Assembly (NCBI GenBank): GCA_008012315.1
Contig: SSEL01000033.1
Span: 5,716 to 69,715 of the forward strand
DNA length: 64,000 nucleotides
Direction: 5' to 3'
Source: Rhodospirillaceae bacterium
Lineage (GTDB): Bacteria; Pseudomonadota; Alphaproteobacteria; Dongiales; Dongiaceae
Position numbers and translations under genes: made by a program. The notes under the pieces are model-generated. The model was given only the letters and a program-made list of their open reading frames with translations. It was not told the DNA's origin and ran no database searches. Positions 1 through 64,000 of the stretch are shown piece after piece. Position 1 is the first letter of the stretch. Each line of letters starts with the position of its first letter.

Positions 1-279
1 GGCCATGTCCTGGCCATTGAACAGAATCTGCCCATTGGTGATGCGGCCGGCGCCGCCGAGATATTTCATGATCGCGTAAGCGACCGTGGATTTACCGCAA
101 CCGGATTCACCAACCAGCCCAAGAGCCTCGCCTTTGGCGAGTGAGAAGCTGAGCGCCGGCACCACATCGATCCGTCCAGCGCGCGTGATGTAGGAGATCT
201 TGACGTCGCGCAATTCCAGGATCGGCTTGGCCGCAACTGTGACTGCCGCCGTCTTTCGCAAAGTTGCTGGACTGCTCAT
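1..279 (-). CDS. dppD: ABC transporter ATP-binding protein (dipeptide/oligopeptide family), 5' part only; truncated by window edge
   Basis: Not in the ORF track. Manual translation from ATG at 279: MSSPATLRK...ILELRDVKISY...SFSLAKGEALGLVGESGCGKSTVAYAIM, with Walker A GESGCGKS. GAGGAGG RBS upstream; directly downstream of the permease genes. Confidence 0.9.
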   Translation of the reverse strand, partial: MSSPATLRKTAAVTVAAKPILELRDVKISYITRAGRIDVVPALSFSLAKGEALGLVGESGCGKSTVAYAIMKYLGGAGRITNGQILFNGQDMA

Positions 280-288
280 CCTACCTCC

Positions 289-1158
289 TCAATCGCGCAG
301 GCTGATTTCGCGCAGGCCGTCGGCCAGCAGGCTGAAACCGACCACCAGCGAGGAAATCGCAATCGCGGGATAAAGCGACATATGCGGCCAGGTCGACATC
401 ATGCTGTAGGTCTCCTGCACCATGCCGCCCCAATCCGGATCTGGCGGCGGCAAACCGAGGCCGAGGAAGCCGAGGACGCCGATCTGGATCGTCGTATAGC
501 CCATGCGCAGGCAGCTATCGACGATCAGCGGCCCGCGCGTATTCGGCAGGATCTCCACCAGCATGATATAGATCGCCGATTCCCCGCGCATCTTCGCCGC
601 CGTCACATAATCGAGCTCGCGCTGTTCCAGCGTGATGCCGCGCACGATGCGGATGATCTGCGGCGAGGCAACGAAAATCACCGCGACGATGACGTTGATC
701 GCCGAAGGGCCCAATCGCATGATAATCAGGATATAGAGAACGATCGCCGGAAAGGAGAGCAGGATATCCGCCAGGCGGCTGATCACGGAATCGACCCAGC
801 CGCGGTAATATCCCGAGAGCAGGCCAAGGATACAGCCAACGACATAAGCACAGAAGGTAGCAACCGGCGCGACGATGAGTACCGTCCGGGATCCCCAGAT
901 GATGCGGGAGAGGATATCGCGTCCCTGGTTGTCAGTCCCCAGCAGAAACATATCGTTGGGCAGCGGATCGGCCAGGGCTTCATAATTATTGGCATTCGGA
1001 TCATAAGGTGCCAGCCAGGGCGCGAAGATCGCCACGAAGACCCAGAACAGCACCAGCATGGCACCGGCGACACCGATCGGCGATTCGGTCAGCAGCTTGA
1101 GGCGTCGCCAGAACCGGCCGCTCGATTTTACTTTCAATGCTTGCTCGGCTTGGGCCAT
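289..1158 (-). CDS. dppC: ABC transporter permease (DppC/OppC type)
   Basis: Motifs LGTDNQGRDILSRIIWGSR and EAA-like loop YVTAAKMRGES. Start moved to MAQAEQ (1158), next to the upstream permease stop at 1160. Confidence 0.92.
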   Translation of the reverse strand: MAQAEQALKVKSSGRFWRRLKLLTESPIGVAGAMLVLFWVFVAIFAPWLAPYDPNANNYEALADPLPNDMFLLGTDNQGRDILSRIIWGSRTVLIVAPVATFCAYVVGCILGLLSGYYRGWVDSVISRLADILLSFPAIVLYILIIMRLGPSAINVIVAVIFVASPQIIRIVRGITLEQRELDYVTAAKMRGESAIYIMLVEILPNTRGPLIVDSCLRMGYTTIQIGVLGFLGLGLPPPDPDWGGMVQETYSMMSTWPHMSLYPAIAISSLVVGFSLLADGLREISLRD

Positions 1159-1159
1159 C

Positions 1160-2101
1160 TTACTTGAACCTGATGCGCGGGTTGAGCCACATATAGCCGA
1201 GATCACCGGCGATCTGGGTAATGACGACGATCAGCACGATGATCAACGTAGCCGCTTCGACCGTCGCTGTATCCTTGGACAGTGCCGATTCAAGAATCAT
1301 ATGACCGAAACCTGGATAAGCGAAAATCGTTTCCACCACGACCACGCCGGCGACCAGGTAATTGATCTGTAACAGAATGACCGTGAGCGACACCACCATC
1401 GCATTACGCAATGCGTGGCCCAGCACGACCTTGCGGAAACCGAGCCCTTTCAGCACGGCGGTGCGGATATAGGGCTTCATCATGACATCGACCATCGCCG
1501 CCCGCACCATTCGGACGACATAGCCGAGATCGAACAGGACCATGACGGCAACCGGCAGCACCAGTTGCGATGCGATGGACCAGTCACCGCCGCTTTCCAA
1601 TGTCGATGCGCCCGGCAGCCATTCCAGGATAATGACGAAAATCGTCGCCAGAAAGACGCCGGAGGCGAATTCCGGCACCGAGGTCGTCACGATGCTGAGC
1701 ACCGATATGGTCCGGTCGAGCTTCGAGCCTTCGCGCATGCCGGCGGCGACGCCGAAAATGATCGAGCAAGGGACGATGATGGCGAAAGCGATCGACGCAA
1801 GGAGCAGCGTATTGCCGAGCCGGTCCCAGATGATGTTATTGACGTCGGTCTTGAAATAGGTCGAATAACCGAGATCGCCCTTCAGGACATTACCAACCCA
1901 TTCGATATAGCGCACCGGCGCCGGCCGGTTCAGCCCCATCTGCTCGGTCAGCAACTCGACCTGTTCGGGCGTTGCGAAAGGACCGAGCATCTTGCTGGCG
2001 ACCTGTCCCGGCGTCCATTCGAAAGCCGCGAAAATCAGCATCGAGACAACCATCATGGTGATGATCAAAGCTGCAAGTCGTCGCGCGGCAAATGCCCCCA
2101 T
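1160..2101 (-). CDS. dppB: ABC transporter permease (DppB/OppB type)
   Basis: PGQVASKMLG N-terminus, YIRTAVLKGL...GHALRNA EAA loop, VVETIFAYPGFG, WLNPRI end. Confidence 0.93.
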   Translation of the reverse strand: MGAFAARRLAALIITMMVVSMLIFAAFEWTPGQVASKMLGPFATPEQVELLTEQMGLNRPAPVRYIEWVGNVLKGDLGYSTYFKTDVNNIIWDRLGNTLLLASIAFAIIVPCSIIFGVAAGMREGSKLDRTISVLSIVTTSVPEFASGVFLATIFVIILEWLPGASTLESGGDWSIASQLVLPVAVMVLFDLGYVVRMVRAAMVDVMMKPYIRTAVLKGLGFRKVVLGHALRNAMVVSLTVILLQINYLVAGVVVVETIFAYPGFGHMILESALSKDTATVEAATLIIVLIVVITQIAGDLGYMWLNPRIRFK

Positions 2102-2252
2102 GCGTCGGTACCATCCTTCAGCAAAGCCGGTTTAGACCGGCCATATTCTTCGTTCTGTCATATCTCATCGCCGCCACGGCGCGGCCGATCACGAGATGAG
2201 AGTCTGCCCAACCATTATCGCCGATCCCGGTCGATGCGGCAAACCCAGACGG

Positions 2253-2287
2253 CATCGCCGCCCCACCCATCGGGCAGGGCGGCGATG
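2253..2287. other. 11-bp stem-loop between the substrate-binding gene and the first permease gene (possible mRNA-stabilising or attenuating hairpin)
   Basis: CATCGCCGCCC (2253-2263) pairs with GGGCGGCGATG (2277-2287); no U-tract on the coding (-) strand. Confidence 0.5.
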
Positions 2288-2299
2288 AAAGCAACGGCG

Positions 2300-4003
2300 T
2301 CAGGCCTCAAGCGACCATTCTTCGGCAAACATATAGGCCGTGGGATGGGCTTTGAAACCTTTCACCTTCTTGTCCATCGGCGTGAAGAACGCGCGCCAGA
2401 GCGGGATGCAGATCGGTCCCACATCCAGCATCAGTTTCTCGATATCCGCCATGACGACCCGGCGCTTATCGACGTCGAGCAGGCCTTCCGCCTTGTTCAG
2501 CAACTCATCGAATTTCTTATTCGACCAATGCGCCTCGTTCCAAGGCACATTGCTGCGATAGGCCAAGCCCAGCACCATCGTGCCGAGCGGCCGATGGGTC
2601 CAGGTCGTGAAGGCGAAGGGCGCCACTGGCTGGTTCCAGATATCCCAATACTGCGCCGAAGGCAGCACGTTGATCTTCACCTTGACGCCGATTTCCTTCC
2701 ACATCTGCACCATGGCCTGGACGCAGAGCGGTTCCCAATCCGGATCGGATTTGCAGAAGATCTCAGTTTCGAAGCCATCGGGCTTGCCGGCTTCCGCCAG
2801 CAGCTTTTTCGCGGCGGCAATATCCTGCTTCATGAAGCCGACATCGGCATATTCCGGATGGACCGGACAGACATGGTGATGTTCGCCGGGCGCACCCAAA
2901 CCGAGATAAGCGACCTTCAGCAGCTTGTTGGTATCCAAGGCCAAGCGCATGGCCTTGGCGATTCGTGGATCCTTCCAGGTATCATGAATCGGCTGCATGC
3001 GGGCGGCGGCCGTCTGGCCCGTGGAGACGGAATGGATCTCCACATGCTTCATTTTCTTCAACGCCGCATATTGCGTGGTCTGGGCCTCGTAGAAGCCATG
3101 CACCTGCTTCGACGCCAGGGCATTCAGCGCCGCCGAGGCGTTATCGCCGTGATCGATGAATTCGACGCTGTCGATTTTCACCGGATTGCCCCAGTAACCA
3201 TCGCGACGCTTAAACACCGCCTTCTTGCCGATCTCATAGGTGGTCAGCGTGAAGGCGCCGGTGCCGATCGAATTGACGCCGAACTTGCCGTTCTCGCTGG
3301 GATGCAACACGAGCGCCGGATAGTGGAACAGGTTTTCCGGCACCGCCAGGGTCGAGGTCTTGCCGTTTAGCCTGATCGTATAATCGTCGACCTTCTCGAT
3401 CGCGTTATCGGCATAAAGCTTCGTCGCCGTCTTGGGATTGCCCTTATCGTCCTTTTCGCCGGTCTCGTATTCGGTGAGCAGCATGTCCTTGAACAGGCCG
3501 AGGACCGACGACCCCACCGCCGGGTCGACCCAGCGCTTCAAATTCCAAACGACATGATCGGCGACCAGTTCATCGCCATTCGACCACTTGATCCCCTTCT
3601 TCAGATAGAGGGTCCAGGTCTTGAGATCCTCGCTGGCTTCCCATTTTTCCAGCAGCCAGGGTCGGGTGACATTGTCGACGCCAGTACGGGTGAGATAGTC
3701 GCAGGTCTGGCGGACAATATTCGAGTCATAGACCCAGGAAAACGTGGCGGGGTTGTCCACTCCGGGACAGCGCATCGAAATTCGAATCGTGCCACCGCTG
3801 GCCTCGGCGACTTGCGTGTCCAGCGGATTGCCCGTGGCGGGATCGGCTTCCGCCGTTCCGCCCGCCAAGGCATAGGCCGAGACGGCGGATAGGCCAAGCA
3901 ATGTTGAGGTACGCAGAAATTCACGACGGTCCAATTTGCCGGTGCGGTAATCAGTCAGCAAAGTCGGCAAATACGGATGAACCTTTTTCAGGTCTTGTTC
4001 CAT
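2300..4003 (-). CDS. ABC transporter substrate-binding protein, family 5, with twin-arginine (Tat) signal
   Basis: DRREFL Tat motif followed by a hydrophobic stretch; [29 protein letters not shown] family-5 signature; GTGAFTL motif. Confidence 0.92.
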
Positions 4004-4264
4004 TTTGACTCTCCCAGCTTCGATTCAGCGAGCTGCCCACCGGCACATGGCCGATGCGGCTTTTTATTTGATTTTTCTCGGATCCCCCCAGGCTCTCCCT
4101 TTGGCCTGTGTTACGGGGACATGTTAACAATAGTCATATTGTCAGTTTTGGGCCAAGCGATTTTACCCGCCAAAAAACTCATTTGGCTTTATCGCAAAAC
4201 TCATCGCCTCGACATTTCTCCCGTTCCATCGGAAATTAGGCGAATTGTCCTTTCAGGAGGCCGC

Positions 4265-5038
4265 ATGCCCCGCTTTGCCGCAAATCTGTCGATGATGTTC
4301 ACCGAATGGGCGTTCCTCGACCGCTTTGCCGCTGCTGCGGATGCCGGATTCACCGCAATCGAATACCTTTTTCCCTATGACCATCATCCCGATCAGATCG
4401 CAGGCAAGCTCTCCGCGGCCGGCCTCACCCAGGCGCTTTTCAATTTGCCGGCAGGCGACTGGGCGGCGGGCGAGCGTGGCCTGGCAGCTTGCCCGGACCG
4501 TCAAGCCGCCTTCCGGGATGCTGTTCAGACGGCTTTGCCCTATGTGGCCGCAACCAATGTCCGCCATATTCATGCGATGAGCGGCTGCGCCGATCCGGCC
4601 GATCCGAGGGCACGGGATATCTATCTGGAAAATCTGTGCTGGGCAGCCGACCTCCTCGCGGGCCACGGCGTCCAGTTGCTGATCGAGCCGATCAATCCGC
4701 GCGATATGCCGGGCTATTTCCTGCGCGATTTCGGCCTGGCTCTCGATATCCTGGCGGTCGCCAACCGGCCCAACTTGCGTTTGCAATTCGATATCTACCA
4801 CCGCCAGATCCTGCATGGCGATGTCACAACAGCCTTGCGCGAACTGATGCCCCGAATCGGCCATATCCAGATCGCAGGTGTGCCCCATCGTCACGAGCCG
4901 GATCTGGGCGAGCTGAATTACGCCTACTTGTTTGAGGAAATCGACGGGTTGAATTACCAGGGTTTCATCGGCTGCGAATATCGCCCGCGGGCAGGTACGA
5001 TCGCCGGCCTGGGCTGGCTAGAGCGTGATCGTCCTTGA
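4265..5038 (+). CDS. hyi: Hydroxypyruvate isomerase family protein (TIM barrel)
   Basis: [14 protein letters not shown] start with AGGAGG RBS; [42 protein letters not shown] motifs. Confidence 0.92.
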
Positions 5039-5207
5039 CGGCATTTGCTGCCGTCAAGGACGTGATTCACATTTTAGACAAATCGGCAAGCAATTCCGTC
5101 TGGGGCGATCCGGCCCTAAGCGAGATCCCTGGCAAAAAAAGAGGTGTCGGCCATCTGGCCGGCATCTCACCCATTCCCAGACCGCAAGCGTCCGGACAAC
5201 CAGGGAT

Positions 5208-5759
5208 TTATCGGGCGCTCACCATCTCGCGTTGCGCCTCGCGGGCGGCAATAGCATGAGCCTTTGGCAAAACCTCGCCGGTCAGCCGGACCTCCAGCTC
5301 CTGGCGGGCGCGGGCGATGCGGCTGCGGATCGTGCCGACGGGGCAGCCGCAAATATTTGCGACCTCCTCGTAGGAAAGGCCATCGGCCACCACCAGATGA
5401 AGCGCCTCGCGCTGTTCCCGCCGCAGGCCGCTGATCGCCTGCATCAGTTCCTTGAGCACCAGGCTGTGCTCCTGATTCGCGGCGACGGAATCGAGATTAT
5501 CCAGCAGATCGTCATCGATATCCGTCAGGCGCTCCCGCTGGCGGCGGCGCAAACCGTTAATATGTTGATTGCGCATAATGGTATAAAGCCAGGCCCGCAG
5601 ATTGGTCCCCGGCGTGAAGCTCTCCCACTTATCCAGGGCCCGGACCACGGTATCCTGCAGCAGATCCTCGCCCGCGGCACGATCCCGCGTCAGCATCATT
5701 GCAAAAGCCCGCAAAGCCGGCAGCGTTTCAATCAGTTCGTCATGAAATACGTCAGTCAT
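5208..5759 (-). CDS. ecfG: ECF sigma factor of the alphaproteobacterial general stress response (EcfG/SigT/RpoE2 type)
   Basis: LRAFAMMLTRD...EDLLQDT...FTPGTNLRAWLYTIMRN (sigma2) and QREALHLV...LSYEEVANICGCPVGTIRSRIARAR (sigma4); downstream of a nepR-like ORF and an EcfG promoter. Confidence 0.9.
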   Translation of the reverse strand: MTDVFHDELIETLPALRAFAMMLTRDRAAGEDLLQDTVVRALDKWESFTPGTNLRAWLYTIMRNQHINGLRRRQRERLTDIDDDLLDNLDSVAANQEHSLVLKELMQAISGLRREQREALHLVVADGLSYEEVANICGCPVGTIRSRIARARQELEVRLTGEVLPKAHAIAAREAQREMVSAR

Positions 5760-5904
5760 GTGATTTTCCTTTCGGTCGATCCAATGGCTGGGGCGATCGA
5801 TGTTTCGTTGGTCTTAGGACGACAACTGAAGGATGGCCGCTCAAAGCTCGGCTGGCCAACGACAAAGCCGCAACCACCCTGTGACCGGGTGGCGACGAGC
5901 CGAG

Positions 5905-6099
5905 CTACTTTGTGATTTTCCTGTGACCTTGGATCAGATCGAGGAGATTTTGGGGGACCGGACGGGACAGGGCGCTGCGGATGTCCCGCAGCCCACGCGT
6001 CAGCCAACGGTTAAAGGCTAGATCGCCATCGCGTAAAATCTTGTCCTGATCGTTGGCGGAAACCAAACGATCGAGACCGTCTCCGCTCCGATCCCGCAT
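5905..6099 (-). CDS. nepR: NepR-like anti-sigma factor (64 aa)
   Basis: C-terminal FNRWLTRGLRDIRSALSRPVPQNLLDLI resembles the NepR two-helix core (L..L....PVP..L.DL); GGAGA RBS; lies between the EcfG promoter and the sigma gene. Confidence 0.65.
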   Translation of the reverse strand: MRDRSGDGLDRLVSANDQDKILRDGDLAFNRWLTRGLRDIRSALSRPVPQNLLDLIQGHRKITK

Positions 6100-6172
6100 G
6101 GTGACTAATCTCCGTCCTCAGCGCAGGCGGCTATGCCACCGGCGGCGCGAGACATGGTCCCGGCAGCGTTGT

Positions 6173-6198
6173 AACGCCAGCTTTTGCCGGTTAGTTCC
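6173..6198 (-). promoter_or_regulatory. EcfG/SigT-type promoter GGAAC-N17-CGTT driving nepR-ecfG
   Basis: The + strand reads AACG (6173-6176), 17 nt, GTTCC (6194-6198). This is an exact match to the established GSR consensus, 74 nt upstream of the nepR ATG. Confidence 0.85.
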
Positions 6199-6280
6199 CG
6201 CGTTTTACCTTCCCCCGGCACCTCCTGGCGCCGGGGAAACCCAGGAAATACGACCACCGATCCTTATGGGAAACGCCGGC

Positions 6281-6436
6281 TCAGACGTATTGAACGATCA
6301 GCGTTACCAGGAACAGGGCCAGGAAAATGACGAACAAAACCTTCGCAATGCCGGCCGCTGCTGCCGAAATACCCCCGAATCCGAATAATCCGGCAATGAT
6401 GGCGACGACAAAGAAGATGACCGACCACGTCAGCAT
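6281..6436 (-). CDS. DUF1328 family small membrane protein (51 aa, YtjA-like)
   Basis: Not in the ORF track. Translation [51 protein letters not shown]; AAGGAGGG RBS. Confidence 0.92.
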
Positions 6437-6561
6437 GAACTCCCTCCTTCCCATAAACCATCAGGTTATCCACGAGCATCCAGCTCTTAGATTGATGGCT
6501 GGAACCGGTCTGTTCGCAAACCGGGATGACATCCTCCAATTCAGCCAAGCAGTGGCTCGGA

Positions 6562-6580
6562 TGCCCGGACCGTCCGGGCA
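6562..6580 (-). terminator. GC-rich hairpin immediately after the 63-aa ORF stop
   Basis: TGCCCGGAC-C-GTCCGGGCA near-perfect palindrome, 2 nt from the stop codon; no clear U-tract. Confidence 0.4.
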
Positions 6581-6581
6581 C

Positions 6582-6773
6582 TCAATGTTTCGCGTGTTTA
6601 AGGCCGGTCTTCTCGGCCTTCCTGAGATCTTCGCCTTGCGGGCTCTCGACCGCCTGCTTTGCCTTGTCGGCCTGCTCTTTCACTTTCGCCTTATCCTGGA
6701 CGAAGCGCTGCTCATCGGCATTGAATTCGCGCGCCGCGGTCCGATTGCCTTCACCTTCGTTGCGATTACCCAT
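6582..6773 (-). CDS. Small hydrophilic hypothetical protein (63 aa), probable stress protein
   Basis: AGGAGG RBS; sequence MGNRNEGEGNRTAAREFNADEQRFV...; sits between csbD and DUF1328 on the same strand. Confidence 0.75.
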   Translation of the reverse strand: MGNRNEGEGNRTAAREFNADEQRFVQDKAKVKEQADKAKQAVESPQGEDLRKAEKTGLKHAKH

Positions 6774-6820
6774 GTCGACCTCCTATCGTGCTCTGCTGAT
6801 GGCAGTATCACTGGACGTGT

Positions 6821-6850
6821 TGCATCACTGGGCGATGCATCACTGGGCGA
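6821..6850. repeat. Perfect 15-bp tandem duplication TGCATCACTGGGCGA x2 spanning the csbD stop codon
   Basis: Copies at 6821-6835 and 6836-6850. Confidence 0.85.
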
Positions 6851-7172
6851 TCTTGTTCTCCCATTCCCTCACCTGCTCGTCGGCTTTCTCCAAACTGATG
6901 CCGTAACGTGCCTGGATCTTGCCGACGAGTTGCTGACGCTGCCCTTGGATCTCCATCAGATCATCATCGGTGAGCTTGCCCCATTGCTCGCGGACCTGAC
7001 CTTTGAACTGGGTCCAGTTGCCCGCGATCTTGTTCCATAAATCCTGGTGGGAGGTTGAGGTTGCCTCCTGCGCCATCGCACTCTGAACCGTGAGACCCTG
7101 AGCCGTTACCAACTGAGCGGAAACAAAGCCCGCAACGGCCGCGGCAATGCAAGAAACGCCGGTTTTGCGCAT
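6840..7172 (-). CDS. csbD: CsbD family stress protein with N-terminal signal-peptide-like extension
   Basis: WNKIAGNWTQFKGQVREQWGKLTDDDLMEIQGQRQQLVGKIQARYG is the CsbD/YjbJ signature. Start MRKTGVSC (7172) has a GAGGAAGG RBS. Confidence 0.9.
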   Translation of the reverse strand: MRKTGVSCIAAAVAGFVSAQLVTAQGLTVQSAMAQEATSTSHQDLWNKIAGNWTQFKGQVREQWGKLTDDDLMEIQGQRQQLVGKIQARYGISLEKADEQVREWENKIAQ

Positions 7173-7202
7173 ACCTTCCTCTCTCATAGCCTATACGAGG
7201 AA

Positions 7203-7227
7203 AACGTTACCCTCATGGCGAGGTTCC
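7203..7227 (-). promoter_or_regulatory. EcfG/SigT-type promoter GGAAC-N16-CGTT upstream of csbD
   Basis: The - strand reads GGAAC-CTCGCCATGAGGGTAA-CGTT, 31 nt upstream of the csbD ATG. Confidence 0.87.
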
Positions 7228-7393
7228 GATCGGGGAACGGGTAGAGCTTCAAGAAAACGTGACGCGGCGGCGAAACGGCCATGCGCAACCTGCTCGAGCA
7301 TACCTCCTATGTTGCAAACGGTCTGGCGGGAGAGAGGCGGCTGCAGTATCGATGGATATAATTGAAAACAATAAATCCCCGCGATTTCGCCCC

Positions 7394-8632
7394 ATGCCAG
7401 CCACGATCACGGCCCTGCTTGTTCCCCTGCGCAACAAGCTTTATCGCAACCTCTGGACGGCGGCGCTTCTTTCCAATTTCGGTATCTGGATCCAATACGT
7501 CGCGGCGGCATGGTTAATGACCTCGATCGCCCCCAGTGTCGATTACGTGGCCTGGGTTCAGGCCGCGACCTCCTTCCCGCCATTGCTCTTCACCTTGCTG
7601 GGTGGCGTTCTGGCCGACCGGTTTGATCAGCGGCTGATCTTTCTGATCGCCCAAAGCATCGTCCTCACGGCAGCCCTGACGCTATCGGTCTTCCAGCATT
7701 TCGGCCTGATCACGCCCTGGATGCTCCTGGGCCTGACCTTTGCACTCGATAGCGGCTCGGCCCTGCGCTATCCGGCCTATCAAACGACGGTTGCCGAAAT
7801 TCTGCCGCGAGCGGAAGTACCGAACGCCCTGATCCTCAGCAGCATCGGCTGGAATATCGGCCGCGTTGTCGGTCCGGGTATCGGCGGCATCATTATCGCC
7901 ATCGGCGGTGTCCCTGCCGCCTTTGCCGTCAACGCGCTCTGCAACGTCTATATCATCGGCGTGCTCCTGCAATGGCGACGGCGGAGCCGGATCAGCAAGA
8001 CCCCACCGACGGCCGGCATCATGGCGGAGGTCCTCAGCGGTCTGGCCCATGTCCTGGCCGTGCCGCAGATCCGCGCCACCATGCTATGCTGCTTCGTCTT
8101 TTGTCTGTTTGCTTCCGGCCTTTGGGCGCTGCTTCCCCTGGTCGTAAAGCACATGGTCGGCGGCGAGGCATCCGTCTACGGCGCCATGCTGGGCGCGATC
8201 GGCATCGGTGCCCTGATCGGCGCCCTGCTGATCAACTGGACCAGGCGGGCCTTCGGTCTGCGGCTGCTTTTCGTCGCTTCAACGGCAGCTTTTGCCATCA
8301 GCACCACCGCTCTTGCCTTGCTGCAATCGATTCCCCTGCTGATGGTCACGCTGGCATTCGGCGGCATCGGCTGGATGATGACAATGTCCACCTTCAACGT
8401 CGTGGTGCAGATGGCGGCGGGTGACGGCTTCAAGGGGCGCGCCGTTTCGGTTTACTACGTTGCCTTGTTCGGCGGTATTGCGCTGGGAAGCTGGCTCTGG
8501 GGCCATGTCGCCGAGGAAGTCAGTGTCAAGGCCGGTTTGCTCGCCGCCGCCGCGGGGCTTTTTATCAGCCTGATCCTTTATCGGCGCGGCACGCGCCTTG
8601 CCGCTCATTTCGATGCAGCTTCCGCTGCCTGA
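7394..8632 (+). CDS. MFS transporter (EntS/YbdA-like, 12 TM)
   Basis: PLRNKLYRNLW start, GGVLADRFDQR MFS motif A, many hydrophobic segments; start uncertain (7352 or 7394). Confidence 0.85.
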   Translation: MPATITALLVPLRNKLYRNLWTAALLSNFGIWIQYVAAAWLMTSIAPSVDYVAWVQAATSFPPLLFTLLGGVLADRFDQRLIFLIAQSIVLTAALTLSVFQHFGLITPWMLLGLTFALDSGSALRYPAYQTTVAEILPRAEVPNALILSSIGWNIGRVVGPGIGGIIIAIGGVPAAFAVNALCNVYIIGVLLQWRRRSRISKTPPTAGIMAEVLSGLAHVLAVPQIRATMLCCFVFCLFASGLWALLPLVVKHMVGGEASVYGAMLGAIGIGALIGALLINWTRRAFGLRLLFVASTAAFAISTTALALLQSIPLLMVTLAFGGIGWMMTMSTFNVVVQMAAGDGFKGRAVSVYYVALFGGIALGSWLWGHVAEEVSVKAGLLAAAAGLFISLILYRRGTRLAAHFDAASAA

Positions 8633-8883
8633 TCCAGGCTATTCGATATCGGGCTGCTGCGGTTGAGCAACTCGAAAAAAGCTGCTTATCCTTTCACAGT
8701 AATGTGAAATCTGCGCCGATTCTCGCCTCATAGAGCGATTCTTGCTTACACCTTGCCGGACCGGCGTATAGGTTAGCCCTTAGGGCGTCCAGCGCCCTCT
8801 AACTCATTGAGAGGAAGCGGAATCACACGTGATGTGCGCGGGTTCCAGGCGATGCGGGCAGTCTATCGGGTGAGAGTAAAAGC

Positions 8884-10809
8884 GTGGGGAAAGCGGGACG
8901 TAGCACTAACTGTTTGACGGGGAAATATCCGGCAAAACCAGGTCGGGCGATCGGGCAATGGAACTCTCGGGCTCTCGCAAAATACTGGGCTGTAGGTGCA
9001 CTTTTCATCGGCGGCATGATCACCGCGCCACATACGGCCTTGGCACTCTCCTACGAGACGAAGGTCAATGCCCTCAAGGACGCCACGCTTGAGCAAGCCG
9101 TCAATGCAAGCTCCACACTGATCGAGCTGAAAGAGTCGCCACCCGATAGCCTGCTGGGACTTTACCGGCGCGCCAATGAAGATGTCGATCGATTGCAAAA
9201 AGCGCTGCGGTCTTCCGGCTATTATGACGGCTCGGTCGAAATCCGCATCGACGGCCGCCTGGTCAGCGAAGGCGCGCCCAGCGATGAAGATGAAAGCAAA
9301 AAGTCCTCGCAGCCGATCAAGGTCGACATCAAATTGCGTCCGGGCGAGCTTTATCGCCTCGACAAAGTATCGCTGACGATGAAAAGCGACTTGCCGCGCC
9401 GGCTGAAGCCAGCCTTGAATGCCGGCAGTCCGGCCCGGGCCGACGATATCCTGGCTGAGCGTGACCGCCTGTTGAACGCCATACTGCCGCAAGGCTTTCC
9501 CTTCGCCAAAGTCGAATTGCAGCCCGCTGTCGTCGATCACGCCCATCACAAGGTATCCGTCACGTATGAGGTCGATCCGGGACCACGCGCAACCATGGGC
9601 CCCGTCACGGTGAAGGGCCTGAAACGTGTCGATCCAAAATTCGTGCAGCGGCGCGTCGATTTTCCGCCGGGAGAAAAATATTCGCCGGATAAACTGAACG
9701 AGTTGCGGGAAGAATTACGGGCGACGGATCTTTTCAGCGCCGTGAAATTGACGCCGGCCGATAAGCTCAACGACAAAGGCGAGTTGCCGATCGAGGTCGA
9801 GGTGACCGAGCGCGACCGGCACTTCATCGGTTTCGGCGCCAATTATTCGACCAATGACGGGGCCGGCGGCAGCATTTACTGGGGCCATCGCAACCTGTTC
9901 GGCGGCGGTGAAAGATTGCGCCTGCAAGCCGATGTCTCCGGTCTGATCGAAAACGACCTCAGCGAAACCAACTACTCGGCCTCCGCGGCATTCCGGAAGC
10001 CCGATTTCCTGACGCTGGATCAGGATCTACTCTCCGGCCTCTCGCTGACGCAGCAATATGACGAGGACACTTTCGACAAGAAGGCGGCAACGGCAACGGT
10101 CGGCATCGAGCGTAGATTGAGCAAGACGGTCAGTGTTACCGGCGGCCTGGAGATCGAAAAATCCCAGATCACAGATCATACGGATGACGACGGCACGCAG
10201 GACTTCTTTCTGTTTGGCCCCACCGGGTCGATCAAGCGCGACACCAGCAATGACCTTCTGAACCCGACCAAGGGAACGCGCCTGGAATTTGCCGCCGCAG
10301 CCTTTCCCGAAATACTCGGTTCCAGCCAGAATGTCTTCACGACGCGGGCGACCGGCACCGGATACCTCAATCTAGTCGGCAGAGGCGATCTTGTCTTGGC
10401 CGGCCGGTTATCCGCCGCCAATGCTTTCGGCGGCAAAACCAAGGATCTTCCGGCCGATCGACGCCTCTATGCGGGCGGCGGCGGATCGGTGCGCGGCTAC
10501 GAATTCCGCTCGATCAGCCCGGAAAACTCCAATGGCGATTTGACCGGCGGCCGCAGCGCCGTCGAAGGCAGCATCGAACTGCGCTACCGGTTTCTTGGCG
10601 ATTTCGGCGTCGTTCCGTTCCTTGATGCCGGCACCGTCTCGGACGAAGTTTTTCCGGCCTTCGATGAAACCATTCAATATGCCGGAGGCATCGGTTTGCG
10701 TTATTATACCGCCATCGGCCCGATCCGTGCCGATTTTGCCGTGCCGCTCAACCCACGTAGCGACGACGACAAATTCGCCTTCTATGTCAGCATCGGGCAG
10801 GCTTTCTGA
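8884..10809 (+). CDS. tamA: Autotransporter assembly outer-membrane protein TamA (Omp85 family)
   Basis: POTRA-like region, YAGGGGSVRGYEF motif, GIGLRYYTAIGPIRADFA, terminal FYVSIGQAF; overlaps the tamB start. Start codon uncertain. Confidence 0.9.
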   Translation: MGKAGRSTNCLTGKYPAKPGRAIGQWNSRALAKYWAVGALFIGGMITAPHTALALSYETKVNALKDATLEQAVNASSTLIELKESPPDSLLGLYRRANEDVDRLQKALRSSGYYDGSVEIRIDGRLVSEGAPSDEDESKKSSQPIKVDIKLRPGELYRLDKVSLTMKSDLPRRLKPALNAGSPARADDILAERDRLLNAILPQGFPFAKVELQPAVVDHAHHKVSVTYEVDPGPRATMGPVTVKGLKRVDPKFVQRRVDFPPGEKYSPDKLNELREELRATDLFSAVKLTPADKLNDKGELPIEVEVTERDRHFIGFGANYSTNDGAGGSIYWGHRNLFGGGERLRLQADVSGLIENDLSETNYSASAAFRKPDFLTLDQDLLSGLSLTQQYDEDTFDKKAATATVGIERRLSKTVSVTGGLEIEKSQITDHTDDDGTQDFFLFGPTGSIKRDTSNDLLNPTKGTRLEFAAAAFPEILGSSQNVFTTRATGTGYLNLVGRGDLVLAGRLSAANAFGGKTKDLPADRRLYAGGGGSVRGYEFRSISPENSNGDLTGGRSAVEGSIELRYRFLGDFGVVPFLDAGTVSDEVFPAFDETIQYAGGIGLRYYTAIGPIRADFAVPLNPRSDDDKFAFYVSIGQAF

Positions 10810-13800
10810 TGCGACGCATTATTTACATCGTTCTCGCTCTTATCATTATTTTACCGCTGCTGGCGATCAGCGGTATCTTCGCCTATCTGCAAACCGAAGC
10901 CGGCCGGCAACAAATCCTTTCTCTGGTGCGAGACCAAACCGCAGCCGGTCCCGTTCACATCGAAGCCGGCAAGATCGAAGGCCTGATTCCCTTCGACATG
11001 AAACTGGTGGATATCAAGCTGTCGGATACGCAGGGCATCTGGCTGGAAGCGGATCAGCTTCACCTCGCCTGGTCGCCAAGCCGGCTGTTCGCGCGACAAG
11101 TCCGGATCGACGATGTGAGCGCGGGGACGATTTCCCTGCACCGTTTGCCGGATATTCCGCCCTCGACGGAACCGGAGCCGGCCAGGCCGGATGAAGGGCC
11201 GCTGCTGCCATCCCTGCCCGTGACGATCGATCTCCAGCACCTCGCCATCGACCGGATCGATCTGGGTCAGCCGGTTCTGGGCGAGGCGGCGAGCTTTACC
11301 CTGGGCGCCGCAGCCTCGCTTGGCCATCCATCCGACGGCTTGATGGCCAAGCTCTCGTTGAAGCGCCTCGATCAGGATAACGATCAAGTCACGGCGGATC
11401 TCGCCTATCGCCCGAGCGATGACTTTCTGAAGGTGCAGCTCCAGGTTCAAGAACCTCAAGGTGGCTTGATCACCCGTCTGGCCGCCCTGCCCGGCACGCC
11501 CAATTTCCAGGTGACGGCCAATGGCGAGGGACCATTGACCAATTGGCAGGGCAAAGCCTCGGTACGCCTCAATGACCAGGATGTCCTGGCGTTGCAGGCG
11601 ACGACGACGGGCGAAAGCGCCAACCGCAAGATCGCCTTCACCGCAACCAGCGATCCGCGCCCGTTCGTGCCGCAGCAGATCACGCCCCTGGTCGAAGGCG
11701 GTATCAAAACGGCCGGCGAGATCCGGCTCGACCAGGCCGGCGGCCTCATCAATATCGACCGCCTGCAAATCGACAGCCGCGCGGCATCGATTGCCGCCCA
11801 GGGTTCCATCGGTCTCGAACAGCCGGGCGATTTGCATCTGCAGATTACCTCTTCGACTCCGGAGGTTTTCGCCACATTGGCGCCGGGAGTCACCTGGAAA
11901 ACGGTTTCGATCGACGGCCGGGTGACGGGCAAGATCGCCGTGCCGACCGCCGATATCACCGCATCGATCAGCGATCTCGCTGCCGCGGACCAGAAGATCG
12001 GTGCGACGAAATTGGATGTGCATGCAGCACCGCGCGGCTCGCTGGACCAGCCGATCGATCTGACCGCAAGCCTGCAATTGGCCGATATCACGCCGGCAGA
12101 TGCGCAGTTGAAGTCGGTCCTTGAGGCCGGCATCAATCTGGCGCTATCCGGCTCCCTCACCAAAAGCGGCGATATCGATCTGCCGAAGATCGAGCTGCGC
12201 GCCGGGACGGTGGCGCTGGATGCCGATGCATCGGCGACGCAATGGGGGGGTGATAAAGCGCATCTCAGCGGCAAGCTGAGCGCTTCCGATATCGCGCCGC
12301 TTGCCGCCTTGGCCGGGATGACCGGCAAAGGCAGCCTGGATCTGGATATCCTGGCCGATAACAGCCCCTCAGGTGCTGCCTTGACCATCAAGGGCGCCGC
12401 CGCCGACTTGTCCCTCGGTCAGGCGATGCTCGACGGCTTGTTGGGACCGGCGCCAAAACTTGCAGTCGATGTATCCCGCGACGCCAAGGGCCAGATCGAT
12501 ATCCGGCAGTTCAACCTCGCCGCCAAATCGCTGCAGGCGGAAGCAACCGGCTCCGTCACCGACGACAAGATCGATGTGACGGCGAAAGCAGGTCTCTCCA
12601 ATCTGTCGGTCTTCGACCCCAAGGCCAATGGCGCGGTTGCGCTGGACTTGACGGCCTCGGGCACGATGGATGCGCCCAAGGCGAATGTGAAGCTGACCAG
12701 CAACCGGATTCGCTACGACACCTATAACGTGGCGGCCTTGAACGTCACGGCGCAAGGTGAAGACCTGAAGACAGCGCCGCGCTTGAGCGTCGATGGCAAG
12801 GCTCGCGTGAACGACCTGCCGGCGACGATCGGCGCCAGGATCGAAATGCAGGCCGACCATAAACAGATGTCATTATCCAGCTTGATGGCGCAAGTGGGCA
12901 AGACCACCGTGCAGGGAAAGGCCAGCCTCGCCGATAATCTGACAAAAGGGGCTTTCAAGCTGAACAGCCCGGACCTCAGCGAGTTGGGTCGTCTGGCAGG
13001 CCTTGCCTTGCAGGGTTCGGTCTCTGCCGATATCGCCCTTCAACCGGATGGCAAACGGCAAGGCGCCAAACTGAATATGATGGCGCAAAAGATCGCCTTC
13101 CAGGACAGCGTCAAGGTCGAGGAAACCAGGCTGGCGGCACAGGTCGCCGACGCTTTGGGTACACCCAATCTCGATGCGAAACTGACGGTCCGAAATCTCG
13201 ATGTGCCGCAGCGCCATCTGGATACGGTGGCAGTGACCGCAAAGGGCCCCGTCTCGCGCATGGCGCTGACGACGACGGCTTCCGGTCCCGAAACGGCCCT
13301 GGACCTGGCGGCTGCGTTCAGCAATACGAAGTCGGGCCAGACCATCGACCTGACCAAGCTCGATCTTTCCATGCAGCAGGAGAAGATCTCGCTCGCCAAA
13401 CCGGCGCAGGTCGTCCTCTCCAATGGAACGACAGAGGTCAAAGGCCTGTCCTTGAAGACCGGTGGCGGCAGCGTGACGGCCGATGCCAAGCTTGCCAAGG
13501 ACCGCAACGATGCCTCCGTGCTGATCAGCAAGCTGCCGCTGTCGCTGGCACGCATTGCCGATCCGTCGCTGCAAATCGCCGGTACGATCAGCGGCAATCT
13601 GCGGCTCTCCGGCTCACACCGCACGCCCGTCGCGCAAATGTCGCTGACCGGTGACAAGATCGCCATGCGCGATGTGCCGATGCAGCCGATCGACTTGAAG
13701 GTGAATGGCGATTGGCAGGGCGGCCGCCTGCAAAGCAATGGCCACATCGATCTCGGCGGCTCCGGCAGTGTACTCGATCTTTCCGCTGCTCTGCCCCTGC

Positions 13801-15155
13801 CCGCCGATCCGGCCAGCGGTTTTCCCACTGTCGATACCAATGCCGCCCTCCAGGCGCGGGCGAAAGGACAGGTCGACCTGGCTCTGGCCAATGCCATGCT
13901 GGCGGGCGGTGCCGATCGCCTGGGCGGCCGCGCCAATATCGATGTCACCGCCAGCGGCACCATGAATGCCCCAGTCCTCGCCGGCGGCGTCGAGCTGCAA
14001 AACGGCACATATGAGAATGTCCGTTACGGCGTGAAGCTGCGCAGCATGCAGGCGAAGGTGCAGGCCAACGGCCCGCAGGTCAATCTGGTGTCATTCGGCG
14101 CCAAGACACCGGGCGGCGGGTCGATCTCCGGTTCGGGACAGATCGGCCTTACCGGCGATCAGCCGATCAACTTGAAGATCGGCGCCTCGCAAGCCCAGCT
14201 CATCAATACCGAGATGGCGATGGCGGTGACCGATGCCGATCTCGCCATCGACGGGACGTTGAAGGAAGAGATCACGCTTGGCGGCACGGTCAAGATCGAC
14301 CGGGCGGAAATCCGCATCCCGGACAGCCTGCCACCTAGCGTGCAGCAGATTCCGGTGGTGGAGATCAACGGCTCGGAAAAGCAGATGGCCAAGGCCGATG
14401 CCGCGAAGCAACCGCCGGCCAAAACGCTTGGCATCAAGCTCAACCTGACGATCGATGCGCCACAACAGGTCGCAATCCGGGGCCGTGGCCTGGATGCCGA
14501 ACTCGGCGGCAACATGAAGGTGACGGGAACCGCCAATCAGCCGATCATCAACGGCGCTCTCAAAATGCGCCGCGGTGAGCTGGATCTGCTCGGCCGCAAT
14601 CTCAATTTCGATCGCGGGCAGGTCACTTTCGACGGTGGCGAAGTGATCGACCCGCTGCTTGATTTCGAGGCCAAGACCAAAGCCGAGAGCTATGACATCA
14701 TCGTGAATGTCGGCGGCAGCGCCAGCGCGCCGAAATTCGCCCTGACCTCCTCCCCCGCTTTGCCCCAGGATGAGATTCTGGCGCGCCTGCTGTTCGGCAA
14801 GGCCGCCGGCTCGCTGACCGCCTTGGAAGCGCTTCAGCTCGCCCAGGCCACGGCCCAGCTCGCCGGCATCGAATCCGGCCCGGGCATCCTGGACAAGGTG
14901 CGGCAGGCGACCGGCCTCGATCGCCTCAGTGTCGATTCCGGCGATACCGATGATGCCGGCAAGGGAACCGGCCCCAGCCTCAGTGCCGGCCGGTATGTCA
15001 GCGAGGGCGTTTATGTCGGCGTGAAACAGGGGACCCAGGCCGGCACCAGCGCGGCGACGGTGGAAATCGACATAACACCGCATGTGAAGCTGCAAACCGA
15101 TGTGGGGGCCGATTCCGGCAGCAAAGCGGGCGTCAATATGCAATGGGATTATTGA
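10809..15155 (+). CDS. tamB: Translocation and assembly module protein TamB (DUF490)
   Basis: N-terminal TM anchor, 1448 aa of beta-rich repeats, C-terminal LPQDEILARLLFG...AGRYVSEGVYVGV...WDY; coupled to tamA. Confidence 0.9.
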   Translation: MRRIIYIVLALIIILPLLAISGIFAYLQTEAGRQQILSLVRDQTAAGPVHIEAGKIEGLIPFDMKLVDIKLSDTQGIWLEADQLHLAWSPSRLFARQVRIDDVSAGTISLHRLPDIPPSTEPEPARPDEGPLLPSLPVTIDLQHLAIDRIDLGQPVLGEAASFTLGAAASLGHPSDGLMAKLSLKRLDQDNDQVTADLAYRPSDDFLKVQLQVQEPQGGLITRLAALPGTPNFQVTANGEGPLTNWQGKASVRLNDQDVLALQATTTGESANRKIAFTATSDPRPFVPQQITPLVEGGIKTAGEIRLDQAGGLINIDRLQIDSRAASIAAQGSIGLEQPGDLHLQITSSTPEVFATLAPGVTWKTVSIDGRVTGKIAVPTADITASISDLAAADQKIGATKLDVHAAPRGSLDQPIDLTASLQLADITPADAQLKSVLEAGINLALSGSLTKSGDIDLPKIELRAGTVALDADASATQWGGDKAHLSGKLSASDIAPLAALAGMTGKGSLDLDILADNSPSGAALTIKGAAADLSLGQAMLDGLLGPAPKLAVDVSRDAKGQIDIRQFNLAAKSLQAEATGSVTDDKIDVTAKAGLSNLSVFDPKANGAVALDLTASGTMDAPKANVKLTSNRIRYDTYNVAALNVTAQGEDLKTAPRLSVDGKARVNDLPATIGARIEMQADHKQMSLSSLMAQVGKTTVQGKASLADNLTKGAFKLNSPDLSELGRLAGLALQGSVSADIALQPDGKRQGAKLNMMAQKIAFQDSVKVEETRLAAQVADALGTPNLDAKLTVRNLDVPQRHLDTVAVTAKGPVSRMALTTTASGPETALDLAAAFSNTKSGQTIDLTKLDLSMQQEKISLAKPAQVVLSNGTTEVKGLSLKTGGGSVTADAKLAKDRNDASVLISKLPLSLARIADPSLQIAGTISGNLRLSGSHRTPVAQMSLTGDKIAMRDVPMQPIDLKVNGDWQGGRLQSNGHIDLGGSGSVLDLSAALPLPADPASGFPTVDTNAALQARAKGQVDLALANAMLAGGADRLGGRANIDVTASGTMNAPVLAGGVELQNGTYENVRYGVKLRSMQAKVQANGPQVNLVSFGAKTPGGGSISGSGQIGLTGDQPINLKIGASQAQLINTEMAMAVTDADLAIDGTLKEEITLGGTVKIDRAEIRIPDSLPPSVQQIPVVEINGSEKQMAKADAAKQPPAKTLGIKLNLTIDAPQQVAIRGRGLDAELGGNMKVTGTANQPIINGALKMRRGELDLLGRNLNFDRGQVTFDGGEVIDPLLDFEAKTKAESYDIIVNVGGSASAPKFALTSSPALPQDEILARLLFGKAAGSLTALEALQLAQATAQLAGIESGPGILDKVRQATGLDRLSVDSGDTDDAGKGTGPSLSAGRYVSEGVYVGVKQGTQAGTSAATVEIDITPHVKLQTDVGADSGSKAGVNMQWDY

Positions 15156-15227
15156 ACGGATCGCCGCCGTTTTTTTGCCAACATCCTCCGGCATATCTAG
15201 CCGGAAAATGTTCCAAACTGAGGAAAC

Positions 15228-15824
15228 GTGATCTTGATCGATGCCGTCATTTTCGATTTCGGTGGTGTGCTGGTCGACTGGAATCCGGAATATCTCTATC
15301 GGAAACTGATTTCCGATGCTGACCAGCGCCGTCATTTCCTGACGGAGATCTGCTCACCGGATTGGAACTACGAACAGGATCGCGGGCGCGACTGGGCCGC
15401 GGCGATCGCCATGAAAGTCGCCGAACATCCGCAACACGCGCCGCTCATCCGTGCTTATCGTGACAGATGGCCGGAAATGTGCCGCGGCACGATCGAAAGC
15501 GGCGTCGCGCTGCACCGCCAGCTGAAAACCGCGGGCATTCCCTTATATGGCCTGACCAACTGGTCGGCCGAGACCTTCGAGATCGGATCGCGCCTGTTTC
15601 CGATTTTGAACGATTTTCGCTATGTCGCGGTTTCAGGCCGTCTAAAGATGGTCAAGCCCGATCCGGAGATTTACCTGCATCTCCTGAGAAATTGCGGCCT
15701 CATCGCGGAACGCTGCGTCTTCCTGGATGACAGCCTGCGGAATGTGGAAGCCGCACGAGCCCTCGGCTTACATGCCATCCACTTCACCGACGGCCAGAGC
15801 CAGGCGCGACCTTGCGTGAATTAG
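15228..15824 (+). CDS. HAD-superfamily hydrolase/phosphatase; the last codons are possibly frameshifted (restored stop would be 15838)
   Basis: FDFGGVL motif I, LTNWS motif II, KPDPEIY motif III, FLDDS motif IV. Confidence 0.88.
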   Translation: MILIDAVIFDFGGVLVDWNPEYLYRKLISDADQRRHFLTEICSPDWNYEQDRGRDWAAAIAMKVAEHPQHAPLIRAYRDRWPEMCRGTIESGVALHRQLKTAGIPLYGLTNWSAETFEIGSRLFPILNDFRYVAVSGRLKMVKPDPEIYLHLLRNCGLIAERCVFLDDSLRNVEAARALGLHAIHFTDGQSQARPCVN

Positions 15825-15848
15825 GCCTGCGAATCTAAGCCGCCACGC

Positions 15849-17216
15849 TCAGCCGGCGTGAAGCTCCATGAGCGAATTCCGGCACCAGGCGCCGGCAGAT
15901 TGCTCGCGCACAATCGTCTGCAAGGCCTTGTTGCGCGCCTGACGTTCGTCAAGCGGCATGGTCAGCGCCTGATGGATCGCTTCGGCGATCTCATCGGGAT
16001 CGTAGGGATTGATGATGATCGCCTGGTCCAGGCTTTCCGCCGCGCCGGCGAATTTCGACAGGATCAGAACCCCCGGATCCTCCTCGTTCTGTGCCGCGAC
16101 ATATTCCTTGGCGACCAGGTTCATGCCGTCGCGCAACGGTGTCACCAACCCGACATGGGCATTGCGATAGAATCCCGCCAACAAGGATCGTGGCAGGCTG
16201 CGGGTCATGTAGCGCAGCGGCACCCAATCGAACTCGGCGAACTTGCCGTTCACCTTGCCGCACAGCCGGTCGAGATCGCGCTTGAGATTCTGGTAGCGAA
16301 TGACGTCTTCGCGCGATCGCGCAGCGACCTGCAGATAGCTGACTTTCAAGCGATGCTGGGGGAAACGATCGAAGAGCCGTGAATAGGCTTCAAATCGATT
16401 GGTCAGGCCCTTGGAATAGTCGAGGCGATCGACCCCAACGATCAATTGCCGGCCAACCAGACTTTCATGCAGCCGCTGTGTCTCCTTGCTGTTGCTGGCA
16501 ACCTCTGCCGCTCTGGCGAAAGCATCCGCATCGATCCCGACCGGGATGGCCACCGCCCGCACGGAGCGCTTGCCGGTGCTCAAAGTCTGGCCGGATGTCG
16601 CCTTGGCGCCGGTATATTGCGCCGCGCAGGCCATGAAATTGCGCTTATCCGCTTCGGTCTGAAAGCCAACGACATCATAATCGCAGAGATTGGAAACGAT
16701 CGCCTCGGCGCAGGGCAAGGCATCCATGATCGCCGTCGGCGCGAAGGGAATATGCAGATAGAATCCCATCCGCTGCATTTGATTCCGGCGGCGCAATGCC
16801 GTTGCCAGCGGAATGAGATGGTAGTCGTGAATCCAGATGACATCATCAGGCCGCAGCAACGGTGCGAGGGCGGCGGCGAAATCCTCATTCGTCTTCAAGT
16901 AGCCCTGGTAATCCTCGCGCAAGAAGTCCACCAGGCCGAGGCGGAAATGGAACAGCGGCCATAGCGTGCTGTTGGCAAAGCCGACATAGAAATGCTTGTA
17001 GTCCTGTTCGCCGAGATCGATCGTCGCGACCGTCAGTCGCTTCCCTTCGGTGATGGTGGGTGTCGTGCCGGTTTTCTGGGCGATCTGGCCGCTCCAGCCG
17101 AACCAGAGGACATCGCCCCTCAAGGCTTCCTTCAGAGCGACAGCCAAGCCGCCTGCCTTTTGCTGGCGTTCACTCGGCGGCGCCACCCTGTTCGAGACGA
17201 TTACGAGACGCGCCAT
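15849..17216 (-). CDS. otsA: Trehalose-6-phosphate synthase (GT20)
   Basis: MARLVIVSNRV, GGLAVAL, IWIHDYHL, GVDRLDYSKG, RDGMNLVAKEY motifs; start reset to 17216. Confidence 0.95.
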   Translation of the reverse strand: MARLVIVSNRVAPPSERQQKAGGLAVALKEALRGDVLWFGWSGQIAQKTGTTPTITEGKRLTVATIDLGEQDYKHFYVGFANSTLWPLFHFRLGLVDFLREDYQGYLKTNEDFAAALAPLLRPDDVIWIHDYHLIPLATALRRRNQMQRMGFYLHIPFAPTAIMDALPCAEAIVSNLCDYDVVGFQTEADKRNFMACAAQYTGAKATSGQTLSTGKRSVRAVAIPVGIDADAFARAAEVASNSKETQRLHESLVGRQLIVGVDRLDYSKGLTNRFEAYSRLFDRFPQHRLKVSYLQVAARSREDVIRYQNLKRDLDRLCGKVNGKFAEFDWVPLRYMTRSLPRSLLAGFYRNAHVGLVTPLRDGMNLVAKEYVAAQNEEDPGVLILSKFAGAAESLDQAIIINPYDPDEIAEAIHQALTMPLDERQARNKALQTIVREQSAGAWCRNSLMELHAG

Positions 17217-18994
17217 ACACCCTCCTCCCAACTCCGGCTCAGGCGGAGCGCGGAATGGATCAATCCCACCATTGAATAGGTCTGTGGGAAATTTCCCCAA
17301 AGCTCGCCGGTATCGAGTGCGACATCCTCGCTCAGCAATCCCACGTGATTGCGCAGATCGAGAATGCGTTGGAACAGATCGCGGGCCTCCTGATGGCGGC
17401 CGCAGGCAACCAGGGTATCGACATACCAGAAAGAGCAAACGAGGAAGGCGCTTTCCGGCTTGCCGAAATCATCCGCATCCGTGTAACGCATCATCAACCC
17501 GTTTCGCAGGAGACGCTGTTCGATGATACGCAATGTCGCTAGGAAATGCGGATCATTATATGAGACGAGTCCGATTTCCGGCATCAGCAGCAAGGCGGCA
17601 TCGACTTCCGAGCCACCAAGGCTACCGGCGAAATAGCCGCCTTGTTCATTCCAGGCGCTGGCCATAATCTTTTCGCGGAGTTCCATGGCGCTGCTCAACC
17701 ATTGGGCTGCATCATCGGTTTCTCCGACCTTGCCGGCGATCAGGCCCAGGCGATGCACCGCGGCCCAACACATCATGGCGGAGAAGGTATGCGGCCGGCT
17801 GCGGCCTCGATATTCCCAGATACCGGCGTCCGGCTCCAGGGCCAGACGTTGTGCCATAACCCCGATGGGCCGGAGCTGATGATAGAGGCTGAGATCGCCC
17901 GGTCGCGGCAAACGGTCATCCCAGAACATCTGCGCGGCGGCCAAAATCACCGAACCATAGATATCATTCTGGCGCTGGCCGGCAGCGGCATTGCCGATGC
18001 GCACCGGGCCCATCCCGAGAAACCCGCTGAGGCCGGTGGAAACGATCTCTTCAGTCGATGAGCCAGGCACGATCGGATAAAGCGGTGCCAATTCGCCAAG
18101 TTCCGCCGACAGCACGGCATCCAGCACATAGGTGAGGTAATTCTCCATCGTCAACGTGGCGCCGAGACGATTGAGCGAATGCACGGTGAAGAAGGCGTCG
18201 CGCATCCAGCAATAGCGGTAATCCCAGTTACGCCCGCTCCCCGCATGCTCGGGCAAGGATGTCGTCAGGGCTGCGACGATGGCGCCGGTATCTTCATAGC
18301 TGCATAATTTCAGGGTGATCGCCGCCCTGATGACAGCCGATTGCCATTCGAAAGGAACGGCGAGATCCCGCACCCAATCCTGCCAATAGCCGACGGTCTC
18401 TTCGAGGAATTCCCGCGCCAGCGTATCCGGGCGCTCGGGCACGCTTTCATCGCTGCCGAGGAACAGATTGACCGGCCGGTGCAGGATGAAAGACACCTCC
18501 TGGTCGATATAGGAAACGGGGATATCCGTCGTCAGGCGCAAGACATCCGCGCCGGAGACGAAGCGCATATGGTTGCTGCCGAAAGTCTTGTTCGGCTGCA
18601 TCGTGCCATAACCGAAACTCGGCCGCAGGCGCACGGTGATCCGGCAGCGTCCGTTGAGCGGCTCGATCCGGCGGATGATCATCGGCGGGCGGAACTGCCG
18701 CCCGAAGCGCTTGAAACGGGGCGCAAAATCGACGATCCGCAGGCTGGCGCCATCCTCCGCCGTCAGGATCGTTTCAACGACCGCGGTATTGCGCAGATAG
18801 CGCTGCTCCGAACTGGCGAAGCGGTCGAGCTGCACATCCATGAAACCGGATTGCGGATCAGAATCATTGACCAGCGCATTGAAAGCCGGATCGCTGTCGA
18901 GACGGGGAAAACAGAACCAGACATGCCGTGCCACCTTGTTGATGATGGCGGCGATGGTGCAGTTGCCAATGACGGCAAAATCCATCTGCCTCAT
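17201..18994 (-). CDS. Glycoside hydrolase family 15 (glucoamylase/trehalase-like)
   Basis: GAIVAALTTSLPE, WDYRYCWMRDA, GIWEYR, GLLSED, WGNFPQTYS motifs. Confidence 0.92.
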   Translation of the reverse strand: MRQMDFAVIGNCTIAAIINKVARHVWFCFPRLDSDPAFNALVNDSDPQSGFMDVQLDRFASSEQRYLRNTAVVETILTAEDGASLRIVDFAPRFKRFGRQFRPPMIIRRIEPLNGRCRITVRLRPSFGYGTMQPNKTFGSNHMRFVSGADVLRLTTDIPVSYIDQEVSFILHRPVNLFLGSDESVPERPDTLAREFLEETVGYWQDWVRDLAVPFEWQSAVIRAAITLKLCSYEDTGAIVAALTTSLPEHAGSGRNWDYRYCWMRDAFFTVHSLNRLGATLTMENYLTYVLDAVLSAELGELAPLYPIVPGSSTEEIVSTGLSGFLGMGPVRIGNAAAGQRQNDIYGSVILAAAQMFWDDRLPRPGDLSLYHQLRPIGVMAQRLALEPDAGIWEYRGRSRPHTFSAMMCWAAVHRLGLIAGKVGETDDAAQWLSSAMELREKIMASAWNEQGGYFAGSLGGSEVDAALLLMPEIGLVSYNDPHFLATLRIIEQRLLRNGLMMRYTDADDFGKPESAFLVCSFWYVDTLVACGRHQEARDLFQRILDLRNHVGLLSEDVALDTGELWGNFPQTYSMVGLIHSALRLSRSWEEGVWRVS

Positions 18995-19740
18995 TCCACT
19001 TCCCCTTTTTTCATATCACAGAAATCAGCGAGCCAGGCGCGGACGCAGGCAGGCTGCCCCTTGAAACACCGGTCCACCTGCAAGGCATAACCGCCCAAGG
19101 CTTCAGCGGCGCGGAAACCATCTTCGTCGGTCACATCATCACCGATGAAAACCGGCTTGCGGCCTTCAAATGGCGGTGTGGCCATCAACTGCCGCACGGC
19201 AACGCCTTTGTCCACCTGAGGACGCCGCAACTCGTAAGCCATCTTGGCGGTGAGCACGACGAAGTCACCGCCACTCTCTTCGGCAAGCTCGACAGCAAAA
19301 TCGCGCGCCGCCTCCGCTGCCGAAGGGGCACGGCGGTAATGGATGCTCACACCGCCTGATTTAGGTTCGATCTCCACGCCGGGCCGGGCCTCCGCAAAGC
19401 TGTCGAGACGCGGCTTCCAGGCCGGCGGCCAGACAGGCGAAACCGATGGAGATAGGTCTGATTGGCCGGCATATCGAATGACGGCGCCGTGTTCGGCCGC
19501 AATCGTCAGATCGACCTGGCCAAGCAGCATCTGGACATTTCCCAGCCCCCGGCCGGTGACGATCGCGACAGCGCCCTGCAGGACGGTTTGCACACGCGTC
19601 AGGAGTGACGGCAGCGCAAGCGGGACCCTGACGAGATCAGGAGCCTCCGCAATCTCGATCAATGTTCCATCAAAATCTAAGAACAGCGCCAGATCGGCTG
19701 ACGGCTCAGGTGGAAAGTTGACTGTTTTCCCAGGCGTCAT
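18991..19740 (-). CDS. otsB: Trehalose-6-phosphate phosphatase
   Basis: FLDFDGTL HAD motif, VDKGVAV, FIGDDVTDEDGF; ATGA-coupled to the GH15 gene. Confidence 0.94.
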   Translation of the reverse strand: MTPGKTVNFPPEPSADLALFLDFDGTLIEIAEAPDLVRVPLALPSLLTRVQTVLQGAVAIVTGRGLGNVQMLLGQVDLTIAAEHGAVIRYAGQSDLSPSVSPVWPPAWKPRLDSFAEARPGVEIEPKSGGVSIHYRRAPSAAEAARDFAVELAEESGGDFVVLTAKMAYELRRPQVDKGVAVRQLMATPPFEGRKPVFIGDDVTDEDGFRAAEALGGYALQVDRCFKGQPACVRAWLADFCDMKKGEVE

Positions 19741-20006
19741 TTGTTTTCATCTAGGGTACTTGGCTACCTTGCGCAACCATCAATCGACGGGTTCGCCGGA
19801 CCAACGATGGAGATCCGCCAAAACGCTCATAAAATGGATCGAGGCGGTCATCACTTGATCGTGAACAAGGGAAATGCGGCCGAAATAAATCATTTAAAAG
19901 TTGTATTAAGCGAATCGACTGGTCAGGCCAGCCTCACGGCCTTTAACCCATGAGCGGGGTTGAAACACCATCCCCACCGGCAAATGAACCAGCCAGCGAT
20001 GGGTAT

Positions 20007-20035
20007 TTGACTTTTGCGAGCGCGCCCGTTAGGAA
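20007..20035 (+). promoter_or_regulatory. Putative sigma70 promoter of tRNA-Ser (TTGACT-N17-TAGGAA)
   Basis: Near-consensus -35 with correct spacing, about 40 nt upstream of the tRNA. Confidence 0.55.
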
Positions 20036-20073
20036 AGGGCCCACATACGCCGTGGGGCAAGCTGCTCACGTGC

Positions 20074-20165
20074 GGAGGGGTGGCCGAGCGGCTGAAGGCG
20101 GCGGTTTGCTAAACCGTTAAACTGGGAAACCGGTTTCGGAGGTTCGAATCCTCTCCCCTCCGCCA
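20074..20165 (+). tRNA. tRNA-Ser (anticodon GCT), CCA encoded
   Basis: Acceptor GGAGGGG/CCCCTCC, D-loop GGCTGAAGGC, anticodon stem GCGGT/ACCGT with GCT at 20108-20110, long variable arm, TTCGAAT T-loop, terminal GCCA. Confidence 0.97.
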
Positions 20166-20224
20166 TAACTTCCGAATTTCCATAAATTTATCCGTCACGC
20201 TCGACAGCTGGAGCTTCGGGCTGC

Positions 20225-20545
20225 ATGACACTACATCCTGACGTTGCGCGTCTCGCCGAATTTCTAAAAAAAATTGAAGACCTTGTCGAGACGGAGAGTG
20301 GAGATCACTGGGCGGCCCATGTGCGGCGCTGCCGTGCAGCGGTTGAACGCTCTGACGCCTGGGGAGCGTATCGTTTTCTCTCGATGTTTGGCGGCATGGG
20401 TTCGATCAATGATGTCGGCACTCAGCGCGCGCTACGCATTGCGCTCAGCGAAGCATATAACCTTGCGCGCGCCCTCATCAGGGAAGACCGGCAATCGGAC
20501 AGCACTTCCACATCGGCATTTTTGAAAATATCGACTGGCGCCTGA
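20225..20545 (+). CDS. Hypothetical protein, DUF6966-like (GGMGSxND motif)
   Basis: HWAAHV...WGAYRFLSMFGGMGSINDV. The family assignment is recalled, not searched. Confidence 0.6.
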   Translation: MTLHPDVARLAEFLKKIEDLVETESGDHWAAHVRRCRAAVERSDAWGAYRFLSMFGGMGSINDVGTQRALRIALSEAYNLARALIREDRQSDSTSTSAFLKISTGA

Positions 20546-20904
20546 ATCACTGATAGCGGCCGTCGAAGGTGATTGTCATCACAGATCACTTCCATGGACT
20601 CTTGAAGAGCAACCTGCCCGCATGAAATCATCTAGCAGCTTTTGTCGATCGTCGCGGCGCTTCTAACGGGAGGACCGCGTCATGGATAACGTTTGCGCTT
20701 GCAATGAAACTTAGAGAGTTTTAGAGAGCCATGAGTTGTTGGCCTTACCCAACCGAATGATCCCTCCCTCACGTCGCGCTCAGCAGCCCCGAGCCATCCG
20801 ATTGATTTTATCTCTGTCAGTTGTCCCGTCAGCAAATTCGCCTGGGTACTGACCTGTTCCACCTCCATAGCCTTTCAATTCACGCATCATCACGGACGAA
20901 GCAA

Positions 20905-21042
20905 ATGATACGCAAAGCATTCGCTCTCTTGGCTGTTTGCCTAATGTTTACCGCTGCTGCTTGCGACAAGGAAGCAACGCAAAAAGCCCTCGCGAAACAG
21001 CTCAATGGCTATGAGCGGAGTCGCGGCGGACCATCTCATTGA
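20905..21042 (+). CDS. Small putative lipoprotein A (45 aa)
   Basis: MIRKAFALLAVCLMFTAAAC-DKEATQKALAKQLNGYERSRGGPSH: basic N-terminus, hydrophobic core, lipobox-like AAAC; a paralog follows 225 nt downstream. Confidence 0.75.
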   Translation: MIRKAFALLAVCLMFTAAACDKEATQKALAKQLNGYERSRGGPSH

Positions 21043-21129
21043 GATGCGCCCTTTATTACATCAGCGTGTCCGAGCTAACTTGTCTGTCTTCACCATCTTC
21101 CAGTTCGCACATCATGACGGAGTAAGCCA

Positions 21130-21267
21130 ATGATACGCAAAACCCTCGCTCTCATGGCGGTTTTCCTGCTTTTCACTGCTGCTGCCTGCGATAAGGAAGC
21201 GACAAAAAAAGCGCTCGCCAAACAGCTTAATGCCAATGAGCGGAACGGCGGCGGCCCAAGCCGCTAG
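21130..21267 (+). CDS. Small putative lipoprotein B (45 aa), tandem paralog of A
   Basis: Not in the ORF track. MIRKTLALMAVFLLFTAAAC-DKEATKKALAKQLNANERNGGGPSR; 34/45 residues identical to A by manual comparison. Confidence 0.75.
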   Translation: MIRKTLALMAVFLLFTAAACDKEATKKALAKQLNANERNGGGPSR

Positions 21268-21347
21268 CGGGAGAATTCGCTCCAGCTCCGATGACGATGC
21301 CGAGCCGGGCCGCACAGGCCGCAGCACTGCCTCCAGCGTTATGACGC

Positions 21348-21971
21348 CTACTCATCATCCAGCAGTTTCATGGCCCGCTGAACCGCGGGCCGGGTGCCGA
21401 TCGCCTTTTTCCAGCGCAGGATGGCGGGAAAATCGGCGAAATCGAAACCGAAATTCCCCAGCCCTTTGACCCAGGGCCAACTGGCAATATCGGCAATGGA
21501 ATAGTCGCCCGCCAGATAGGGCGCCTCGGTCAGCCGCTTTTCCATGACGCCCGCAAGGCGGCCGACCTCATTCGTGTATCGGTCGATCGCATAGGGGATG
21601 CGTTCCGGGGCCGCGCTGCGGAAATGGTAGCATTGCCCGAACATCGGCCCGATGCCCCCCATCTGGAACATCAGCCATTGTAATGTGTGGTACCGGCCTT
21701 GCGGGTCTTTCGGCAGGAATTGGCCGGTCTTTTCCGCCAGGTAAATCAGGATGGCGCCGGATTCGAAAAGAGTGATCGGCTGCCCGTCCGGGCCGTCAGT
21801 ATCGACGATGGCGGGAATCTTGCTGTTGGGGTTGATACGCAGATAGACGGGGTCGAATTGCTGCCCGGCGCTGATATCCACTTTGTGCAAACGGACAGGC
21901 AATCCGGTCTCTTCGACCATGATATGAATTTTGTGCCCGTTCGGCGTGCCCCATGTATAAAGATCGATCAT
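21348..21971 (-). CDS. yfcG: Glutathione S-transferase, YfcG/Ure2-like
   Basis: MIDLYTWGTPNGHK, INPNSKIPAI, LFESGAILIYLAEKTG, WLMFQMGGIGPMFGQ. Confidence 0.9.
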   Translation of the reverse strand: MIDLYTWGTPNGHKIHIMVEETGLPVRLHKVDISAGQQFDPVYLRINPNSKIPAIVDTDGPDGQPITLFESGAILIYLAEKTGQFLPKDPQGRYHTLQWLMFQMGGIGPMFGQCYHFRSAAPERIPYAIDRYTNEVGRLAGVMEKRLTEAPYLAGDYSIADIASWPWVKGLGNFGFDFADFPAILRWKKAIGTRPAVQRAMKLLDDE

Positions 21972-22000
21972 TATATCCCTTTAAATTTTGCGGGATTTCC

Positions 22001-22015
22001 GCCAACCCTGTGCCA
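22001..22015 (-). promoter_or_regulatory. Possible sigma54 (-24/-12) promoter upstream of the GST
   Basis: The - strand reads TGGCACAGGGTTGGC: GG-N10-GC with TGGCAC, but TGGC instead of TTGC at -12. Confidence 0.3.
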
Positions 22016-22104
22016 AGCAGTCTTGGCGATTTCGCTTGTGCTGGCAAGGTCGACCTCACATCATCCCGCCCCGACTGTCATGACATTATGCGGAATTCAA
22101 CAGA

Positions 22105-22542
22105 ATGCTTTCACCCGAGATCGATCAGCAGAGCCTCAGCGGCTACAGCAAGCTGATGGAATATCACCTGCACCGGGCGGATCGTGGCTATGCGGAGGTG
22201 GTCCTGACGATAGGACCGCAGCATCTCAACCGGCTGGGCGTGCTGCATGGCGGCGTACTCGGCACATTAATCGATTCCGCCACCGGCTATGCGGTCGCCT
22301 TCGCAGAGTCTCCCACCAGAATGAAGCCGGCGGTGACATTATCTTTCAATGTGCAATTCCTGGGGCAGACCCAGGCCGGCGACCAGCTCATCGCCACGGG
22401 AAAACATATCGGTGGCGGCAAGACCATCGCCTATGCGACGGCAGAGGTTCACACTGCCGAGGGCCGCATCATTGCCCGTGGCGACGCAGTCTATCGTTTC
22501 CTTGATGAACGGAAAGTGGGTGGCGCCGGTAGCGGTCCCTGA
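22105..22542 (+). CDS. PaaI family hotdog-fold thioesterase
   Basis: HLNRLGVLHGGVLGTLIDSATG motif; VTLSFNVQFL. Confidence 0.9.
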   Translation: MLSPEIDQQSLSGYSKLMEYHLHRADRGYAEVVLTIGPQHLNRLGVLHGGVLGTLIDSATGYAVAFAESPTRMKPAVTLSFNVQFLGQTQAGDQLIATGKHIGGGKTIAYATAEVHTAEGRIIARGDAVYRFLDERKVGGAGSGP

Positions 22543-22586
22543 TCGGTCCTTGCCGCAAGCACCGCACATCAGCGCCCGCCATCGCC

Positions 22587-22988
22587 CTAACGTCGTGGCA
22601 GGGAGAAACCGACCGGGCGGCTTTTCTTGTCGCTGGGCTGATCGATCGGCGCCAATCCAAGACGGGTATATTCCTGCGCCAGCGTGCCGGTCATGGCATG
22701 CCAACACATGCGCAGATCGGCTACATAGCCAAAGAGCGGATTGATGACCATCAACGACTTGTTGCGTTCGACCCAGTGATGAGAGCCGATCGCCATGATG
22801 TAGCCGAAGGCGAAACCGATGGCGACAATCATCAATTCGTCGAGAAGGAAACCTGCTCCGGCAGAAATGATACCGGTGGCCGTCGCTGCGTAATGCCAGC
22901 CCCGCGTCCCGGGCTTACGGTGAGCATCAAGATATTCTGCCCAGAACAATCTGAAACTGCGGCGCGCATTCGCGGCTGGCTGCTTCAT
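22587..22988 (-). CDS. DUF962/Mpo1-like membrane protein, copy 2
   Basis: FWAEYLDAHRKPGTRGWHYAAT...GSHHWVERNK...DLRMCW; start reset to MKQPAAN. Confidence 0.75.
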   Translation of the reverse strand: MKQPAANARRSFRLFWAEYLDAHRKPGTRGWHYAATATGIISAGAGFLLDELMIVAIGFAFGYIMAIGSHHWVERNKSLMVINPLFGYVADLRMCWHAMTGTLAQEYTRLGLAPIDQPSDKKSRPVGFSLPRR

Positions 22989-23125
22989 CTGCCTCCCTCT
23001 CCCCTCGATATTTTGACTCTCTACGTCAATGCAAAAATCGAGAGAAAGTTGCATCGAAAGACGCCATTTCACCGAGACGTGACCGGAAAACTTTGCAGAT
23101 CTTAAAGATGCCGGATATCGACCGG

Positions 23126-23512
23126 TTAGACCGTTGTCTGTTTGACGAGACCGCCGGCGGGCTCGGGTGCCGTTTCCAGGCCAAGCCGCACATATTCCCG
23201 TTGCAACCCGCCGGTCAGCGCCAGCCAGCACATGCGCAGATCGGCAAGAGCGCCATAAAACGGATTGACGGCAATCAGCGGCTTATTGCGCTCGATCAGG
23301 TGGTGGGAGCCGACAGCCAAGGCAACTGCGCAGCTTATGCCGCCGACCAGCACGAGCAATTCGTCAAACAGGGCTGATATGATGGTGGCGAGGATGCCAA
23401 TGATGGTTGCCAAATAGTGACAGAGCCGCGTTGCCGGTTTGCGATGGGCAACGAGATACAGTTTCCAGAATTCGCTGAATGTCAATCGTTGCCGGCGGCG
23501 ATGTGTCGACAT
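23126..23512 (-). CDS. DUF962/Mpo1-like membrane protein, copy 1
   Basis: FSEFWKLYLVAHRKPATRLCHYLAT...GSHHLIERNKP...DLRMCW. Confidence 0.78.
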   Translation of the reverse strand: MSTHRRRQRLTFSEFWKLYLVAHRKPATRLCHYLATIIGILATIISALFDELLVLVGGISCAVALAVGSHHLIERNKPLIAVNPFYGALADLRMCWLALTGGLQREYVRLGLETAPEPAGGLVKQTTV

Positions 23513-23638
23513 GATAGCCCTTTCCCTGTTTTCCCGTCTTGCAACGGCTGCCTGTTTCGAAGAAGGTCTTTTTATATTCTACCATGACTAGCAGGCACGT
23601 CCTGCAACTGTCTGTCAATATTTGAAAAAAATGGAACC

Positions 23639-24415
23639 TTATCTGCCGGTGAAGGTCGGGCGGCGCTTTTCGAGAAAGGCGGAGATGCCCTCGCGATAAT
23701 CCGCAGCCTCGCAGGCGGCATAAGCCTCGTGCATTTCCTCCGCTGATATAGGAAAGGGCTCCAGGCATCGGCGCGTCATCGCCTTATGTCGAGCGTGGCT
23801 GACTGGCGAGCCCGTTGCGATACGTCCCGCCAGCTTGCCGACCTCATCCATCAAAGACGGCTCATCACACAATCTTGTCACCAATCCCCTGGCCAGGGCC
23901 CAATCCGCATCGTAGATGCCGCCTTCCAACAGCATTTCGAGCACGGTCGGCCGGCCCAGCAGGTCCACCAGATCGGCAATCTCCGGATAAGGCATGGTGA
24001 CGCCGATCTTCTGGATCGGCACGCCGAATTTAGCGGAGCCGGTCGCCAGCCGCAGATCGCACATCGCCGCAATCTCCAGGCCGGCGCCAATGCAATTGCC
24101 CTCGATCGCGGCGACGGTCGGATGCCGGCAATCCCGGATGCCATGCAAGGCGTCTACCATCATGCGGCCATAGGCCATCGCCTGGTCCGTGGTCCACCGC
24201 AAATCGCGAAACTCCGCGAGATCGGCGCCAGCAGCAAAATGGCCCCCCGTACCGCGCAGGATGATACAGCGTACCGTCTCATCCGGTTCGAGCCCGCCGA
24301 CAATGCGATGCAGCTCCCGCCACATATCCGAATTCAGCGCATTCATTTTATCCGGACGGTTCAAGGTCACGGTCGCGATGCAGTCGGTGATATTCAAAAG
24401 AACAGTTTGTGACAT
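23639..24415 (-). CDS. Enoyl-CoA hydratase/isomerase (crotonase) family protein
   Basis: VTLNRPDKMNAL, FAAGADL, AIEGNCIGAGLEIAAMCDLR, FLEKRRPTFTGR. Confidence 0.9.
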   Translation of the reverse strand: MSQTVLLNITDCIATVTLNRPDKMNALNSDMWRELHRIVGGLEPDETVRCIILRGTGGHFAAGADLAEFRDLRWTTDQAMAYGRMMVDALHGIRDCRHPTVAAIEGNCIGAGLEIAAMCDLRLATGSAKFGVPIQKIGVTMPYPEIADLVDLLGRPTVLEMLLEGGIYDADWALARGLVTRLCDEPSLMDEVGKLAGRIATGSPVSHARHKAMTRRCLEPFPISAEEMHEAYAACEAADYREGISAFLEKRRPTFTGR

Positions 24416-24529
24416 GTGCCGAATCCAATGGAGACATCGGAAACCAGCATAGCCATGCCGGCAAAAGCAGCAAGTCGCTCGGGGACGGACCGCCGCCCGG
24501 GACTGCTGCTCGGGGCAGGAGATCAGCAG

Positions 24530-25756
24530 CTAATCTTCACCGACATTGGCGGCATCGACCGCCGGCATCGCCGCTGAAGCCGGCTTGAATCCCGGCACGC
24601 TCTCGGCCGCTTCGATCGGTCGGGCATCGGCAGCGACATCGGGCTCGGGCGCATTGGCGCGCGGAGGCGCCCAGGCCAGCAATTGCTCGGACAGGCTACG
24701 CAAAACCATCCGGTTCGCCTGTAGCATATCCTCCGCCAGGAGCTTCAAAACACGGATATTGGTATTGCTGGCATCATCCATGTCATCATTGCCGACATCG
24801 AGGCGCGCCTGGAAACGATAATATTGGCGCCGCCCATCGGGCAGATCCGGCAGCAATTGCTGCAGTTGATAATCCACCACATCCGAAATGCCGTCGCACA
24901 TCATAGCGAAGGTCGGCTGCGCCCAGCGCGCCGCGCCCCAGTCCTTCACCTCGCCATAAGGCAAGCGCCGCGTCAATTCACCGGTGCCGAGCGAGACCAT
25001 GACGATGTTCTCATATTCGGGAAAGCGGTTCAGCTTCTCGACATAGGCGCACATGCCGGGGTTGTAGGCAAAGAGCGCGCCATCGACCAAGGCATAATAG
25101 TCGTTCGGGCCGTCGATCTCGATCTGCATCGGCTCGAAATAGGTCGGCGCCGCCGTTGCGGCCCGGATGACCTGCCACATCGGATAATCGTAATAGGCCT
25201 TGGCCCGGGCATTGCTGGTCTTGAAGAAGAAGGGAAAGCGACGCTCGATCTCATAGGCGGGGACGATGACCTCCGCCAGCGCATCCTTCAGCCGGGTATC
25301 GCCGAAATAATCGTGCAGCACGCTCTCCAGACCCATGGTCGGATACTTGCCTTCCGCCAGGTTGCCGACCGCGCGGATCTTGTGCCACACCGAACGGGAG
25401 AAGACCCGCCGCCCCTCCTGCTCATAGAGCCTGACGATATCACGCGCCGAGTGGCGCGGCTGTCCCTGCTCATCGGGCGTCGCCAAGGCCAGGGCCAGCA
25501 GGCCGCCGGTCGACGTGCCGACGATCATATCGAAAAGATCGATGATCGGCCGATTGGTGCGACGCTCCAGATCCGCCAGCACCATGGCCGGCATCAGGCC
25601 ACGAATGCCGCCGCCATCGATCGACAGCACGCGGAAGGGCCGCTTGACGTGGGAACTGGAATTGATATCGCCGGGCGTCACGGTAGACACCTTGCGTTGC
25701 TCTTCGGCGCGCCGGCCGAAAAGAATGCGTCGGGCAATCGAGAGGGGTGCTGTCAC
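24530..25756 (-). CDS. Patatin-like phospholipase
   Basis: LSIDGGGIRG glycine loop, GTSTG nucleophile, DGA catalytic Asp, VSLGTG; start uncertain (GTG at 25756 follows GGAGG). Confidence 0.9.
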   Translation of the reverse strand: MTAPLSIARRILFGRRAEEQRKVSTVTPGDINSSSHVKRPFRVLSIDGGGIRGLMPAMVLADLERRTNRPIIDLFDMIVGTSTGGLLALALATPDEQGQPRHSARDIVRLYEQEGRRVFSRSVWHKIRAVGNLAEGKYPTMGLESVLHDYFGDTRLKDALAEVIVPAYEIERRFPFFFKTSNARAKAYYDYPMWQVIRAATAAPTYFEPMQIEIDGPNDYYALVDGALFAYNPGMCAYVEKLNRFPEYENIVMVSLGTGELTRRLPYGEVKDWGAARWAQPTFAMMCDGISDVVDYQLQQLLPDLPDGRRQYYRFQARLDVGNDDMDDASNTNIRVLKLLAEDMLQANRMVLRSLSEQLLAWAPPRANAPEPDVAADARPIEAAESVPGFKPASAAMPAVDAANVGED

Positions 25757-25997
25757 CGGACCTCCACCGCGGCCACATTGGGGCGTTCGACCCGGCAACC
25801 GGTGATTGTCGCCAAGCCTATCCGCTAGCCGATTCTAAGCGCCGGCTGGACGGACGAAATGACTATAGCCGATTACCCTCTAGGAATGGTTAACAATTTT
25901 TGACAGCCGACAGGTCCCAGCTCCATTGCCGGGCGCCGCCCCAGCCGCTAAAAGGGCGGCCGATCCTATCGTCATAGTCTCGCCTGGGAGTCTCTCG

Positions 25998-26699
25998 ATG
26001 ACTGCTGCCTCGACCGAAGCAAGCGCCGGCCTGTCCGGACCGATCGTTGCCCGCATCCTGCTGGAAATCGCCGCCGTACATTTCCGGCCCAACGACCCGT
26101 TCATCCTGACCTCCGGACGGGCGAGCCCGGTCTATATCGACTGCCGCAAGATCATTTCCTTCCCCCGCGCCCGGCGGAAGGTCATCGAATTGGCCGGCGA
26201 TCTGGTGGAGCGGGAAATCGGCTTCGAAAGCCTGGATGCGGTGGCCGGCGGCGAAACGGCCGGCATTCCCTATGCGGCTTGGCTGGCGGACCGGCTGAGC
26301 CTGCCGATGCTTTATATCCGCAAGAAGCCGAAAGGTTTCGGCCGCGGCGCCCAGATCGAAGGCGACATGCCGGTCGGCTGCCGCACCCTGCTGGTCGAAG
26401 ACCTGGCGACGGATGGCGGCAGCAAGGTCAACTTCATCAATGCGATCCGCACGGCCGAAGGCAAGGTGAGCGACGCCCTGGTGGTTTTCCATTACGGCAT
26501 CTTCAAGCAGTCGACCGAAGGCCTCGCCGCTCTGGGCGTCCGCCTGCATGGCCTGGCGACCTGGTGGGATGTGCTGGCTGCCGCGCGCGACACCGGACGC
26601 CTCAGCGCTGCCGACCAGGCGGCCGTGCGGTCGTTCCTGGAAGATCCGGAAGGTTGGTCGACCGCCCATGGCGGCAAGGAACCTGCCGCCGATAAGTGA
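25998..26699 (+). CDS. pyrE: Orotate phosphoribosyltransferase
   Basis: LTSGRASPVYIDCR, AGGETAGIPYA, YIRKKPKGFG, LLVEDLATDGGS PRPP loop. Confidence 0.93.
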   Translation: MTAASTEASAGLSGPIVARILLEIAAVHFRPNDPFILTSGRASPVYIDCRKIISFPRARRKVIELAGDLVEREIGFESLDAVAGGETAGIPYAAWLADRLSLPMLYIRKKPKGFGRGAQIEGDMPVGCRTLLVEDLATDGGSKVNFINAIRTAEGKVSDALVVFHYGIFKQSTEGLAALGVRLHGLATWWDVLAAARDTGRLSAADQAAVRSFLEDPEGWSTAHGGKEPAADK

Positions 26700-26747
26700 C
26701 AATAAGAACAGCTCGCGAGACGACTAAGCACAAAGTTATGGGGGGAT

Positions 26748-27986
26748 ATGATGAGTAAAGCGATTCTCGACACGGCCTTCGTGCGAGCGCAATTTGCACC
26801 TCTGGCCGACGGATGGGTCTTCGTCGAGAATGCCGGCGGCACCTATGTGCCCCGCCAGGTCGTCGACCGGGTCCAGGAATATATGAGCCAGACGCAGGTG
26901 CAGCCCAATTGGGGCTTTGCCTCCTCCGAACGGGCGACCGAGCGGATTCGCCATGGCAAGCAGTTGATGGCCGAATTCATCAATGCCGAACCGGATGAAA
27001 TCGTCTTCGGCCCGTCGACGACGATGAACGTCTATCTACTCGCCCAAGCCATTCGGCCCTGGCTCAAGCCGGGCGATGAAGTCATCGTCACCGAACAGGA
27101 CCATGAAGCCAATGTCGGCGCCTGGCGACGTCTGGCCGAATTCGGTCTGGTGATCAAGGAATGGCCGGTCGACCGCGCGACGGGCGCCTTGCGCTATGAC
27201 GCGCTCGATGAGCTGCTCAGCGACAAGACCCGCCTGGTCGCTTTCACCCACTGCTCGAATGTCTGCTCGATCGTGCACGATGCGGCCGCCTTGGTGCGCA
27301 AGATCCACGAAGCCGGCGCCCTCGCTTTCATTGACGGCACGGCCTATGCCCCACACTTCACCGTCGATGTGAAGGCGCTGGATGTCGATTTCTACGTCTG
27401 CAGCCTGTACAAATTCTGCGGGCCGCATCAATCGATCCTCTATGGCAAGCGCGATCTGCTGCGCAAGGCCGCCAACCAGAATCACCATTTCATCACCGAC
27501 GACAATATCAGCTACAAGCTGCTGCCGGGTGGGCCGAACCACGAATTCGCCGCCGGCGCGGTGGGCATCGCCGATTACTACGACGCGCTTCATGACCATC
27601 ATTTCACGACCCGCGAGAACAGCTTCCATGCCCGCCTGACCAAAGTCTATGGCTTGATCGCGGCGCATGAGGAGCGGCTGGCCGCCCGCCTGACCGCTTA
27701 TCTGAACACGGTTCCAGGCATGCAGATCATCGGCCGCGTGCCATCCGGCGATGGCCGCCTGGCCCCGGTGATCGGCTTCCGCATTGCCGGCCGCTCTTCG
27801 GCCGAGATCGTGCGTGAGCTGAACAAGCGCCAGATTGCCATCGGCCATGGCGACTTCTGGGCCGCCCGCGTCATCAAGGCCATGGGCATGACGGCGGATG
27901 AAGGGGTGATCCGCATCGGCTTCGCGCATTACAACGACGATGCCGATGCCGACCGGTTGATTGCCGCCTTGAAGGAAATTCTCTAA
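26748..27986 (+). CDS. Class V PLP enzyme, cysteine-desulfurase-like (VC1184-type subfamily)
   Basis: FVENAGGT, DHEANVGAW, FYVCSLYKFCGPH (PLP Lys); lacks the usual catalytic-Cys loop (reads IGHGDFWA). Confidence 0.85.
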   Translation: MMSKAILDTAFVRAQFAPLADGWVFVENAGGTYVPRQVVDRVQEYMSQTQVQPNWGFASSERATERIRHGKQLMAEFINAEPDEIVFGPSTTMNVYLLAQAIRPWLKPGDEVIVTEQDHEANVGAWRRLAEFGLVIKEWPVDRATGALRYDALDELLSDKTRLVAFTHCSNVCSIVHDAAALVRKIHEAGALAFIDGTAYAPHFTVDVKALDVDFYVCSLYKFCGPHQSILYGKRDLLRKAANQNHHFITDDNISYKLLPGGPNHEFAAGAVGIADYYDALHDHHFTTRENSFHARLTKVYGLIAAHEERLAARLTAYLNTVPGMQIIGRVPSGDGRLAPVIGFRIAGRSSAEIVRELNKRQIAIGHGDFWAARVIKAMGMTADEGVIRIGFAHYNDDADADRLIAALKEIL

Positions 27987-27996
27987 CCGAAACCCG

Positions 27997-29598
27997 TCAC
28001 TCGCCGTCGCGCGCCGGAATCCACCATTCCTCGCCGCGCCGCGTGGTGACATATTCCGGCCAGCGAAAATCGATCGGTGCGCGAAAATCAGCCGGCAGCA
28101 AGGGTGCCATCCATTTGCTGCCACCGATGCCACCACCGGTCCGGTCGCGCCATTCGTCCTGGGCGGACTTCAGCAGATCGGGCCGGGTCATCAGATCGAT
28201 GATAGTGGCGCCGATGGTTTTCGATGCGGTGCGGATCATCGGATCGATACAGTTTCGAATGCCGCCCAAGGCGTTCATGACCCAATCCGGATAATTGACG
28301 CCGCGCGCGGCTTTCAGCATTGGCCGGCCGATATAGAAGCGCACGGTCGGCGCATACCAGCAATATTCGGTGTAATCATCGGAGGTCGAGTTGAGCTGCC
28401 AGGGTGGCAGCGTCTGGCGCAAGCGGCGCTCTGCCTCTTGCGGCTCGATCAACTGCTCGATCGCGGGCAGGAACGGCTTGTCCATCGGCTCGATACCGAT
28501 TTCGCGCTGCATCGCTTGCGCCGCACGGATCGCCTCATCACCCCATTGCGGCGCGCCGGACAGCTTCAGATTGTCATAGGTCGCCTGCGCCATAACATGA
28601 TTGGCGAGGCCCGGCCGTGATTTCGTCACCCAGGTCCTGGTCCAGCGGCAATGCGCCGCCTTGGCCGCTGCTTCGGCATTGTTGTCCAGCACGCGCGCAA
28701 TGGTTTCCGCCATTTCCAATGTCGGGGCGCGCCAGAGATATTGGATCTGCGCCGTCTGGGCCGGCAGGTTATCCGCCGTGGCCTGGCCGGCGCTGAGGAT
28801 CGCTTCGCTGATCGACCAGCCGCCGGTGAAAGGCAGCATGTTCGATTGCGCCTGCTTGGTCATGCCGAACATATGGAACAGGGCATCATTCGCGCCGGGC
28901 GCGCGGGCGGAAATATGGCTGGCCGGAATCGGGCTGTCGGGATCGGCGGACAGCCAGTTTTCCGGCTCGATGCAGTCGAATGTATAGATGCAGGCATAGC
29001 CAAGGCCGCAATGCGTGTCCCAGCGCGCGGTATTGACCAGTGGCAACATATAGGTCGGATGAAAGCTCAAAAACGCATCAATGCCGTCATAATAGCCCTT
29101 GGCCGCATGCACCGGTTTCGACAGCCGCAGTTTTTCCGCCGGCTCGCCGAAATAGCGGATCGTGCCGCGAATGCCGAATTTCTGCATCGCCGCCTTGGCC
29201 GCCAGAATGCCGCCGAGCGAACTGATACCCAAAGCCGAATGCGGATCCGTATGCCCCGCCGCATGACGGCTGAGGCCTTTGCGCGGTTCCTTGCGCGTGC
29301 TGGCGGCCTGGCAATTGCCCGGCACGGCATCGTATTCGGCATAAGCACCGATGACGGGGTCGCCCGCCTTAGCGTCGTTCGACCAGCGCGCCGCGAAAGC
29401 CGTCGGCATGCCGGCGCTGCCGGCTTCGACCTCGAAGCCTTCGCGCCGCAGGAGATCGACATACCAAGCCGCGGATTTGTATTCGCGCAAGGCCGGCTCG
29501 GCGAAATGCCAGATGAGCTGGTTCCAATCGGAAAGATCAGTCATATGGCCGTCGACCCAATCCAAAGCGAATTGCTTCTGCGCTGCGTTATCGGCCAT
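27997..29598 (-). CDS. M20 family amidohydrolase, AbgB-like
   Basis: IWHFAEPALREYKS, GMPTAFAA, AYAEYDAVPG, GHTDPHSALG, FGEPAEK, STSDD; start reset to MADNAAQ. Confidence 0.82.
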   Translation of the reverse strand: MADNAAQKQFALDWVDGHMTDLSDWNQLIWHFAEPALREYKSAAWYVDLLRREGFEVEAGSAGMPTAFAARWSNDAKAGDPVIGAYAEYDAVPGNCQAASTRKEPRKGLSRHAAGHTDPHSALGISSLGGILAAKAAMQKFGIRGTIRYFGEPAEKLRLSKPVHAAKGYYDGIDAFLSFHPTYMLPLVNTARWDTHCGLGYACIYTFDCIEPENWLSADPDSPIPASHISARAPGANDALFHMFGMTKQAQSNMLPFTGGWSISEAILSAGQATADNLPAQTAQIQYLWRAPTLEMAETIARVLDNNAEAAAKAAHCRWTRTWVTKSRPGLANHVMAQATYDNLKLSGAPQWGDEAIRAAQAMQREIGIEPMDKPFLPAIEQLIEPQEAERRLRQTLPPWQLNSTSDDYTEYCWYAPTVRFYIGRPMLKAARGVNYPDWVMNALGGIRNCIDPMIRTASKTIGATIIDLMTRPDLLKSAQDEWRDRTGGGIGGSKWMAPLLPADFRAPIDFRWPEYVTTRRGEEWWIPARDGE

Positions 29599-29731
29599 TT
29601 CGTTCCCCCCTGCGATGGATGCGTTTGCTGCTTCATTTTCGATCAGCACCGACACTAATCAATCAAAGCGAGGATGAACTGGCAAGATGATCGACTAAAT
29701 GTATTGAGCACTCACGATCTCGTTGATTTTT

Positions 29732-29756
29732 GGAACGCCCCTAATTGCGAGCCGTT
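29732..29756 (+). promoter_or_regulatory. EcfG/SigT-type promoter GGAAC-N16-CGTT
   Basis: GGAAC (29732-29736), 16 nt, CGTT (29753-29756); 34 nt upstream of an ATG with an AAGGGAG RBS. Confidence 0.75.
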
Positions 29757-29790
29757 TGCCCTTTGTCCGTCGACGAAAGGGAGAGTTTGT

Positions 29791-30006
29791 ATGAGACAAC
29801 AGCATCTCAGCCGCAACCAACGCGAACGGCAAGTGATCGAAACCCGTCAGCGGGAACAGTGGCTTGAAGAACAGGCTGCAAGAAAGGAAGCATCGCAGGG
29901 CTGGCAAGAAGTCGAGCGCCAGGTCGAACGCGATAGCAATAGCAACCGACCCGAACGTGCTGCCCCTCCTGAACGGCGCAACCAGCCGCCGACAAAGGAA
30001 AGATAA
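29791..30006 (+). CDS. Small hydrophilic R/Q/E-rich hypothetical protein (71 aa), predicted GSR regulon member
   Basis: MRQQHLSRNQRERQVIETRQREQWLEEQ...; RBS and EcfG promoter upstream, strong hairpin downstream. Confidence 0.7.
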   Translation: MRQQHLSRNQRERQVIETRQREQWLEEQAARKEASQGWQEVERQVERDSNSNRPERAAPPERRNQPPTKER

Positions 30007-30037
30007 GTTTCACGCACATCGTACGTGGTGAAGAGAG

Positions 30038-30067
30038 GATGCCCCGGTCGACAACGATCGGGGCATC
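30038..30067 (+). terminator. Strong hairpin downstream of the 71-aa ORF
   Basis: GATGCCCCG/CGGGGCATC 9-bp stem, extendable with GTCG/CGAT around an ACAA loop; no U-tract. Confidence 0.45.
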
Positions 30068-30212
30068 TGCATGGGAACGCAATATCGCGCCGAAGAGCAA
30101 ATTATCGAGCCCGCGTATCAATTCAGCGCGACGACCCCGCGGGCTGCCGGCAAGACGCCTGCGACACGGGGCTCCGCGCTGAGACCTGCAGCGTGACGAA
30201 TGGTCAGCCTTT

Positions 30213-30237
30213 CACTGTTCGACCACTGTTCGACCAC
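30213..30237. repeat. 11-bp tandem repeat CACTGTTCGAC x2 (+CAC) containing GTTC-N7-GTTC
   Basis: Copies at 30213-30223 and 30224-30234. Confidence 0.8.
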
Positions 30238-30675
30238 CGGCACGCCAAGTTCCTATGCCGTGAAGATATTGGCCTTCACGGCGTCGGGACGGGTGTAGTT
30301 GCTATAGACGCCGGGGCGTCGCCGTCAGGCCCGATCTGACATTGGCACTGACCGTCAAACCGACCGGTTCGCACTGCAGAATCGCGCTGACATCCTTGGC
30401 CGCCGCCTTGCCGCGCCATCGCGCCGGCCAGCGCTAAATCAGCCTCGTCGAGAATGCCGGCGGCCAGGGCGGCCCCCGTCCCATCCGGTCATACCCGCCG
30501 ACGCACCCCCTAAGGGCATGAGATTCCTCTCTAAAATCAGGCAGTTGAGGCAAAATGTCTCAAGCTCATGCCAGCTTTGACACTCGCTACCTGTCGAGGG
30601 ATATTAACCTCGCCTGGATTTTTGTCAGGCGGCCGCTAGACTGCCGCTTTCTGCAACGACGGAAGATCAACAATC

Positions 30676-32061
30676 ATGAGCCCTCGGCCGAATTCCCTGG
30701 CGGCGCGCGATGCCGCCTTCCACCTGCACGGCTATACCAATGCCAAGAAGAATGAGCAGGAAGGCGGTTTCGTCATTACCCGCGGCAAGGGCATCTACGT
30801 CTATGACGAAGATGGCAAGGAATATCTCGACGGCATGGCCGCCCTGTGGTGCTCCGGCCTCGGTTTCGGCGAAGAACCGCGCCTGACCCAGGCGGCGGTG
30901 AAACAGATGCAGGAACTGCCATTTTACCACACCTTCACCCAGAAGGTCGCATCGGTTACTGTCGAACTTGCCGAGAAGCTGGTCAATCTGGCGCCCGTGC
31001 CAATGTCGAAGGCCTATTTCTGCAACAGCGGATCGGAAGCCAACGACACCGTCGTCAAGATGATCTGGTACATCAATAACGGCCTCGGCCGGCCGCAGAA
31101 GAAGAAGATCATCTCCCGCACCAAAGCCTATCATGGGGTCACTGTCGCAGCGGCATCGCTGACCGGCCTGCCCGGCCTGCATATCGATTTCGACCTGCCG
31201 ATCGCCGGCATCCTGCGTACCGATTGTCCGCATCATTACCGCTTCGGCAATCCCGGCGAGTCGGAAGAGGATTTCGCGACGCGCTGCGCCGAGAGCTTGG
31301 AAAAGCTGATCCTCAGCGAAGGGCCGGACACGATCGCCGCCATGTTCGCCGAGCCGGTCATGGGTGCCGGCGGCGTCATCATTCCGCCCAAGACGTATTT
31401 CACGAAGATCCAGGCCGTCCTCAAGAAATACGACATCCTGCTGGTTGCGGATGAAGTGATCTGCGGCTTCGGCCGGACCGGCAATTTCTGGGGCAGCCAG
31501 ACCATGGGCATGACCCCGGATATCATGACCATGGCGAAGCAGCTTTCCGCCGGCGTCCTGCCGATCGCCGCCGTCCTGGTCAATCAGCGCGTCTATGAAG
31601 CCCTGCGCGACAACAGCGCCAAGAACACCGTCTTCGGGCATGGCATCACCTATTCCGGCCATCCGGTCTGTGCCGCCGTGGCGCTGGAAACGCTGAAAAT
31701 CTACGAGGAGCGCAAGATCGTCGACCGGGTGCGGGCGCTGGAGCCGATCTTCCTGCGCGAACTGGCGCGTTTCCAGGATCATCCGCTGGTCGGCGAATGC
31801 CGGGGCGTGGGCCTGGTCGGTGCGGTCGAACTGGTTAAGGATAAATCGACGCGCCAAAGTTTCGATGCGTCGCTGGCAGTCGGTCCGAATCTGGTCCGGA
31901 TCGCCCATAATCATGGCCTGATCATCCGTGCGGTCGGCGATTCGCTGGCTTTCTGCCCGCCCATGGTGATCAGCGAAGCGGAAGTGGTCGATATGTTCGC
32001 CCGTTTCGAAAAGGCCCTGGCCGATACCGTGGACTGGCTGAAGCGCGACGAGCATCTGTAA
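30676..32061 (+). CDS. Class III aminotransferase (omega-amino acid:pyruvate type)
   Basis: YLDGMAALWC, FCNSGSEANDT, AYHG, LVADEVICGFGRTG, MAKQLS (PLP Lys), GITYSGHP. Confidence 0.92.
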   Translation: MSPRPNSLAARDAAFHLHGYTNAKKNEQEGGFVITRGKGIYVYDEDGKEYLDGMAALWCSGLGFGEEPRLTQAAVKQMQELPFYHTFTQKVASVTVELAEKLVNLAPVPMSKAYFCNSGSEANDTVVKMIWYINNGLGRPQKKKIISRTKAYHGVTVAAASLTGLPGLHIDFDLPIAGILRTDCPHHYRFGNPGESEEDFATRCAESLEKLILSEGPDTIAAMFAEPVMGAGGVIIPPKTYFTKIQAVLKKYDILLVADEVICGFGRTGNFWGSQTMGMTPDIMTMAKQLSAGVLPIAAVLVNQRVYEALRDNSAKNTVFGHGITYSGHPVCAAVALETLKIYEERKIVDRVRALEPIFLRELARFQDHPLVGECRGVGLVGAVELVKDKSTRQSFDASLAVGPNLVRIAHNHGLIIRAVGDSLAFCPPMVISEAEVVDMFARFEKALADTVDWLKRDEHL

Positions 32062-32120
32062 GGGATCATGCTTTTCCGGCTTTGCCGGTGAATGGCCGAT
32101 GAGTTGATTGGATAACCGTG

Positions 32121-33338
32121 ATGGACTTTGAACAATTCTTCCGTGACCGATTGGGTGACCTGCGGGCCGAAGGTCGCTACCGCGTGTTCGCCGATCTTGA
32201 ACGGCAAGCGGGGCGTTTCCCGCGTGCCCATTGGCGCGAGCGGCCCGATGCCGAAGCCCGCGAGATCACCGTCTGGTGCTCCAACGATTATCTCGGCATG
32301 GGGCAACATCCGACGGTTTTGCAGGCGATGCAGGATGCCTTGCGGCATTACGGTGCCGGCGCCGGCGGCACCCGCAACATCTCCGGCACGACCCATGAGC
32401 ATGTCCTGCTGGAGCGGGCCCTGGCCAGTTGGCATGGCAAGGAAGCGGCCCTGCTTTTCACCTCTGGCTTCATCTCGAATGAAGCGACCCTGGGGACCCT
32501 GGCGCGGCAATTGCCGAATGCCATCGTCTATTCCGATGCCCAGAACCATGCGTCGATGATCGCCGGCATCCGCCACAGCCGGGTCGAGTATCATATCTTC
32601 CGGCATAACGACGCCGCCCATCTGCGGGAGCTTCTGGCCTCGCATGATCCGTCACGGCCGAAGATCGTCGCCTTCGAATCCGTCTACTCGATGGACGGCG
32701 ATATCGCGCCGATCGCCGAGATCTGCGATGTCGCGGAAGAATTCGGCGCCCTCACCTATCTCGACGAAGTGCATGCGGTCGGCATGTATGGCAAGCATGG
32801 TGCCGGCATCGCCGAGCGGGACGGCCTCAGCCATCGCCTGACCATCATCGAAGGAACGATGGGCAAGGCTTTCGGCCTGATGGGTGGCTACATTGCCGGT
32901 TCCGCGCCGATGGTCGATTTCATCCGCAGCTTTGCACCCGGGTTCATCTTTACCACGGCTTTGCCGCCGGTCTTGGTGGCCGGTGCGCGGGCGAGCCTGG
33001 AGATCCTGCGCGGCGCAAGCGATCTGCGCCGGCAGCATCAGGCCCGGGCGCAGCAATTGCGGCAATCGCTGCTGACGGCCGGCCTGCCGGTCATGCTGAG
33101 CGAAAGCCATATCGTACCGGTGCGCGTGGGCAACCCTGTTGCTTGCAAGGCGATCAGCGACCGGCTGCTGCGTCAGCATGATATCTATGTACAACCGATC
33201 AATTATCCGACGGTGCCGCGCGGCACGGAACGGCTGCGCTTCACGCCGAGCCCCGATCATGACGACCGGATGATCGAGACCGCGACGGAGGCATTGCAGG
33301 CTTGCTGGCGGGAACATGCCCTGCCGCTCGCCAGTTAA
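32121..33338 (+). CDS. hemA: 5-aminolevulinate synthase
   Basis: [70 protein letters not shown]. Confidence 0.96.
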
Positions 33339-33383
33339 TGTACCGATGGCCGCTTTCAGGCCCTGCTGTCATTAAGCGATGGC

Positions 33384-33413
33384 TGGACAAGCCGGATTCC
33401 ACCACTTTAGAAT
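33384..33413 (+). promoter_or_regulatory. Putative sigma70 promoter (TGGACA-N18-TAGAAT)
   Basis: Near-consensus hexamers about 20 nt upstream of the 33435 start. Confidence 0.45.
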
Positions 33414-33434
33414 GCCTCTCATTCTGAGGTGAAG

Positions 33435-33989
33435 ATGTACAAGGATAATAGTCTCGTTCCGAGTGAAGCGATCCGATTGGCGGCCCTGGGCCTCTTGGCC
33501 CGGCAGGAGCGGAGCTATGCGGATCTGGCGCGGGATATCCGGCATTTCACTGCGCGTATCGTCGGCCCGTCGCTCGATTTGCTGGGCCCGTCACTGGAAC
33601 TGTTCAAGGTCGAAGCGCTCATGGAGGCGGCCGATGCCGCCCCTGGTCGTGACGCACCGGCTCATGACGAGCAGTTCATGCGCCTGACCGCTGCCGGCCA
33701 ACAGGAATTCCGACGTCTGATGACCACCAAGCTGCGCGGCCCGATGGGCGAGGTCAACAAGCTGATCATCGCCCTGAAAATGCATTTCCTCGACCTTCTC
33801 GCCCGCGAAGAGCAGTTGGCGCAAATCGAAATGCTGGAAGAGACCTGCGACCGCGAACTGGCGCGGCTCGGTGATTTGCGCGGTCATCACAGCGATGAAG
33901 CCACCTTCCTGACCTCGTGGCTGGACCACGAAATCGACGAGGTCGATTCCCGCCGGCAATGGTTCCGCCGCCTGCGCGAGCGCCTGTAG
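33435..33989 (+). CDS. Hypothetical protein, probable PadR-like winged-helix regulator
   Basis: AIRLAALGLLARQERSYADLA...GPSL...RLTAAGQQEF resembles the PadR wHTH; helical C-terminal domain LKMHFLDLL...WLDHEI; GAGGTG RBS. Confidence 0.6.
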   Translation: MYKDNSLVPSEAIRLAALGLLARQERSYADLARDIRHFTARIVGPSLDLLGPSLELFKVEALMEAADAAPGRDAPAHDEQFMRLTAAGQQEFRRLMTTKLRGPMGEVNKLIIALKMHFLDLLAREEQLAQIEMLEETCDRELARLGDLRGHHSDEATFLTSWLDHEIDEVDSRRQWFRRLRERL

Positions 33990-34003
33990 GCCAATCTATC
34001 GCT

Positions 34004-35422
34004 TTATCTGCGTATCCCTTCGATCTGCTCCAGGATCGCGGCAGCGGAGCGGTCGATATCGGCGTCCGTCGTGCGATAATTGCAGATCGAGATGCGCAGC
34101 GCGCGACGCCCGCGCCAGGTCGTTCCACCCAGCCAGCAGGTTCCCTCCGCCTGAATCGCCGCGATGACCGCATCGGTGATCTGATCGCCGATGTCATCGT
34201 CGCGCGGCGTGACCTGTACCAGGACCTGGTTGAGCACGACGTCATTGAGGATGGAGACGCCCTCCGCCGCGGCCAGATGATCGCGCATCCGCCGCGCCAG
34301 GCGGCAGCATCGCGCGACCAGTTCGGCAAGGCCGTCGCGGCCGAAACCCAGCAGCGCCGCATAGATCGCGATAGCCCGGGCACGGCGCGACATCTCCGGC
34401 ACCCACTGATAGGGATCGCGATGCGTCTCGCCGCTCTTGTGCAGATAGGCTTCGCCCGGCATCGACATGGCGGCGCGGTGAGCCGCCGGATGTGCGGTCA
34501 GCACGATGCCGGAATCATGCGGAACATTGAGCCATTTATGACCGTCGGTCGCCCAGGAATCCGCCCGTTCCATGCCGGCGGTCAGATGGCGATGCTCAGA
34601 TGCGACGGCAGCCCACAAGCCGAAAGCCCCGTCGATATGCAGCCAAGCACCCTGGCGGGCGGCGATATCGGCGATTTCAACGAAGGGATCGAAGGCACCC
34701 GTGTTCACCCCGCCAGCCTGCGCGCAAATGATGGCGGGGCCCTGCCCTTGTTCGATTGCGCGGGCGAGTAGATCGGCGCGCATCCTTCCCTGCTCGTCGC
34801 TGGGAATGATCACGGCCTGATCGCGTCCCAGGCCGATATATTGCAGCGCCGTCGCCACCGAGCCATGCGCTTCGGCACCGCAGAAGACGCGAATGGGCGG
34901 CGCGCCGAAAAGCCCTTGCCGCTCGACATCCCAACCGGCCTTCATCAGAACGTGATGGCGCGCCGCCAGCAAAGCTGTGACATGCGCCATCTGGCAACCG
35001 CTGACAAAACCGACGCTGATTTCGCGGCCCGGTGCCGCCAGGCCAAAGAGATCGGCAAGCCATTTTCCGACGACCTCTTCGATGACCGCATTGGCCGGCG
35101 AAGTGGCATAGAGAACGGCATTCTGGTCCCAGGCCGCCGTCAGCCAATCGGCCGCCAGAGCCGCCGGATGGGCGCCGCTGATCACATGGCCGAAATAACG
35201 CGGCCCAGCCGAGGCGACGATGCCCGGATCCGCCGCCGCAACCAGATGGTCGAGAATGGCCAGCGGATCCCGCCCCTTTTCAGGCAAACGGCCGCCGAGT
35301 GCCTCAGCAAGTGACGCCCGGTCAGCACGCACCCCGACCGGCCGTGCGGGCAAGCCATCGAGAAAATCCGATGCCAGCTGCGCGGCCCGCGCCAACAAGA
35401 CCTGGTTGGGTGATTTGCTCAT
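34004..35422 (-). CDS. Group II PLP-dependent decarboxylase (aromatic-L-amino-acid/glutamate decarboxylase family)
   Basis: GPRYFGHV, WLTAAWDQN, HIDGAFG, SWATDGHKWLNVPHDSG (PLP Lys), VLNQVLV. Confidence 0.9.
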   Translation of the reverse strand: MSKSPNQVLLARAAQLASDFLDGLPARPVGVRADRASLAEALGGRLPEKGRDPLAILDHLVAAADPGIVASAGPRYFGHVISGAHPAALAADWLTAAWDQNAVLYATSPANAVIEEVVGKWLADLFGLAAPGREISVGFVSGCQMAHVTALLAARHHVLMKAGWDVERQGLFGAPPIRVFCGAEAHGSVATALQYIGLGRDQAVIIPSDEQGRMRADLLARAIEQGQGPAIICAQAGGVNTGAFDPFVEIADIAARQGAWLHIDGAFGLWAAVASEHRHLTAGMERADSWATDGHKWLNVPHDSGIVLTAHPAAHRAAMSMPGEAYLHKSGETHRDPYQWVPEMSRRARAIAIYAALLGFGRDGLAELVARCCRLARRMRDHLAAAEGVSILNDVVLNQVLVQVTPRDDDIGDQITDAVIAAIQAEGTCWLGGTTWRGRRALRISICNYRTTDADIDRSAAAILEQIEGIRR

Positions 35423-35438
35423 GAGACGCCAGGCGGAC

Positions 35439-36185
35439 TCAGAATAGATGCTGACCACCAGTCAGGAAGATTTCCGTTCCGGTGACATAGCCGAAATCCT
35501 CGCCGCAAAGACGGAACACGACCCCGGCCACTTCTTCCGGCGTTCCCATGCGACCCATCGGAATGCGCGGGATAAGGGCTTCATATTCCGCACCGATCAT
35601 GGCCGTCTCGATCTCGCCGGGGGCAACGGCATTGACCCGCACGCCCAGGGCGGCGAACTCCACCGCCATTTCCCGCGTCAGCGCCGACAAGGCGGCCTTC
35701 GAGGTCGAATAGGCCGAGCTGGCGAAGGGATGAATGGCATGGCCGGCGATCGAGGTGATATTGACGACCGTGCCCTTGCCCTGATGCAGCGGGCGGGCAA
35801 AGCCGCGCGCCAAAGTGAGCGGCGTGAAGAAGTTCAATTCGAACACCTCGCGCCAGGCGCCGACATCGCCGTTCAGGATGCCGAGCCGCTCCTTGAACGG
35901 CGTCTTGGGGCTGATGGCCGCGTTATTGACCAGCGCATGCACCGGCTCCCCGTCGAGCACGACCATCGCCTGCTCGACGAACTTCGCGGCATCATCGGCA
36001 TGAGCCAGATCGACGGTGATATGATGCGTCCAATTGGGGTCGCGTTTGCACTCCTCGGGCACCGCATCCCGGCTGCAGGTGACGATGCGCCAGCCTTCCT
36101 GGCTGAAACGCTTCACCGTTGCATGGCCGATGCCCCGGCTGGCACCGGTCAGGATGACGGTTTTCTTACTGGCTGTCTCGGTCAT
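35439..36185 (-). CDS. SDR family oxidoreductase
   Basis: TGASRGIG NAD(P)-binding motif, LVNNAA, YSTSK (YxxxK), VNAVAPG. Confidence 0.92.
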   Translation of the reverse strand: MTETASKKTVILTGASRGIGHATVKRFSQEGWRIVTCSRDAVPEECKRDPNWTHHITVDLAHADDAAKFVEQAMVVLDGEPVHALVNNAAISPKTPFKERLGILNGDVGAWREVFELNFFTPLTLARGFARPLHQGKGTVVNITSIAGHAIHPFASSAYSTSKAALSALTREMAVEFAALGVRVNAVAPGEIETAMIGAEYEALIPRIPMGRMGTPEEVAGVVFRLCGEDFGYVTGTEIFLTGGQHLF

Positions 36186-36220
36186 CTCGCCTCGCTCGTG
36201 TCCTCGATCGGCATGCAGGG

Positions 36221-37162
36221 TTACTTGAACACCCGCCTGCGCTCGGCCACGCCGTAGGGGTCTTGATGGATAATGATTTCAGCGTCGGGAAAATGCTGCA
36301 AGAGCTCTTTCTCGACAGAATCCGAGATGCGGTGCGCTTCGCGCAACGTCATATCCGCATCCAGTTCCAGATGAAACTGGATAAAGCGAAACTGTCCTGC
36401 AACCCGCGTGCGCAATTCATGCAGGTCGCGCACCTCCGGATGCCGGCGCACGATCTCCTTGATCTGCTCGCGCTCGGCATCTTCCATTTCCCGGTCCATC
36501 AGCATGTCGAATGCCTCGCGGCCGATACCGATCGCGGTAAAGGCGATGAACAGGGCAACCGCCAGACCGAACAGCGGGTCGATCCACCACAGGCCAAGCC
36601 AGGCGCTGAGCAGCAACGCAGCAATGACGGCGGCATTGACCAGGAAGTCGCTGAAATAATGAGTGGCATCGGCGCGCACCGCCAATGAACCGGTGCGCCG
36701 GATGACGTGGCGCTGATACATCATCAGCACTGCGGTGACCGCGATGGAGGCAATCATCACCACGATGCCGATACCGGTATTCTCGACCGGCTTCGGCTCG
36801 GCGAAACGATTGATGACCTCGATCAGCAGCAGGACCGAGGAACCGAGGATGAAAGCCACCTGTGCCAGGCCGGCCAGCGGCTCGGCCTTGCCGTGGCCGA
36901 AGCGATGTTCCGAATCCGCCGGCGCCAAGGCATGATGCACCGCCAGCAGATTGATCAGCGACGCCGCCAGATCGAGACCGGAATCGAGCAAAGTCGACAG
37001 CAGCGCTACCGAGCCAGTCGAGAGATAGGCATAGAGCTTGATCGCAATCAGCAAAGCCGCCGCGATGACCGACGCAACGGTCGCCCGTCGCATCAATCGC
37101 CCGCTTTCGTCGAGCGAAAGCGGTGTGCCGCTGATCTGGTGGTCGCCGGCGCGATCGGTCAT
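36221..37162 (-). CDS. fieF: Cation diffusion facilitator (FieF-like)
   Basis: TGSVALLSTLLDSGLD, HRFGHGKAEPLA, ADATHYFSD, AHRISD, IIHQDP. Confidence 0.9.
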   Translation of the reverse strand: MTDRAGDHQISGTPLSLDESGRLMRRATVASVIAAALLIAIKLYAYLSTGSVALLSTLLDSGLDLAASLINLLAVHHALAPADSEHRFGHGKAEPLAGLAQVAFILGSSVLLLIEVINRFAEPKPVENTGIGIVVMIASIAVTAVLMMYQRHVIRRTGSLAVRADATHYFSDFLVNAAVIAALLLSAWLGLWWIDPLFGLAVALFIAFTAIGIGREAFDMLMDREMEDAEREQIKEIVRRHPEVRDLHELRTRVAGQFRFIQFHLELDADMTLREAHRISDSVEKELLQHFPDAEIIIHQDPYGVAERRRVFK

Positions 37163-37168
37163 GCCTCA

Positions 37169-37222
37169 GTCTCGGTCATGGGTCTCAATCATGGGGGTCT
37201 CAATCATGGAGTCTCGATCAGG
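37169..37222. repeat. Four imperfect 13-bp direct repeats GTCTC(A/G)(A/G)TCA(T/G)G(G) between pdxH and fieF
   Basis: Copies start at 37169, 37182, 37197 and 37211. Confidence 0.75.
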
Positions 37223-37817
37223 GATATAGCTTCTCGGTCCGCCAACCGCCATCGACGCGGTGATAGACCAGCCGGTCATGCAACCGGAAGGGACGATCTT
37301 CCCAAAACTCGATTCGCGCCGGGACGACCCGGAAACCGGACCAATAATCGGGCCGGGGGATCGTGCCGATGGGGTATTTGGCGGTATATTGGGCGACGCG
37401 CTTCTCCAGCTCGAACCGGCTTTCCAGGGGGCGCGACTGCTGCGATGCCCAGGCGCCGATCTGGCTGGCGCGCGGCCGGCTGTGATAATAGTCGTCCGCT
37501 TCCTGGTCGCTGACCGGATGGGCCGGGCCCTCGATTCGCACCTGGCGCTTCAGGGATTTCCAGTGCAGCAGCAGCGCCGCCTTACCGGTCGCCAGGAGTT
37601 GCTCGCCCTTGCGGCTTTCGAAATTCGTATAGAAGACGAATCCGACGGGGCTGGCATCCTTCAACAGCACCATGCGCAAGGATGGCTGCCCGTCGGCGTC
37701 GACCGTCGCCAGGGCCATCGCATTCGGATCATTCGGTTCATGCTTGCCTGCTTCAGCCAACCAGCGATCGAACTGCTCGAAAGGCTCAGCTTCCGGATGC
37801 AAGGTCTCTTCAGTCAT
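37218..37817 (-). CDS. pdxH: Pyridoxamine 5'-phosphate oxidase
   Basis: [60 protein letters not shown]. Confidence 0.96.
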
Positions 37818-38036
37818 AATCCGCTCTCATTACGATAAGGACGATCTATAGCATTGATTCAGCTTGTTTGCGGGCGAATTTCAAGAACAACCGGCGGTAC
37901 TTGTATGGTGACAATCGGGCAACGACTTGGCGCCCCGCGCACCTGCAACACGGCGAAGCCAAAGTGGCCAATCAATAGCCGCTCTTGCGGGAAATCAGGA
38001 CTATGATTAACTAATCCCAGGTGAATGGGGTGATGA

Positions 38037-38951
38037 ATGGCCGATCCTTATCAACTTCTAGGAGTAGCGCGTAACGCCAGCGACGAGGAAATCAAGAAAG
38101 CCTATCGTCGGCTGGCCAAAAAGCTGCATCCGGATGTCAATCCCGGCAATAAAAAGATCGAAAACCAGTTCAAAGAGGCCACCGCCGCCTATGACCTGCT
38201 GAGCGATCCCGAGAAAAGACAGCGTTACGATCGCGGCGAAATCGATGAAAGCGGACAGCCGCGCGGTTTCGGTGGCGGCGGTTTCCGCCGGGGCCCCGGC
38301 GGCGCCAGGCGCGCACGGGATTTCGGCCTGGACGAGGAGTCCGGCGGGCCCGAGGATGTTTTTCGCGATTTCTTCGGTTTCGGCAATCGCCAGCGCGCCG
38401 GCATGCGCATGCGCGGGGCCGATGTTTCTTATCAGATCGACGTGACCTTCCTCGACGCCGCCCTGGGCAGCAAGAAGCGGCTCAACCTGACCGATGGGAA
38501 AAGCCTGGATGTCACGGTTCCGCCAGGCACCCAGACCGGCCAGACGCTGCGCCTGAAAGGCCAGGGCCTGCCCGGTGCCGGCGGCGCGACGGCCGGCGAT
38601 GCCTATGTCGAGGTGATGGTCGCCGATCATGCCTTCTTCAAGCGCGACGGCTTCGATATCCTGCTGGAAGCGCCGATCACACTTTACGAAGCGGTCCTCG
38701 GCGCCACCATCACGGTTCCGACCATTGACGGCAAGGTCGCTTTGAAGGTGCCCCAGGACAGCAATACCGGCACGCAATTGCGCCTCAAGGGCAAGGGCAT
38801 CCTCAACCCCAAGACGGGACAGCGCGGCGATCAGTATGTCCGCTTTATCGTTACCCTGCCGGATCAGGTCGACAACGACTTGCGCAGCGCCATCGAACGC
38901 TGGGCCAAAACCCACAGCTACAATGTGCGCAACAAGCTCTCCGGCCCTTAA
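38037..38951 (+). CDS. DnaJ-family (class B, CbpA-like) co-chaperone without zinc finger
   Basis: J-domain with HPD motif, G/F-rich linker, DnaJ C-terminal domain; no CxxCxGxG repeats. Confidence 0.92.
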   Translation: MADPYQLLGVARNASDEEIKKAYRRLAKKLHPDVNPGNKKIENQFKEATAAYDLLSDPEKRQRYDRGEIDESGQPRGFGGGGFRRGPGGARRARDFGLDEESGGPEDVFRDFFGFGNRQRAGMRMRGADVSYQIDVTFLDAALGSKKRLNLTDGKSLDVTVPPGTQTGQTLRLKGQGLPGAGGATAGDAYVEVMVADHAFFKRDGFDILLEAPITLYEAVLGATITVPTIDGKVALKVPQDSNTGTQLRLKGKGILNPKTGQRGDQYVRFIVTLPDQVDNDLRSAIERWAKTHSYNVRNKLSGP

Positions 38952-38981
38952 CTCATTGAACTGAATTCCAAATTTTGCACG

Positions 38982-39003
38982 GCCGGAATGGTTTCCGGCT
39001 TTC
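38982..39003 (+). terminator. Probable intrinsic terminator after the DnaJ-family gene
   Basis: GCCGGAA-TGGT-TTCCGGC followed by TTT. Confidence 0.5.
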
Positions 39004-39010
39004 CCGCGCG

Positions 39011-39038
39011 TTGACCCGGATAGGTAATGGTGTAGGAT
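39011..39038 (+). promoter_or_regulatory. Putative sigma70 promoter for fabI-aroC (TTGACC-N16-TAGGAT)
   Basis: Near-consensus hexamers 46 nt upstream of the fabI ATG. Confidence 0.55.
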
Positions 39039-39084
39039 GCCGGGCACGTCGCGATGGCGATTTTTGTATGTTGTGGGGAAGCGA

Positions 39085-39924
39085 ATGACTGAAAAAAACG
39101 GGCTGATGACCGGCAAGCGTGGATTGGTTATGGGCGTCGCGAATGACCGTTCCATCGCCTGGGGCATCGCCAAGGCAGCACATGATGCCGGTGCCGAACT
39201 GGCCTTCACCTATCAGGGCGAGGCGCTGCAAAAGCGCGTGGCGCCATTGGCGCAATCGGTCGGCGCCAAACTGGTCCTGCCCTGCGATGTGACCGACGAT
39301 GCCAGCATCGACGCCACCTTCGAGGCGATCAGGAAGGACTGGGGCAGCCTCGATTTCGTGGTCCACGCCATCGCCTTCTCCGACAAGGAGGAGTTGAAGG
39401 GCAAATACGTGTCGACCAGCCGCAAGAACTTCACCCAGACCCTGGATATTTCCTGCTTCTCCTTTACCGCCATCTGCGACCGTGCCCGCCATCTCATGCC
39501 CAATGGCGGCAGCCTGGTGACCCTGTCCTATTTCGGCGCCGAACGCGTCATGCCGCATTACAACGTCATGGGCGTTGCCAAGGCTGCCCTGGAATGCAGC
39601 GTGCGCTATCTGGCGGCCGATCTCGGCGACCAGAACATCCGGGTCAATGCGATCTCCGCCGGGCCGATCAAGACACTCGCCGCTTCGGGCATCGGTGACT
39701 TCCGCCATATCCTGCGCTGGAACGAGCTGAACTCGCCGATGAAACGCAATGTCACGATCGAGGATGTCGGCGGCGCCGGCCTCTATCTGCTCAGCGATCT
39801 GTCGCGCGGCGTGACCGGCGAGCTGCATCATGTCGATAGCGGCTATAACGTCGTCGGCATGATGCGGACGGATGCCGCCGGTGACCTTGCCGAGATGCTG
39901 AAAAACTTCAACGAGCGCGGCTGA
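39085..39924 (+). CDS. fabI: Enoyl-ACP reductase
   Basis: [49 protein letters not shown]. Confidence 0.96.
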
Positions 39925-39940
39925 GCCGCAATCGATCGAT

Positions 39941-41062
39941 ATGTCGCATAACAGTTTTGGCCATCTGTTCCGTTTCACCACCTGGGGCGAAAGCCATGGC
40001 CCGGCTTTGGGCTGCGTGGTGGACGGGACCCCGCCGGGCATTGCACTGACCGAAGCCGATATTCAAACCTGGCTCGACAAGCGCAAGCCCGGCCAATCGC
40101 GTTTCGTTACCCAGCGGCGTGAACCGGATCAGGTGGAAATCCTCTCCGGCGTCTTCGACGGCAAGACGACCGGCACGCCGATCTCCCTGCTGATCCGCAA
40201 TGAGGATCAACGCAGCAAGGATTACGGCAAGATCAAGGATCAGTTCCGCCCCGGTCATGCCGATTACACCTATTGGGCCAAATACGGCATCCGCGATTAT
40301 CGCGGTGGCGGCCGCTCCTCGGCCCGAGAAACCGCTGCTCGTGTCGCGGCCGGCGGCGTTGCCCGGCTGGTGCTGCAGCACCTCCTTGGTAAGGACGCGG
40401 CCATTCGAGGTGCCCTTGTCCAGATCGGCAACCGGCAGATCGACCGCAACAACTGGGACTGGGCGCAGACTGGGCAGAATCCCTTCTGGTGCCCCGATGC
40501 AGCCATGGCGGCGCAATGGGAGAGCTATCTCGATCAGGTGCGCAAGGCCGGTTCCTCGATCGGTGCCGTCGTCGAAGTGGTGGCAAGCGGCATTCCCGCC
40601 GGCCTCGGCGCGCCGATCTACGGCAAGCTCGATGCGGATCTCGCCAGTGCCATGATGAGCATCAATGCGGTAAAAGGTGTCGAGATCGGCGCCGGTTTTG
40701 CCTCTGCTGCGCTCAGCGGTGAGGAAAATGCCGATGAGATGCGCATGGCCCATGGCACTGCCGGTGCCAATGCGGCGAAGGACGGCCAGGTCGAGTTCCT
40801 GTCGAACAAGGCCGGCGGTGTCTTGGGCGGCATTTCCACCGGCCAGGATGTGGTCGTGCGGTTCGCCGTGAAGCCGACCTCGTCGATCCTGACCCCGCGC
40901 AAGAGCGTCGATACCGAGGGCCACGAGGTAGATGTCTCGACCACCGGCCGCCATGATCCTTGTGTCGGCATCCGTGCCGTGCCGGTGGGCGAGGCGATGA
41001 TGGCGATCGTGCTGGCCGATCATCTGCTGCGCCATCGCGCGCAATGCGGTTTTCCAAGCTGA
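39941..41062 (+). CDS. aroC: Chorismate synthase
   Basis: [35 protein letters not shown]. Confidence 0.97.
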
Positions 41063-41092
41063 TCATCCAGTCACGTCCGAGGAGTGAAGGTA

Positions 41093-41932
41093 ATGTCGGA
41101 TTTCGTCGCCGCCATGATCTTCCCGCAATGGCAAGGGGCCGCCCGGACGATCGGCTATGCCGCCGGTACGCGTCTTCTCGGCAGCCTGTTGCCACCATCC
41201 CTGCCGCAGCACGATGTTGCCTGCGACGCCAGCGCTGAGCCGCTCGTATTTCAGGATCATGTGAAGGGTCTTGATATCCTGGCGCGCCAGGCCGATCGTG
41301 CCGCCGCTCTTCGTCGGACACTCCCGGCTGGTCCCGTGCTCACGATCGGTGGCGATTGCGCCGCCGATCTGACGACCGCTGCCTGGGCACACGAGCAGAT
41401 GCCGGACGATGTCGCGTTGATCTGGATCGATGGCCATGCCGATCTCAACACGCCCGCCAGTTCGCCCAGCGGTCATTTCCACGGCATGGTAGTCCGCAGC
41501 CTGATGGGCGAAGGTCCGGTCGCCTTGATCCGGCATGTCGCCTGCGCCTACGCACCGCATCAGGTCTTCTACATATCGGCACGCGATTGCGATTCCGCGG
41601 AGAGCGACGATATCGCCAGGCTCGATCTCTTCCGCTTGTCGGCGCCGGATCGAATTGACGATCTCATCGCTGCGATCGCCGGCCGCGGCCTTAGCCGGAT
41701 CTATCTCCATCTCGATCTCGATGTGCTCGATCCCGAGGCCTTTCCCTATGTCGGGGTTCCTGCCGCCCAGGGCCTGACGGTCGAAGCTCTTTGCCGAGTC
41801 CTGCAACACCTGCGCCGGCATTTCCCGCTGGCCGGCGCCGCCATCACCGAACTCAATCTGGCGAATGACGACGATGCCCGCGCGGCGCAGCCGGCCTTGC
41901 GGAAGATTCTTTCCGAGGGCTTCGGGCTTTAA
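41093..41932 (+). CDS. Arginase/ureohydrolase family protein
   Basis: TIGGDC, WIDGHADLN, SGHFHGM, HLDLDVLDP motifs. Confidence 0.85.
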   Translation: MSDFVAAMIFPQWQGAARTIGYAAGTRLLGSLLPPSLPQHDVACDASAEPLVFQDHVKGLDILARQADRAAALRRTLPAGPVLTIGGDCAADLTTAAWAHEQMPDDVALIWIDGHADLNTPASSPSGHFHGMVVRSLMGEGPVALIRHVACAYAPHQVFYISARDCDSAESDDIARLDLFRLSAPDRIDDLIAAIAGRGLSRIYLHLDLDVLDPEAFPYVGVPAAQGLTVEALCRVLQHLRRHFPLAGAAITELNLANDDDARAAQPALRKILSEGFGL

Positions 41933-41937
41933 ATTCG

Positions 41938-43269
41938 TCAGCGCTCGAAACGTCCGACCACTTCCACATGCGATGACCAGATGAACTGATCGACAATGGT
42001 CAGGCCCGTCAGCCGGAACCCGCCATCGATCAGGATACGGGCATCCCGGGCAAAGCTGGCGGGATTGCAGGAAACGCCGATGGCGCGCGGCACAACCGAT
42101 TTCGCGAGCTGCTCGGCCTGTTCCCTCGCACCAGCCCGCGGCGGATCGAAAACGACCATGTCGAATTTCTTCAGCTCTTCGGGCATCAGCGGCGCGTCGT
42201 CCAGATCGCGCCGCAGAACCTCCACTCGATCGGACAGCAAAGCCCGCCGGGCTGCCGCCGCCAAAGCCTGAACCGCCGGCTTCGATCCTTCTACCGCTGT
42301 CACCTTGGCGCGCCTGGCCAGCGGGAAACTGAAGGTTCCGCATCCGGCAAAAAGATCAGCGACATGATTGGCCGTCTCGAAACCCGCCAGCACGGCATCG
42401 CGCAGCGCAACCTCGCCCTCAAGGCTCGGCTGCAAGAAGGATTGATGCGGCAGGTCGACCGGCACATTGGCAAAACGAACCTGCGGCATGTGCAACTGGG
42501 CGATCGGTTCCGGCTGCATGTGTCCCTTCTTGCCGGCAGTGATCCAAGAAATACGGGCGATACCGCCGATCTGGCTCAAATCGGCCAAAGCGAAACGCTG
42601 CTTATTCGTCGGCTCGGCCTTCGCGGTGATCAAAAGATCGAGGCCGGTCTCGCTTTCGGTCGCCAGCAGATCCCAGGCCTCGCCGACAGCAAGCGCGTCG
42701 CGCAGATGTCTGCGCAATTCCTCAGTCAGGGCGAAGAGGCGCGGCGTTAACAACAGGCATTGCCGCAGATCGACCACGTCATGGCTGAACGTGCGGTGAA
42801 ACCCGATATGGCAGGCGCCTTTCCGGCCCAGGATGGCAAAAACCGCGCGACGGCGCGTGCCGGCGGGAATGAAGACGGCCTTGACCGATCCAGGCATCTC
42901 GATCGCCCGCTGCGCCAGCGTATGACGCACACCCTCGATTTTCCATCGACGATAAGCGGCAAGATCGAGATGCTGCATGGCGCAGCCGCCGCAGATACCG
43001 AAATGCCGGCATGAAGCAACAACGCGATCGGTCGCCGGTTCCAAAACATCGACCAGATAGCCGACCCGCCCTTCGCCTCGGGTCGCACCAAGGCGCAGGC
43101 GCACCCGCTCGCCCGGCAAGGCAAAAGGCGCGAAAACCGGACGGTTTTCATACTGCGTTATGCCGTCGCCCTGCTGGCCGAGGCTGTCGATCGTCAACTC
43201 GGCGGTAACCGCCGGCGGTGTCGGCGGCGCCGGTCGTTTTCCTTTTGGCGGGCGTCGATGGCGTGTCAT
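41938..43269 (-). CDS. rlmD: 23S rRNA (uracil-5)-methyltransferase, RlmD/TrmA family
   Basis: TRAM-like N-terminus, CRHFGICGGCAMQH Fe-S motif, SFLQ, DLFAGCGTF, DPPRAG, VSCNPASFARD, HVE. Confidence 0.9.
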   Translation of the reverse strand: MTRHRRPPKGKRPAPPTPPAVTAELTIDSLGQQGDGITQYENRPVFAPFALPGERVRLRLGATRGEGRVGYLVDVLEPATDRVVASCRHFGICGGCAMQHLDLAAYRRWKIEGVRHTLAQRAIEMPGSVKAVFIPAGTRRRAVFAILGRKGACHIGFHRTFSHDVVDLRQCLLLTPRLFALTEELRRHLRDALAVGEAWDLLATESETGLDLLITAKAEPTNKQRFALADLSQIGGIARISWITAGKKGHMQPEPIAQLHMPQVRFANVPVDLPHQSFLQPSLEGEVALRDAVLAGFETANHVADLFAGCGTFSFPLARRAKVTAVEGSKPAVQALAAAARRALLSDRVEVLRRDLDDAPLMPEELKKFDMVVFDPPRAGAREQAEQLAKSVVPRAIGVSCNPASFARDARILIDGGFRLTGLTIVDQFIWSSHVEVVGRFER

Positions 43270-43377
43270 TGCGGCGCAGGTCTCCCTGGGATTTTCCACG
43301 GTGACAAGCGACAGACAGAGATAAGTCGATAGGCTATCATGCGTAACCAGGCGGAGCAGTAAGGAGAAGATCGCGTT

Positions 43378-45174
43378 ATGTCTGTCATCCGGTTTCTAGG
43401 CAAGCTTGTCTTGTGGGTATGCGTCGTCGCCGGTGCTTTTCTCATCATTGCCCTGGTCGCCGGCGGTCTTGTCATGCGCCATTTTGTCGAAAGTCCGAAG
43501 CCGATACCAGCCCATGCGACATTGACGCTGGATCTGAGCAAGGGTGTCACGGAACAGCCTTCCGCCTTCCCGTTCAACTTAGGCAAGGGCCTCACCATAA
43601 CGGACATCGTGCGCGGCCTGGATGCCGCCAGCCGGGACGACAGGATCGACGGGCTGGTCGTCTATGCCGGGCGCGGTGAAATCAACATCGCCCAGGTTCA
43701 GGAAATCCGCGATGCCATCCTCGCCTTCCGCCGCGCCGGCAAGAGAGTCCAGGCCTTCGCCGAATCCTTTGGCGAAGGTGGTGACGGTACGCTCCATTAC
43801 TATCTGGCAAGTGCCGCCGACAAGATCACCTTGCAGCCTTCCGGCGATCTGCGCCTGACCGGCTTTCATCTGGAAACACCTTTTCTGAAAGGAATCTTTG
43901 ATCGCATCGGCATCACGGCACGGATGGGGCAACGCAAGGAATTCAAGGGTGCCGTCAATACCTTCACGCAGTCGTCGATGCCCGATCCGCAGCGCCAGAA
44001 CATGCAGCAACTGGCGGATTCCTGGCTGAATGAACTGGTGACCGATGTCGCCCGCGACCGCAAGCTCGATCCCAAAGCGGTGCGAGCCGCAATCGATCGC
44101 GCGCCGCTGACTGCGGCCGAAGGCAAATCGCTCGGCCTGGTCGATGACCTTGCCTATCGCGATGCCATCGACCAGCCGTTGCGGATCGATCCCGACAAGG
44201 ACGAGACGGTCGAGCTCGCCACCTATGCAAAGCAGATTCCCGTCCCTTCCAAGGACAGCCCCGCCATCGCCACCATCTACGGCACCGGTCCGGTCATCCT
44301 GGCGAGCAGCGAAAACGATCCCTTCAGTGGCAGCGTGACCATGGGGGCCGATACCATTCGCGACGCGATTGACGATGCGATCGACGATCATGTATCGGCG
44401 ATCATCCTGCGCATCGATTCGCCGGGCGGCTCTTACGTCGCCGCCGACACGATCTGGCGGGCGGTCAACCGGGCACGGGCCGCCAACATTCCGGTCATCG
44501 TCTCGATGGCCGGCCTCGCGGCTTCCGGCGGCTATTTCGTCGCCGCACCAGCCACCAAGATCGTCGCCCAGCCTGGTACTATCACCGGCTCGATCGGCGT
44601 CTTCGGCGGCAAGGTCATCGTCGGCGGCCTGCTGAAGAACCTGTCGATCGGCGTCGACGGCATTTCGGCCGGCAACCAGGCCGATATCGACAGCCCGACG
44701 CAGGATTACTCCAAAGGTGAATGGAACAATCTGCAGCACAGCCTGGACACCATCTATGCCGATTTCGTCGGCAAGGTTGCGTCAGGCCGGCGGCTCGACC
44801 CCAGCAAGACCGAAGCGGTCGCCCAAGGCCAGATCTGGACCGGCGCCGACGCCAAGGATCGCGGGCTGGTCGATGCCCTTGGCGGCTGGTCGGTCGCCAT
44901 CGAGCTGGCCAAAGAGGAAGCCGGCTTCAAACGGGAGACCCAGGTCCGGCTGGTTTCCTATCCGTCGGAACAACAGGAGACCGCGAAACTGGTGTCGCAG
45001 TTCCTGGGCGGACATGTGATGGGCGACCTGCAACCAGCCGTGTTGCAACGCTGGGCAACGCGCCTTGGCCTCACCAGCAAGGGTTTGACCGACATCCTCA
45101 CGCAGGGATCGAGCCGGCAGCAGCTACCGGAAGTGATGATGCCACCGTTCAGTGTGAACGGCGTGCTGCAATAA
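43378..45174 (+). CDS. sppA: Signal peptide peptidase SppA (long form)
   Basis: N-terminal TM, YYLASAADKI, RIDSPGGS, SMAGLAASGGY, TGSIGV, QGQIWTG. Confidence 0.93.
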   Translation: MSVIRFLGKLVLWVCVVAGAFLIIALVAGGLVMRHFVESPKPIPAHATLTLDLSKGVTEQPSAFPFNLGKGLTITDIVRGLDAASRDDRIDGLVVYAGRGEINIAQVQEIRDAILAFRRAGKRVQAFAESFGEGGDGTLHYYLASAADKITLQPSGDLRLTGFHLETPFLKGIFDRIGITARMGQRKEFKGAVNTFTQSSMPDPQRQNMQQLADSWLNELVTDVARDRKLDPKAVRAAIDRAPLTAAEGKSLGLVDDLAYRDAIDQPLRIDPDKDETVELATYAKQIPVPSKDSPAIATIYGTGPVILASSENDPFSGSVTMGADTIRDAIDDAIDDHVSAIILRIDSPGGSYVAADTIWRAVNRARAANIPVIVSMAGLAASGGYFVAAPATKIVAQPGTITGSIGVFGGKVIVGGLLKNLSIGVDGISAGNQADIDSPTQDYSKGEWNNLQHSLDTIYADFVGKVASGRRLDPSKTEAVAQGQIWTGADAKDRGLVDALGGWSVAIELAKEEAGFKRETQVRLVSYPSEQQETAKLVSQFLGGHVMGDLQPAVLQRWATRLGLTSKGLTDILTQGSSRQQLPEVMMPPFSVNGVLQ

Positions 45175-45889
45175 GGAATTCCTTATTCCCTTCCGGCCCA
45201 AGGATCGGGCTGTCGGTGACGCCGATCACCGACCAGCCCGGCAAGCCGGCGAACCAGGCGGTGATGCGCTCGATCACCGCCTGGTGCAAAGCCGGATCGC
45301 GCACGACGCCCCCCTTCCCCACCTGACGGGGGCCGACTTCGAATTGCGGCTTGATCAGTGCAATGGCCCGGGCTTCCGGCCTGGTCAGGCCAAGTGCTGC
45401 CGGCAGCACCACCTGCAGGCCGATGAAACTGGCATCGCAGACGACGATATCGAGCGATTCCGGGATCTGCGCCGCATCGAGGTTACGGGCATTGGTTTTT
45501 TCCAGCACCACGACACGGTGATCGGTGCGCAACTTCCAGGCCAATTGCCCCTGGCCAACATCGACTGCATAGACCTTGGCCGCACCCTTCGCCAGCAGCA
45601 CATCGGTGAAGCCGCCGGTCGAGGCACCGATATCGGCGCCGATCAGGCCGGTGGGATCGATCGCAAAATGCTCCAGTCCATGCGCCAGCTTCAAGCCGCC
45701 GCGCGAGACCCAGGGATGGTCCTGGCCCTTGAGGATCAGTTCGGCATCGGTTGCAATGGTCTGCCCCGGCTTATCGATGCGCTGGGTACCGGTATAGACC
45801 AGCCCGGCCATGATCAGCGCCTGCGCCTTCGCCCGGCTTTCAACCAGGCCACGATCGAGCAGCAATTTATCAACCCGTTCCTTGGCCAT
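45149..45889 (-). CDS. tlyA: TlyA family rRNA 2'-O-methyltransferase
   Basis: RVDKLLLDRGL S4-like domain, WVSRGGLKL, DIGASTGGFTDVLL, DASFI, LIKPQFE, GPEGNKEFL. Confidence 0.94.
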   Translation of the reverse strand: MAKERVDKLLLDRGLVESRAKAQALIMAGLVYTGTQRIDKPGQTIATDAELILKGQDHPWVSRGGLKLAHGLEHFAIDPTGLIGADIGASTGGFTDVLLAKGAAKVYAVDVGQGQLAWKLRTDHRVVVLEKTNARNLDAAQIPESLDIVVCDASFIGLQVVLPAALGLTRPEARAIALIKPQFEVGPRQVGKGGVVRDPALHQAVIERITAWFAGLPGWSVIGVTDSPILGPEGNKEFLIAARRSH

Positions 45890-45897
45890 GACTGCTC

Positions 45898-47328
45898 CTA
45901 TGTCGGAATTGCCGCCATGCCGACGACATAACGATGCGCCATCTGCTTCCAGCGCAGGAACAGCAAGGCCGCCGAGACGACAAGGCCGATCGCCAATCCC
46001 CACCACAGACCAGGACCGGCGAAGCCGAAATTGAAGGCGAGCAGATAGCCGCTGCCGAGACCCGCCGCCCAATAGCCGCAACCGCAGAGGATCATCGGCA
46101 CCTTGGTGTCCTTGAGCCCGCGCAGGGAGCCGATGGTCGCGACCTGCAATCCATCGACCAATTGGAACAAAGCAGCGATCGGCATCAGCGTCACCCCCAT
46201 GGCGACAGCCGCCGCATTGGCCGGGTCATTTACATTCATATACAACGACAGGAGCGTATGCGGCATGAAACTGAGGGCCATCGCCGCAAACAGCATCCAG
46301 ATCATGCTGAGGCAGATGGCGATATAGCCGGAGCGCCGCGCATCGCGCGCAGCCCCACGGCCGATCGCATAGCCGACCCGAACCGTCGCCGCCTGGCTGA
46401 TCGAATAGGGGATCATGAAACTGATCGAGGTCAAATTGATGACCGCGTTATGCGCGGCCAAGGTAGCAACGCCGAACTCACCCATCAAAAGGGTCGAAAC
46501 CATGAACAGTCCGGATTCGAAGGCATAACCGGCCGCGATCGGCCAGCCGACCCGCCAGAGATCGATGAAGATCGCCTTGTCATGGCGCAGCAGGTCGCTG
46601 AACACATGATACGAACGCAACATGCTATCCCGGTTGATATAGACGACCAGGCTGATCAACTGCAGCCATTGCACGATCGACATCGTCAGGCCGATGCCGG
46701 GAACGCCCATGGCCGGGAAGCCGAAAGCGCCATACATCGTCACGTAATTGCCGAGCAATGTAAGTGGCAGGGCGCCGAGAATAATGATGGTGACGACAAC
46801 CGGCCGACCGAGAACGGTCACATAGTTCCGCAGCACCGTGAACCAGAGCACCGCCGGGATCGAGGCCATGCCGAGCAGCAGCAGCGTGCCGATCCAGTCC
46901 ACGATCTGATTTTCGTAATGTCCGGATAATCGCAGCAAGGGCGCGACGGCGAGGATGATCAGGCAAGCCGGTAGAGCGAGGCAGGTGGCGAAACGCAGGC
47001 CCTGCCGCACCACCCGGCTGACCATCGCCGCATCACCGGCGCCATGAGCCTGGGCGCCCAAAGCGCTGACGCTGCCGATCGCCCCCATGGGCAGCAGATG
47101 GAAGACGAACAGCATCTGTACGCCGAGGCCCGCCGCGGCGAGATCGGCGGCGCCAAGCCGGCCCGCCATGACGTAGTCGGCGACACTCATCCCCATCTCG
47201 GCCAGCAAACCAGCCGCGATCGGCGCCGACAGGCTCAGTGTCGCCAGAACTTCCTGGATCCAGGTCCAGCGCCGCCAGCTTCCCCGGCGATCTGCAGGAT
47301 CCCGGTTTGGCTGGGCCGCGCTGGCCAT
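45898..47328 (-). CDS. MATE family efflux transporter (NorM-like)
   Basis: Twelve TM segments; LGNYVTMYGAFGFPAMGVPGIG, FQLVDGLQV...GSLRGLKDTKVP. Confidence 0.92.
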   Translation of the reverse strand: MASAAQPNRDPADRRGSWRRWTWIQEVLATLSLSAPIAAGLLAEMGMSVADYVMAGRLGAADLAAAGLGVQMLFVFHLLPMGAIGSVSALGAQAHGAGDAAMVSRVVRQGLRFATCLALPACLIILAVAPLLRLSGHYENQIVDWIGTLLLLGMASIPAVLWFTVLRNYVTVLGRPVVVTIIILGALPLTLLGNYVTMYGAFGFPAMGVPGIGLTMSIVQWLQLISLVVYINRDSMLRSYHVFSDLLRHDKAIFIDLWRVGWPIAAGYAFESGLFMVSTLLMGEFGVATLAAHNAVINLTSISFMIPYSISQAATVRVGYAIGRGAARDARRSGYIAICLSMIWMLFAAMALSFMPHTLLSLYMNVNDPANAAAVAMGVTLMPIAALFQLVDGLQVATIGSLRGLKDTKVPMILCGCGYWAAGLGSGYLLAFNFGFAGPGLWWGLAIGLVVSAALLFLRWKQMAHRYVVGMAAIPT

Positions 47329-47340
47329 TGGATCCTCGTA

Positions 47341-48225
47341 TCAATTTTTCCGGGTCAGGACGAATTCCGTCATCCAACGCAGCGGATCGGCCTTGGCGCC
47401 GAACATGTCGAGATGGCTGTTGGCCTGCTGCCCCAGCAGCTTCGCCTGATCGCGCGCCCGGTCGACGCCCAGGATGGAAACGAAGGTCGCTTTGCCCGCC
47501 TTGGCATCCGCACCGACCGGCTTGCCGGTGGTTTCGGCATCGCCCTCGGCATCGAGCAGATCGTCGACGATCTGGAAGGCGAGGCCGAGATCATGCGCAT
47601 AGGAAATCAGCGCGTGACGCTGCGCCATCGAGGCATGGCCAAGAATGCCGCCCGCCTCGCAGGAGAAAGCGATGATCGCGCCGGTCTTCAGGCGCTGCAG
47701 CCGGGTGATGGCGCCGATATCGAGCTCGTTCTTCTCGGCCCAGAGATCGATCATCTGGCCGCCGACCATGCCGGCAGCACCACCGGCCTTCGCCAGGGCC
47801 AGAACCAGATCGGCACGAACTTGTCCATCCGGATGAGTCTTCGGATCGGCCAGCACCTCGAAGGCCATGGTCAGGAGACCGTCGCCGGCCAGGATCGCCG
47901 TCGCTTCATCGAAGGCCTTGTGGGCCGTCGGCCGGCCACGGCGCAGATCGCTATCATCCATCGCCGGCAGATCGTCATGCACCAGGCTGTAGCAATGCAG
48001 CATCTCGATCGCCGCCGCGGCGCGCACGGCATATTCGCTGTAAACGTCGAAGAGCGCTGCGCTGTTGATCAGCAGATAAGGACGAATCCGCTTGCCGCCG
48101 CCCATGGTCGCGTAGCGCATGGCATCGAGAACGCGGTTCTCTGCGCCGTCCACTGGCGGCAGCAGGTCGGTGAGCAGACGATTGACCGCACCAGCGGCCT
48201 CATTCAGGGCGATATCGATCGACAC
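47341..48225 (-). CDS. ispA: Farnesyl diphosphate synthase / geranyltranstransferase
   Basis: GGKRIRP, YSLVHDDLPAMDDSDLRRG (FARM), AFQIVDDLLD (SARM). Confidence 0.95.
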   Translation of the reverse strand: MSIDIALNEAAGAVNRLLTDLLPPVDGAENRVLDAMRYATMGGGKRIRPYLLINSAALFDVYSEYAVRAAAAIEMLHCYSLVHDDLPAMDDSDLRRGRPTAHKAFDEATAILAGDGLLTMAFEVLADPKTHPDGQVRADLVLALAKAGGAAGMVGGQMIDLWAEKNELDIGAITRLQRLKTGAIIAFSCEAGGILGHASMAQRHALISYAHDLGLAFQIVDDLLDAEGDAETTGKPVGADAKAGKATFVSILGVDRARDQAKLLGQQANSHLDMFGAKADPLRWMTEFVLTRKN

Positions 48226-48233
48226 GGAAAACC

Positions 48234-48500
48234 TCAGTCAAGATTGGCGGGTTCGGTGGCAACGGCGCCATCCGGTCCCAGCACGATTTTGTCCACCTTC
48301 AACTGCGCCTCGCGCAGCTTGGCCTCGCAATGGCGCTTCAGCAAGGCGCCACGCTCATAAGATTTGATGGCGTCGTCCAGCTTGTTGTCGCCGCGTTCCA
48401 GGCGCTTCACCAAGTCCTGCAACTCGGCCAAAGCCTCCTCGAAACTGAGCGCGGCAATATCGCTCGGCAACTTGCCGCCCGAATGTCCTTCCTCGGCCAT
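48234..48500 (-). CDS. xseB: Exodeoxyribonuclease VII small subunit
   Basis: LSFEEALAELQDLVKRLERG...YERGALLKRHCEAKLREAQLKV. Confidence 0.95.
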   Translation of the reverse strand: MAEEGHSGGKLPSDIAALSFEEALAELQDLVKRLERGDNKLDDAIKSYERGALLKRHCEAKLREAQLKVDKIVLGPDGAVATEPANLD

Positions 48501-48699
48501 ACCTAACCCCAAAACAAAGCAGCCGCCCGAATGTCCTTGCGCCCGGTGAAGGAAATCGCGAGGGGAATTCGGCGGCATCACAACGAGTTGGCCATCTTAA
48601 TGGCCCTTGTGCGAAGCAGCAAGTATCGCGGGCAAGAACCCGCCCTGCCACGTATCCTCCAGCCAATTATCTGTGGATAACATTGTGTTGGGAGCTTGC

Positions 48700-49626
48700 T
48701 CAGGCCGCCATCAAGGCAGCGACATGGGCGGCGGCGCTTTCGGCCAGCGCCTTCAGGTCATAGCCGCCTTCCAGGGTCGAAACCACCCGCCCCTGGCAGC
48801 ATCGATCGGCCAAAGCCATTAATTCTTGGGTCGCCCAGGCAAAATCCTCGGCCTCGAAGGCCAGATTCGCCAGCGGATCCGCCCGGTGGGCATCGAATCC
48901 GGCGGAAATGAGCAACAGATCGGGCCGGAAAGCCTCGACCGTCGGCAGGACGATGTCGCTCATCGCCGCCCGGAACTCCGCCGATCCGGCACCCGGCGGC
49001 AAAGGCGCATTGCAGATATTGCCGCAGCCGGTTTCCTGCACCGCCCCGGTGCCGGGATAAAGCGGCATCTGATGGGTCGAGGCAAAAAACAGGCTGGGAT
49101 CGGCTTCGAACATGTGCTGGGTGCCATTACCGTGATGGACGTCGAAATCCACCACCGCCACCCGCCCCCAGCCATGGGTGGCCCGGGCATGGGCGGCCGC
49201 GATGGCGATATTGTTGAACAGACAAAAACCCATGGCCCGAGTCGCTTCGGCGTGATGGCCAGGCGGCCGAATGGCGCAAAACGCATTCCTGACCTGGCCG
49301 GCTGCTACCGCATCGACCGCCGCCATGGTCGCCCCGGCGGCCCGCAAGGCAGCCTGCCCCGATCCCGGCGACACGATCGTATCGCCATCCAGCATCGCAT
49401 AATCCTCATCGGGGATCGCGCCCAAGACGGCCTCGACATAATCCGCGCCATGGACCCGGGCGATCGCAGCGCGCGATGCCAGCGGCGCCTCGATACGCTG
49501 CAGCGCAGCAAATTCCGGCCGATCAAGCGCCGCGAGAACGACCCGCAAACGGTCGATGCGTTCCGGATGGCCGGGACCGGTATCGTGTTCCAGACAGGCC
49601 GGATGCGTCACCAGGGCAGTCGTCAT
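48700..49626 (-). CDS. Histone deacetylase family amidohydrolase
   Basis: HPERIDRL, RPPGHHA, GFCLFNN, DFDVHHGNGTQ, SAGFDAH, LEGGY. Confidence 0.93.
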   Translation of the reverse strand: MTTALVTHPACLEHDTGPGHPERIDRLRVVLAALDRPEFAALQRIEAPLASRAAIARVHGADYVEAVLGAIPDEDYAMLDGDTIVSPGSGQAALRAAGATMAAVDAVAAGQVRNAFCAIRPPGHHAEATRAMGFCLFNNIAIAAAHARATHGWGRVAVVDFDVHHGNGTQHMFEADPSLFFASTHQMPLYPGTGAVQETGCGNICNAPLPPGAGSAEFRAAMSDIVLPTVEAFRPDLLLISAGFDAHRADPLANLAFEAEDFAWATQELMALADRCCQGRVVSTLEGGYDLKALAESAAAHVAALMAA

Positions 49627-50000
49627 GCGGACCTCCGTTGCGTAAGGCCGGCAAGGCAGAGCGATAGCCAGCCCAGCATCATCAAGACCCCGCCGAGGGG
49701 CGTAATGGCGCCCAGCCAGCGTTGCTGCAGGAAGGCTAGTAGATAGAGGCTGCCGGCGAAGATCAATGCACCCCAGAAAAAACCATGGGCCGCAAACGTG
49801 ATCCAGCGTGAGGACAGACGCTCGCCTAAGGCTACCAGGCCAACCAGGGCCGCGGCATGCCAGAGCTGATAGCTCGCCCCGGTCTTGACCCAATCGACGA
49901 TGCGGGGATCGCCAAGCTGGCTCAGGTCATGGGCGGCGAAAGCGCCGAAACCAACGCCCATCAAGCCGGTGATACCGGCGGCGATCAACCAATGACGCAT
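49623..50000 (-). CDS. DUF423 (YgdD/TMEM256) membrane protein
   Basis: GFGAFAAH, TGASYQLWHA, FAGSLY, LGAITPLGG. Confidence 0.9.
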   Translation of the reverse strand: MRHWLIAAGITGLMGVGFGAFAAHDLSQLGDPRIVDWVKTGASYQLWHAAALVGLVALGERLSSRWITFAAHGFFWGALIFAGSLYLLAFLQQRWLGAITPLGGVLMMLGWLSLCLAGLTQRRSA

Positions 50001-50132
50001 CTGTAACTGCCTCCGCTCAGGGCAAGTGGTGTAAAGAAAAGTCTATCGATGTTATGGCAGTATGGCATTATCGCCTCGGCAGCATATTGTCACACCGATG
50101 ATCGATATCGACTTTGATAGGCCTGAGACAGA

Positions 50133-50918
50133 ATGACCGACCAATCCATCCTTCTGGACCGCCGCGATAACATCCTGCATCTGACGCTCAACCGTCCCGA
50201 CAAGCTGAACAGCTTGACGGCTGCCATGTTAAGCGAGCTGGGCGATGTTCTGTCGGATATCGGCACGGATGATGAGGCGCGGGTTCTCGTCATCACCGGT
50301 GCCGGTCGCGGCTTCTGCGCCGGCCAGGATTTGCGCGAAGCCGGCGCGATCGGCGATGGCCGCAGCGTCCGCAATGTCATCGAACGGCACTACAATCCGA
50401 TCATTCGCCAGATTCGCGGCCTTGCCATGCCGGTGGTGGCGGCCGTCAATGGCATTGCCGCCGGAGCGGGCGCCAATCTGGCTTTGGCCTGCGATATCGT
50501 CGTTGCCGCCGAAAGCGCCAGTTTCGCGCAGGCTTTCAGCCGCATCGGCCTCATCCCCGATGCCGGCGGCACCTATTTCCTGCCGCGTCTGGTCGGCCAT
50601 GCACGCGCCCTGGGCCTGACGATGCTGGGCGATGCGATCGATGCCCGCAAGGCCGCCGACTGGGGGATGATCTGGGAGGCCGTGCCCGATGCCGATTTCC
50701 CGGCCGCGGTCGATGCCTTGAGCAAGCGGCTTGCCGAAATGCCGACCGTGGCCCTCGCCTTGATGAAGCAGGCGCTCAATGCCAGCGGCCATCATTCGCT
50801 GGAACAGCAGCTTGCCACCGAAGCGGAATTGCAGCCGATCGCCGCTGAAACCGAGGACTTCCAGGAAGGTGTGCAGGCTTTCCTCGGCAAACGCCAGGCC
50901 CGCTTCTTCGGCCGCTGA
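50133..50918 (+). CDS. paaG: PaaG-type crotonase (enoyl-CoA isomerase)
   Basis: GRGFCAGQDL, HYNPIIR, VNGIAAGAGANLALACD, IGLIPDAGGTYFLPRLVG. Confidence 0.82.
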   Translation: MTDQSILLDRRDNILHLTLNRPDKLNSLTAAMLSELGDVLSDIGTDDEARVLVITGAGRGFCAGQDLREAGAIGDGRSVRNVIERHYNPIIRQIRGLAMPVVAAVNGIAAGAGANLALACDIVVAAESASFAQAFSRIGLIPDAGGTYFLPRLVGHARALGLTMLGDAIDARKAADWGMIWEAVPDADFPAAVDALSKRLAEMPTVALALMKQALNASGHHSLEQQLATEAELQPIAAETEDFQEGVQAFLGKRQARFFGR

Positions 50919-50933
50919 GAAAGAAAAATCACC

Positions 50934-51701
50934 ATGCTGCCGATCGCCGACCGCTGGTTCGATATCCAACGCATCAGCGACGACATCACCTTGCTCTATG
51001 AACCCCATGTCGTGCCGCTCATGCGATGCAATATCTGGCATGTGCGTGGTCGCGACCGGGATCTGCTCATCGATACAGGCATGGGCATCACCAGCCTGCG
51101 CGATGCCGCCGCTCATCTTCTGGAAAAGAAGGTGACCGCGGTGGCGACGCATACCCATGCGGATCATATCGGCGGCCATCATGAATTCGAACACACGCTA
51201 GTCCATCGCCTGGAAGCCGATAATCTGCACACACCGACCGAACGCGGAACGCTGCTCTCCTCTGTGATCGGCGAAGATGAGATTCGCAAGTTCAGTGTTG
51301 CCGGCTATCCGATCGAGGACGATCTCATCACCGCCCTGCCGCATGCAGGCTACGATCTCGCGAGCTATTACATCCAGCCCTCAAGCGTGACCGAGATCGT
51401 CGAGGAAGGCGATGTGGTCGATATCGGCAACCGGCATTTCGAGGTGCTGCATCTGCCGGGTCACTCGCCGGGCAGCATCGGCCTGTGGGAAGCCGGCACC
51501 GGCACGCTGTTTTCCGGCGATGCGATCTATGACGGACCGCTGCTGGACGAGGTCGAAGGCGCGCATATTCCGACCTATATCCGCACCATGAAGCGATTGC
51601 GCGACTTGCCGGTGCAGATTGTTCATGCCGGCCATGATCCCAGTTTCGGCCGCCAGCGTCTGGTCGAACTGGTGGACGCCTATCTGGCCAAGCGAACCTG
51701 A
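50934..51701 (+). CDS. Metallo-beta-lactamase fold hydrolase
   Basis: THTHADHIGG (HxHxDH), LPGHSPGS, FSGD, HAGH. Confidence 0.9.
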   Translation: MLPIADRWFDIQRISDDITLLYEPHVVPLMRCNIWHVRGRDRDLLIDTGMGITSLRDAAAHLLEKKVTAVATHTHADHIGGHHEFEHTLVHRLEADNLHTPTERGTLLSSVIGEDEIRKFSVAGYPIEDDLITALPHAGYDLASYYIQPSSVTEIVEEGDVVDIGNRHFEVLHLPGHSPGSIGLWEAGTGTLFSGDAIYDGPLLDEVEGAHIPTYIRTMKRLRDLPVQIVHAGHDPSFGRQRLVELVDAYLAKRT

Positions 51702-51816
51702 CAGCCCTATTTCGGCTTTGGGATTGCGCCCGTATGCCTTGCCAGCCTCCAACCGGCAGCCTATAGACATCGCCGGCTCTACCCGTGAGCTAGGATTAAC
51801 GGAGTGGATCAGGCTT

Positions 51817-52596
51817 ATGACCATGGCGAACCAGCCGGCAGACCAACTGACAGTTGAATTGGAACGTATCGCACTCGCGGCCGGCGAGGTCATCTTGCGC
51901 ATCTATGAAAGCGATTTCGCGCATCAGCATAAATCCGACAAATCGCCAGTGACGGAAGCCGATGTGGCGGCGGAAGCGGTGATTGCGGAGGAATTGGGCA
52001 AGCTGACCCCGGATATCCCGCTGGTCGCCGAGGAAGCGGCGGCGGCCGGCGGCTTGCCGGCCGAAGCGGCGGTGCGTTTCTGGCTGGTCGACCCGTTGGA
52101 CGGCACCAAGGAATTCATCGCCCGCAACGGCGAATTCACCGTGAATATCGCTTTGATCGAGAACGGCAGCCCGAAGCTGGGTGTGGTTCATGTACCTGTC
52201 CTCGGCCAGACCTATGCCGGCGACGGTAAGACCGCCTGGCGGCGCGTGAACAAGGGCGCCTATGAGACGATCCGAACCCGTGCCGTTCCCACCGATGGCG
52301 CGGTGATGACGATCAGCCGCTCCCATGCCGCCAAGGAACTGGTCAAGGCCGAGGAAATGGGCGTGAAGATCGCCGATACGCTGGTCGCCGGCAGCTCGCT
52401 GAAATTCTGCCGGCTGGCGGAAGGCGTTGCCGATATCTATCCGCGCTTCGGCCCGACCATGGAATGGGACACTGCCGCCGGCCATGCCGTTCTGGTCTCG
52501 GCCGGCGGATCGGTCCGCCAACTCGACGGCGCGCCGCTGCCTTATGGCAAGCCGGGTTTTCTCAACCCGCATTTCATCGCCCGCGGCCGGGATTAA
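51817..52596 (+). CDS. cysQ: 3'(2'),5'-bisphosphate nucleotidase
   Basis: SPVTEAD, WLVDPLDGTKEF, EFTVNIAL, GSSLKFCRLAEG, EWDTAAGHA. Confidence 0.94.
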   Translation: MTMANQPADQLTVELERIALAAGEVILRIYESDFAHQHKSDKSPVTEADVAAEAVIAEELGKLTPDIPLVAEEAAAAGGLPAEAAVRFWLVDPLDGTKEFIARNGEFTVNIALIENGSPKLGVVHVPVLGQTYAGDGKTAWRRVNKGAYETIRTRAVPTDGAVMTISRSHAAKELVKAEEMGVKIADTLVAGSSLKFCRLAEGVADIYPRFGPTMEWDTAAGHAVLVSAGGSVRQLDGAPLPYGKPGFLNPHFIARGRD

Positions 52597-52616
52597 GGCG
52601 ACGGCTCCCGGATGAC

Positions 52617-53588
52617 ATGGCTGCGATGACACGGCTGCTGCCCGCCACCTTCGCCAATATTGCCGAAGCCGGGCAGGTCCTGCGTGCCGGCAAGCTGGTC
52701 GCCTTTCCGACGGAAACGGTTTATGGGCTGGGCGGCAATGCCTTGGACGATCATGCCGTGGCGGCGATCTACGAGGCCAAGAACCGGCCCGACTTCAATC
52801 CGCTGATCGTGCATGTGCCGAGCCCGGATGCCGCGGCCGCCTATGTCCGGTTAACCGACGATGCCACCTTATTGGCGCGGCATTTCTGGCCCGGCCCGCT
52901 CACCTTGATCCTGCCGCGGCTAAAGGACTGCAAGCTGTCGCTGCTGCTCAGTGCCGGCCTCGATACCGTCGCCATCCGCGTGCCCCATCATCCGGTGGCG
53001 CAACGGCTGCTGACCGATTGCCGCCTCCCCTTGGCGGGGCCGAGCGCCAATCCCTCCGGCCGCATCAGCCCGACTTGTCCGGAGCATGTGATCGACGGGC
53101 TCGGCGGCAAGGTCGAGATCGTGCTCGATGGCGGCCCTTGCAAAGTCGGCATTGAATCCACCGTGCTGGATCTAACGGGCGATTGTCCCGCCATCCTGCG
53201 GCCAGGCGGCATCCTACCGGAGGCGATCTCCGCCGTGCTCGGCCATGAGGTGAGCTGGGGCCAAAGCGTTGAAAGCGACAAGCAGGGCCATAAAAGCCCC
53301 GGTCAGTTGAGCAGCCATTACGCGCCGACTTTGCCCGTCCGCCTGAATGCCGAAAGAGCCGAAGCGGGCGAGATTCTCCTGGGCTTCGGGCCAGACGCGC
53401 CCGCCAGCAGCCACAATCTCAGCCCCGCCGGCGACCTGACGGAAGCTGCCGCCAATCTTTTCGCCGCCTTGCGTGCTGCCGACCGCGCCGATTATCGCGG
53501 AATCGCCGTCATGCCGATTCCCGATACCGGCCTTGGCCTTGCAATCAACGACCGCCTGCGGCGGGCTGCGGCTCCACGTCCAAAGTAA
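52617..53588 (+). CDS. tsaC: Threonylcarbamoyl-AMP synthase (Sua5 long form)
   Basis: VAFPTETVYGLG, KNRPDFNPLIVH, PSANPSG, GIESTV, SPGQLSSHYAP, AINDRLRRAA. Confidence 0.94.
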   Translation: MAAMTRLLPATFANIAEAGQVLRAGKLVAFPTETVYGLGGNALDDHAVAAIYEAKNRPDFNPLIVHVPSPDAAAAYVRLTDDATLLARHFWPGPLTLILPRLKDCKLSLLLSAGLDTVAIRVPHHPVAQRLLTDCRLPLAGPSANPSGRISPTCPEHVIDGLGGKVEIVLDGGPCKVGIESTVLDLTGDCPAILRPGGILPEAISAVLGHEVSWGQSVESDKQGHKSPGQLSSHYAPTLPVRLNAERAEAGEILLGFGPDAPASSHNLSPAGDLTEAAANLFAALRAADRADYRGIAVMPIPDTGLGLAINDRLRRAAAPRPK

Positions 53589-53763
53589 GCATTTTATCCT
53601 TGGCCGGCACGTAAAAGTGATGAAATCGCGCGGGATAGAGCACGGCCCGGCAATCGTTTCCAGCGCGATCCAGCCCCGCGAGGGCTGAAACAAATGCTGC
53701 CGCCCGGCATCTCTTACCGGTATCTGCCGGAATCTGGCCAGCGGCAAGCGCATGGAGAGGAAA

Positions 53764-54249
53764 ATGTGGAAACGATTATCCCTGGCGACGGCGATCGGTA
53801 TCGCCATGGCTTTACCCCTGGCCACATCGCCCAGCTTTGCCGATGAAGGCGGCGTCAATGTCGGGTCGCTCAGTTGCCGCGTCGCCTCCGGTGTCAGCTT
53901 CATCTTCGGTTCGTCGCGCAACATGAATTGCGTCTTCACCCGCCCGGACGGCAAGAAGGAAAGCTATAGCGGCGAGATCAAGCGCTATGGCGTTGATATC
54001 GGCTATGTCAGTTCGGCGCGGATCATCTGGGGCGTCTTCGCTCCCAGCGGCAATATCGCGCCGGGTTCCCTTGCCGGCACCTATCTTGGCGGCAGCGCCA
54101 ATGTCACTGCCGGCGTCGGCCTGGGCGCCAATGCCTTGATCGGCGGCAGCAGCAAGACCATCTCGCTGCAGCCCTTGAGCCTGGAAGGCAACACCGGTCT
54201 GAATATCGCCGGCGGCATCGGTGAAATGGAGCTACGCCGCGGCAAATAA
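53764..54249 (+). CDS. DUF992 family exported protein
   Basis: Signal peptide; GSLSC...FIFGSSRNMNCVF, GANALIGG, LQPLSLEGNTGLNIA. Confidence 0.88.
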   Translation: MWKRLSLATAIGIAMALPLATSPSFADEGGVNVGSLSCRVASGVSFIFGSSRNMNCVFTRPDGKKESYSGEIKRYGVDIGYVSSARIIWGVFAPSGNIAPGSLAGTYLGGSANVTAGVGLGANALIGGSSKTISLQPLSLEGNTGLNIAGGIGEMELRRGK

Positions 54250-54338
54250 TATAGCCGGGCAGATGACGCAAAACCGGCTTTGCATCCTGCACGTGTCCAG
54301 CGCATCATGCGAGACCCGTGACTTCGAGGATGCGCGCA

Positions 54339-56113
54339 ATGCCCGATTATCAGGCTCCGCTGGACGATATCCGCTTCACCTTACGCCATATCGCCGGGCT
54401 GGAAGCGATCGCGCAATTGCCGGGCTATCAGGAAGCGAGCCTCGATACCTGCGACGCAATCCTGAGCGAGGCGGCGAAATTCGCTGCTGACGTCCTGGTG
54501 CCACTCAATCGCAGCGGCGATGCCGAAGGCGCGAAACTGGTGGATGGCAAGGTCCGTGTACCAACGGGCCAGGCGGAAGCCTATCGCCAATTCGCCGAAG
54601 CCGGCTGGAATTCCGTCGCCTTCGATCCGGATTTCGGCGGCCAGGGCATGCCCTGGGCCTTGACCACGGCGCTACAGGAAATCTGGAACGCCGCGAACAT
54701 GGCTTCTCGCTGTGTCCCCTGCTGACCCAGGGCGCCGTGGAAGCGCTACAGATCCACGGCAGCGAGGCGCAGAAAAAGACCTATCTCGCGCCCCTCATCG
54801 CCGGTCGCTGGACCGGCACGATGAACTTGACCGAACCGCAGGCCGGATCGGACCTTGGCGCACTGAAAACCCGTGCCGAGCCCAAGGGCGACCATCACCT
54901 CCTCACCGGCCAGAAGATCTTCATCACCTATGGCGACCACGAAATGGCCGAGAATATCGTGCATTTCGTCCTGGCGCGCTTGCCCGATGCGCCGAACGGA
55001 TCGAAAGGCATTTCGCTCTTCATCGTGCCGAAGTTCCTGGTCAATGCCGATGGCAGCCTGGGCGCGCGCAACGATGTGAAGGCCGTCGCGCTGGAACACA
55101 AGCTTGGCATTCATGCCAGCCCGACCTGCGTCATGGCCTATGGCGATGAAGGTGGCGCCGTCGGTTATCTGGTCGGCGAGCCCAATCGCGGCCTCGAATA
55201 TATGTTCACCATGATGAACAATGCTCGGCTTGCCGTCGGCGTGCAGGGGCTGGCCATCGCGGAGCGGGCCCTGCAGGCTGCGCGGGCCTATGCCGGCCAG
55301 CGGGTGCAAGGCACGACACCCGGCAACGATCCCGCCGCCCGTCTGCCGATCCACCATCATCCGGATATCCGCCGCAGCCTGATGGCGATGCGCGCCTGGA
55401 GCGAAGCGACACGCTGCCTGATTTATTTTGCCGCCGGTACACTGGACCGCGCGAAGCGGCATCCGGATTCCACTGAGCGTGCGGATTATCAGGCCCTGGT
55501 CGATCTGCTGATTCCCATCGCCAAGGCCTGGTCGACCGATCGCGGGGTTACGGCTGCCTCGCTGGGTGTGCAGATTCATGGCGGGGCCGGCTTCATCGAA
55601 GAAACCGGTGTCGCGCAATTCTATCGCGATGCCCGGATCGCGCCGATCTATGAAGGCACCAATGGCATTCAGGCGATCGACCTGCTCGGCCGCAAATTGC
55701 TGCGCGACGGCGGCCGCACGGCGCATGGCCTGATCGCCGCCATGACCGTTACGCTCAAGGCATTGAAAGCCAATAGCGACCCCGAGGTCAAAATACTTGC
55801 CAATCATCTCGAACCGACCCTGACCGCGCTCGCCAATGCGACGGAATATCTTTTGAAACTGGGTGAGGCGGAGATTGCCCGCGCCCTGGCCGGTGCCTCG
55901 CCCTACCTCGACTTGTTCGGCCTGGTCCTGGGTGGCTGGCTCCTGGCGAAGTCGACCCTCGCGGCCCGCGACAGAGGCGATCCGATCCGGGATGAGAAAC
56001 TGGCGGTGACCCAGTTCTATATGGCGAATCACTTGCCGCAGGCCTTGGCTCTGGAAATTGCCATCGTCAGCGGCGCCGACAGCGTCCTGAAACTGCCGCC
56101 GGAGCGCATCTGA
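54339..56113 (+). pseudogene. Acyl-CoA dehydrogenase split by an apparent 1-bp deletion at about 54704 (true pseudogene or sequencing error)
   Basis: The N-terminal half (MPDYQAPLDDIRF...EIWNAANMA) and C-terminal half (GTMNLTEPQAGSDLG, KIFITYG, MFTMMNNARL, IYEGTNGIQA) are in different frames. Adding one T to GCTTCTCG restores NMAFSLCPLLTQGAVEAL. Confidence 0.85.
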
Positions 56114-56232
56114 CGGCCTGATTTGCCGATGCCGGATCAGTGATCGCGACGGCTGCGGAATGGATCGACAAGTTCAACGCAACCGGCTACCAAATTGGGA
56201 GTCTCCCCTGTCGCCGAGCTTGAGCTACCGTC

Positions 56233-57822
56233 ATGCCCGATCATCCGCGCAAAATCCTGCTGATTTCCGCCGACCAATGGCGCGGCGAATGCCTCTCCGC
56301 CGTCGGGCATCCAGTCGTCAAGACACCGCATCTCGATGCACTTGCGGCGGAGAGCGTCCTGTTCAAGCATCACTACACCACTTGCGCCCCGTGCGGGCCG
56401 GCGCGTACCAGCTTGCTGACCGGCATGTATCTGATGAATCATCGCTCCGGCCGCAACGGCACACCGCTGGACGCACGCTATACCAATCTCGCTTATGAAG
56501 CCCGCAAGGCCGGCTATGATCCGACCTTGTTCGGCTATACCGATACCAGCCAGGATCCGCGCGGCAAGGCGCCGAACGATCCGATGCTCAAGACCTATGA
56601 AGGCGTCATGCCGGGCTTTACCGTCGGCTTGCCCCTTCCCGACCACATGATGCCGTGGGTCGCCGATCTGAAGGCTAAAGGCTACAAGTTCAACGACCGT
56701 TCGGATGTCTATAAACCGCGCCAGGATGTGTCGCTGCCCGCCGATCGCGGCCATAGCTTCCTGCCGACGATTTTCAAAGCTGAAGACAGTGAAACCGCCT
56801 TCATGGCCGACACCGTCTTGAAGTGGCTCTCGGTGCGCCAGGACCAGGATTGGTTCGTTCATTGCGTCTTCCTGCGGCCGCATCCGCCGGTCATCGCGCC
56901 GGAACCCTATAACGCGTTATACGATCCGAAGGACGTTGCCATGCCTCGGCGCCAGGCGACAGCGGAAAAGGAAGCGGCGCAGCATCCGCATGTGAAATTG
57001 TGGATTGATCATTTCCGGGAACATTCGGGTTACGACGAGCACAATCCGAATAATCTCGTGACGATAGATGAGCTCAATCTGCGCCAGATGCGCGCCACCT
57101 ATTACGCCATGATCAGCCAGGTCGACGATCAGATCGGCCGGATCATCGCGCATCTGAAAGCGACCGGCGAATATGAGAACACACTGATCGTCTTTACCTG
57201 CGATCACGCGGAGATGGGCGGCGATCACTATACCTGGGGCAAGGAAACTTATTTCGACCAGAGCTTCCATATTCCACTGATCATCCGCGACCCGCGCCGC
57301 ACCGCCGATAGCGGGCGTGGCAGCCAAGTCGATCAATTCACTGAGTCCGTCGATATCGTGCCGACGATCCTCGATTGGCTGGGCCGGGACATTCCGGCGC
57401 AATGCGACGGCCATTCCTTGCTGCCTTTCCTCGAGGGCAACACGCCGGCCGACTGGCGCGCCGAGGTGCATTACGAAGTGGATTTTCGCTATACGCCGAA
57501 TCTACCCGGCCTTGACGCTGAAACCCGGCTGGGCCTGAAACCGGACGATTGCTACCTGACCGTCATCCGCGACCGGCATTACAAATATGTGCATTTCGCG
57601 ACCTTGCCGCCGCTGCTCTTCGATCTGACCCGCGATCCCGCCGAAATGAACAATTTGGCGGATCAGGCGGAACAGGCACCTATCCTGCTGCGTTATGCTC
57701 AAAAGATGTTGAGCTGGCGCATGCGCCATGCCGACCGGACCTTGGCCAATTTGCATCTCAGCAAAGAAGGCGTATTCGACGGCTATCAGCGGCGCCCAGT
57801 TTCTCAAGGCAGAATTTCTTAA
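56233..57822 (+). CDS. Sulfatase/alkaline phosphatase superfamily, phosphonate monoester hydrolase-like
   Basis: LISADQWRGECL, CGPARTSLLTG (CxPxR formylglycine motif), YLMNHR, TCDHAEMGGDH, LFDLTRDP. Confidence 0.88.
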   Translation: MPDHPRKILLISADQWRGECLSAVGHPVVKTPHLDALAAESVLFKHHYTTCAPCGPARTSLLTGMYLMNHRSGRNGTPLDARYTNLAYEARKAGYDPTLFGYTDTSQDPRGKAPNDPMLKTYEGVMPGFTVGLPLPDHMMPWVADLKAKGYKFNDRSDVYKPRQDVSLPADRGHSFLPTIFKAEDSETAFMADTVLKWLSVRQDQDWFVHCVFLRPHPPVIAPEPYNALYDPKDVAMPRRQATAEKEAAQHPHVKLWIDHFREHSGYDEHNPNNLVTIDELNLRQMRATYYAMISQVDDQIGRIIAHLKATGEYENTLIVFTCDHAEMGGDHYTWGKETYFDQSFHIPLIIRDPRRTADSGRGSQVDQFTESVDIVPTILDWLGRDIPAQCDGHSLLPFLEGNTPADWRAEVHYEVDFRYTPNLPGLDAETRLGLKPDDCYLTVIRDRHYKYVHFATLPPLLFDLTRDPAEMNNLADQAEQAPILLRYAQKMLSWRMRHADRTLANLHLSKEGVFDGYQRRPVSQGRIS

Positions 57823-61127
<3,305 letters not shown>

Positions 61128-61156
61128 TCGCGATCCAGAATTCGGGGAGATAGACT

Positions 61157-61462
61157 GTGTTCAAGATTGACAGCAGCCGCGCCGATTTGGCGGCGGCCTA
61201 TAAAAAGAATCCGCTGGATACCTATCCCAGTCCGGCCTTGCAAAAAGTGTTGCAACGTTTGCGTTGGGGCAATGCCCGTGGCCGCACCATCGTCGTCTGC
61301 ACCGTGCCCGAGCGGGAATGGCGCCTTGGCAAAATGGGTACGCGGCGCGGCATGCCGGTCGAGATCGACGGCCAAGCTTATAACCGCTACGAAGACGCCC
61401 TTTGGGCCTGCTTTCGCGCCCGCTGGCGCGAAGTGTCCGGCGAAGACTGTCCTGTCGCATAG
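61157..61462 (+). CDS. N,N-dimethylformamidase-like small (alpha) subunit
   Basis: NP....PSPALQKVLQRLR...GR...EDALWACFRARW resembles the recalled DmfA1 pattern NP...PSP.LQRV...R..GR...EEA..AVF..R; lies directly upstream of a DMFase beta gene. Confidence 0.65.
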   Translation: MFKIDSSRADLAAAYKKNPLDTYPSPALQKVLQRLRWGNARGRTIVVCTVPEREWRLGKMGTRRGMPVEIDGQAYNRYEDALWACFRARWREVSGEDCPVA

Positions 61463-61510
61463 CCGCACCTTCGCTTTCGCCCAAATCATATTCCGTTTCT
61501 AGGCCAAAAA

Positions 61511-63718
61511 ATGAGCAAGCTACCCAAGCGTCTTCTCGGTTATACCGATAAGGTCAGCGTCGCCCCCGGCGACAAAATCGATTTCAAAATCAGCTCTCCC
61601 TTGACCGGCAAATACGACGTCCGGATTGTGCGCCTGATCTGCGGCGACGATTCCGACGGCGGGCCGGGTCTCAAAGTCGATTCCGTCAAGACACCGATCG
61701 ACGGCAGCTATCCCGCGCGCTGGCAGCCGATCCACCATGGCTCTTATGCCGCGATCGATAACGGCGCCGCTTTCGCCGCAACGGCGATCACGCTCGACGC
61801 CATGATCTGGCCGACCCTGCCCGAGGATGGACGCGATCAGGCTCTGCTCGGCAATTTCGATGCGGCGACGCAAAGCGGCTACGCGCTCTATATCGATGGG
61901 TCGGGTCATCTGAGCTTCCGGGTCGGCGCTGCAGCATCCGTGCGGCTGTCGACGCCCCTGCTGTCGCGCCATTGGCATCACGTCGCCGTCAGCTTCGATA
62001 CCGCTTCCGGCAAGGTCATCATGCATCAGCACCGTTTGTTGGACTATCCCAGGGTGCAACGCTCCGACACGATCGACGCGACGATCCCCGGGGCAAAAAC
62101 CGCCGGCAGCAGCCGTTTCCTGATTGCGGCCTGGTCTGACAAGGAGAATGCCGCCGCCCATTACAACGGCAAGATCGACAGTCCGCGCGTGATCGGCGCG
62201 GCGCTCGATGCGGCGGGCCTTGCGGCACTTCGTCCGCATCAGGCCGGCAAGGCACCGGTGATCGCCGATTGGGATTTCTCCCGCGAAATGGCGGGAATCG
62301 AGATTCGCGACATCTCCGGCAAGGGCCATGATGGCCGGCTGGTCAATCTGCCGGCCAGGGCCATGAAGGGCTGGAACTGGGATGCGACGGAAATGAACTG
62401 GCGGCACAAGCCGGAGCATTACGGCGCCATTCATTTCCATGATGACGATCTCTACGATTGCGGCTGGGAGACCGATTTCACGCTGACGGTGCCGGCCGGC
62501 CTCAAGAGCGGCATCTATTGCGCCGAGCTTCACCAGAAGGGTCCGGATGGCGAGATCGACGACATGATCCCCTTCTATGTCCGGCCGCCGCGCGGCACCG
62601 CCACCGCACCGGTCGCGCTGCTGATCCCGACCGCCAGCTATCTCGCTTATTCCAACCACCAGATGGCCTCGAGTTGGAGCTTCGACGAATTGTCGAGCGG
62701 CAAGTTCGTCACCCTTTCGGCCGGTGATCGCTATCTGGAGGAAAACCACAGCTTCGGCCTGTCGACCTATGACAGCCATAATGACGGCAGCGGCGTCTGC
62801 TACTCCTCGCGCCTGCGGCCGGTACTGAACATGCGTCCCCGGGCCGAGCTATGGCAGTTCAACGCCGATACCCATATCACCGATTGGCTGGAAGCCCGCG
62901 GCATCGCTTACGACGTCATCACCGATGACGATATGGAAGCCGAAGGCCTGGACCTGCTGAAGAACTATCGCTGCGTCGTGACCGGCACCCATCCGGAATA
63001 TTACACGACGAAGATGATGCAGACGGTCCGCGACTTCACCAATGAAGGCGGGCGGCTGATCTATCTCGGCGCCAACGGTTTCTACTGGCGCGTCGCCTAT
63101 CACGAGGCCCTGCCGGGTGTCCTGGAGCACCGCCGGGCCGAAGACGGTATGCGCGGCTGGATCTCCGAAGACGGCGAATACTATATGAACTTCAGCGGCG
63201 AGCTGGGCGGCCTGTGGCGCCGCAACGGCCAGCCGCCGCAGGGCCTGGTCGGGACCGGTTTCGCCGCCCAGGGCTTCGATATCTCAAGCTGGTATGACCG
63301 CACCCCGGACAGCTTCAATCCGCGCGCCGCCTTCATTTTTGAAGGTGTCGGCAAGGACGAGAAGATCGGCGATTTCGGCCTGATCGGCGGCGGTGCCGCC
63401 GGTTGGGAGATCGACCGTGCCGACGAGCTCTTGGGCACGCCGCCGCATACGCTGATCGTCGCCGTCGCCTCGGAATTCCCCTCCAGCTATCACTGGGTCA
63501 AGGAAGAGTTCAATCATACGCATTCGGCGATCGACGGCGAGAATTGCCCGATGGTCCGCTGCGACATGACTTTCTTCGAAACGCCCAAGGGCGGCGCGGT
63601 CTTCTCGACCAGCTCGATCTCCTGGGCCGGCAGCTTGTTCCACAACAATTATGAGAACAATGTCAGCCGCATCACCGAGAACGTGATCCGCCGGTTCATC
63701 GATCCGACGCCGCTATAA
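61511..63718 (+). CDS. N,N-dimethylformamidase-like large (beta) subunit
   Basis: N-terminal LamG/ConA-like region (WHHVAVSFD, YNGKIDSP); catalytic-domain motifs PTASYLAYSN, GLSTYDSHNDGSG, GTHPEYY, YLGANGFYW, AAGWEIDR, GGAVFS. Confidence 0.88.
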   Translation: MSKLPKRLLGYTDKVSVAPGDKIDFKISSPLTGKYDVRIVRLICGDDSDGGPGLKVDSVKTPIDGSYPARWQPIHHGSYAAIDNGAAFAATAITLDAMIWPTLPEDGRDQALLGNFDAATQSGYALYIDGSGHLSFRVGAAASVRLSTPLLSRHWHHVAVSFDTASGKVIMHQHRLLDYPRVQRSDTIDATIPGAKTAGSSRFLIAAWSDKENAAAHYNGKIDSPRVIGAALDAAGLAALRPHQAGKAPVIADWDFSREMAGIEIRDISGKGHDGRLVNLPARAMKGWNWDATEMNWRHKPEHYGAIHFHDDDLYDCGWETDFTLTVPAGLKSGIYCAELHQKGPDGEIDDMIPFYVRPPRGTATAPVALLIPTASYLAYSNHQMASSWSFDELSSGKFVTLSAGDRYLEENHSFGLSTYDSHNDGSGVCYSSRLRPVLNMRPRAELWQFNADTHITDWLEARGIAYDVITDDDMEAEGLDLLKNYRCVVTGTHPEYYTTKMMQTVRDFTNEGGRLIYLGANGFYWRVAYHEALPGVLEHRRAEDGMRGWISEDGEYYMNFSGELGGLWRRNGQPPQGLVGTGFAAQGFDISSWYDRTPDSFNPRAAFIFEGVGKDEKIGDFGLIGGGAAGWEIDRADELLGTPPHTLIVAVASEFPSSYHWVKEEFNHTHSAIDGENCPMVRCDMTFFETPKGGAVFSTSSISWAGSLFHNNYENNVSRITENVIRRFIDPTPL

Positions 63719-63738
63719 CGGCTCGCATACGGCCGAAC

Positions 63739-63781
63739 AAAAAAGCGCAGGCATCGGTGAGATGCCTGCGCCTTTTCTTTT
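63739..63781. terminator. Bidirectional intrinsic terminator between the DMFase beta gene and the convergent hisD-like gene
   Basis: AAAAAA-GCGCAGGCATC-GGTGA-GATGCCTGCGC-CTTTTCTTTT. Confidence 0.9.
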
Positions 63782-63789
63782 CGTCCGGC

Positions 63790-64000
63790 TCAGCCGTTCT
63801 TGCGCATCAGCCGCTGGCGGATCTCCGAGACGGCATTGGCATGGGCATCGAAGCCCTCGTAATCGGCCAGCGCCTTGGCCGGCCCGGCCATGGCCGGATA
63901 GCCCTTCGGCGTGACATAAGCGAGCGACGTCCGCTTCAGATAATCGAAGACCGAGAGCGGCGATGACGTGCGGGCAGCACCTGACGTCGGCAGGATGGCA
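63790..64000 (-). CDS. hisD: Histidinol dehydrogenase family protein, 3' end only
   Basis: Not in the ORF track. Translation ...AILPTSGAARTSSPLSVFDYLKRTS...LADYEGFDAHANAV matches the HisD C-terminal LPT.G.AR..S.LSV.DF.K...EG..AHA.AV pattern. Confidence 0.78.
   Translation of the reverse strand, partial: AILPTSGAARTSSPLSVFDYLKRTSLAYVTPKGYPAMAGPAKALADYEGFDAHANAVSEIRQRLMRKNG

Follow-up and report, generated by a model that had tools for sequence, protein, structure and literature searches.

A pgi-linked gene pair of the N,N-dimethylformamidase family in Dongiaceae, probably specific for a natural amide

The unusual iron site and the two folds of the N,N-dimethylformamidase (DMFase) family were first described in 2020. 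To our knowledge, only three activities are known in the family, two of them on man-made compounds; a literature search recovered no further characterised clade, and thousands of members lack an assigned substrate. For DMFase itself, six ligand and catalytic residues have been published, of which His519, Asn547 and Glu657 were defined by mutagenesis (PMC7686228). N,N-dimethylformamide (DMF), a synthetic compound, dates from 1893 (10.1101/2019.12.17.879908). The acetamiprid amidase AceAB is reported to be close to the P. aminophilus DMFase; its substrate is a synthetic insecticide, and it lacks activity on DMF (PMC11573777). In a survey of the large-subunit gene, about 90% of the genomes that have it carried only a chromosomal copy (10.1101/2021.03.18.435917).

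Here we describe a related gene pair, alpha and beta, in a 64,000-nucleotide stretch of DNA (the window) whose source is an alphaproteobacterium resembling Dongia (94% to D. soli). The pair lies directly behind pgi (Table 1). We propose, with a probability of roughly two in three (0.68), that it encodes a cytoplasmic iron amidohydrolase of the DMFase family that belongs to a Dongiaceae clade, does not degrade DMF and acts on a natural N-substituted amine.

Table 1. Position of the gene pair and its neighbours in the window
Feature	Position	Strand	Remarks
PehA-like sulfatase / phosphonate-monoester hydrolase family gene	56233..57822	+	PF00884; NF045661 595 bits, below the 900 cut-off
pgm (phosphoglucomutase)	57847..59487	+	NF005737 917 bits; 4-nt overlap with pgi
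pgi (glucose-6-phosphate isomerase)	59484..61127	+	NF001211 823 bits; directly upstream of alpha, co-oriented
Promoter-like element TCGACA-N18-TATGAT	61080..61109	+	Inside the 3' coding end of pgi, 47 nt 5' of the alpha start
alpha (small) subunit gene, DMF_alpha family (PF26354)	61157..61462	+	101 aa, GTG start
beta (large, catalytic) subunit gene	61511..63718	+	735 aa, LamG-like and DMFA2_C domains
Intrinsic terminator closing the alpha-beta unit	63745..63781	+	Between convergent beta and hisD
hisD (histidinol dehydrogenase), 3' end	63790..64000	-	Convergent, runs off the window; TIGR00069 447 bits vs cut-off 244

Gene structure, subunits and active site

An earlier note on this DNA, made from the letters alone, had described tandem reading frames of 101 and 735 aa beginning 29 nt past pgi, and our coordinates agree: the pgi stop at 61127 leaves a 29-nt gap to alpha, and 48 nt separate alpha from beta. 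The ribosome-binding site GGGGAG precedes the GTG start of alpha, and an in-frame stop at 61151, 6 nt 5' of this start, rules out a longer N-terminus. Both reading frames are real genes, because their dN/dS values are low (0.04-0.12 for alpha and 0.06-0.18 for beta), the same as those of pgm and pgi. Likewise, the note had seen no IS, integrase or regulator nearby, and a scan of the ORFs between 45.9 kb and the gene pair, together with the ~10 kb downstream, found none. The downstream part was read from L001, the identical contig of a wastewater metagenome, on which full-length hisD occupies positions 6092-7429.

Homology to both DMFase subunits, which the note had expected, was recovered. In a PDB search, residues 8-734 of beta aligned to residues 6-758 of the DMFase large subunit 6LVB_A (E 2.7e-164). 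Beta also matched PF13385 and PF20254 (DMFA2_C), the latter with 310.8 bits against a cut-off of 27 (E 2e-92), while NCBIfam gave no model for alpha or beta. The motifs that the note gave for the iron site, YLAYSN (377), GLSTYD (416), HPEY (494) and GWEID (631), are all there, and the proposed 2-Tyr-1-carboxylate site is intact: Y380, Y420 and E496 align to the 6LVB iron ligands Y399, Y440 and E521, and are invariant across 82 sequences except for one gap at Y380. Similarly, H494, N522 and E633, the equivalents of His519, Asn547 and Glu657, are invariant in all 82. The specificity loop of beta reads EEFNHTHSA, with H669 aligned to F693 of DMFase, a position at which only the two true DMFases among the 82 sequences have Phe. 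Judged by sequence-aligned residues, to which our pocket comparison is confined, this loop is more polar than that of DMFase.

The small ORF is a true DMF_alpha subunit, as several lines of evidence indicate. PF26354 (DMF_alpha) is annotated on an ORF identical to alpha in precomputed annotation. A profile built from 64 alpha sequences had 6LVB_B as its best PDB match (E 1.9e-7), superseding a marginal single-sequence result (E 0.033), and the only confident Foldseek matches of the AF2 model of alpha in the PDB were 6LVV_B, 6LVD_B and 6LVB_B (probability 0.96-0.99). Across 80 related loci, alpha and beta are paired or fused in 77, the fusions numbering 14. In a local Pfam scan alpha had no match even at E 10; since alpha is detected both in precomputed annotation and by the profile search, PF26354 is apparently missing from that copy. 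The alpha-subunit pattern given in the note is present in similar form (NP-x4-PSP-x-LQ-x-V-x2-R in the window) but holds only approximately, the family-wide invariants being just P19, R36, F86 and R89, all common to DmfA1. The alignment to DmfA1 begins at its residue ~37, and a ~36-residue N-terminal helix is missing from alpha.

Gene order, inheritance and transcription

Following the synteny survey suggested in the earlier note, we found pgi-alpha-beta kept in 31 of the 31 Dongiaceae species loci examined, which are all the loci with a beta at least 57% identical, with pgi-alpha gaps of 14-90 nt. From one Dongia lineage to another, pgm-pgi-alpha-beta changes orientation as a whole between its flanks. 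The sulfatase-family gene and hisD are the two conserved flanks of the block in Dongiaceae; the former adjoins it in 25 of 31 pgi-linked reference loci (64-91% identity). In the tree, the pgi-linked group forms its own branch, sister to a clade of fused proteins, with the DMFases apart on a long branch. The pgi-linked clade is not one that has already been characterised. Beta is 40-41% identical to DmfA2 of P. aminophilus and Methylobacterium and 37% identical to 8HUY.

Horizontal acquisition was rejected, as GC content is flat and alpha and beta have diverged in step with pgm, pgi, hisD and the sulfatase gene. The pair is chromosomal and vertically inherited in a separate Dongiaceae clade, whose sources are soil, freshwater and groundwater and within which dS is saturated. 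The core-chromosome setting that the note had stressed stands, and it is unlike that of the plasmid cassettes, but it is not unusual for the family in view of the ~90% chromosome-only figure. The pair adds to a known family in which chromosomal DMFase-like genes are common, and the existence of the beta gene is not new, since public records of relatives already say N,N-dimethylformamidase. The note had not picked up that pgi-alpha-beta linkage runs through the whole family, nor had it mentioned the promoter-like element, the fused sister clade or the change in the specificity loop.

Outside Dongiaceae, 133 Pfam families occur among 148 immediate neighbours, and the neighbourhoods of three fused sister-clade members are heterogeneous. 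A class-III aminotransferase gene lies directly upstream of the pair in a Mesorhizobium relative (65% identical), and GS-like, Pot-type ABC and amidase genes lie beside it in other relatives. These neighbours faintly suggest an amine-handling context; a guess at the substrate class drawn from them is weak because the neighbourhoods outside Dongiaceae vary so much.

The promoter-like element was first picked up by a motif scan. The exact TCGACA-N18-TATGAT recurs at this position in 30 of the 31 species loci linked to pgi, the 31st having TATAGT as its -10, and in 0 of 56 other loci. The four synonymous sites within the hexamers are 100% conserved, unlike every other degenerate site nearby, and the joint probability of the codons used there is ~0.007 per genome. 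We infer that the element is a dedicated sigma-70-type promoter for alpha-beta. As such, it would offer a clean, small case in which a regulatory sequence restricts synonymous codon choice across the divergence of a whole family.

Transcripts were represented by short assembled contigs from one wastewater sample, in which DNA carry-over is possible. Five near-identical metatranscriptome contigs lie within beta, and another (60967-61196, metatranscriptome X9) extends across the end of pgi and over the start of alpha, representing read-through from pgi into alpha. No X9 contig covered the alpha-beta junction or mapped past 63581, and in the sibling metatranscriptomes X25 and X26 the matches were confined to a conserved stretch of pgi and came from other organisms. 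The strong terminator said to close the pair was borne out: in the hairpin at 63745-63771, 8 of the 11 base pairs of the stem are GC and a T-run comes after it (CTTTTCTTTT), with a dG of -24 kcal/mol and a z of -5.4 against shuffles. Because an A-run lies on its 5' side and it is placed between convergent genes, the terminator may act in both directions.

Proposed function and its alternatives

We propose that alpha and beta are the small and large subunits of a cytoplasmic mononuclear-Fe(III) amidohydrolase. By homology, the iron would be held by Y380, Y420 and E496. E633 would serve as the base that activates an iron-bound water for attack on the amide carbonyl, N522 (with H494) would stabilise the intermediate, and the products would be a carboxylate and an amine. 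Alpha would stabilise beta and help shape the substrate entrance; both iron binding and an alpha2beta2 state are predictions by analogy with DMFase. Expression would proceed without a dedicated regulator, through read-through of the pgm-pgi operon together with the putative internal pgi promoter, and would end at the strong terminator that the unit shares with hisD. The separate clade and the different, more polar specificity loop make a small natural amine or amino compound that is N-substituted (N-acyl or N-formyl) the most likely physiological substrate, and DMF an unlikely one. An amine-catabolic role leaves the conserved pgm/pgi linkage unexplained.

A genuine N,N-dimethylformamidase, with the conversion of DMF (or N-methylformamide) to formate and dimethylamine as its physiological role, would fit the shared family and the identical catalytic residues, the label in the public records of relatives, and the wastewater-metagenome origin of the exact contig, a setting in which solvents may be present. 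Yet an orthologue of DMFase (EC 3.5.1.56) was rejected, given the 40-41% identity to characterised DmfA2, the separate branch, the replacement of constriction residue F693 by His and the short alpha, along with the missing DmfR-type LuxR regulator, IS and plasmid context. Vertical inheritance across Dongiaceae with saturated dS also sits poorly with a synthetic substrate, and a literature search found no paper connecting Dongia with DMF degradation. DMFase activity is not transferable at 40% identity, because even AceAB, which is closer to DMFase, is without activity on DMF; we thus regard this role as quite unlikely. An N-acyl amino acid or beta-amino acid acylase, similar to the Burkholderia N-acetyl-(R)-beta-phenylalanine acylase (8HUY), seems unlikely as well. 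This enzyme is the second-best solved relative of beta (E 5e-140) and has the same catalytic residues, and a Burkholderia plasmid homologue is found amid genes for an amino-acid ABC transporter, a D-amino-acid dehydrogenase and an alanine racemase. At 37% identity, however, 8HUY falls outside the window's clade, its specificity loop differs, and amino-acid catabolic genes are not linked to the pair in Dongiaceae. Moreover, its entry lists large-subunit chains only, unmatched by the alpha PDB searches, whereas the window alpha is conserved and under selection.

The gene order itself invites a coupling to hexose-phosphate metabolism, in which the pair would de-acylate an amide-bearing sugar, sugar phosphate or related compound and feed its carbon to Pgm and Pgi, with the sulfatase-family neighbour perhaps joining the route. 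All 31 Dongiaceae species loci keep pgi-alpha-beta adjacent although protein divergence spans 57-94%, pgm-pgi-alpha-beta inverts as one block, and an RNA contig reads from pgi into alpha. We nevertheless consider such a coupling improbable, as pgm and pgi match canonical housekeeping equivalogs, the conserved promoter-like sequence right before alpha points to separate regulation, sugar genes never adjoin the homologues outside Dongiaceae (the 65%-identical Mesorhizobium pair included), and a gene order that is stable within one family can be neutral. A role in which a natural amide yields a free sugar, a sugar phosphate or a regulator acting on this metabolic node likewise strikes us as rather improbable. 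If true, a hexose-phosphate role would explain both the pgi-alpha-beta linkage and the promoter-like element in pgi codons across the family, and would be the first natural function for 2-Tyr-1-carboxylate iron amidases. Finally, the lack of an assigned substrate and of a dedicated regulator might be taken to mark a catalytically dead, non-enzymatic relic riding beside essential genes, but this is hardly credible: every catalytic residue is invariant, alpha and beta are transcribed and under strong purifying selection, and their pairing or fusion is kept in 77 of 80 loci.

An amidohydrolase for a natural N-substituted amine thus remains our preferred reading of the pair. If so, both the database label N,N-dimethylformamidase and surveys that score such genes as a potential for DMF degradation would over-predict. 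The clade is present in the cultured strains D. soli D78 and D. mobilis CGMCC 1.7660, which provide a practical entry to the search for a natural substrate.

Comparison with known systems

The characterised DmfA1/DmfA2 pairs (Paracoccus sp. DMF, 6LVB; P. aminophilus pAMI2; Methylobacterium sp. DM1) have the same alpha-then-beta gene order as the window. DmfA2 and beta align over their full length, with the same three-domain architecture, identical Tyr/Tyr/Glu ligands and equivalents of His519, Asn547 and Glu657; DmfA1 and the window alpha share their core fold and the four residues that are invariant in the family, although it takes a profile search to detect alpha. Phe693 of DmfA2, a constriction contributed by the partner subunit that limits the pocket to small amides, corresponds to His669 in a His-Thr-His loop, and Tyr656, next to the catalytic Glu, corresponds to Trp632. 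DmfA1 is 132-141 aa long, whereas the window alpha, at 101 aa, is without the N-terminal helix wedged between the large subunits, and for this reason the assembly may differ from that of DMFase. The DMFase cassettes of pAMI2 and pLVM1 have an adjacent LuxR-family dmfR gene, which is missing at the window and on the downstream contig, and the window genes instead form a vertically inherited chromosomal block behind pgi, with no IS or plasmid.

The N-acetyl-(R)-beta-phenylalanine acylase (8HUY/8I59/8I5A) has the large-subunit fold and the catalytic residues of beta, but at 37% identity it is farther from beta than DMFase is, with a different specificity loop; neither the alpha sequence nor the alpha profile matched any 8HUY chain in PDB searches. 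From its activity it is clear that natural-type N-acyl amino compounds are among the substrates of the family. AceAB of Pigmentiphaga sp. D-2, which we compared by description only, is a two-subunit alpha/beta enzyme of the same family and shows that the substrate range extends past DMF. Closest to the window are the fused DMF_alpha-LamG-DMFA2_C proteins (836-860 aa) of other Alphaproteobacteria, Entotheonellaceae and others, a sister clade at 54-57% identity. Unlike the window pair, they are single polypeptides with no pgi linkage, and their neighbours are mixed (amidase, acyl-CoA dehydrogenase, 2OG oxygenase and others). Like the window pair, they have a THTHS-type specificity loop and an alpha domain of ~100 aa.

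The gene pair and its chromosomal setting

The two open reading frames (ORFs) behind pgi, alpha and beta, encode the small and the large catalytic subunit, respectively, of an enzyme of the N,N-dimethylformamidase (DMFase) family. Alpha starts 29 nt after the pgi stop and is spaced 48 nt from beta; an in-frame stop at 61151 means that the alpha ORF cannot extend further upstream. The strong terminator that the earlier note placed after the pair was recovered as a stem-loop with a T-run at 63745-63771 (11 bp, dG -24 kcal/mol, z -5.4 relative to shuffles), between beta and the convergent hisD, and no terminator-like site was found on the + strand from pgi to beta. The reported lack of IS elements, integrases and regulators was likewise confirmed among the ORFs scanned between 45.9 kb and the pair and for ~10 kb downstream, which are ordinary chromosomal genes.

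Features of the alpha-beta locus and its surroundings
Feature	Position	Strand	Remarks
Alpha ORF, 101 aa	61157-61462	+	GTG start
Beta ORF, 735 aa	61511-63718	+	
Promoter-like element TCGACA-N18-TATGAT	61080-61109		Within the pgi 3' coding end; sole promoter-like match in the region by scan
Sulfatase-family gene	56233-57822	+	PehA phosphonate-monoester/sulfate ester hydrolase nearest; 595 bits against an equivalog cut-off of 900
Acyl-CoA dehydrogenase gene in two reading frames	54318-56113	+	135-aa N-terminal ORF 54318-54725, remainder 54737-56113
Histone-deacetylase-family gene	48700-49893	-	11 kb upstream of the pair

The exact window sequence was found on a wastewater-metagenome contig. By beta identity, the closest named genome is Dongia soli D78 (94%), followed by Dongiaceae MAGs (79-81%) and Dongia mobilis (64%). 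A survey of synteny, suggested in the earlier note, placed alpha and beta directly after pgi in all 31 reference-species loci with beta at least 57% identical (gaps of 14-90 nt), the usual flanks of the block being hisD and a PehA-like sulfatase-family gene. At lower beta identity, the alpha-beta pairing alone is retained. The pgm-pgi-alpha-beta block is flipped as a unit relative to its hisD/sulfatase flanks between the D. mobilis group and the D. soli/window group (56233-64000). Alpha and beta identities run parallel with those of pgm, pgi, hisD and the sulfatase gene, their dN/dS values (0.04-0.18) equal those of pgm and pgi, and GC content is flat. Together with the shared synteny and the ordinary neighbours, these observations lead us to conclude that the locus is chromosomal and vertically inherited within the family Dongiaceae. 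The linkage to pgm/pgi may be neutral or may reflect a tie to hexose-phosphate metabolism.

Several further observations concern the neighbourhood. In a third group (D. deserti and others), pgm is gone from the block, and the sulfatase-family gene stays beside the block throughout Dongiaceae. Where the window carries a split acyl-CoA dehydrogenase gene, Dongia soli has one intact ORF of ~600 aa (768-2615 of its contig, L010); the split represents a frameshift pseudogene or, alternatively, an assembly error. The histone-deacetylase family includes acetylpolyamine amidohydrolases, and its member here represents a further enzyme that cleaves amides, in this case of N-acetylated amines; any tie to the pair would be conjectural. 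Four MAG contigs labelled Terriglobia, Terriglobales, Binatia and Cybelea (L007, L009, L028, L035) carry a Dongiaceae-type beta (59-80% identity), in all except L028 with Dongiaceae gene order (alpha-beta plus pgi, hisD or the sulfatase gene); these are probably mis-binned contigs rather than true occurrences in those phyla.

Homology of the two subunits

Beta carries DMFA2_C of Pfam (E 2e-92) together with a LamG-like domain. The proposed homology to the DMFase large subunit, DmfA2, was borne out: residues 8-734 align with the Paracoccus chain 6LVB_A (E 2.7e-164), and there is a further match to 8HUY, an N-acetyl-(R)-beta-phenylalanine acylase (E 5e-140). All four iron-site motifs listed in the earlier note are present (residues 377, 416, 494 and 631). 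Residue counts along the alignment pair the DMFase iron ligands Y399, Y440 and E521 with Y380, Y420 and E496 of beta, and H519, N547 and E657, essential by mutagenesis (PMC7686228), with H494, N522 and E633. In an alignment of 82 sequences, two genetically characterised DMFases among them, all six residues are invariant apart from a single gap at Y380.

For alpha, the local Pfam scan gave no match, and a single-sequence PDB search reached the DMFase small subunit, 6LVB_B, at only E 0.033. Four independent lines nonetheless establish its homology to that subunit (DmfA1), as the earlier note had proposed. PF26354 (DMF_alpha, curated) is annotated on the identical ORF of the public contig and on 17/17 close homologues. 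A profile of 64 alpha sequences retrieved 6LVB_B as the top PDB match (E 1.9e-7; runner-up 0.035). The sole confident Foldseek matches of the AlphaFold model (pLDDT 72) are three DMFase small-subunit chains (probability 0.96-0.99, TM ~0.5). Finally, alpha and beta form a single protein of 836-860 aa in the sister clade; among 80 reference loci, alpha is fused in 14, adjacent but separate in 63 and undetected in three. P19, R36, F86 and R89 are invariant among alpha sequences and are all found in DmfA1. Relative to DmfA1, the window alpha is missing ~36 residues at its N-terminus; in the DMFase structure, this segment forms a helix wedged between two large subunits (PMC7686228).

The fused proteins (DMF_alpha, LamG and DMFA2_C in one chain; P0073-P0137, and loci L038, L039, L041-L046, L048, L050-L053 and L056) tie the two window ORFs together. 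An amidase-signature gene lies shortly downstream of beta in six loci, five of them fused.

Transcription and a promoter-like element within pgi

The promoter-like element occurs at the same position in 30 of the 31 pgi-linked species loci and in 0/56 other loci. In the remaining pgi-linked locus, the -35 hexamer is retained and the -10 hexamer reads TATAGT, which changes Asp to Ser and still matches TATAAT at 5/6 positions. The hexamers code for Ser-Thr and Tyr-Asp, and their four synonymous positions are 100% conserved, which holds for none of the other degenerate third positions among the final 64 pgi codons. Moreover, only 6% of the Thr codons in these genomes are ACA, and the joint codon probability is ~0.007 per genome. 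This synonymous-site conservation and rare codon use indicate that selection acts on the nucleotide sequence as such. Most simply, the element is probably a sigma-70-type promoter of alpha-beta that lies 47 nt ahead of the alpha start and works alongside read-through from pgi.

The study that supplied the DNA contig also includes a wastewater metatranscriptome with five near-identical contigs within beta and a contig (60967-61196) that runs from pgi across its stop and the spacer into alpha, of which it covers the first 40 nt; no contig extends past 63581. As these contigs are short, assembled and may include DNA carry-over, they are supportive of the pair's transcription, not decisive.

Candidate function and comparison with characterised enzymes

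The beta family exceeds 5,000 clusters at E <= 1e-10, and a narrow alpha profile gives 294 clusters at 50% identity. Public records of relatives already name the beta gene N,N-dimethylformamidase, and in a published survey 4.5% of complete genomes carried such genes, ~90% of the carriers being chromosome-only (10.1101/2021.03.18.435917). The window pair therefore adds a new, uncharacterised member to a known family, and its annotation is sound; the conserved pgi linkage and the embedded promoter-like element add local interest.

Homology predicts that the enzyme hydrolyses an amide at a mononuclear Fe(III) centre, releasing a carboxylate and an amine; alpha would be required for stability and substrate entry. 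Outside Dongiaceae, neighbourhoods are heterogeneous, with a weak repeated theme of amine handling: a class-III aminotransferase beside a Mesorhizobium pair, Pot-type ABC transporters (13 loci), glutamine-synthetase-like genes (7) and amidase genes (6). From this context, our best guess for the substrate is a natural N-acyl or N-formyl amine or amino compound. In the nearest homologue outside Dongiaceae (65% identity), from Mesorhizobium sp. MSK_1335 (L092 7149-11205), this aminotransferase gene lies directly upstream of alpha-beta, with an IclR regulator nearby and no pgi, which suggests that the amine product is transaminated there. On plasmid pBVIE01 of Burkholderia vietnamiensis G4 (L088), alpha-beta sits amid an amino-acid ABC transporter, a GntR regulator, a D-amino-acid dehydrogenase and an alanine racemase, hinting at an N-acyl-D-amino-acid substrate in that lineage.

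DMF itself is an unlikely substrate of the window enzyme. Beta is 41% identical to DmfA2 of P. aminophilus, 40% to that of Methylobacterium DM1 (nearly identical to 6LVB) and 37% to 8HUY. The acetamiprid amidase AceAB of Pigmentiphaga sp. D-2, reported to be near DMFase, has no DMF activity (PMC11573777), and DMF function is thus not transferable at 40% identity. A distance tree groups the pgi-linked sequences in a single clade with the fused clade as sister and places the true DMFases on a separate long branch. No homologue above 43% identity was found among PLSDB plasmids. Characterised dmf loci are plasmid-borne cassettes of a LuxR regulator, dmfA1 and dmfA2, bracketed by IS elements in pAMI2, whereas the window pair is chromosomal, with no regulator and no IS element in the stretch scanned. 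Aligned pocket residues differ as well. In DMFase, the partner subunit contributes Phe693, which narrows the pocket and to which the preference for small amides is attributed (PMC7686228); among the 82 sequences, only the two true DMFases have Phe at this position. The counterpart of Phe693 in the window beta is His669, in the loop EEFNHTHSA, whose His-Thr-His is common to the fused sister clade, and Tyr656, adjoining the catalytic Glu of DMFase, is replaced by Trp.
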